32,000 nt of DNA from Candidatus Heimdallarchaeota archaeon. GTDB taxonomy: Archaea; Asgardarchaeota; Heimdallarchaeia; Heimdallarchaeales; Heimdallarchaeaceae. Positions 1 to 32,000 of the stretch are shown in pieces. Position numbers and translations under genes: made by a program. Position 1 is the stretch's first letter, and every line of letters starts with the position of its first letter. The notes beneath the pieces were generated by a model, which made no database searches, was not told where the DNA came from, and saw nothing but the letters and a program-made list of their open reading frames with translations. Where the stretch lies: positions 84,486 through 116,485 of the forward strand of contig DAOVER010000001.1 of assembly GCA_030668875.1 (NCBI GenBank), read 5' to 3'.

Positions 1-1
1 A

Positions 2-2257
2 ACTATTGAAAGCGGTTCAGAAGACCTAGCTATCTTAGGAGATTATGCCTATATAGTTGGATCTGATGTTGCACTAGTTGTATATGATGTGAGTAATTCA
101 AATAACCCAATCTTAGTGAATTCTTTTGATTATGAGATTAGTAATAGATCCATTACTACCAAAGCTATAGACATTGTAGGAAATTCGGCTTATGTTGCAC
201 TTGGGCTTTCTGGTTTGGCGATTTTTGATATTTCTGATCCGCTAAATATTTCTTTGTTAGGTTACAAATCTGACATAAAATCCGTTGGTGTTGATGTTGT
301 AGGTGATTATAGTTATGTAACTGTTCATGATGTTAGTGTTGATGATTATGGACTTACAATATTAGATACTTCTAACTTTTCAGATATCTCTGAAATAAGT
401 TATTACAACACTACACTTCTTATGACAGAAGATATTTTCATCGATGAAATATCAAACAGGATTTACCTTGCGCAAGGTAAAGGTGGAATCCATGTTATAG
501 ATGGTTCAAACATTCTAGCTTTAAGTTTTATGGGTGATTATAAGGATACAACAGATGTGAATGTCTTGCTCCTTAGTGGAGTAAATAGAGGCGTTGTAGT
601 AAACACTATAATACTAGGATTATCAACAACTCTTTTCTCTGTAATATTAGGTACAGCATTGGCTTTTATCTTAGCAAGATTTGAGTTTCCTGGTAAAAGA
701 TTGGTTAGTATATTGGCACTAGCTCCTCTTATTATACCGCCGTTTATTTCTGGTATGGGATTCCGTCTAATTCTTGGTCCAAATGGTTTTTTAAACAATT
801 TCTTCTTGGTTCCAAATTTTGAATTCAAAATTATATTTGAAGGTTTCGTAGCAATTACCCTTGTTCAAACATCACATTTCTATGCTTTAGTTTATCTCAA
901 TGCATTTTCTTCCTTTATCAATATTGACCCAACAATGGAGGAGTCGGCAGAAAATTTGGGTGCTAGTAGTTTCAGATTGTTTAGCACTATAACACTCCCT
1001 CTTGCAATGCCCGGAATTGGAGCAGGAGCAATATTAGTTTTAATCCTCTCAATGGAAGACGTTGGAACACCGATAATTTTTGCAGGTATGGGAGATCCTG
1101 CTGCAAAAAATTATCTGACGTATTATATTTTTGAAAACTATGCTAGAGCTGCGACGGTGGAAGTCACGCCTGAAGTGTGTGTTTTAGGTGGTATTTTGCT
1201 AATCATGGCAATCATTGGATTTTTTGTGATTAGAAAGTATATCTCTCTCCGGAAATATTCTATGGTATCAAAAGGTCGAGCTGGACAATACCGTATGGCA
1301 AAAGCAGGATGGAAATTGTTATTCATCTATCCATTCCTTATACTATTATTCGCATATTCGCTCATGGTGCATATAGGAGTGATTCTTATGTCTCTAATGA
1401 CAACTCTGGGTGCTGGAAGCCCGAGTGAGATAAAATTCACGCTTGAAAATTATAGATTAATTTTCGTTTCTTCAGCCTACGATATACCGCCGTATTTGGT
1501 TAATACTTTATTATATAGTGTAATCGCTACATTGCTGATAGTTGTTCTAGGTTCATTAGCAGCTTATGTAATAAGTAGAAAAGATTTCAGGGGTAAGCAA
1601 CTTCTAGATGCTCTAGTAACTTTACCTATAGCTATCCCGGGGATCGTACTAGCGATTGGTTATTACAGAGCTTTTGATTGGAGTGGAATAGCTGCTGGTT
1701 ACCCTCCCGAAACTCCAATAACTTCCTTTATGGGTTATTACCAAGCCTTTGATTGGAGTGCTATCCCTAGTATAGCAGTTACCAAATGGTTCGCGGAATC
1801 AATGGCATGGATGACGGCATCTCTTCGTTTAGATCCATTTATCGGAGTAGCTGTTACCTTACTTATACTGAGCTATACCGTTAGAAAATTCCCATTTACA
1901 GTACGATCAGCTTATGCAGGATTGCAACAAATGGACGTGGTCTTAGAGGAAGCAGCTTTTAATCTTGGAGCTAGTAGAGCAAAAACTTTCACAAGTATTA
2001 CTATACCATTAATCTCCCTAAATGTTTTTGCTGGATCTCTTGTATCATTCCTCTATTGTTTATCTGAAGTATCAACAACAATATTCTTGATATTTCAGGC
2101 AAATGCTGGAACATTAACATGGTACATGGCATGGAATCCTTTGAAATTCCAGATATTTTGTGCATTAGGTGTTATATTGATGTTCTTGCAGATTGTAAGT
2201 CTATTCATAACCAATATTATCTTGGGATCAAGAGCAGAAGCTATAACTGGTATCTAA
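2..2257 (+). CDS. ABC transporter permease (FbpB/ThiP-like, two permease halves) preceded by LVIVD-repeat beta-propeller segment; 5' truncated by window edge
   Basis: Frame is open from nt 2 (TIESGSEDLAILGDYAYIVG...), so the start lies upstream. LVIVD-like repeats (GNSAYVA..GLAIFDISDP; GDYSYVT..GLTILDTSN; RIYLAQGKGGIHVIDGSN) are followed by hydrophobic helices and two EAA loops (EESAENLGAS, EEAAFNLGAS). Confidence 0.85.
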   Translation, partial: TIESGSEDLAILGDYAYIVGSDVALVVYDVSNSNNPILVNSFDYEISNRSITTKAIDIVGNSAYVALGLSGLAIFDISDPLNISLLGYKSDIKSVGVDVVGDYSYVTVHDVSVDDYGLTILDTSNFSDISEISYYNTTLLMTEDIFIDEISNRIYLAQGKGGIHVIDGSNILALSFMGDYKDTTDVNVLLLSGVNRGVVVNTIILGLSTTLFSVILGTALAFILARFEFPGKRLVSILALAPLIIPPFISGMGFRLILGPNGFLNNFFLVPNFEFKIIFEGFVAITLVQTSHFYALVYLNAFSSFINIDPTMEESAENLGASSFRLFSTITLPLAMPGIGAGAILVLILSMEDVGTPIIFAGMGDPAAKNYLTYYIFENYARAATVEVTPEVCVLGGILLIMAIIGFFVIRKYISLRKYSMVSKGRAGQYRMAKAGWKLLFIYPFLILLFAYSLMVHIGVILMSLMTTLGAGSPSEIKFTLENYRLIFVSSAYDIPPYLVNTLLYSVIATLLIVVLGSLAAYVISRKDFRGKQLLDALVTLPIAIPGIVLAIGYYRAFDWSGIAAGYPPETPITSFMGYYQAFDWSAIPSIAVTKWFAESMAWMTASLRLDPFIGVAVTLLILSYTVRKFPFTVRSAYAGLQQMDVVLEEAAFNLGASRAKTFTSITIPLISLNVFAGSLVSFLYCLSEVSTTIFLIFQANAGTLTWYMAWNPLKFQIFCALGVILMFLQIVSLFITNIILGSRAEAITGI
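1658..1760 (+). repeat. Imperfect 28-bp direct repeat, 75 nt apart, inside the permease gene (GYYRAFDWSG / GYYQAFDWSA)
   Basis: ggttattacagagcttttgattggagtg at 1658-1685 and ggttattaccaagcctttgattggagtg at 1733-1760. Confidence 0.8.
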
Positions 2258-2280
2258 TATCAGTTCTTCCCTTCCTTTTT

Positions 2281-3885
2281 TTATTGAAAATGGATTTTTC
2301 TTTGTTCGTAACCCAATTTTCCTCCATTTTCATCTTGGAAGATAAATTCAACTAAAGTTTTCCCTAGAAAATTTGTTGCTGGAATTTCTATCATAATAGG
2401 ATCATGGGAATTTCTTTCAAGCAATAACGGGTAGAGATGGCTAGTATAGATTCCGCCACGAACAAAAGATATCCTAAGTGTTCCAGTAACATCCTCATCT
2501 CCTCTATTATACATATGAACAGGAATATTGAAAGGTTTGTGAACAGGGGCTGTCTCTGGAGCTGTTACTCTAATGTCGATATTATGAACCTGTTGCTCTA
2601 GGTCAAGACTTGGTATGGAATGTTTCCAGGATATATCCTCGAAAAGTGTACCCTTTGTTCCTAGCTCAAATTCTGTAGGTATTTCTTTCATCTTTTTCAT
2701 TATTCTTCCTTTATCACTTTGAATGTCAATGAAAGTGTGTAATGTTATCTTGTTGTTTTGAATATCATCATAGAAGTAACGAATCTGTCTAATTGGAGAA
2801 TCTCCCATCGTATTGCCACGTTGTAAAATTATACATCCAGGATTTCGCAGTAAATATCTCGTATCTTCTTGTAAAGTAGGATCAATTGGGATCCATATGC
2901 CATTTGCAAAAAACTCAGCTTGTGAATGATGTTGCCATTCTCCATTTTCGCTTTGTATTGTACTAGTAGTAAGTCTTGCAGGTACATTAGCGGCTCTACA
3001 AAGGCTTACAAACAGTGAGGCAAATTCAGTACAATCTCCATATCTATTTTCTAGAGCATAAAGCGCTCCAAAATCACCACTTTGAGGAAGGAATTGAATA
3101 TTCTCTCTTAGGAATTTTAAGAACGATAGAACCTTACTTAATGCTGAAAAACTACTCACTTTTTGAGCTATGCGAATGATTTTTCTATTTGAAGAATCAA
3201 TAAATGGTTCATCTTGTGTATATTTTTGAAAAGTTTCAGGATAAAGATTTTCTATATCCTTTTCCTCTGACTTTATTCTTGTAACATCATAGGAAACCAA
3301 TCTAGTAATAATAAGCGCACGATATGCGATAGTTATTTTTTCATTAGGGTCGAGTTGTGCAAAGTAAAATCTCATCCATCTGTTTCCTTCTTTATCTGCA
3401 ATTAATTTACTAGGTCGAAAGTTACACTCAATTTTTGTAACTTGTTGAATGGGCGAGATATTAGGGGGTATCATAATATCTATGGTAAAATCATTGATGG
3501 GATTATTATTTGGATTTATTATCTTGACACCATATGTAAATATCCATCGATGCATTAACTGTTTCTTCGTTTTAATATTTACCTTTGCTATTCGTTTAAA
3601 ATCTCCATCTAACTGCAGGATATAGGTACCAGAAAAAAGATCGGGTGTTATCGGAAAACGATAAATGTGACGGAGACCTGTTTCATCTAACCGAAGCTGA
3701 TCTGAATCAATAATTGTTCCCACGGGGGAAATAAACAATATATGTAGTCTGAGTTTTTGATTTGACTGTACAAAGGGAATTTGTTCTTCTTCACCTGCAA
3801 TTAATATACTATCCCCTACCTCAAGAACTGTTTGTGGAGTAAGTATACGTGATTTGCTATGCCTTACATGAAATATCTCGATCAT
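2281..3885 (-). CDS. Transglutaminase-like (Cys-His-Asp) domain protein with flanking beta-rich domains
   Basis: YGDCTEFASLFVSLCRAANVPAR (catalytic Cys), QHHSQAEF (His) and WIPIDPT (Asp). No signal peptide. Confidence 0.85.
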   Translation of the reverse strand: MIEIFHVRHSKSRILTPQTVLEVGDSILIAGEEEQIPFVQSNQKLRLHILFISPVGTIIDSDQLRLDETGLRHIYRFPITPDLFSGTYILQLDGDFKRIAKVNIKTKKQLMHRWIFTYGVKIINPNNNPINDFTIDIMIPPNISPIQQVTKIECNFRPSKLIADKEGNRWMRFYFAQLDPNEKITIAYRALIITRLVSYDVTRIKSEEKDIENLYPETFQKYTQDEPFIDSSNRKIIRIAQKVSSFSALSKVLSFLKFLRENIQFLPQSGDFGALYALENRYGDCTEFASLFVSLCRAANVPARLTTSTIQSENGEWQHHSQAEFFANGIWIPIDPTLQEDTRYLLRNPGCIILQRGNTMGDSPIRQIRYFYDDIQNNKITLHTFIDIQSDKGRIMKKMKEIPTEFELGTKGTLFEDISWKHSIPSLDLEQQVHNIDIRVTAPETAPVHKPFNIPVHMYNRGDEDVTGTLRISFVRGGIYTSHLYPLLLERNSHDPIMIEIPATNFLGKTLVEFIFQDENGGKLGYEQRKIHFQ

Positions 3886-4155
3886 TTATGAATCACTAGC
3901 GCTTGTGTAAATATTGCTTAAATCAGATAAATGTCAATTGCTGGTAAGGACAACAGCGTTGAAATTTTTTTTAAATATACGTAATATTGTCGGAGTGTCA
4001 AAATCAACCTATCTAATTGGAATAAAAATTCATTCTAATAATTGAAATACTAAAAAATTCTCCCAAATAACTTAAAAATAGCTTTTTTGTCGGGAAGTTA
4101 TTTCCCTTAAAAATAAGGCAAAACATTAAAATAGTAGATGACTTTTATATTACGT

Positions 4156-4169
4156 GCACAAATATGTGC
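4156..4169. promoter_or_regulatory. Palindrome GCACA-N4-TGTGC just downstream of a TATA-like box (ttttatatta, 4143-4152)
   Basis: Inverted repeat seen directly, lying between the TATA-like box and the ATG at 4180. Confidence 0.4.
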
Positions 4170-4179
4170 GGTGAAATAA

Positions 4180-5196
4180 ATGAACAGAAAATATATTTTC
4201 GCATTAATTCTAATTGTGGGAATGGTTGCTGGCATAATGCCAACTAATGCCTATACTACCTCCATTACAGTGACCGGTGCAACTTTTGCATTCGACATTT
4301 CACATGGCGGGTATCATACATCAATGGATGACCTCGGACCCATAATGGACAATTTGACAGCAGCAGGTAACACTGTGCTTCTCATTAATGAGACATGGGA
4401 ACTACCTGATGAAGTAGACGCATTATTCTTAACTCAAGCTGATGATGAATTTTCAGCAGCCGAAAAAGCTGACATCAAGGCATGGTTAGGAATTGGAGAC
4501 AAATTACTTATTGCCACTGGAGATTCTGATTATGGTGGTTATTTTAGTCCTGCTCCAATAAACAATGTTCTCGACTACATTGGTGCAATGCTCAGATTAG
4601 ATGCAACATCCATCGAAGATCCCGAATTTAATGATGGTTCTGCTTACAGAGTAGCAGCTCATGAAATCGGTTATGGAGACGTTCTGTATGATGATCTAGT
4701 TTACAACCTTACTGAAGGTATGGAAGCTGGTATGATTCTACATGGACCTTGTGCAATTCTAGCTTATGATGGAACCTATTACAAAGATCTACGTTTGGGT
4801 AAATCAGTCTTTCCACTAAAATTAGAAGTACTTTTGACATATGGAAGAAATGCTACTTCAATTGATTCAGATGTAAGTGAAACTGATTTAGATCTATATG
4901 CAGGTGAAACAGGTTACTTCCCAGCAGTTGTTTATGAATACTTAAGCGATCTTAACGACAGTCACCTTATAGTAGGTGGAGAAGCATTCTACACTCACTA
5001 CAAGAACATGTATGATCAAGCAACTGAAAACGGCGTTTACAACGGTGGTGTAACTTATGGACAAATGTTCGTAGACAATATCATTAACTTCTTTGTTAAA
5101 ACACCTGTCGATGATACAGCATACGAGTTTGCATTTGCAGCCATCCCACTAGCAATAATAGGCGCAGTTTATGTCCTAATGAAAAAGAGAAAATAA
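4180..5196 (+). CDS. Exported, C-terminally anchored protein with GldG/IFT52 (GIFT)/DUF4350-like domain
   Basis: Signal peptide (MNRKYIFALILIVGMVAGIMPTNA). FAFDISHG ... DALFLTQADDEFSAAEKADIKAWL ... INNVLDYIG pattern. C-terminal TM helix followed by KKRK. Confidence 0.7.
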   Translation: MNRKYIFALILIVGMVAGIMPTNAYTTSITVTGATFAFDISHGGYHTSMDDLGPIMDNLTAAGNTVLLINETWELPDEVDALFLTQADDEFSAAEKADIKAWLGIGDKLLIATGDSDYGGYFSPAPINNVLDYIGAMLRLDATSIEDPEFNDGSAYRVAAHEIGYGDVLYDDLVYNLTEGMEAGMILHGPCAILAYDGTYYKDLRLGKSVFPLKLEVLLTYGRNATSIDSDVSETDLDLYAGETGYFPAVVYEYLSDLNDSHLIVGGEAFYTHYKNMYDQATENGVYNGGVTYGQMFVDNIINFFVKTPVDDTAYEFAFAAIPLAIIGAVYVLMKKRK

Positions 5197-5260
5197 TCTC
5201 TCTTTCTTTTTTCCTTTTTCTTTTTATTTTGATTTTGATTTTCAATCCTTCTTTGCTTTT
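5197..5260 (+). terminator. Long oligo-T/pyrimidine tract, archaeal-type terminator
   Basis: tctctttcttttttcctttttctttttattttgattttgattttc immediately after the stop codon at 5196. Confidence 0.6.
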
Positions 5261-5301
5261 CATAACAAATATATTAATAGAAGAATTAGCAATAATATTT
5301 C

Positions 5302-5715
5302 ATGATTAAAATCTGGGGTTATACTCCATCTGCTACTTTACCTTCTTCAAAAACATTGGGTGTCGATATAGACGAAGTAAAACAAGTATTTTCAGCATTA
5401 CTATTTAAAGAGGGTGTAAAAGGAGTAGTTGTTCAAATTGAGCAGATTGGGAGCAATCCGAAGGCTATTATTCAGCTAGTGATTGACGACAATGTTGTTT
5501 TGACAACTCATTTTTCACCTAGAGAAGCAAAGGAATTTTGCTATGAAATAGATGAAACAGTGTATCCAAAAATAAAGATTGAAGTAGTTTTTAAAGTTGA
5601 ACAAGGAACTATATCATTACCTGTATCTGCAATTGGGAATGGTATGGGATTTCAAAAAATCGCTGATGACTATGTTCCCATGAATCATCTTGGTCTCGGT
5701 TTAATCATTCATTAA
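5302..5715 (+). CDS. Hypothetical protein (137 aa)
   Basis: ORF fills the intergenic space with protein-like composition. No family recognised. Confidence 0.6.
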   Translation: MIKIWGYTPSATLPSSKTLGVDIDEVKQVFSALLFKEGVKGVVVQIEQIGSNPKAIIQLVIDDNVVLTTHFSPREAKEFCYEIDETVYPKIKIEVVFKVEQGTISLPVSAIGNGMGFQKIADDYVPMNHLGLGLIIH

Positions 5716-5857
5716 TACTCTTTCTTGTTTCTGCTACTTCATAGAAATTTAGCTGTTTTTTAGAGGATTGATGGATAATCTTTTTAATCAACATAATATT
5801 ACAAATAGTCGGATACGTAGATACAATATGTATCAGCCAACACAAGGAGAAATTTGA

Positions 5858-7117
5858 ATGCTTGTTTCAGAAATTAAGGATGATGCGGATTATATAAAAC
5901 GTGACCTTTCAAACATGCTAAAATTTAGAGACAAGAAATCCATAACTGACTTGGATTTAAGAAACAAGCGAGTTTTAGTGCGTGTAGACTTCAATGTTCC
6001 TTTGGATGAACATGGTAATATAACTGATAGTCGAAGAATCAGATATACTCTACCAACAATTCATTACTTACTTAATGAAAACTGTCGTATTATACTTATA
6101 AGTCATTTAGGACGACCTAAAGGCAAAGAGGATGAATCAATGCGAATGGTGAATATTTACAAGAGATTAAAAGAATACTGCCCCCTTTCAAATATTCATC
6201 TGGCAGATGATTGTATTGGTTCAAATGTTGAAAAAATGGTGAAAAAGCTCAAACCTAGAGAAATGCTTCTTTTGGAAAATCCTCGTTTTCACCCAGAAGA
6301 AAAAGAAAATGATGAAGAATTTGCAAAAAAGCTAGCTAAATTAGCAGATGTGTATGTAACAGATGCTTTTGCAACAGCTCATAGAAAACACGCATCTACA
6401 TATGGTGTTTGTAATTATCTAGAGGAGAAAGGATATGGTTTCTTGCTTGAGAAAGAGATGAAATTTATCTCAAATTGTATTGCTAAACCTAAACGTCCTT
6501 TGACAGTTGTTCTTGGTGGAAAGAAGGTTGAAGACAAGCTCGATGTAATCAAGTATTTGATTGGAGTTGCTGATAATATCCTAATTGGAGGGGGAATGGC
6601 TTTTACATTCTTGTTAGCTAAGGGCTATGCAGTAGGGAAATCAATAAAAGATCTTTCAAAACTAGATGATGTTCGTCAATATATTAAAGAAGCAAAAGAA
6701 AGCTGTACCAGAATTTATCTCCCAAGAGATGTCATTGTGTGCGATGAATTGGATTATCCAACAAAAATCGAACAGGTTCCAATTACAGAAATACGTGAAA
6801 ATCATGTGGGTGTTGATATCGGTGAAGAAACAATAAAGGCATACAAAGATATACTAAGTGAATCAAAACAAGTAGTCTGGCAAGGACCATTAGGTGTTTT
6901 CGAGAAAGAAGAATTTGAGAATGGAACAAAAGAGATTGCTAGACACCTTATCGAAAATCATATCTATACAATTATTGGAGGTGGAGATTCAGCTGCTTCC
7001 TTTGAAAAATTTGGGTTTCAAGATGAAGTTTCTTTTATTAGTACTGGAGGAGGAGCAAGTTTAGAAGTAATGAAAGGTACTTTACTCCCTGCAGTTGAAT
7101 GCCTGAGTGATAAATAG
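5858..7117 (+). CDS. pgk: Phosphoglycerate kinase (bacterial/eukaryotic-type signature)
   Basis: RVLVRVDFNVP, SHLGRPKG, LLENPRFH, DAFATAHR, VLGGKKVEDK, GGGDS, STGGGASLE. GGAG motif upstream of 5858; alternative start at 5915. Confidence 0.97.
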   Translation: MLVSEIKDDADYIKRDLSNMLKFRDKKSITDLDLRNKRVLVRVDFNVPLDEHGNITDSRRIRYTLPTIHYLLNENCRIILISHLGRPKGKEDESMRMVNIYKRLKEYCPLSNIHLADDCIGSNVEKMVKKLKPREMLLLENPRFHPEEKENDEEFAKKLAKLADVYVTDAFATAHRKHASTYGVCNYLEEKGYGFLLEKEMKFISNCIAKPKRPLTVVLGGKKVEDKLDVIKYLIGVADNILIGGGMAFTFLLAKGYAVGKSIKDLSKLDDVRQYIKEAKESCTRIYLPRDVIVCDELDYPTKIEQVPITEIRENHVGVDIGEETIKAYKDILSESKQVVWQGPLGVFEKEEFENGTKEIARHLIENHIYTIIGGGDSAASFEKFGFQDEVSFISTGGGASLEVMKGTLLPAVECLSDK

Positions 7118-7122
7118 ATTCT

Positions 7123-8706
7123 TTAGATTAAGGACCCAATAATATATACAAGAGCAGATACGAATGCGCCAATTGCAACACTAAAGAGGTTAACTATATC
7201 ATTCTGCATCCAGCGTATACCTGAATGGAAAGTTGTTCCTTCATTGCAGTGAGAGCCTTTTTCCGTTATTTTGCCACATATCTTACATTTGTTCATCTTT
7301 TGAATAGTACAAGCAAAAATACTGTCAGCATAAGCACCTAAGAATCCTCCAACAGTTACCGCAATCAGAAATAGTATTACAGAGGAAGGCATTACGACAA
7401 GGCTGTCCAGATGACTAACACCAACTCCTATTCCTGCAATCACTGCAGCTGCAATTATTGATGAAAGTAAGCCTATAATTGATACAGCTCCTGGTGTACC
7501 ACTATCTGCTTCTACCCAAGGTTTTTTGGAAATTCTAGGCTTTTTCTTTGATAATACCCCTATTTCTGTACCTAAAGTGTCACTCAAGCTTGTCGCAAAT
7601 GCCCCCCCTGCCATAATAGTGAAAATAGGTTCTCGTGCTAAAACTGCAACAAATGCAAGTACAGCAGGTACTATACTATTTACCATTGCTTGGACACTAT
7701 CTCTCGCTGTATCTCCTTTCTCAAACTCCTCTATTGCATCTTTTTTCTTGTTTTTTCCAATGAATGTGAATAAAGAACCAATAATGAAGAAGGAAACATA
7801 CATTGCTCCCCATGTCCATGATCCTAAACCAAGAATGATGAACCCAAAATAAAATCCTGCAATTGCTCCATCCCAAGTCAAAGCTTTCAAGGTTATACCA
7901 AGAATTGCTAACACCAATCCAATCACAAAGGCACCAATTATCGAATATAAAGATAAATCAGCATTCAAATTTTCTAAATTTTTATCTAAAACGAATGTGT
8001 ATAATAAGAACAATGCCAAAGCATTTGCCGCTGGAATTGCTATATTATCAAACCCTTTTGGAGTTATGGCCTCTACTATGGCTGTTATGAAACCGGTGAG
8101 CAATCCGATATAGATTGCAACTTCTAGTGTTTGATGAAAAATCAAACAACTTATAGACACCACTACTAGAGTAGCAAAAGCTGCTGTCCAACTACCTAAC
8201 AGAGATTTAGTACTACCAAAAATATCGTATTTACTCTTCTCTCCAAATTTTGTTCCAATAACAGCACTCATTCCATCACCCCAGACTAAAGGCATGAAAG
8301 AAGCAAATAATATTACATTATACGGATTAGTGGCGGTGGTATCAGGATAGAAGAATAATCCAACTAATACTGTCAGAGAAATGGCATAGAAAACGGTTCC
8401 ATAGGCATGACCTTCTCCAACGCCCTTCAAACGGAATTTCTTGATTGGAGATGCTGGAGAAGTGAAGTAAGTAAAAGGAATGAAGAACAAGGGACCAATC
8501 AAGGCAATCCATACGTTTGAGAAGAAAAAGGGAAAAACAAGAACAACATTTCCGACTGATAAATGAACAATTTTCCTCGAAGTACTCCCTTGAACAATAT
8601 CTTTTCTCTGTAAAATTTCAGCTATAGTTAATGTTGCAAGAACAAAGATTAACAATGATATGATTCCTATTAAATCCCAATTAGTAAAAGTAAATTCTGT
8701 TCTCAT
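7123..8706 (-). CDS. Fusion of phytol/dolichol kinase-like domain (COG0170) and DUF92 (COG1836/TMEM19/VTE6-like) domain; polytopic membrane protein
   Basis: N-half: SRKIVHLSVG, WGDGMSAVIG.KFG, TKSLLGS, VEAITPKGFDNIAIP. C-half: LTWDGA, RDSVQAMVNS, SDTLGTEIG, GAVSIIG, GAYADSIFACTIQ, CKICGKITE, NDIVN. Confidence 0.85.
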   Translation of the reverse strand: MRTEFTFTNWDLIGIISLLIFVLATLTIAEILQRKDIVQGSTSRKIVHLSVGNVVLVFPFFFSNVWIALIGPLFFIPFTYFTSPASPIKKFRLKGVGEGHAYGTVFYAISLTVLVGLFFYPDTTATNPYNVILFASFMPLVWGDGMSAVIGTKFGEKSKYDIFGSTKSLLGSWTAAFATLVVVSISCLIFHQTLEVAIYIGLLTGFITAIVEAITPKGFDNIAIPAANALALFLLYTFVLDKNLENLNADLSLYSIIGAFVIGLVLAILGITLKALTWDGAIAGFYFGFIILGLGSWTWGAMYVSFFIIGSLFTFIGKNKKKDAIEEFEKGDTARDSVQAMVNSIVPAVLAFVAVLAREPIFTIMAGGAFATSLSDTLGTEIGVLSKKKPRISKKPWVEADSGTPGAVSIIGLLSSIIAAAVIAGIGVGVSHLDSLVVMPSSVILFLIAVTVGGFLGAYADSIFACTIQKMNKCKICGKITEKGSHCNEGTTFHSGIRWMQNDIVNLFSVAIGAFVSALVYIIGSLI

Positions 8707-8786
8707 TTTGAATGCTCCAAGAGGTTTTGTTAAGTAGTTTAAAGATTTTCAACACTATTTCAAAGAAAAACAACTTAGATAAAAGT

Positions 8787-9374
8787 TTACTGCTTATCTG
8801 TGATTTCTCCTTGATTGTTCAGTCGCGCTTTCTCAATTTCCTCTTTTTGCATCATTCCTTCACAACGAGGGAGATAGAATTGATCACATTCTCTACAAAC
8901 CTTCTCATTCCTTCTACTTCGCAATCTCATAAAATATGCTCGACTCACAATATAGATTAACATCGTTATTATTATAATCATGAGAGTCCAAATATCGAAC
9001 CCACCAATAAGCTCAACAATTGCAAGGATAATTGTTACAATCATGTTTATCATAGCAATACCAAGTAATAATCTGCAAAAGTCTTTAAGGATACGTGGAG
9101 GGTTGATTAACACGCTTAAAGGTGTAAAAATGTAGAGTATATTTGTAGTAATAAATGCTATCAAGGAATCTATTTTCAGAACAAAAATAGCGATGGGGGC
9201 AAGGATAAGGCCTACAATTAAACCTATATAGAGATTAAAACACCCCCTGCATACTTTGTAGCCTTTAATATGATAAACATGCTCAGAAAATTTCTCACAC
9301 AAAGGGTGATGTGCCAATCTATATGGATAAAGAGCCCATTTTTTTTTCACTTGCTCTTTCTTTTCTTGTATCAA
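8787..9374 (-). CDS. Membrane protein with His/Cys metal-binding motif (DUF2085-like)
   Basis: LAHHPLC...HVY...VCRGCFNLYIG followed by four TM segments and CRECDQFYLPRC. TTG start. Confidence 0.6.
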   Translation of the reverse strand: MIQEKKEQVKKKWALYPYRLAHHPLCEKFSEHVYHIKGYKVCRGCFNLYIGLIVGLILAPIAIFVLKIDSLIAFITTNILYIFTPLSVLINPPRILKDFCRLLLGIAMINMIVTIILAIVELIGGFDIWTLMIIIITMLIYIVSRAYFMRLRSRRNEKVCRECDQFYLPRCEGMMQKEEIEKARLNNQGEITDKQ

Positions 9375-9458
9375 AAGCTTGGCCTACCAATGATTATTCA
9401 GAGTGTATAGTATAAGAAATACAAATTAGAAAATAAATCATTCTAATCTATATGAAGT

Positions 9459-10676
9459 TTACTTTTTTATGATTTCATTATATACCTTTAGCAATTTCTT
9501 ACCTACAATAGAATGGTCATAATTCTTAAGAGCGTGTTGTTGTGATTTAAAAGCAGTCTGTTGGCTCTTCTCCTTGTCATTAATTATTTCAATTATTTTC
9601 TCAACGAGAACTTCTTCTTTCTCTGGAGGATACAACCATCCACATTTTGGAGGTAACATCTCATTCATTGGAGGTTTGTCAGCTGCAACTATTGGTAAAC
9701 CTGAAGCTAAAGCTTCAATTATGGAAATTCCAAAGCTTCCTTCTTTTCCAGGATAAAGAAGTATATCACATATGTGATATGCAAGTATCAACTCATCATT
9801 ATCTATGTAACCTGTAAAACAAACATAATCGTCAATATTATAGTTGACAATTTTTCCTTTCAATTTCTGTAATAATGGTCCTTCCCCTATCACTAAAAAT
9901 TGGATCTTAGAATGTTGTTTTATGATTTCTGGAAAATAATCAACGACTTCAAGTTGCTGTTTTCTTGCGATGAAAGGTCCCTGTAACAAGATATTTACAT
10001 TGCTAGTATCTATGCTATATTTGTCAATGAAAGCTTCCTTATCCTCTATTCTAGGTATTTGTGAATATTTTTTGCAATCTAAAGAAGTTTGAACAATTTT
10101 CACTTTTTCTTTTGCTTTCTTTGGCATACGTTTGATTTTGTCTAGTAATGAGAGGGAATGTGTAACTATGTAATCACATTGCGCTACAGTTTTTCTCAAG
10201 AGTCTGGAATACGGACGTTTAACAAATAACCTCGATTTCAAATTACCTGTTGTTACTGCACCATGGACAGATATTATTAATGGAACCGATAATACTCTCT
10301 TTCTTTTAGCTTTTGCAAAGAAATATGCTGATACTTCAGTTGAATGAATTAAAGAAAATTTTGTGTCAACACTGAGTTCTTCATAAATCTCATAAGCTTG
10401 CTTAGAAAACCTACGATGATTTCGGGCGTAAAAATGGGTTTGAGTGCTATAAGCTCCCTTTGCAGAAATCTGTGGGGGAAGATAGTAAAAGTGGACATTC
10501 TCTCTTTCGAGTAACTCATCATCTTCTGGAAGTTCAGTTGTTGTTACTACATGGATGTCAACATTTAGATTAACAAGAGCCTGAACTATAGAATATGAAT
10601 ACCTACGAAGACCAGCCATAGGACCTACAAAAGGTGGTCCTATCTCTATCGTAGGAATAAAGATAGAGGAATCCAT
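9459..10676 (-). CDS. Glycosyltransferase family 4 (GT-B)
   Basis: LIISVHG, RKQQ, FLVIGEGP, VCFTGYI, CDILLYP..EGSFGISIIEALASGLPIVA. Confidence 0.92.
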   Translation of the reverse strand: MDSSIFIPTIEIGPPFVGPMAGLRRYSYSIVQALVNLNVDIHVVTTTELPEDDELLERENVHFYYLPPQISAKGAYSTQTHFYARNHRRFSKQAYEIYEELSVDTKFSLIHSTEVSAYFFAKAKRKRVLSVPLIISVHGAVTTGNLKSRLFVKRPYSRLLRKTVAQCDYIVTHSLSLLDKIKRMPKKAKEKVKIVQTSLDCKKYSQIPRIEDKEAFIDKYSIDTSNVNILLQGPFIARKQQLEVVDYFPEIIKQHSKIQFLVIGEGPLLQKLKGKIVNYNIDDYVCFTGYIDNDELILAYHICDILLYPGKEGSFGISIIEALASGLPIVAADKPPMNEMLPPKCGWLYPPEKEEVLVEKIIEIINDKEKSQQTAFKSQQHALKNYDHSIVGKKLLKVYNEIIKK

Positions 10677-10779
10677 ATGTAAAAAACTAATATCAGTAAA
10701 AAAGCGTTTTGGTTAATCTTTTACTCAATTTGTTGTACTTTGAGAAGAAATAATAACACATGTGTGAGTATAACTTGTA

Positions 10780-11550
10780 ATGAACAAAATAGAAGAGTCG
10801 ATTTATGATCTCATTTTGGAGACAGGGCTTTCATCAAACAATCTAATATTTCTTAGGGAAAACATCGAAAATATATCAAAAGGATTTATAGTTGATATTT
10901 TGGCAGAAAATGTTAATATTTACACTAATTTTAATCTCCTTATTGAATTTCTCCCTATCATTTGGGAAGAAAACAGTAACCCCAGCAAACATCTTCTAAA
11001 TTATTTAGGAGGAATTGTTCATAGATTGTTTTACCTTGCACGTGAATATCCTTTAGGAAAGAAAATTCCGGATTATCTAAAAATCGAAATTGAGGACATT
11101 CACCAAGGCTTACATGAATGTCAACAGATATGTAAATATCAAGAAATCAATGGAAATGAATTTTCAATTGAAAAAATAGATTCCTTTGATGACTTAGTAG
11201 ATATTCTCTCGATTTACCCAAGATATCCCAGTAAACTATTTGAGATGTTTCAGATAGTGGCAAATTTGTTTTATCAATTTACTCTAAATCCCAATCAGGA
11301 AATAAGAAATCTTGATGAACTAGGTCTTTTTCTTTCAAGATGTTTAATTTTATGGAGATTACAGAGTATGAAGGATAAGGAATTAATTGCTTGTTTCGAA
11401 GGGGCTGAAAAAAAATACAAATTAATGTTAGATTCAGATGAACTAGAAAATATCTTAGCTCTTGAATTGCAAAATTACCAGTTTTTACAACTTGGCATAG
11501 ATCGTTTTCTTGTGAAAACCATTGTAAAAACATTTGAAAAGATGAGATGA
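10780..11550 (+). CDS. Hypothetical alpha-helical protein (256 aa)
   Basis: Long ORF divergent from the GT4 gene. No family recognised. Confidence 0.65.
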   Translation: MNKIEESIYDLILETGLSSNNLIFLRENIENISKGFIVDILAENVNIYTNFNLLIEFLPIIWEENSNPSKHLLNYLGGIVHRLFYLAREYPLGKKIPDYLKIEIEDIHQGLHECQQICKYQEINGNEFSIEKIDSFDDLVDILSIYPRYPSKLFEMFQIVANLFYQFTLNPNQEIRNLDELGLFLSRCLILWRLQSMKDKELIACFEGAEKKYKLMLDSDELENILALELQNYQFLQLGIDRFLVKTIVKTFEKMR

Positions 11551-11565
11551 CTGCTTATTCCTATC

Positions 11566-12015
11566 TTATTTATTATCCGCCTTCTTGAGAACATAGGACT
11601 TTAATTCATCAGATATTTTTGAAGCCCTTTTGAATTCAGGAGCTAGATAATTAAGCAAACTTCGTGGTAGTTCTTTTCTTTCAAAGATGTTCTTTAAAAC
11701 TACATCCAGTACTTCTGGTTTTAAGTTTGGATTATGCAACATTTCTTTTACTGTTAAAATCTTCATACTCGAAGGTATATTGTCTTCTAACAAGGTAATT
11801 GAAGACCATGCTTTGATCGTTGCATATACGCCCATGTCTGGTGTAATGATATCCAGAGCCATGCGAAATCGCCATTTCTTAACTTCAATAGGTGCTTCAT
11901 CAATTGCTATTGCTTGTCCTAATCTCATGGCGTTTACTTGATTTGGTGTTAAAGAATAATTCTCTAACAATTGATGGATTGAGTTACTATCGAAGGAGCT
12001 AACCTCTTTGACCAC
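11566..12015 (-). CDS. Hypothetical protein (149 aa)
   Basis: GTG start with upstream aggggatt RBS-like motif. No family recognised. Confidence 0.6.
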   Translation of the reverse strand: MVKEVSSFDSNSIHQLLENYSLTPNQVNAMRLGQAIAIDEAPIEVKKWRFRMALDIITPDMGVYATIKAWSSITLLEDNIPSSMKILTVKEMLHNPNLKPEVLDVVLKNIFERKELPRSLLNYLAPEFKRASKISDELKSYVLKKADNK

Positions 12016-12311
12016 TTTAATCCCCTATTTATTGAATAATTCAATGTTTAACACGAATTTCTTCCTGTTTTCATATGTCCTTTTTAATTATATATATGTA
12101 TCTCTTTGCGGGCTTAGAACACTAATATTCGAGAAAAATAGAGAACTTCCTTCTAAAAACCCTACTTGTTGTTAAGATGACTTTCATGTGAAGGTTATAT
12201 TGAAAAAAAGAGCTATAACCTTTTTGTAAGGTTGTTTAAACATTTTATCATATATTTTTTCTGAAGTTTGTTCTAGATTGGACAGATTTCGAATGACACG
12301 TTCTGAAGTAT

Positions 12312-12354
12312 GAAAAAACAAAAGTGTAAGACCGGGAAGGTCCAACCTTACACT
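12312..12354 (-). terminator. Hairpin plus U-tract downstream of the amidohydrolase gene
   Basis: agtgtaa (12323-12329) / ttacact (12348-12354) outer stem with inner gacc/ggtc stem, followed on the minus strand by tttgttttttc. Confidence 0.55.
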
Positions 12355-12358
12355 GCTT

Positions 12359-13549
12359 TTATTTATTTACAAATAAATAGTAAAAACCAAGCAAAGTGTA
12401 TATTGCCGTACCTTTCCAAAGTACTTCTTCATCAACATTGAATTTTGGATGGTGATGAGGATGTATTATGCCTTTATCTTCATTGTATAAGCCTAAGGCT
12501 ATGAAAGCTCCTTTTGTTTTGTTTAGATAGAATGCGAAATCTTCTCCACCCATGGTTAAATCTACTTCCTGTACTTCGTCCAAAGGTTTCAAGATCTCTA
12601 TAGCCTCTTCAACGCTTTCCTTGTGGTTTATTGTTGCCGGATAAAAGATACCACCAATCTCAAATTCTGCTTTCCCTTCACATCTCCATGCATGACTATA
12701 ACCTTCTACAATCTCTGTTATACGTTTAATAATGAATTCTCTTATTTCATTGTTAAATGTACGAAATGTCCCCTCCATATGAGCTTCAGAAGGAATAATG
12801 TTATGTGCATCGCTCCCTGAAATCATAGGAATCGATATAACAGCTTTTTCTAACGGATCTATCTCTCTGCTAACGATTTTTTGTATGGCATTATAGATGT
12901 CAACTACTACTGCAGTTGGATCGAAAGTTTGATGAGGTGCAGCAGCATGACCCCCCTTACCTTTGACAGCAATTTTGAATTGATCAGCTGATGCAAGAAA
13001 AGGACCAACACGTGTTCCAATTACTCCTGCATCTAAATCTCTCCATATATGAATACCAAAGATAGAATCGACATCATCTAAATGCCCCTCTTCCACTATT
13101 TTTGCAGCTCCTCCTCCCCCTTCTTCTGCTGGTTGAAAGATGAGCTTAACCTTTCCATTTATTTTATCTTTGTTCTCATAAAGGATTTTAGCTGCACCCA
13201 ATAACATTGCTATATGAGTATCATGACCACATGCATGCATCTTTCCAGGGATTTTACTTTTATAAGGGACATCATTTTCCTCTTGAATATCCAAGGCATC
13301 AGTATCTGCTCGAAGAGCAACTGTTTTTCCATCATTTGCACCATCAAGAACTGCAATAACTCCAGTCTTTGCAGTTCTTATTGTTTCATAACCAATGCTA
13401 TGTAACTCTGCTTCGATAAATTGAGCTGTTTTTTCTTCCTCAAATTTTGTTTCAGGATGCATATGGATATGTCTTCTAGTATCGATGACATATTGTTCTA
13501 TTGATTTTGATTTATCAATTATTTTCTGTTTGAATTCAATAAGATCCAT
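12359..13549 (-). CDS. M20D family amidohydrolase/carboxypeptidase
   Basis: HMHPETKFEE, ALRADTDAL, MHACGHDTH, IFQPAEEGGGGA, GKGGHAAAPH, GGEDFAFY, HHHPKFNVDE. Start placed at MDLIEF (13549); the ORF track extends to 13594. Confidence 0.93.
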   Translation of the reverse strand: MDLIEFKQKIIDKSKSIEQYVIDTRRHIHMHPETKFEEEKTAQFIEAELHSIGYETIRTAKTGVIAVLDGANDGKTVALRADTDALDIQEENDVPYKSKIPGKMHACGHDTHIAMLLGAAKILYENKDKINGKVKLIFQPAEEGGGGAAKIVEEGHLDDVDSIFGIHIWRDLDAGVIGTRVGPFLASADQFKIAVKGKGGHAAAPHQTFDPTAVVVDIYNAIQKIVSREIDPLEKAVISIPMISGSDAHNIIPSEAHMEGTFRTFNNEIREFIIKRITEIVEGYSHAWRCEGKAEFEIGGIFYPATINHKESVEEAIEILKPLDEVQEVDLTMGGEDFAFYLNKTKGAFIALGLYNEDKGIIHPHHHPKFNVDEEVLWKGTAIYTLLGFYYLFVNK

Positions 13550-13751
13550 GAGAGCGTTCAGTGAACAGAATATTTCTACTTTTCTATAATTCAATGATGA
13601 ATAAATTGTTTACAAATGTGTGGAATTACAATTCCAAAAAAACATATGCGCGCCCTTTGAAAGTTGAAATTACTCCAACCAGAGCACATAACGTTTATAA
13701 AACTCTTATAGCATAGTCGTTTGAATTTAGATAAAAAAAGAGACGTAACGA

Positions 13752-13775
13752 TATTGTACCTTATTTGGTACAATA
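13752..13775. promoter_or_regulatory. Perfect 9-6-9 palindrome TATTGTACC-N6-GGTACAATA, putative operator
   Basis: Seen directly; ends 26 nt before the ATG at 13802, in the divergent intergenic region. Confidence 0.6.
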
Positions 13776-13801
13776 AATGATGCCTCTTTGGAGTAAAGAA
13801 A

Positions 13802-15103
13802 ATGAGTAATAATGAATACGATGTAGTAATTGTTGGAGCAGGCTGTGCTGGACCTGCAGCTGCCAAGAAAGCAGCTGAATTAGGACTCAAAGTTATTCTT
13901 TTTGAGAAATCACAAGTTCCAGGAGAAAAGAATGTTTCAGGAACATGTTTGAATGGAGCTGCTCTCGTGGACCCTGATTTACATTACCTAATGGAAGGAC
14001 CTGTCGAAAGAGAAATTCGTGAAATGCGAACCTATCATATAAACAAAGATAGAACTACAGTTTTTCATGAAATACCATCAGAAGGTCTTCTACTTCTATC
14101 TATAAGAAGAGATCATTATGATGCTTGGCATGTTGAAGAAGCTAAGAAAGCTGGAGCAGAAGTAAGATTGTCAACCACAATTTTAGACATAATCGAAGAA
14201 GATGGATATGTTAAGGGTGTTGTCACAGATACAGGAGAAAAATTCTATGGCAAAGTGGTAATCGATGCTGCTGGAGTTAACTCTATAGTAGGAAGAAAAG
14301 CTGGTCTAATCCCCAAAAGAAAAGGAACCAATATGATTCTTTATGTGACAGTGTGTGTCGAACTAGGTGAAGAAGTTATTAATGAAAGATTTGGTGATTG
14401 TATTGAATACTACCTATCGCCAGGAATTCAACATAAAACTTGGCCATGGATTTTTCCAAAGAAAGACACCGTTACCTTAGGAACCGGTGGGTACATGGAT
14501 GAGAATCTTTTGAACGATGAATTTCCAAATATCAATAAATATATGGAAAACTATCTGAATCTACCAGCTGTAAAGAAAAAATTGGAAGGTGGAAAGATTG
14601 TTGCTTGGGGACTTCACCTTGAATACGATGAAAAAATTAAACAAAGAGTGAAAAATGGTTTAATTCTAACTGGAGAAGCAGGAGGATTTGTTATTCCGTT
14701 TCTAGGAGAGGGAATGGTTGAAGCATATTTTACTGGAATTTATGCTGCTCAAGCAGCTGCAAACGCTATAGAAACAAATGATTTTTCAAAAGAGAAACTT
14801 GCAGAAACTTATGAAACATTGATAAGTGAAAACTTATTCATGCAAACCTTTAGACACATTGCTGCGGTTAATAAAGAAGCTATATTGACTAAAACTGATG
14901 AAGAAATAACCCAAATGATGCAACAAGTAATCATGGGTGGCGGTTTCATCTCAAACGCAGTCCATACTAATTGGATGAACGGTGTCGAAGACCAAGATAT
15001 GGAACGAATTCAAGATGCTTATGACTTCTTAGAATTGATGAAACCATATGCTCAGGTAGATCCATATTTTGAGAATTTGTACAATGAGAGGAAAAGAAAA
15101 TGA
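13802..15103 (+). CDS. FAD-dependent oxidoreductase, geranylgeranyl reductase/FixC family
   Basis: YDVVIVGAGCAG, EKSQVPGEKNVSG, IDAAGVNS, WPWIFPK, LTGEAGGFVIPFLGEGM. Confidence 0.88.
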   Translation: MSNNEYDVVIVGAGCAGPAAAKKAAELGLKVILFEKSQVPGEKNVSGTCLNGAALVDPDLHYLMEGPVEREIREMRTYHINKDRTTVFHEIPSEGLLLLSIRRDHYDAWHVEEAKKAGAEVRLSTTILDIIEEDGYVKGVVTDTGEKFYGKVVIDAAGVNSIVGRKAGLIPKRKGTNMILYVTVCVELGEEVINERFGDCIEYYLSPGIQHKTWPWIFPKKDTVTLGTGGYMDENLLNDEFPNINKYMENYLNLPAVKKKLEGGKIVAWGLHLEYDEKIKQRVKNGLILTGEAGGFVIPFLGEGMVEAYFTGIYAAQAAANAIETNDFSKEKLAETYETLISENLFMQTFRHIAAVNKEAILTKTDEEITQMMQQVIMGGGFISNAVHTNWMNGVEDQDMERIQDAYDFLELMKPYAQVDPYFENLYNERKRK

Positions 15104-15360
15104 AGTTCGAAATAAAAGTGGAGTATTATCCTGGAGACACTGGAGAATTTATCAAAGTTATTGAAGAGAATTGTACTGGTTGCGGTGATTGTGCTAAATT
15201 CTGTACAAGAGATGTTTGGCAACCCGATGGTGCAATCTATCGACCAGTAAATTTGAAAGATTGTGTTGAGTGTGGAGCTTGTTGGAATGTCTGTGAATTT
15301 GATGCAGTCATTTTCAATGAACCTAAAGGTGGAACAGGTGTAAGATTTGAATACGGATAA
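15100..15360 (+). CDS. 2x[4Fe-4S] ferredoxin (FixX-like position)
   Basis: CTGCGDCAKFC and CVECGACWNVC. ATGA overlap with the upstream gene. Confidence 0.9.
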   Translation: MKFEIKVEYYPGDTGEFIKVIEENCTGCGDCAKFCTRDVWQPDGAIYRPVNLKDCVECGACWNVCEFDAVIFNEPKGGTGVRFEYG

Positions 15361-15373
15361 AGGAGATAAGAAA

Positions 15374-15715
15374 ATGTCATCTGATGAAGAATTTCTCGAG
15401 TTGTTAAAAAAACAGGCAGAAAAATACACTGATCCAAAAGTTGCTAGACACTTTAAGGGTTGGAATAAAACACTACAGTACCACTTTACAGATATTGATG
15501 AATATTATGTAATTGAGCTTATTGATGGTGTTCCACAACCTCTTGAAGAGAAAAAACTAGACGATCCAACTATTATGTATTCGATGAGCGTTGAAACATT
15601 TGTAGCTTTAAACAAAGGTGAAGTTTCTGGCTTTAAACTTTATCAACAGAAAAAGCTCAAAGTCAAAGCAACAATGCCAGAGATGTTGAAATTACAGAAA
15701 CTAGATAAACTCTAG
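15374..15715 (+). CDS. SCP2 sterol/lipid carrier domain protein
   Basis: TLQYHFTD...DPTIMYSMSVETFVALNKGEVSGFKLYQQKKLKVKATMPEMLKLQKL matches the SCP2 pattern. AGGAG at 15361-15365 supports the start at 15374. Confidence 0.8.
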   Translation: MSSDEEFLELLKKQAEKYTDPKVARHFKGWNKTLQYHFTDIDEYYVIELIDGVPQPLEEKKLDDPTIMYSMSVETFVALNKGEVSGFKLYQQKKLKVKATMPEMLKLQKLDKL

Positions 15716-15790
15716 TTCTTCTCTTTTCTTTACAATTATTGTTAAATGAGAATTTTTAAGTGCAATAAATTGAAGGTTATTTTGAATAAC

Positions 15791-17941
15791 ATGCCTGAGT
15801 TACGTGGAGTAGTCAACGGAATGGATTGCGCAAATTGCGTAGCCAAGGTACGAAAAAATTTAGAGAATACTCTAGGTATCGAAGATGTTAAACTTAATCT
15901 TGTATCAACAAAGCTAATTGTTGAATATAACAGTGAACATACTTCCGAGAAAGATATTATTAAAATCATCAAGAAGGCAGGTTATGGATTTGATCACTCA
16001 TATGTGCAGAAATCATTCTTTAATCTCAAACACAACAAAAACTTGATTTTCTTCCTAGTGGGAGCAGTTTTTTTAGTGTCAGCATTAATAATCGATTCTC
16101 TAAATGTACAACATCATCACCCACTGTTCTATATCCCTGTAATTGTTGTAGGAGGAATACCAGTTTATACAAAAGCATTGAACTCTCTCAGAGCTAAAAC
16201 ATTTGATATAGATTTACTAATGGTGGTTGCTATAATTGGTGCAATTATTATCGATCATTGGGAAGAAGCAGCAGAAATAATCGTTTTATTTACTTTAGCT
16301 GAATTATTAGAAGCTTTTTCAATGGATAAGGCAAGGCAATCAATACGCTCTTTAATGGATTTGACTCCTCCAACAGCAACAAGACTGATAAAAGGTAAAA
16401 AGCATGAAATTGTTCCCTTAGAAGATTTAATTGTAGGAGATCGTGTGAGTGTTAAACCTGGGGGCAAAATACCAATAGATGGCAAAATAGATTGGGGCAA
16501 TAGTAATGTTGATCAGAGTCCAATCACTGGAGAATCCACACCGATTGTCAAAGCTGTGGGAGATCAAGTTTTTTCTGGTTCGATAAATCTCGATGGTTAT
16601 ATTATTATAAGAGTTACACAAATGTCGCAAGAATCCACAGTTGCTCGAATAAGACAGCTCATTGAAGAAGCAGAACAACAGAAATCAAAAAGAGAATTGT
16701 TTATCCAGAAATTCGCAAAATATTATACCCCTGTCATGGTTAGTATTGCATTGTTAGTTTTCCTTGTACCAGGAGTATTTCTAAATATTCCAATAGATTC
16801 AGAAATTCTTCAAGATTGGTTATATCAAAGCTTGGTTATCTTGGTTATATCATGCCCCTGTGCGCTAGTTCTTTCAACTCCTATCACTGTAGTTACTGCA
16901 ATAACCCGTGCATCTAAACGCGGTGTATTAATCAAAGGTGGAAAATTTCTAGAAGCAATTTCTGATGTTGATACAGTTGTTATGGATAAAACCGGTACTT
17001 TGTCCACAGGAAAATTGCGTGTCTATAAAATAGAAGCTCTGGAAGGTTATTCAGAACAAGAAATAGTTGAAATTGCTTACGGTTTAGAATACCATTCAGA
17101 GCATAAAATTGCTCAAGCAGTAATTAACCTTGGGGAAAGGAACAATTCCAGATTGTTGGGTTATAAAGATGTCAAAATTCTTCCTGGAATGGGTATTAAA
17201 GGTACAAGAAAAGGCACAAATTACTATCTCGGAAATGAAACACTGGTCGATAAAGTTCTTACACTTAAATCATGCGATTTAGATTGCGAGGAATCAGAAA
17301 GCATCGTTAGCTATGTCTTAACTGATGAGAAAGTAATAGCACACATACATATGTCTGATGAACTGCGATTAGAAACAAAAATGTCTATTGAAGCTTTGAA
17401 AGACATGGGAATAACTAATATTGTAATGCTCACTGGAGATAATGAGGAAGTAGCTTCAAAAATCGCTAGTGAATTAGGGATTGATTATAGAGCAGAATTA
17501 CTTCCTGAAGATAAAATGCAATATGTCAAAGAGACAAAAGCGAACGATCAGTCAATTGTTATGATTGGAGATGGAATAAACGATGCTCCCGCTTTAGCTC
17601 TTTCTGATGTTGGAATTTCGATGGGTGTAGCTGGCACAGCAATTGCGATTGAAACCTCTGATATAGTGCTTGCTTCTGATGACTTGCTCAGTCTCCCATA
17701 TCTATTCAAACTTAGTAAGGAAACCAAAAGAGCGATTCGAATTAATATTTTTCTCTCACTCTTCATTAAATTGTCATTTTTTGTTTTAGTATTTTTAAGT
17801 GTTTCAAGTCCCCCAGTTGGAAGTTTCTTTGGAGATTCCTTACTATGGTTAGCTGTGCTAATAGGCGATCTTGGTGCTTCTCTGCTTGTTATTCTAAATG
17901 CAATGACTGTTGGGAAAAAGAAACATGAAAAAAATAGATAA
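15791..17941 (+). CDS. Heavy-metal P1B-type ATPase (P1B-2, Zn/Cd/Pb; ZntA/CadA-like)
   Basis: HMA domain GMDCANC, TGES, SCPCALVLS, DKTGT, HSEH, GDGINDAPAL; late-helix Lys (SLFIK) and Asp (GDLG) typical of P1B-2. Start at 15791 preferred over 15746. Confidence 0.93.
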   Translation: MPELRGVVNGMDCANCVAKVRKNLENTLGIEDVKLNLVSTKLIVEYNSEHTSEKDIIKIIKKAGYGFDHSYVQKSFFNLKHNKNLIFFLVGAVFLVSALIIDSLNVQHHHPLFYIPVIVVGGIPVYTKALNSLRAKTFDIDLLMVVAIIGAIIIDHWEEAAEIIVLFTLAELLEAFSMDKARQSIRSLMDLTPPTATRLIKGKKHEIVPLEDLIVGDRVSVKPGGKIPIDGKIDWGNSNVDQSPITGESTPIVKAVGDQVFSGSINLDGYIIIRVTQMSQESTVARIRQLIEEAEQQKSKRELFIQKFAKYYTPVMVSIALLVFLVPGVFLNIPIDSEILQDWLYQSLVILVISCPCALVLSTPITVVTAITRASKRGVLIKGGKFLEAISDVDTVVMDKTGTLSTGKLRVYKIEALEGYSEQEIVEIAYGLEYHSEHKIAQAVINLGERNNSRLLGYKDVKILPGMGIKGTRKGTNYYLGNETLVDKVLTLKSCDLDCEESESIVSYVLTDEKVIAHIHMSDELRLETKMSIEALKDMGITNIVMLTGDNEEVASKIASELGIDYRAELLPEDKMQYVKETKANDQSIVMIGDGINDAPALALSDVGISMGVAGTAIAIETSDIVLASDDLLSLPYLFKLSKETKRAIRINIFLSLFIKLSFFVLVFLSVSSPPVGSFFGDSLLWLAVLIGDLGASLLVILNAMTVGKKKHEKNR

Positions 17942-17998
17942 ATCGCCAAAGAACTAAATTAATAAACATCTCAACAGTAATAAGGTTGGATAGATCAC

Positions 17999-19864
17999 AT
18001 GAGTGCCTCACAAGAAAAATCTCCAAAGAAGGCTATTACTATAATAGTCTTGGTTCTCATTGTTTTAGCATCATTTTCATCCGTAATATATTTCTTGATG
18101 AATAATCAAGAAAATAACCGAGGTTTGTTTGGTGTATCATTGCGCTATTACACTAAAGGGACTGAAAATCTCTATTATGAGGATTATGCGAAATTTATTG
18201 CGCAGGATATGAGAGAGATAGGAATTGATGTGACAGACTTGCCTTTGGAATATGCAGTATTTTTAGAAACTATATTCAGAGACAAAGAGTTCGATCTAGC
18301 TATTATCGAATTAGAGGGAACGACAGCTCCTCATTTAGAATACTTATTCAAACAAGGTGCAAGTTTGAATATTTTCAAGTTTAACGACACTTTTGATGAG
18401 GGTTATACAACTGATTTATTAAACAACATTTCAAAAACTACTGACTTCTATGAAAGGAAAAACATGTTTTATTCAGTTCAAAGTCATTTAATGACCAATA
18501 TTTTACCTATGGTTCCTCTTTTTACACCAGTAAGAACTTTTGTTTATTGGGATAACTTAAGATATTTTGAACCCAGTTTTGGATTAGCAGATTCTTTACC
18601 CTACATGCAGTTTAGTGGTCTTCATCAAAGTCAAACAGCTGTAGATGAATTGAACATTGGAGTTATTGGTAAATGGATAGATTTTAACCCACTAACAGTT
18701 GAAGAACATGGAGAAAAACTTGTCTTGTCTTTAATCATGGACAAACTTACTACTTTGGATGAAAAAGGAACTCCAACTTCTTATGGACTCATAGATGAGT
18801 GGAATTATGTTAATTCAACTTTCCTTAAATTGCATGTTAGAACAGATGCAATATGGCAAACTGACTCTGAAGGACTATTTGAAAATGAGCCCTTTACTGC
18901 TGAGGATGTTATTTTTACTTTTGATTTAATGCTTGATAGCAATGCAAATTTGAACTATGAAAAACTGAAATGGATCGATTCTTATGAAATAGATACTATA
19001 AATAGTAATTATGTCAATGTGTATATAGATTCAGATTCAAATACAATTGAAAAAGAACCATATGCATTTGCATTGGAGGATTTATCAGCTTACCCTTATC
19101 CTGAACATTATCTTAATGTGTCATCTTCAATATATCAAATTACTAAGTCTTCGAGATGGGAAAAATTCGGGAAATTTCCCTTTGGTACTGGAAAATATGC
19201 TTACTCAATAACAGAAAGTGATCCGAATTTTTCTATAGTATTCGATAAACATGCGAACTGGTTTAATATCGGAGCTATCGATGGCTCTTCGATATCTGTG
19301 GATTTTGATAAAATTGAATTACAAAAATTTACAGAATCATACCCCTTGAGTTTGGAGATGCAATATGGTTCTCTTGATATTGCGGACTTTGGTAAAGATC
19401 CCGTCGTTGAAGATACTTTTTCATCTATTGGTACGTTCAGAACAGATTTTAAATTAGAAAACTCCATTGTTTTTCTAGCCTTCAATCTTGAGAATCAATA
19501 TTTTGGAGGAGAAAATAATTTTATTCCTACAGCTGATACAGATACATCTAAAGCGTTGGCAGTAAGAAAAGCTATAGCAACTGTTATAGACAAAACGAAA
19601 ATCAATACACAGTTCCACAATAGCATGTTCAATATTACCGATACTCCAATACCAACTTATTTCAAGGATTACTACTTTTCAAATGTTCCAAGGTATGGTC
19701 GTAGCATTGATCAAGCTATAACTTATCTGGAACTAGCAGGTTATAACTTCACAAGCTCTGGAGATCCTGCTCCTTTTAATTTTATTAGTGCTAGTTCTGG
19801 ATTAGTGGCAGTATCTGTGTTTGTAATGATTATTTCAAAAAGAAAAAGAAGTGCTAAACAATGA
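17999..19864 (+). CDS. ABC transporter substrate-binding protein family 5 (OppA/DppA-like), circularly permuted, with N- and C-terminal TM segments
   Basis: Motifs IAQDMREIGIDV, KEFDLA, LPMVPLF precede ELNIG..DFNPL, PFTAEDVIFTF, FGTGKY, FLAFNL, VRKAIATVIDK, AITYLELAGY. Confidence 0.85.
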   Translation: MSASQEKSPKKAITIIVLVLIVLASFSSVIYFLMNNQENNRGLFGVSLRYYTKGTENLYYEDYAKFIAQDMREIGIDVTDLPLEYAVFLETIFRDKEFDLAIIELEGTTAPHLEYLFKQGASLNIFKFNDTFDEGYTTDLLNNISKTTDFYERKNMFYSVQSHLMTNILPMVPLFTPVRTFVYWDNLRYFEPSFGLADSLPYMQFSGLHQSQTAVDELNIGVIGKWIDFNPLTVEEHGEKLVLSLIMDKLTTLDEKGTPTSYGLIDEWNYVNSTFLKLHVRTDAIWQTDSEGLFENEPFTAEDVIFTFDLMLDSNANLNYEKLKWIDSYEIDTINSNYVNVYIDSDSNTIEKEPYAFALEDLSAYPYPEHYLNVSSSIYQITKSSRWEKFGKFPFGTGKYAYSITESDPNFSIVFDKHANWFNIGAIDGSSISVDFDKIELQKFTESYPLSLEMQYGSLDIADFGKDPVVEDTFSSIGTFRTDFKLENSIVFLAFNLENQYFGGENNFIPTADTDTSKALAVRKAIATVIDKTKINTQFHNSMFNITDTPIPTYFKDYYFSNVPRYGRSIDQAITYLELAGYNFTSSGDPAPFNFISASSGLVAVSVFVMIISKRKRSAKQ

Positions 19865-20580
19865 ATACTATAAGTGAACTTTCAGAAATAAACCTAAAGG
19901 ACAAAATTTTGCTCCAAACTTTCAGCGGAAGTGGAGCGATTGGAACAATACTTACTTCATTCTTAACGAAGTCTTTAGACATGAAGCAAGTAGCCGTTTT
20001 GCATCCAAAGAATGTTGCTCCTGTTGCAATTGTAAAGAAAGGTAAAATAGAGAACCCAATAAGGATTTTTCAGTCAGAGCAATTCGCTCTAATGTCGTGT
20101 GAAGTAAGTATACCATACGAAGAATTACCTGAGTTCCTAGAGACTCTTGTAGATTTTTATATCAAGCAAGGTGTTTCATATATTATCCCTGTTGGTGGTC
20201 TTCCAGTTTTTCAATACCCCAATGGAGAATCAAAATGTTTAGGTGTATCTGCTGATGATTCAGCTCTAAAATTCTTAGAAGAGAAAGGAGTAGAGTTGCT
20301 TGATGAAGGAATAATCTATGGTTCTGTTGTGGAAACAATGGAATTGTGTCAAGCTAAAGGTTTCAAAAACTGTTTCTCACTAATAGCAGAATGTGATCCT
20401 GGTGTGCCATCTTATCAACCAACAAAAGAAATCCTCATAGCCCTTAGAAAATTATTCGGGTTGGAGTATAATGAAGAACAATATGAAGAAATTATCTCCG
20501 TTATAAAGAAGAGAATAGAAGAAAGTTCTAGAATAATTAGAGAAGAAACAATAGATAAAACAAGAGAAAGCCATCTTTGA
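19861..20580 (+). CDS. Proteasome assembly chaperone PAC2 family protein
   Basis: LLQTFSGSGAIGTI, IRIF, IIPVGGL, GIIYG, LIAEC.PGVPS pattern. ATGA overlap with the binding-protein gene. Confidence 0.85.
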   Translation: MNTISELSEINLKDKILLQTFSGSGAIGTILTSFLTKSLDMKQVAVLHPKNVAPVAIVKKGKIENPIRIFQSEQFALMSCEVSIPYEELPEFLETLVDFYIKQGVSYIIPVGGLPVFQYPNGESKCLGVSADDSALKFLEEKGVELLDEGIIYGSVVETMELCQAKGFKNCFSLIAECDPGVPSYQPTKEILIALRKLFGLEYNEEQYEEIISVIKKRIEESSRIIREETIDKTRESHL

Positions 20581-20750
20581 ATGTAAAAATTATACAATGG
20601 CTTCTTTTTCATTAATTTTTTCATGAATTAATGTGTAAATACATGATTTTTTGAGTAAGCCATCAGAAAAAAATGTGATGATTCGCTTGAAACTGTTAAA
20701 CAAGCCAGAAACGGGATTATTGTCGATTTTAAGCCCTATTACTCAGGTCA

Positions 20751-20766
20751 GAAAAAGGTTTAAATA
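20751..20766 (+). promoter_or_regulatory. Archaeal BRE + TATA box (gaaaaagg-TTTAAATA)
   Basis: Consensus-like element with no protein gene downstream; it precedes the structured region. Confidence 0.6.
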
Positions 20767-20789
20767 GGTTGGGGTTTTTGTTCTTATAG

Positions 20790-21085
20790 TTATGGTAGTT
20801 CAAACAAGGCAGATAAAGGGGAACTGCAAACTGAACAGGAAGAGCAATCCGATGCTTAACCCCCACAAAGGGTGAACTCGGGAACAATGGTTGAACCCCT
20901 TTTTAAATGGTTTGAACCCCCATATTGGGCTTAGATAAAGACCTCCTAAGTCCGAAATCCCCCAGAACCAGACTTAGTCTGGAATCAGAAGAATACTTCT
21001 GTCTGCCAGAACCCCAACCAAAAACCCAAAGCATCGAGCAAGAATTTCCTTCCTGTTCAGGCAGAAATCCCTTTTCTTCAACTTT
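20790..21085 (+). ncRNA. Putative structured non-coding RNA of unassigned family (size similar to SRP/RNase P RNA)
   Basis: Long-range pairing: aaagggg 20815-20821/21068-21074, ctgc 20824-20827/21061-21064, 12-bp ctgaacaggaag 20831-20842/21049-21060, cgatgctt 20850-20857/21029-21036. Three inner hairpins. G-U pairs favour the + strand. Upstream TATA and downstream T-tract. Ends are approximate. Confidence 0.6.
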
Positions 21086-21196
21086 TTCTTCTTTCATCGA
21101 AACTGTTAACCGTTTTCAAGAGTAATTTAGCCATTTATTCAGGAGCGATATTTCTTTAAGTTTTTTTAAGTTTCGTTCACACTCTCATTTCTCCTT

Positions 21197-21526
21197 CTAG
21201 CTAACTCCTTCAGATAGTATCTCTCCTATTGCTTCTGTAGTCATACTAAATACGGATAAAATTTCATCCTTTGAGTGTAAAACTTCATAAAGAGTTTTCA
21301 GCTTTAGTTCTTTACCTTTGTCATCTATTAAAATGATTTCATATCCCAATCCTCTACCCAAATTTTTCTCGTCATTGATCCAATCTTTTTGTTCCTCAAA
21401 TAATTGAGTGAGAAAGTATTTGATACTACTCACATCACTGAGTTTGTAACGTGCTAATTCTAAACTTTTTTCCTTATTTTCTGTTAATATTTTGAAGATT
21501 AATTTCCATGTCAAAGTTTTCACCAA
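21197..21526 (-). CDS. Hypothetical protein, possible beta-grasp (MoaD/ubiquitin-like) fold without C-terminal GG
   Basis: Pattern YEIILIDDKG..LKTLYEVL.SKDEILSVF resembles the MoaD C-terminal half. TTG/GTG start. Fold call is weak. Confidence 0.55.
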   Translation of the reverse strand: MVKTLTWKLIFKILTENKEKSLELARYKLSDVSSIKYFLTQLFEEQKDWINDEKNLGRGLGYEIILIDDKGKELKLKTLYEVLHSKDEILSVFSMTTEAIGEILSEGVS

Positions 21527-21691
21527 GTTTTCTTTTCAATACCTTTATCCTTGAATTGACTTAAAAAGGAGGAAATTTTGTCTTCGAGTTTATAAACCAT
21601 TTTAATAGCTCCTCCAACTAATCTCAGAACTAAAATCTATAAGTTTTTAAAGCATATCTGAACTGATAATTTAGATTATCAAGGTGTTTTC

Positions 21692-21874
21692 ATGGGCCAC
21701 GGATCATTACAAAAAGCAGGAAAAGTTAGAAAACAAACTCCCAAGGTTACAGCTAAAGAAAGATCAAGTCCTATCCCTCGTAGAGGACTTCGAAATAAAT
21801 ATGTTAAGAGAATAATTCTTGGAAAATATGCTGGTCAACCTCAAAGTATGGGAGCTAAGCGTCGTTCCAGATAA
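21692..21874 (+). CDS. rps30e: Ribosomal protein eS30
   Basis: MGHGSLQKAGKVRKQTPKV signature. Confidence 0.96.
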   Translation: MGHGSLQKAGKVRKQTPKVTAKERSSPIPRRGLRNKYVKRIILGKYAGQPQSMGAKRRSR

Positions 21875-21904
21875 ACCTTTCATTTTTAAGAGAACGAATT
21901 TCCA

Positions 21905-23500
21905 ATGAAGGAACCAGAGCAAGCTTTTATTGAAATTAAGGAAGCATTACTTAATCTTGATAATGTTAATAATACTAATTTAAATAAAATCAAGAGAGGA
22001 ATCTCTAAAAAATATCGTCTTGACTCTTTTCCAAGAAACAGTGAAATTTTAGCAATTTGTACAGAAGAAGAAAAACAGAAATTGTTACCTATTTTGATGA
22101 AGAGAAAAGTGAGAACTCTTTCTGGTGTAGCTATTGTCGCTGTTATGACTCGACCCTGGGAATGTCCTCATGGGAAATGCATAATGTGTCCAGGTGGTCC
22201 TGAAAATGATCGTCCTCAAAGCTATACTGGTTATGAACCAACAACTATGAGGGGAATTCGCAGTAATTATGATCCATATATACAAGTTCAAGAGCGGATA
22301 AATCAATTAGAAGCAATAGGTCACTCTGCTGAAAAAATAGATGCTATTATTATGGGTGGAACATTTACTCACCAACCTCTTGAATACCAGCAAGAGTTCA
22401 TCTTGCGTATGTTTGATGCTATGAATGGAGTTGATTCTACAACTATTCAAGAAGCTCACAAGTTGAATGAGAAAACAAAATATCGCTGTGTTGGATTGAC
22501 CGTAGAAACAAGACCAGACCAAGTTTCACGAGACAAAATTAACCATTTAATAGATTTTGGTGTAACTCGTTTGGAACTAGGCGTACAATCCGTTTTTGAT
22601 GATGTTCTGGAGAAAATGAACCGTGGTCATGGAACTAAAGAAGTGATTGATTCATTTAAATTCACAAGAGATTCAGGACTAAAACTAACAGCACATATGA
22701 TGCCTGGTTTACCCGGATCATCTTACAGTAGAGACATTGCTTCCTTTTACCATTTATTCAATGATAGTCGATACTGTCCAGATGAGATTAAGATTTACCC
22801 AACCATGGTTATACCAGGAACGAAATTGTATGATGATTATGTGGCAGGTAATTATACAGCTTTATCAAATGAAGAAACAGCAAAACTGGTTGCTGAAATC
22901 AAAACCATGGTTCCTCCTTACGTGAGAATTAAAAGAGTTTTAAGAGATATACCTGCTCATCAAATAGCAGCTGGTCCAAATAAAAGTGATCTTAGGCTTG
23001 ATGCTCAAGCTATTCTGGAACGCGAAGGAAAGAAATGTAGATGTATTCGTTGTCGAGAGATTGGACGTCATGTGTATCAAAACAAAGGAGAACTTGACAT
23101 GAATTCCATCCACTTTGTTCAACGTAAATATTCAGCTAGCGAAGGGATAGAACATTTTCTTTCTTACGAAGAAGTTCAGAATGATGTACTAATAGGTTTT
23201 TTACGTCTTCGTGAATTAAGCAAAGATATAATCCGACCTGAATTTATTGAAGATTCTACAATAGTAGTTCGAGAACTTCACGTCTATGGAGAATCTTTAG
23301 AGTTGCATTCTTCTAGCAATAAACCAGTTCAGTGGCAACATAAAGGCTATGGGAAGAAACTTCTATCAAATGCAGAGAACATCGCTTTAGAAAATGGTTA
23401 CGCCAAGATTTCCATTATTTCAGGAGTAGGTGTAAGAGAGTATTATCGGTCACTTGGATATGTGTTAGATGGTCCATATATGTCCAAATCACTCAAGTAA
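21905..23500 (+). CDS. elp3: tRNA uridine(34) acetyltransferase Elp3 (radical SAM + GNAT)
   Basis: VRTLSGVAIVAVMTRPWECPHGKCIMCPGG, MGGTF, ETRPD, ELGVQS, KIYPT, RCIRCREIG, RELHVYG, QHKGYG, ISGVGVREYY. Confidence 0.96.
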   Translation: MKEPEQAFIEIKEALLNLDNVNNTNLNKIKRGISKKYRLDSFPRNSEILAICTEEEKQKLLPILMKRKVRTLSGVAIVAVMTRPWECPHGKCIMCPGGPENDRPQSYTGYEPTTMRGIRSNYDPYIQVQERINQLEAIGHSAEKIDAIIMGGTFTHQPLEYQQEFILRMFDAMNGVDSTTIQEAHKLNEKTKYRCVGLTVETRPDQVSRDKINHLIDFGVTRLELGVQSVFDDVLEKMNRGHGTKEVIDSFKFTRDSGLKLTAHMMPGLPGSSYSRDIASFYHLFNDSRYCPDEIKIYPTMVIPGTKLYDDYVAGNYTALSNEETAKLVAEIKTMVPPYVRIKRVLRDIPAHQIAAGPNKSDLRLDAQAILEREGKKCRCIRCREIGRHVYQNKGELDMNSIHFVQRKYSASEGIEHFLSYEEVQNDVLIGFLRLRELSKDIIRPEFIEDSTIVVRELHVYGESLELHSSSNKPVQWQHKGYGKKLLSNAENIALENGYAKISIISGVGVREYYRSLGYVLDGPYMSKSLK

Positions 23501-23563
23501 GTTTGTTTAAAAAGGTAATTTTATAATAATATGTGTGTGTTTCTTCTTGAATAATAAAATCAT

Positions 23564-24562
23564 GTGGTACCTATGTCTGCAAAAAACAGAGAATTGATGA
23601 TGCAACAAATCACGCAATTGCTAAATACTGCAGGCTATAGTATCGTTCAGCTTTCTCCAGGGAGTAAAGCTTGTTTTGATATCATTGCAAAACGAAGAGA
23701 TCAATTAATCATCATTAAGTTTTCATCTTATATAGATAATTTTAGCCGAGATGATTCTTACGAGTTAAAGAGTGTAGCTTCCTTTTTGAATGCTTCTCCC
23801 CTAATAATTGGTGAAAGAGGAAAGCGTTTTACTGAACTTGAAGATGGATTAGTTCTGTTACGGTATGGAATACCTGTGGTTGGACTTGAAACTTTTACAA
23901 ATCTTATTGGTCAAGGAATGCCTCCAATTGTATATTGTAGTCGTGGTAGATACTTCGTTCAGATTAATAGAAGACTTCTTAGACAATCTAGATTAGAAAA
24001 AAACCTAAGTTATGCAGATTTAGCTCAGAAAGTTGGTGTATCCCGAAGAACTATTTATGAATATGAACATTCCATAAATCCACCACCTGAAACTGCAGCT
24101 TTGCTAGAAACTGTTTTAGAATCTCCATTAGCTGAAGGAATAAGGATTTTTGATTTTGAGATAGAGAATGAGGAGAGACCTAGTTATTCTATTGATAATC
24201 TTTCCTCGATGAAAGAAGATGTATCTCAGATTCTACAAGATTTAGGTTTCATTAGTCAATTTTGGACAAAATTATCTCCTTTTGATGCATTTAGTGAACA
24301 CAAAAGCCAAGATGTGCATAGTGGTCTTAATGTTCTTGTTTGTGTAGATGATGAACAGAACAAACACGTTATCAATCGTGCTGCGATGACTTATAGTATT
24401 GCTTCTCTTACAAAACGAAGGGCAATAATGATTGTTGAAGAGGATAAAGAACATCCTCTTACTCAGACTATACCCACTTTTACGGTAGATGAACTTCAGC
24501 AGATGAAGAAAGCTTTTGAGTTAGTGAAAAGATGGGTAAAGAAATATTCTGACTTAAAATAA
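23564..24562 (+). CDS. Archaeal HTH (Cro/C1-type) transcriptional regulator with nuclease-like N-terminal domain (COG1395-like)
   Basis: CFDIIAKR, LKSVASFLNASPLIIGER, LEDG...RYGIP, RGRYFVQI, LAQKVGVSRRTIYEYE. Start may be ATG 23573. Confidence 0.85.
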   Translation: MVPMSAKNRELMMQQITQLLNTAGYSIVQLSPGSKACFDIIAKRRDQLIIIKFSSYIDNFSRDDSYELKSVASFLNASPLIIGERGKRFTELEDGLVLLRYGIPVVGLETFTNLIGQGMPPIVYCSRGRYFVQINRRLLRQSRLEKNLSYADLAQKVGVSRRTIYEYEHSINPPPETAALLETVLESPLAEGIRIFDFEIENEERPSYSIDNLSSMKEDVSQILQDLGFISQFWTKLSPFDAFSEHKSQDVHSGLNVLVCVDDEQNKHVINRAAMTYSIASLTKRRAIMIVEEDKEHPLTQTIPTFTVDELQQMKKAFELVKRWVKKYSDLK

Positions 24563-24593
24563 AAGAAAAGATTACGAAGACTTAAGTCAAAAC

Positions 24594-25292
24594 TTAAACA
24601 TTCTTTTGACCAACAATTACAATATGATCCTTTTCATAAGGTTCGATATCAATTGTCTCGAGAATTGTTAAACCTGCAGATTCCAGATCTTTTATAACTT
24701 CTTCGTAGATGGCTTTAGGGTCTTTGGTCACATCTATACTCCTTGCTTTAACAGCAAAGAAAAAGTAACCATCTTTTTTGAGATAGGTTTGAACATTATC
24801 TTTTAAGATTTCAGCTTGTCTTGGTTGAGCAACATCTTCATAAACAACATCAACTAAGGGAACAGTGAAACTATATTCTTCTGGAAACCTTGCGTCTGCA
24901 AGTATGGGGATGATGTTCTGTCGTCTCTCTGCAACTACTACTAAATCTCTGAGAGAGCGTGCTGAAAATTCTACTGCAAAAATGGATCCATCTACACCAA
25001 TCATATCAGAAATGTGTGAAACTGTTGTTCCTGATGCAGCACCAAGATATAGGATTTTGGAACCTTCTGTAAATGGAAAGTTCTGTAATTCCTTCATAAT
25101 AGCGGAACCTAATTTGCTTTTATGTGGGTCAAATGTTCTGTATTCAATACCTTCCTTGGAAACTAAACGTTCTGTGTAAACTTTTTTACCTGGTTCAGCA
25201 TTGATAGTTGCTAAACGAGTACTTCCATCTTTTGTTTTTAACCAGAACAGATTTGGATGTGAGTGTTTGTGTACTTCTGGCATAATTATCAC
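24594..25292 (-). CDS. flpA: Fibrillarin (rRNA 2'-O-methyltransferase)
   Basis: VYTERL, YRTFDPHKSKLGSAI, LYLGAASGTTVSHISD, VEFS, PILADAR, DVVYEDVAQPRQ, PYEKDH. Start may be ATG 25283. Confidence 0.97.
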   Translation of the reverse strand: MIIMPEVHKHSHPNLFWLKTKDGSTRLATINAEPGKKVYTERLVSKEGIEYRTFDPHKSKLGSAIMKELQNFPFTEGSKILYLGAASGTTVSHISDMIGVDGSIFAVEFSARSLRDLVVVAERRQNIIPILADARFPEEYSFTVPLVDVVYEDVAQPRQAEILKDNVQTYLKKDGYFFFAVKARSIDVTKDPKAIYEEVIKDLESAGLTILETIDIEPYEKDHIVIVGQKNV

Positions 25293-26581
25293 CTTTTACG
25301 TTGGTAAGAACTTTTTCCTCCTTTCTTTTTAGGATAGTATGGTCTCTTACCTTTCCCTTGTTTTCGATATTGCGGTTTAATTTGAGGATCTTTTTGCCGA
25401 GGTTGAAATGATCTGTCAATAGGTGGTTTCTTTCCCTCTGGGGCTTCTTTGTATTTCTCTTTAATTTCCGCAACCTTTCTATCTACTTCCAATTTCAGTT
25501 GATCACCGATGAATTCTCCTTGAAAGAAGTCGACTCTACCAGCGATTGTTAACCGTCCTGCTATAGCTCTAGAGATATTCCCTTTTTGCCACCATGGACA
25601 ACCATGAAGCTCAGGTATCTGGTATATAATACCATGTTTTGGTGGTTTGGCACCAGTTTTTAGTGCTCTGAATAGAGCTTTTTCTGCTCCTAGTAATTGG
25701 ATTGTTGACGCTGGTTTCATAGCTAGTTCTCGAAGACCACCCGCAAGTGCTATTAATCTAGCAGCTATTGGGGCTCCCACTATTGCTTTCATATTTGGTG
25801 CAATTCGTGAAATTTCTCTTCCTATCCACGCCTCTAGTTTGTCTCGTTCTTCATATAAGTCAATCATACGAAGAGATAAGTCTTGGAGTGGGCGAAGGTC
25901 ATTTTCTGTAAAATCTGCTCCCATAGATTTTCTTGCAAGGTTTACAATACGCTTGCTTTTCTCATTTGAAAAACCAAATGATTTTACATTTTCTTCTGTG
26001 AAATTGTCTTTTGTACCTATGGCGGTTATTATCTTGCACAATGTAAGATGATTTTGAACTTCTCTCATTATTTCAGGAAAATGAACTCCATACCATTCAC
26101 CAATTCTAGCTGAAAACAGATTAGTGGTCTTATCAATATCATCCATTGAAAGAATGGCGTGAACTACATTTTTGTCTACTCTTTGAGAACTGTGTGCAAC
26201 ACGCTTTTTAGAAAGGTTGATACCAACTTCTCTAACTAATTTCTGATAATCTTTCTCATCTGAAATATAGTCTTGTTGTATCAAGATATGAAAAAGATTT
26301 GTAAGAAATTTCTGGTAGAACTCTGAATTAACGCTCATTTCTGACTTTTTACCTTTACTGCGAACATAATTAACTACATCTGAGCTGTTGGTTTCAATAA
26401 TCTCTTCATCAATTCCCTTCAATATCATTTCTAGTTCTTCTGAAATGGTGTAAACTGACAAATTATGTATTCTTGTAGCTATTTCTTCTGCCTTCTTTGG
26501 ATATGCAATAAATGTCTTCAACATATCATTTGAATCATAAACGAAGAAACCAGCAACATTGGCGTAAACTTTGATAGACAT
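25289..26581 (-). CDS. nop5: Box C/D RNP protein Nop5 (Nop56/58) with basic C-terminal tail
   Basis: LFSARIGEWYGVHFPE, IAPNMKAIVGAPIAARLIALAGG, PASTIQLLGAEKALFRAL, PKHGIIYQ. Confidence 0.96.
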   Translation of the reverse strand: MSIKVYANVAGFFVYDSNDMLKTFIAYPKKAEEIATRIHNLSVYTISEELEMILKGIDEEIIETNSSDVVNYVRSKGKKSEMSVNSEFYQKFLTNLFHILIQQDYISDEKDYQKLVREVGINLSKKRVAHSSQRVDKNVVHAILSMDDIDKTTNLFSARIGEWYGVHFPEIMREVQNHLTLCKIITAIGTKDNFTEENVKSFGFSNEKSKRIVNLARKSMGADFTENDLRPLQDLSLRMIDLYEERDKLEAWIGREISRIAPNMKAIVGAPIAARLIALAGGLRELAMKPASTIQLLGAEKALFRALKTGAKPPKHGIIYQIPELHGCPWWQKGNISRAIAGRLTIAGRVDFFQGEFIGDQLKLEVDRKVAEIKEKYKEAPEGKKPPIDRSFQPRQKDPQIKPQYRKQGKGKRPYYPKKKGGKSSYQRKR

Positions 26582-26652
26582 ATTTCTTCTGAAACCAAGG
26601 AAAAAAAGGAGATAAAAAAGATTTTGATGGTAATGTAAATCTAACAGTAATC

Positions 26653-26940
26653 TTAAGCAATAATGGGCTGAGTTGTTTTTGTTTTAGTTATTAGATTTTC
26701 TAAAGATGTGTCCATTTCAGGATTTATGCCTATTAAAGCTGATCTCATGTCCTCAAAATTTGCTCTATTAACTAAAACTGTTCTGTCTAATAGTTGTCTA
26801 ACAGTGTAACGAATAGCTCGAGGCTTCTTTTCATTCAAGCTTTCAATAATCTCTTTTTGAGTTAGTGCTCCTTTGTCTTTTAGCAATTCAATCACTTCGA
26901 GTGATCCTTTTGGTAGTCTTTCTCTTTGCATTTTCTTCAC
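26653..26940 (-). CDS. Small winged-helix (MarR-like) DNA-binding protein
   Basis: LPKGSLEVIELLKDKGALTQKEIIESL..KPRAIRYTVRQLL...NFEDMR. Start may be ATG 26931. Confidence 0.75.
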   Translation of the reverse strand: MKKMQRERLPKGSLEVIELLKDKGALTQKEIIESLNEKKPRAIRYTVRQLLDRTVLVNRANFEDMRSALIGINPEMDTSLENLITKTKTTQPIIA

Positions 26941-26962
26941 TTTCTCCGTGTGTGTGTTATTA

Positions 26963-27027
26963 TTGCACTCTATGTGTAATTGGGGTGCACACCTATATAT
27001 AGTTTTTCTGTGCGAATTGATGCACAG
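26963..27027. promoter_or_regulatory. Promoter of the wHTH gene (TATA 26994-27001 on minus strand) flanked by TGCAC/GCACA half-sites and a CTGTGC-N8-GCACAG palindrome
   Basis: tgcac 26964-26968, gtgcac 26985-26990, ctgtgc 27008-27013 / gcacag 27022-27027. Confidence 0.45.
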
Positions 27028-27072
27028 CTGTTAAACTGCAAAATTCGCAAAAAGGAGAGGAAAAAGTTTATT

Positions 27073-29991
27073 TTATTGCTTAGGGTACACCTTGGAAAAC
27101 CTGATCTTTAAAACTGGGACAAGAACAATGGTAACGAAGATGAATAAAATAATTCCTGTGGTTATTTGTTGAATTAATGGGAGTTGTTCCCACAATAAAA
27201 CATTACAGAAAATCTCATTTCGACCATCCGTTATAGTATGGTTTTCAAGTCCTAATGGCACATAAATCGTATGCATGCCATATTGTTTAAGAGTTATAGT
27301 TGTCTCATATTTGAGATTCTCTCCATTAAACAGCAAAATAATATGACTAAATGAGCTGTCTGGATGTAGTATGGTTGCATATACTCGATCATCAGGTAAA
27401 AAGACTACCGACTCATCTTTATCTTTGATATCGATTCTTATCCTAAACTGTTCTCGTATTAGAACCTCACTTGTGTCTGACTGTACATTTATTGAAGGTC
27501 GATGTGTATTTATTAACCAGCTAAATGTGTCATTGACCAGCTGAAGGTTGTTAGAATCTTGTGCTAGCACGTGTCTATAACTTTTGTCCAAACCCACGCG
27601 AAGAGGATTAAGCTCCATAGAATCTACAATTAGTCCTAAATCTGTAAATGGAAATCCTGAACCAAACATTATCACTTTTCCTAGTCCAATGCTTGTAGAT
27701 AATGCTGCATTGAATAATATTGCTTCCCCAGCAATCTCTGCACTAAAGGTGGCAACTACTTTGTTCTCAAGATTTTCATCTGAAGTAAACCTTAGAGGCC
27801 ATCCCCAAAATAGAAATGAATCAGTTGAAATGAAATCAATGTCCATTTGTATATTACCATAATATGGGACATAATCAATTGGCACGGTATTTCCTACACT
27901 TGCGTTAAATAATTCTAAAATCTGATTGCAAGCATAATAGTTGCTTGATAGTATTGGATCATCTTCAACATTATCAACCTCGATATATCTATGGCTATTG
28001 ATTAGAAACAGCAAAGATCCTCCTGATGAAATAAAGTCATATATTTTGTTTAATTCATCAATAGTATAATTTAATTCAGGGTCGGAAATCACTAATATCT
28101 CGGTAGAATTTAGATTAAGTGACCCTTCATTCTGATATGAAACTTGATATCCTCTGTCCTTTAGAATTCTCGATGTCAAACTATGAGCTCCAAAGGGTGT
28201 GGATGCATCAAACCATTTGTTATCTGTTGAATTCTCGTGAGAGATATCAAATAAAACATTACCTCCATGGTATCTGGTTTGAATTTGAATATCCAATTTA
28301 CTAGTTACATCTTCATCATTAGAAAATTCAATTGATGAGATGATGTTAGTAATTCTTTGTGCTAAAGGTAAACTAATGTTAAATGAAATATGGTTCCACC
28401 CAGCTGTAATCTCGAAATAATCTGCTATTTGTATATTGCTGGGATATCTAAGGACATTAGCGTATATCGTCTGATCACTTGATGAGATAAGTTTAATCTT
28501 AAATTCTGTTGTCATGCCTTGCACACATTCATAAAAATAAATGTTTTCAGGTGATACTCTTCTTGGATTAATTGAAAAAACATCTGATCCTTGATTATCA
28601 ATTATATATTGATATGCTTCATATGGATTAATGATTCCATTGCCTTGAGCTATTATAGGCGCATAGATGTCATTAGCGGTTTCGAAGAGTGCAGTTTCAT
28701 AAACATGCAAACTTGAATCAGGAAATGCTTCCATTAATAGTGCAATAACTCCTGCAACGATTGGGGCTGAGACTGATGTACCAGAAACATATCTTATACC
28801 ACCATTAGAAGCATCGCTTCCGCCAATAGAATTACCAGGGGCAATAATATCTACGCCTACAGAGAAATTCATATTTAGACCTCTAGAAGAATACACTGCT
28901 AGATTGTTCAAATCACTTGAAGCCCCAACAGATATTACATAATCCCACAAGGCTGGTGCTCCAACTGAGTTTCCAGATGGTCCATAATTACCTGCAGAAG
29001 CAACTACAGGTATTCCTCTTCTCCCAGCTTCATACATTAATTCCTCAATTGGATCTCCAATTGAAGCGAAAGTTACAGAAGTTAGGCTTGCTGAGATAAT
29101 ATCAACATTTTTACCTATAGCGTATGAAAAACCATCAATTAACCAAGTATCTTCACCAAATCCATTCTTATCTAGCACTTTAATATTAACAATACTCGCA
29201 TCAGGTGCGATACCATAATTATTGGTTTGAACAACACCTTGTCCTGAGGTATACTTACCATTGCCTGCGAGTACAGAAACGATATGTGTTCCATGACCGC
29301 TCAAATCATTTATATCTTCAGACATATTCGCTGAAACCCAAGCTGTTGCAATCTTATCTTCATCCTCGTAATGAAGAAGTGACTGTAGTGAGTGTGCAAT
29401 AGACTGGTTCACCCCACTGTCTAAAACTGCAACTGTAATACCATACCCAAAATGGCCCTCTTCATGAATTTTATCAATTTCAAGTGCTTGTCTGATTTCT
29501 GAAAGTTCTGTCTGACCTGATAGACCAATGTCAATATTTTGAGGAACTGAATATGAGTTTGTTCCGATAGGATAGACGTATTTTATCCTGAAGTCATCGA
29601 AATTCAGATTTGAAATTTGATTTGAATTGTATATGATTGTTATTGCTGGAATAACTTTGTTGACCTCTTCGATAAATAAACCATTTCTCGTTGCATATTC
29701 TTGAAAACTATTCCTTTCTTCAAAACTAAAAAATGAAATGAATGCTCTATTGTTGAAATCCATTAATTTTATTTTAACAGATTTAGAACTCATAGGTTCC
29801 TTCCATCTTTCTTTTAGCATATTTGTTGCTTTACCTTTTTCTAAGTTCGATTTTAGTAAGTCTGACAAATCTTCAAAATAACTAGGCATATCTTGCGTGT
29901 TGTCAGTATTTTGTGCTAGTACAGAGTTTATAGTACTAAAAGGGAATAGAAACAAAATAAAAATTGTAAGGAATAATGGTTTTTTTTCCAT
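27073..29991 (-). CDS. Membrane-anchored S8 subtilisin-like serine protease with Site-1 protease-like architecture (prodomain, S8, beta domain, GIFT-like domain, TM)
   Basis: Signal peptide. Triad VAVLDSG / GHGTH / SGTSVSAP with oxyanion SAGNYGP. VLFDISHE..LKDRGYQV..ILVISDPE..YTIDEL..GGSLL domain. C-terminal TM. Confidence 0.88.
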   Translation of the reverse strand: MEKKPLFLTIFILFLFPFSTINSVLAQNTDNTQDMPSYFEDLSDLLKSNLEKGKATNMLKERWKEPMSSKSVKIKLMDFNNRAFISFFSFEERNSFQEYATRNGLFIEEVNKVIPAITIIYNSNQISNLNFDDFRIKYVYPIGTNSYSVPQNIDIGLSGQTELSEIRQALEIDKIHEEGHFGYGITVAVLDSGVNQSIAHSLQSLLHYEDEDKIATAWVSANMSEDINDLSGHGTHIVSVLAGNGKYTSGQGVVQTNNYGIAPDASIVNIKVLDKNGFGEDTWLIDGFSYAIGKNVDIISASLTSVTFASIGDPIEELMYEAGRRGIPVVASAGNYGPSGNSVGAPALWDYVISVGASSDLNNLAVYSSRGLNMNFSVGVDIIAPGNSIGGSDASNGGIRYVSGTSVSAPIVAGVIALLMEAFPDSSLHVYETALFETANDIYAPIIAQGNGIINPYEAYQYIIDNQGSDVFSINPRRVSPENIYFYECVQGMTTEFKIKLISSSDQTIYANVLRYPSNIQIADYFEITAGWNHISFNISLPLAQRITNIISSIEFSNDEDVTSKLDIQIQTRYHGGNVLFDISHENSTDNKWFDASTPFGAHSLTSRILKDRGYQVSYQNEGSLNLNSTEILVISDPELNYTIDELNKIYDFISSGGSLLFLINSHRYIEVDNVEDDPILSSNYYACNQILELFNASVGNTVPIDYVPYYGNIQMDIDFISTDSFLFWGWPLRFTSDENLENKVVATFSAEIAGEAILFNAALSTSIGLGKVIMFGSGFPFTDLGLIVDSMELNPLRVGLDKSYRHVLAQDSNNLQLVNDTFSWLINTHRPSINVQSDTSEVLIREQFRIRIDIKDKDESVVFLPDDRVYATILHPDSSFSHIILLFNGENLKYETTITLKQYGMHTIYVPLGLENHTITDGRNEIFCNVLLWEQLPLIQQITTGIILFIFVTIVLVPVLKIRFSKVYPKQ

Positions 29992-30157
29992 ACATTAGAA
30001 ATAAGCTTATCGCTTTTAGATTTTTCTCTAGTATTATAGAGTAAATGTCTATTATTTGTCGGATGAATTACAATCCAGATAACAAATTTCTTAATTGTCT
30101 TTCTAATGGAAACTCTTATATTTCAAAAATATCGATGGCTTTCAAGGTGAAATAACA

Positions 30158-30559
30158 ATGCCCTCTCAATGGTTAAAAAGGTCCCGAAAGAAACTATCTG
30201 GTGGTTTGATTAGACAAGCAGCATCAAAGAAAAAAAGAGATCTGGGACGTTATCCAGCAGAAACTCATATTGGTACTAGAAAACTCAAAAGTATCAGAAC
30301 AAGAGGTGGAAATAGCAAATACCGCGTTTTAACTGATGAGTTTGCTAATGTTTTAGATCAGTCATCTGGTATTTCACAAAAATCAAAAATTCTCAACGTT
30401 TTAGAAAACAGAGCTAATCGTGAATATGCAAGAAGACGTATTATTACAAAAGGATGTGTTTTAGATACTGAACTTGGAAAAGTACGTGTCACAAGCAGAC
30501 CTGGTCAACATGGGATCATTAGCGGTGTTTTAATAGAGAAGAAAGACCTAGAAAAATAA
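30158..30559 (+). CDS. rps8e: Ribosomal protein eS8
   Basis: RSRKKLSGG, RTRGGN, YARRRIITKG, VTSRPGQHG. Confidence 0.97.
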   Translation: MPSQWLKRSRKKLSGGLIRQAASKKKRDLGRYPAETHIGTRKLKSIRTRGGNSKYRVLTDEFANVLDQSSGISQKSKILNVLENRANREYARRRIITKGCVLDTELGKVRVTSRPGQHGIISGVLIEKKDLEK

Positions 30560-30603
30560 TCTCTTCCAAATATTTTTAATAATTAATTTACAAAGGCTAT
30601 ATC

Positions 30604-30951
30604 ATGTTGCGGAAAACTCGCTCTTTTGTTCTATATCCAGAATATTTTGAGAGGAAGTTATCAAAGAAAGGTGGTAGAAGAGTACCTAAAAGCAAAGCAG
30701 TTGAAGGGTGCAATTTATCCAAAATAGCTTATGCTTGCAAACATCTTGAATTAAATTACAAAATAGAGAAAGACAAACAATATTCTAAAAACTGGTGGGA
30801 AAGTGAAGGAAGGATTGTAGTTGATCCTGAAGGTGTCACTAATAAAACTGAATTAATCAGAAGAATTGCCAATGTTGCCAGAAAATTAAAAAAAGTTGAA
30901 AAGCCTTCACAGAAAAAGGTAAAGGGTAAACCAAAACAACAGAGAAAATAA
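30604..30951 (+). CDS. srp19: Signal recognition particle 19 kDa protein
   Basis: VLYPEYF..LSKKGGRRVPK.KAV, KQYSKNWWESEGRIVV, KTELIRRIA. Confidence 0.92.
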   Translation: MLRKTRSFVLYPEYFERKLSKKGGRRVPKSKAVEGCNLSKIAYACKHLELNYKIEKDKQYSKNWWESEGRIVVDPEGVTNKTELIRRIANVARKLKKVEKPSQKKVKGKPKQQRK

Positions 30952-30987
30952 TTATTTTCAATAAACTGAATCTTGGAGTTGTAAATT

Positions 30988-31302
30988 TTGGATCAGTCGA
31001 GAATAAAGAAAATAGGAAAAGTTTTGCATAGGAGTGATTTAGGTCATGCTATCCTTAAAGATCCACCAAAGTTACCCAAAATAGGATCAGATGTTGTTAA
31101 TGAAAACATGGAACATATAGGTATCGTAAATGATATCTTTGGACCTGTAAAGGAACCATATGTTAGTGTGAAAGTGAAAAAAGAGTGGGACGAAAGAATT
31201 ACATCTGATACAATGTTATATGTTATAGACAAAAGAAGATCTGATGTAAGGCGGAGAAAAAGAAAAAGCTCATCAAAGCCTTACAGTAAATCACGAAAAT
31301 AG
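30988..31302 (+). CDS. gar1: H/ACA RNP protein Gar1
   Basis: KIGKVLH, PKIGSDVVNE..EHIGIVNDIFGPVKEPYVSVK. TTG start; basic tail. Confidence 0.9.
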   Translation: MDQSRIKKIGKVLHRSDLGHAILKDPPKLPKIGSDVVNENMEHIGIVNDIFGPVKEPYVSVKVKKEWDERITSDTMLYVIDKRRSDVRRRKRKSSSKPYSKSRK

Positions 31303-31513
31303 ATTCTATAAAACATAAATTTTTCGGTTTATGTCGGATAGATTTTCAACAATTTCTTGCTATTGTTATGAAGGCTCGATTAAATTTTTTTTCGAACGGT
31401 ATCAACACTTAAATATGGTAAAAGGGAATGTATTATTTGAAGATTTACAGTTTGAATTTGGGCTATTGTGTTTTGAAAACTTAGGAGTGCAGATTCGATA
31501 TTTGTAATATGGT

Positions 31514-31978
31514 GTGATGAAGATGATCCCGACACAGAGGATAAAAATTGAAAGGAACTATAGCAGTGCATTGGGGGATGAAATTGTAGAGCTAATAGGT
31601 CGTACATCGAGCAAACAATTACTATATAGAGAAGTACTTGATTTATTAGGTCAACATGAATCAATCAAGCTAAAGATTGATGAATTACTATATTCGAATA
31701 TGATACTAAAAATTCCAATAAAAATTGGAAATGTTAAAGATTATGTATTAACAATTCCAAAGAAGGAAGAAACAGGTTGGTTAACAATAGCATGTCCATG
31801 TTTTACTTGTGATAGAACTGATGAATGTGGTGTAAATAATCCAGTTAATCCAGTTTCATGCAGATCATTTAACGAATGGTTAATAGAAGAAGATGGAACA
31901 GATAAAATTCAAGTGTTTAGATTCGTGGAATTTGACATCTTAGATGAAGATGATAATATACGAATTCCAATGAAGTAA
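31514..31978 (+). CDS. TFE-beta / RNA polymerase III RPC34(RPC39)-like protein: winged helix + [4Fe-4S] domain
   Basis: C-x2-C-x5-C-x10-C motif (PCFTCDRTDECGVNNPVNPVSC..FNEW) has the RPC39/TFE-beta Fe-S spacing. Preceding segment is wHTH-like. Confidence 0.8.
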   Translation: MMKMIPTQRIKIERNYSSALGDEIVELIGRTSSKQLLYREVLDLLGQHESIKLKIDELLYSNMILKIPIKIGNVKDYVLTIPKKEETGWLTIACPCFTCDRTDECGVNNPVNPVSCRSFNEWLIEEDGTDKIQVFRFVEFDILDEDDNIRIPMK

Positions 31979-32000
31979 TTTTTTCTTGATAAGCAAGTTT

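Follow-up and report, generated by a model that had tools for sequence, protein, structure and literature searches.

A membrane-anchored subtilase of Asgard archaea: S1P-like domain order and shape point to a possible archaeal root of Site-1 protease

Site-1 protease (S1P) is the enzyme which initiates the SREBP and ATF6 pathways. Digestion of environmental proteins, followed by uptake of the peptides, is the presumed role of pyrolysin and of enzymes of the Tk-SP type. S1P is the only proprotein convertase with a GIFT domain, and in this highly specific enzyme that domain acts as a brace for the active-site region (PMC11231238). Homologues of another GIFT protein, WBP1/OST48, have been reported in Heimdallarchaeia (PMC10307638). 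A literature search yielded no paper which traces the origin of S1P to any prokaryote or connects S1P with Asgard archaea.

The DNA examined here, called the window, is a stretch of 32,000 nt from Candidatus Heimdallarchaeota archaeon (Heimdallarchaeaceae), i.e., positions 84,486-116,485, forward, of contig DAOVER010000001.1 in assembly GCA_030668875.1. An archaeal relative of S1P had been predicted at 27073-29991; these coordinates hold, with the ORF on the minus strand. Judged from its sequence, the gene product is an apparently active, membrane-anchored subtilisin-type protease with the order signal peptide, I9-like prodomain, S8 domain, beta-sandwich, GIFT domain, Ig-like domain, TM helix and short basic tail. 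The features are, in window coordinates:

27073-29991, minus strand: protease ORF, 972 aa, a membrane-anchored subtilase with S1P-like ectodomain
29914-29991, minus strand: signal peptide, about aa 1-26, core LFLTIFILFLFPF, end ...VLAQ, with a presumed cleavage site
29518-29844, minus strand: prodomain, about aa 50-158, I9/Tk-SP ProN-like beta-alpha-beta-beta-alpha-beta according to the secondary structure of the model
28597-29514, minus strand: S8 catalytic domain, about aa 160-465, with D191, H233, oxyanion N335 and S406
28276-28584, minus strand: beta-sandwich after S8, about aa 470-572, seen in the models, in the place of the S1P 'P-like' subdomain and the Tk-SP jelly roll
27502-28269, minus strand: GIFT domain, about aa 575-830, from sub-threshold Pfam matches and the family profile against the PDB
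27202-27495, minus strand: Ig-like (filamin-type) beta-sandwich stalk, about aa 833-930, from the model of the C-terminal half
27073-27180, minus strand: TM helix (about aa 938-961), basic cytoplasmic tail and stop codon, from sequence, model and hydropathy
26653-26940, minus strand: conserved winged-helix ORF, 95 aa, immediately downstream of the protease gene
30032-30040, minus strand: putative TATA-like box TCTATAATA, 41-49 nt 5' of the ATG
27041-27065, minus strand: T-rich tracts, possibly an archaeal terminator, just past the stop codon

The signal peptide, long prodomain, S8 domain, beta-rich domain, further domain and single C-terminal TM segment of the original prediction were all borne out by the sequence and by an AF2 model (pLDDT 77, pTM 0.71; pLDDT 90.8 for the C-terminal half modelled alone). 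The model resolves the prodomain, S8, the beta-sandwich (470-572), a GIFT-type alpha/beta domain (575-830), the Ig-like domain (833-930) and the TM helix. Hydropathy in the signal peptide region peaks at aa 6-24. The family profile aligns the prodomain to residues 22-120 of Tk-SP ProN, VIA alignments of the model to pro-subtilisins begin at aa 77-79, and the linker at aa 150-158, modelled with low confidence, is likely the autocleavage zone. R167-x-x-L170 was rejected as a processing site because it lies within the N-terminal helices of the mature S8 domain. Pfam Peptidase_S8 (PF00082) covers aa 183-441 with E 5.6e-46 (157.6 bits; gathering cut-off 21.8). With the Asp-His-Ser triad in subtilisin order and the oxyanion Asn the protein belongs to the S8 family; D191, H233, N335 and S406 do not vary among 29 close and 43 distant homologues, and VIA scores of the domain against subtilisins and Tk-SP reach Z 33-34. 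In the GIFT region ABC_transp_aux, DUF4350 and IFT52_GIFT appear in Pfam, all sub-threshold; the profile match to known GIFT domains and the GATase-like alpha/beta fold place the region among the GIFT domains. The Ig-like domain matches filamin and gelation-factor repeats of the PDB via the family profile. A C-terminal TM segment can be read at aa 943-961, and the tail beyond it is KIRFSKVYPKQ. Sequons for N-glycosylation are no more frequent than expected (10 observed, 10.8 expected).

The location given earlier, between nop5/flpA and rps8e, is correct. This placement is kept in three other genera of Heimdallarchaeaceae and is not conserved in other Asgard lineages. The 95-aa winged-helix ORF, absent from the original prediction, sits between the protease gene and nop5; it is a constant neighbour in Heimdallarchaeaceae and has a weak BlaI/Penicillinase_R match (16.7 bits, under the cut-off). 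The rps8e and protease genes diverge from a common intergenic region of 166 bp which holds the TATA-like box. A second TATA-like box can be read after the T-rich tracts, ahead of the next ORF; the terminator-like tracts together with this box point to a probably monocistronic protease gene. Throughout the order, a rhomboid gene stays in linkage with the protease gene.

The S8-GIFT family is present in 29/29 genomes of Heimdallarchaeaceae and in most Asgard families, and identity inside one order is about 27%. All taxon-named homologues are labelled as Asgard, i.e., Heimdall-, Thor-, Hel-, Loki- or Odinarchaeota or 'Promethearchaeota'. A locus search with the C-terminal profile of Heimdallarchaeaceae brought up 25 loci, 21 of them from MAGs titled Heimdallarchaeota. 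A wide occurrence of the architecture in bacteria and other archaea had been named in advance as evidence against a eukaryotic affinity. Neither the searches of representative sequences, nor the search by language-model features, nor the shape search of the ESM Atlas brought up a protein from bacteria or from archaea outside Asgard in which the full architecture is present.

Viewed over the whole chain, the closest structural match in the PDB and the ESM Atlas is eukaryotic S1P. Foldseek has human S1P as the top PDB match (E 4.4e-34, 752 columns) and Tk-SP as the second (1.9e-24). VIA aligns residues 160-830 of the model with 190-874 of 8uw8_A (Z 32.8, 4.7 Å rmsd, 577 residues); the structural alignments to S1P continue through the beta-sandwich (aa 470-572), and among the 50 VIA matches listed that to 8uw8_A is the sole one to extend past the sandwich into the GIFT domain. 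In the ESM Atlas shape search a eukaryotic S1P cluster is best (TM 0.61/0.59, 691 residues, rmsd 5.0), and the runner-up reaches only TM 0.42-0.43. Language-model features rank a Thorarchaeota cluster first (0.96), followed by nine eukaryotic S1P clusters at 0.94; bacterial S8 clusters score 0.86-0.87. The protein has prodomain, S8, P-like sandwich, GIFT and TM in the order of S1P, with the GIFT domain of the model packed on S8.

At the sequence level, S1P heads the PDB matches of a family profile of S8 tail, sandwich and GIFT domain (95.7 bits, E 2.6e-26) and is aligned at residues 389-857 in one collinear stretch. The human S1P motifs which the original prediction had named, SGTSVASP, AYQILN...SLSPSYI, GGMPTVVNVTILN, VLWDQYHN, LRSMGYFV, LLMVDSEEEYFPEEI and GLSL, are indeed present and in this order, and in PDB entries 8UW8/8UWC they align by HMMER with the corresponding archaeal segments. 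SGTSV as an S1P trait fared less well: it is found in 26/29 Heimdallarchaeaceae, but the wider family has SGTSM in 22/43 sequences, and SGTSV is no family-wide S1P signature. The C-terminal profile built only from Heimdallarchaeaceae found no S1P in the PDB at E <= 10, and broader Asgard profiles were needed; single-sequence phmmer placed S1P 15th; a word-indexed search with a family member which has the RAYQILN words of human S1P returned no eukaryotic S1P among the best 120 matches; and no true S1P was among the 150 matches listed in a representative-sequence search.

The GIFT domain has several relatives. The strongest sequence match of the family profile in the PDB is IFT52 (E 5e-20, 75 bits, 217 positions); S1P residues 617-854 are matched by the GIFT part alone with E 4e-6 (29 bits). 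By such profiles the GIFT domain of the family is detectably homologous to that of S1P, and by score it is nearer to IFT52. OST48 matches at E 1.2e-6 over 313 positions (profile 133-445) and in Foldseek at E 1.5e-13; the C-terminal half matches OST48 about equally well as S1P. Pfam OST48_N (PF03345) has no match in the protease ORF, and its best match in the same genome is another ORF with 16.1 bits (cut-off 36). PF23090 (MBTPS1_4th), which describes the fourth domain of S1P, has matches in 26/150 Asgard genomes and in 0/14 controls; 21 matches are in ORFs which also bear S8, sandwich and GIFT, at 16-27 bits, and a few attain the cut-off of 27 bits only once neighbouring segments are added up. 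The protein studied is not matched by PF23090 at E <= 1, nor is any other in its genome at E <= 0.01. For PF23355 (IFT52 GIFT) the best matches in the same Asgard genomes are mostly stand-alone ORFs of 300-545 aa. Judged by Pfam scores, then, the S1P-specific GIFT model singles out the S8-fused GIFT genes, whereas the IFT52 model prefers the stand-alone ones. Bacterial non-protease proteins with sandwich, GIFT and Ig domains do exist (ESM Atlas, TM 0.61).

By score, the catalytic domain has another affinity. The full-length family profile scores Tk-SP with 377 bits and subtilisin BPN' with 269 bits, and S1P with 261 bits even with its GIFT part. By these scores, which favour Tk-SP and subtilisin BPN', the S8 domain is not specifically S1P-like, and the best prokaryotic S8 relative is the archaeal Tk-SP. 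A profile of the sandwich only matched neither S1P nor Tk-SP in the PDB. PF23094 (MBTPS1_3rd, P-like) gave only chance-level matches in unrelated ORFs of the 150 Asgard genomes. At the level of profiles the beta-sandwich is without sequence similarity to the third domain of S1P.

The claim of an S1P relative and possible eukaryotic signature protein is partly sustained: architecture, three-dimensional arrangement, GIFT homology, the preference of the S1P GIFT model for S8-fused genes and the finding of the full architecture, among the prokaryotes searched, in Asgard archaea only speak for it; S8 scores, sandwich sequence and the additional Ig-like domain speak against it. On this mixed evidence the protein stays a candidate eukaryotic signature protein. 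We favor the view, with a probability of roughly 0.55, that it is a type I membrane S1P-like protease of an Asgard-wide family, and that S1P stems from such an archaeal fused protein with a Tk-SP-like catalytic core. The shared body plan of S8, beta-sandwich, GIFT and TM would then most likely exist because S1P descends from this fusion. The protease would be exported by Sec, its I9-like prodomain would aid folding and would probably be removed by the protease itself. The mature subtilisin-type serine protease would be active at the outside of the cell membrane, with beta-sandwich and GIFT domain packed against the catalytic domain in an S1P-like manner, as in the model. The Ig-like stalk and the single TM helix may keep the enzyme near the membrane, where it could cleave surface or membrane proteins in exposed stretches close to the membrane.

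Common building blocks, and not the descent of a fused protein, might instead underlie the likeness, if a Tk-SP-like subtilase gained GIFT, Ig and TM parts of the OST48/WBP1 type in Asgard archaea and eukaryotic S1P fused S8 and GIFT separately. We consider such a convergent assembly quite possible, albeit short of probable. Several points speak for it: prodomain and S8 score far higher with Tk-SP than with S1P, a sandwich follows S8 already in Tk-SP, the sandwich of the archaeal protein is without a sequence match to S1P, its C-terminal half runs collinear with OST48 across GIFT and Ig-like domains, bacterial non-proteases combine sandwich, GIFT and Ig, and WBP1/OST48 homologues are reported from Heimdallarchaeia (PMC10307638). 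However, to arrive twice at the same domain order with GIFT packed on S8 over 577-691 residues would be difficult, the S1P GIFT model favours S8-fused over stand-alone paralogues, and OST48 orients its domains differently (rmsd ~15 Å). A transfer in the opposite direction, i.e., horizontal acquisition of an S1P gene from an early eukaryote, would also account for an architecture common only to the Asgard family and eukaryotes. This is highly improbable in view of the presence of the family in nearly all Asgard families searched, its deep divergence, a catalytic domain and prodomain most like an archaeal enzyme, and S1P-specific Pfam models which barely detect it.

As to function, the protease may be a degradative, nutritional enzyme of the cell surface serving peptide uptake and not a specific processing or 'site-1' enzyme. 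We regard this as possible, though less likely than not. In its favour, the closest characterised relative of the catalytic domain is Tk-SP, which is without GIFT, Ig-like and TM parts; the gene stands alone among unrelated informational genes, between a TATA-like box and T-rich terminator-like tracts of its own, and no membrane-tethered regulator adjoins it. Against a nutritional role stand the single-copy gene, its strict conservation phylum-wide, the constant membrane anchor, the rhomboid linkage throughout the order and, from the model, the predicted bracing of the active-site region by the GIFT domain as in the highly specific S1P (PMC11231238). The bolder proposition, that the Asgard S8-GIFT proteins are direct ancestors of S1P and already acted as 'site-1' enzymes, shedding ectodomains of membrane proteins ahead of a final cut by an intramembrane partner (the linked rhomboid or an M50 S2P), appears improbable; if true, two-step regulated membrane proteolysis would be older than eukaryotes. 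Two M50 (S2P-type) genes are present in the genome, and M50 genes are also found in 14/14 control genomes. The genes next to the protease gene include no membrane-tethered transcription factor. Three candidates for such a regulator were rejected for want of a TM segment: the 1478-aa TrmB/coiled-coil neighbour in sister families, a 332-aa HTH_3 protein in the window and the 95-aa winged-helix ORF. A link of the archaeal protease to SREBP/ATF6-type signalling is speculation.

An Asgard-wide S1P-like family would bring a protease of the secretory pathway into the set of candidate eukaryotic signature proteins. It would provide concrete sequences for phylogenies of the S8 and GIFT domains, and a tractable prokaryotic system for the control of a subtilase by a GIFT domain. 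Should the rhomboid linkage prove functional, it would give a handle on whether the archaeal ancestor already had sequential membrane proteolysis; if convergence is true, the family is an example of repeated domain assembly.

Among the closest known systems are the GIFT domain of IFT52 and the bacterial GldG-type GIFT proteins. The matched chains of IFT52 comprise the GIFT domain and no protease part (Foldseek TM 0.63 by target against the GIFT domain of the protein). In OST48/WBP1 (DDOST) the GIFT domain and a membrane-proximal beta-sandwich are collinear with aa ~600-930, just before the C-terminal TM helix of the archaeal protein; OST48 has no protease part, and its superposition at an rmsd of ~15 Å indicates an orientation of domains unlike that of the archaeal protein. 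Tk-SP of Thermococcus kodakarensis (PDB 3AFG, 9UES) is the best sequence match for prodomain plus S8 (32% identity, Z 34.2) and, like the archaeal protein, has a beta-sandwich right after S8 (VIA alignment 70-563); its chains match the model through the sandwich only, up to aa 563-568, with no match to GIFT, Ig-like or TM parts. S1P (PDB 8UW8, 8UWC, 9CSD) is only 19-21% identical to the archaeal protein, whose prodomain, unlike that of S1P, resembles a simple I9/Tk-SP propeptide and whose Ig-like domain ahead of the TM helix matched no S1P counterpart. Yet S1P has the same order of signal peptide, prodomain, S8, 'P-like' domain, GIFT, TM and short basic tail, and an intact Asp-His-Ser triad with oxyanion Asn as in the archaeal protein. 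The HMM alignment between both is collinear and covers the AYQ-I-L...P..I junction and the GIFT motifs, and the rigid-body arrangement of the domains is common to S1P and the archaeal model.

The original prediction of an ORF resembling the eukaryotic site-1 protease (S1P, SKI-1/MBTPS1) at window 27073-29991 is borne out: the minus strand carries a single open frame of 972 aa with the features described. Its N-terminus is a hydrophobic signal segment and its C-terminus a strong TM segment (aa 943-961) followed by a basic tail, KIRFSKVYPKQ. Pfam recognizes Peptidase_S8 at aa 183-441 (E 5.6e-46) and, below threshold, GIFT-type models at aa 597-676 (ABC_transp_aux, DUF4350, IFT52_GIFT). AlphaFold2 with the family alignment yielded a pLDDT of 77 and a pTM of 0.71 for the whole chain and a pLDDT of 90.8 for the C-terminal half alone. 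The modelled domains are as follows.

aa ~50-158, I9-like prodomain
aa ~160-465, S8 domain
aa ~470-572, beta-sandwich
aa ~575-830, GIFT-type alpha/beta domain
aa ~833-930, Ig-like sandwich
C-terminus, after the Ig-like sandwich, TM helix

The enzyme looks active because D191, H233, N335 and S406 are invariant in 29 close and in 43 distant homologues.

Published work divides the S1P ectodomain into pro-domains, a peptidase S8 subdomain, a non-canonical 'P-like' sandwich and, at residues 617-998, a GIFT subdomain which among proprotein convertases is found only in S1P (PMC11231238). Foldseek ranks human S1P (8uw8_A) first in PDB for the full model (E 4.4e-34, 752 columns), followed by Tk-SP, the Thermococcus kodakarensis subtilisin-like protease (E 1.9e-24). 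VIA-align superimposes model residues 160-830 on 190-874 of 8uw8_A (Z 32.8, rmsd 4.7 A, 577 residues); among the other matches shown, those to Tk-SP end inside the sandwich and the remainder inside S8. The ESM Atlas shape search returned a eukaryotic S1P cluster first (TM 0.61/0.59, 691 residues, rmsd 5.0, query 78-967); the next matches, at 0.37-0.43, are prokaryotic S8 clusters with no GIFT among their listed Pfam families. By language-model features, a Thorarchaeota cluster (0.96) precedes nine eukaryotic S1P clusters (0.94), and bacterial S8 clusters score 0.86-0.87. With the C-terminal half alone S1P (3.3e-14) and the oligosaccharyltransferase subunit OST48 (1.5e-13) are about equal, followed by IFT52 (8e-8); this half superimposes at ~7 A on S1P and ~15 A on OST48.

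At the sequence level, single-sequence phmmer matched S1P in the S8 domain only, at rank 15. A full-length profile built from 43 Asgard sequences scored Tk-SP at 377 bits, subtilisin BPN' at 269 and S1P at 261, the latter aligned without a break in collinearity (profile 165-783 to S1P 192-855). When the profile spans the S8 tail to GIFT, S1P comes first in PDB (95.7 bits, E 2.6e-26), and in this alignment every human S1P motif named in the original prediction was confirmed. SGTSV, taken as an S1P-like mark, proved to be a trait of Heimdallarchaeaceae but not of the whole S8-GIFT family, i.e., the Asgard proteins joining S8, beta-sandwich and GIFT. A sandwich-only profile found nothing. The C-terminal profile matched IFT52 (E 5e-20) and S1P (4e-6, residues 617-854), and its match to OST48 runs across both GIFT and Ig-like sandwich. 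Protease aa ~600-961 (window 27109-28194), comprising GIFT, Ig-like sandwich, TM and a short tail, are collinear with the luminal part of OST48/WBP1 at the profile level; the alignment spans 313 positions at E 1.2e-6 and suggests that OST48 and the protease-fused form go back to a single common module.

Conversely, PF23090, the model of the S1P GIFT domain, matched in 26/150 Asgard genomes and 0/14 controls, with low scores of 16-27 bits. Most matches (21/26) lie inside S8 + sandwich + GIFT ORFs, the others being one contig-edge fragment and four multi-GIFT proteins without S8. PF23355, the IFT52 GIFT model, matched in 59/61 genomes, best mostly in a separate ORF of 300-545 aa. By these scores, each of the two eukaryotic GIFT models favours a paralogue of its own in Asgard genomes, PF23090 mostly matching S8-fused and PF23355 mostly separate ORFs; the protease-fused paralogue is thus the one favoured by the S1P model. 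The window's protease and its genome gave no PF23090 match at all, and the S1P third-domain model PF23094 returned noise only. The window's genome has two stand-alone GIFT genes, with its best IFT52_GIFT scores: a 462-aa ORF (G000:C40:42255-42575, 35 bits, the top PF23355 match) and a 680-aa ORF (G000:C88:33244-33465, 25 bits). One of them may correspond to the paralogue, WBP1/OST48-like or IFT52-like, that has been described from Heimdallarchaeia.

The named homologues of the protease are from Heimdallarchaeota/Heimdallarchaeaceae MAGs, AB_125 among them. Searched exhaustively with the C-terminal HMM profile, 1.84 billion representatives gave ~60 clusters with S8 + sandwich + GIFT; all placeable ones are labelled Asgard (Heimdall-, Thor-, Hel-, Loki-, Odinarchaeota or 'Promethearchaeota'). 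Among 399 genomes of the phylum the profile matched in 29/29 of the window's own family and in most other families, the stronger matches lying in ORFs of 800-1480 aa; sister-family proteins share only ~27% identity with the window's protease. A broad spread in bacteria or other archaea, which would have spoken against the original prediction, was not seen: in the ESM Atlas shape and language-model feature searches, neither bacteria nor archaea outside Asgard yielded a protein with the full architecture. Bacteria do have proteins that combine sandwich + GIFT + Ig, but these are not proteases. As far as could be searched, the architecture is confined to Asgard archaea and eukaryotes. All family members possess the C-terminal TM. 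Many longer members of ~1000-1300 aa, some from Thorarchaeota (P0057, P0070, P0077, P0145, P0222-P0231), follow it with one or two zinc ribbons on the cytoplasmic side, which would put a possible nucleic-acid- or protein-binding module inside, beneath a surface protease.

The gene order is ELP3, HTH_3 protein, fibrillarin, Nop5, a 95-aa winged-helix ORF, the protease, then divergent rpS8e, SRP19 and Gar1. It is repeated in three other genera of Heimdallarchaeaceae and does not recur in the other Asgard lineages examined. A TATA-like box 41-49 nt upstream of the ATG and T-rich tracts after the stop codon suggest a monocistronic protease gene. The winged-helix ORF directly downstream (window 26653-26940 (-)) has its own TATA-like box and is kept beside the protease in the three other genera at 59-68% identity. 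It has a weak, sub-threshold BlaI/Penicillinase_R-type match (16.7 bits). Membrane proteases control BlaI-type repressors; as a clue to such control the match is only a hint. Outside the Heimdall group, one Asgard lineage has another large S8 protease, of 1088 aa (L010:4066-7332 (+)), beside the S8-GIFT gene, together with a TldD/PmbA peptidase and a Pyr_redox_2 (pyridine-nucleotide-disulphide oxidoreductase) gene, an arrangement common to two genera (L010, L011).

Nothing in the analysis shows regulated intramembrane proteolysis, and a site-1 signalling role is improbable. Two S2P-type (M50) genes are present in the genome (G000:C15:34697-35506, L001; G000:C52:20100-20516, L002), neither near the window, but M50 occurs in 14/14 control genomes as well; no regulator with a TM lies near the protease gene. 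A rhomboid gene is tail-to-tail with the protease gene or within ~1.5 kb in 10/12 loci examined, from several genera in sister families of the order, e.g., L006:8121-8765 (+) adjoining the S8-GIFT gene L006:8733-11774 (-); further such loci are L007, L016-L019, L021-L023 and L025. The usual companions of the pair there are an M24 peptidase and a giant TrmB/coiled-coil protein. The giant protein (~1475 aa; L006:12804-17240 (-), L007:11909-16333 (-)), conserved beside the M24 peptidase and S8-GIFT gene in one family of the order, begins with a TrmB winged helix, continues in long apolipoprotein-like coiled-coil repeats and is devoid of a TM segment. In Heimdallarchaeaceae the rhomboid is 2-5 kb upstream of the protease gene. 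The single rhomboid gene of the window's genome is on contig C67 (G000:C67:26469-26864; L075:8260-8916), whose end shares synteny with the region that, in a related genome, lies beyond the window's last gene; the C67 end thus appears to join the window end, with the rhomboid ~5 kb from the protease and FtsJ, Trm1 and RNase HII between. The linkage may be inherited synteny in an informational gene block; as a functional lead it is only a hint.

A paper linking Asgard archaea with S1P was not found in the literature; Heimdallarchaeia are already known from published work to have OST48/WBP1 homologues. The interpretation of the protease as an S1P relative holds in part. On profile evidence its GIFT domain is homologous to that of S1P, with a paralogue-specific signal, and the taxonomic confinement agrees with kinship; the catalytic domain, sandwich and Ig-like domain do not. 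The latter would fit a convergent assembly of the S8-GIFT protease and S1P, which we hold to be the less likely reading. Common descent of the fused protein with S1P is our preferred reading, with a probability of roughly 55%. Compared with known systems, the protease shares with S1P the body plan and, in the model, the three-dimensional arrangement; its catalytic domain looks like an archaeal subtilase of the Tk-SP type, its sandwich has no sequence link to that of S1P, and relative to S1P it carries an extra Ig-like domain.
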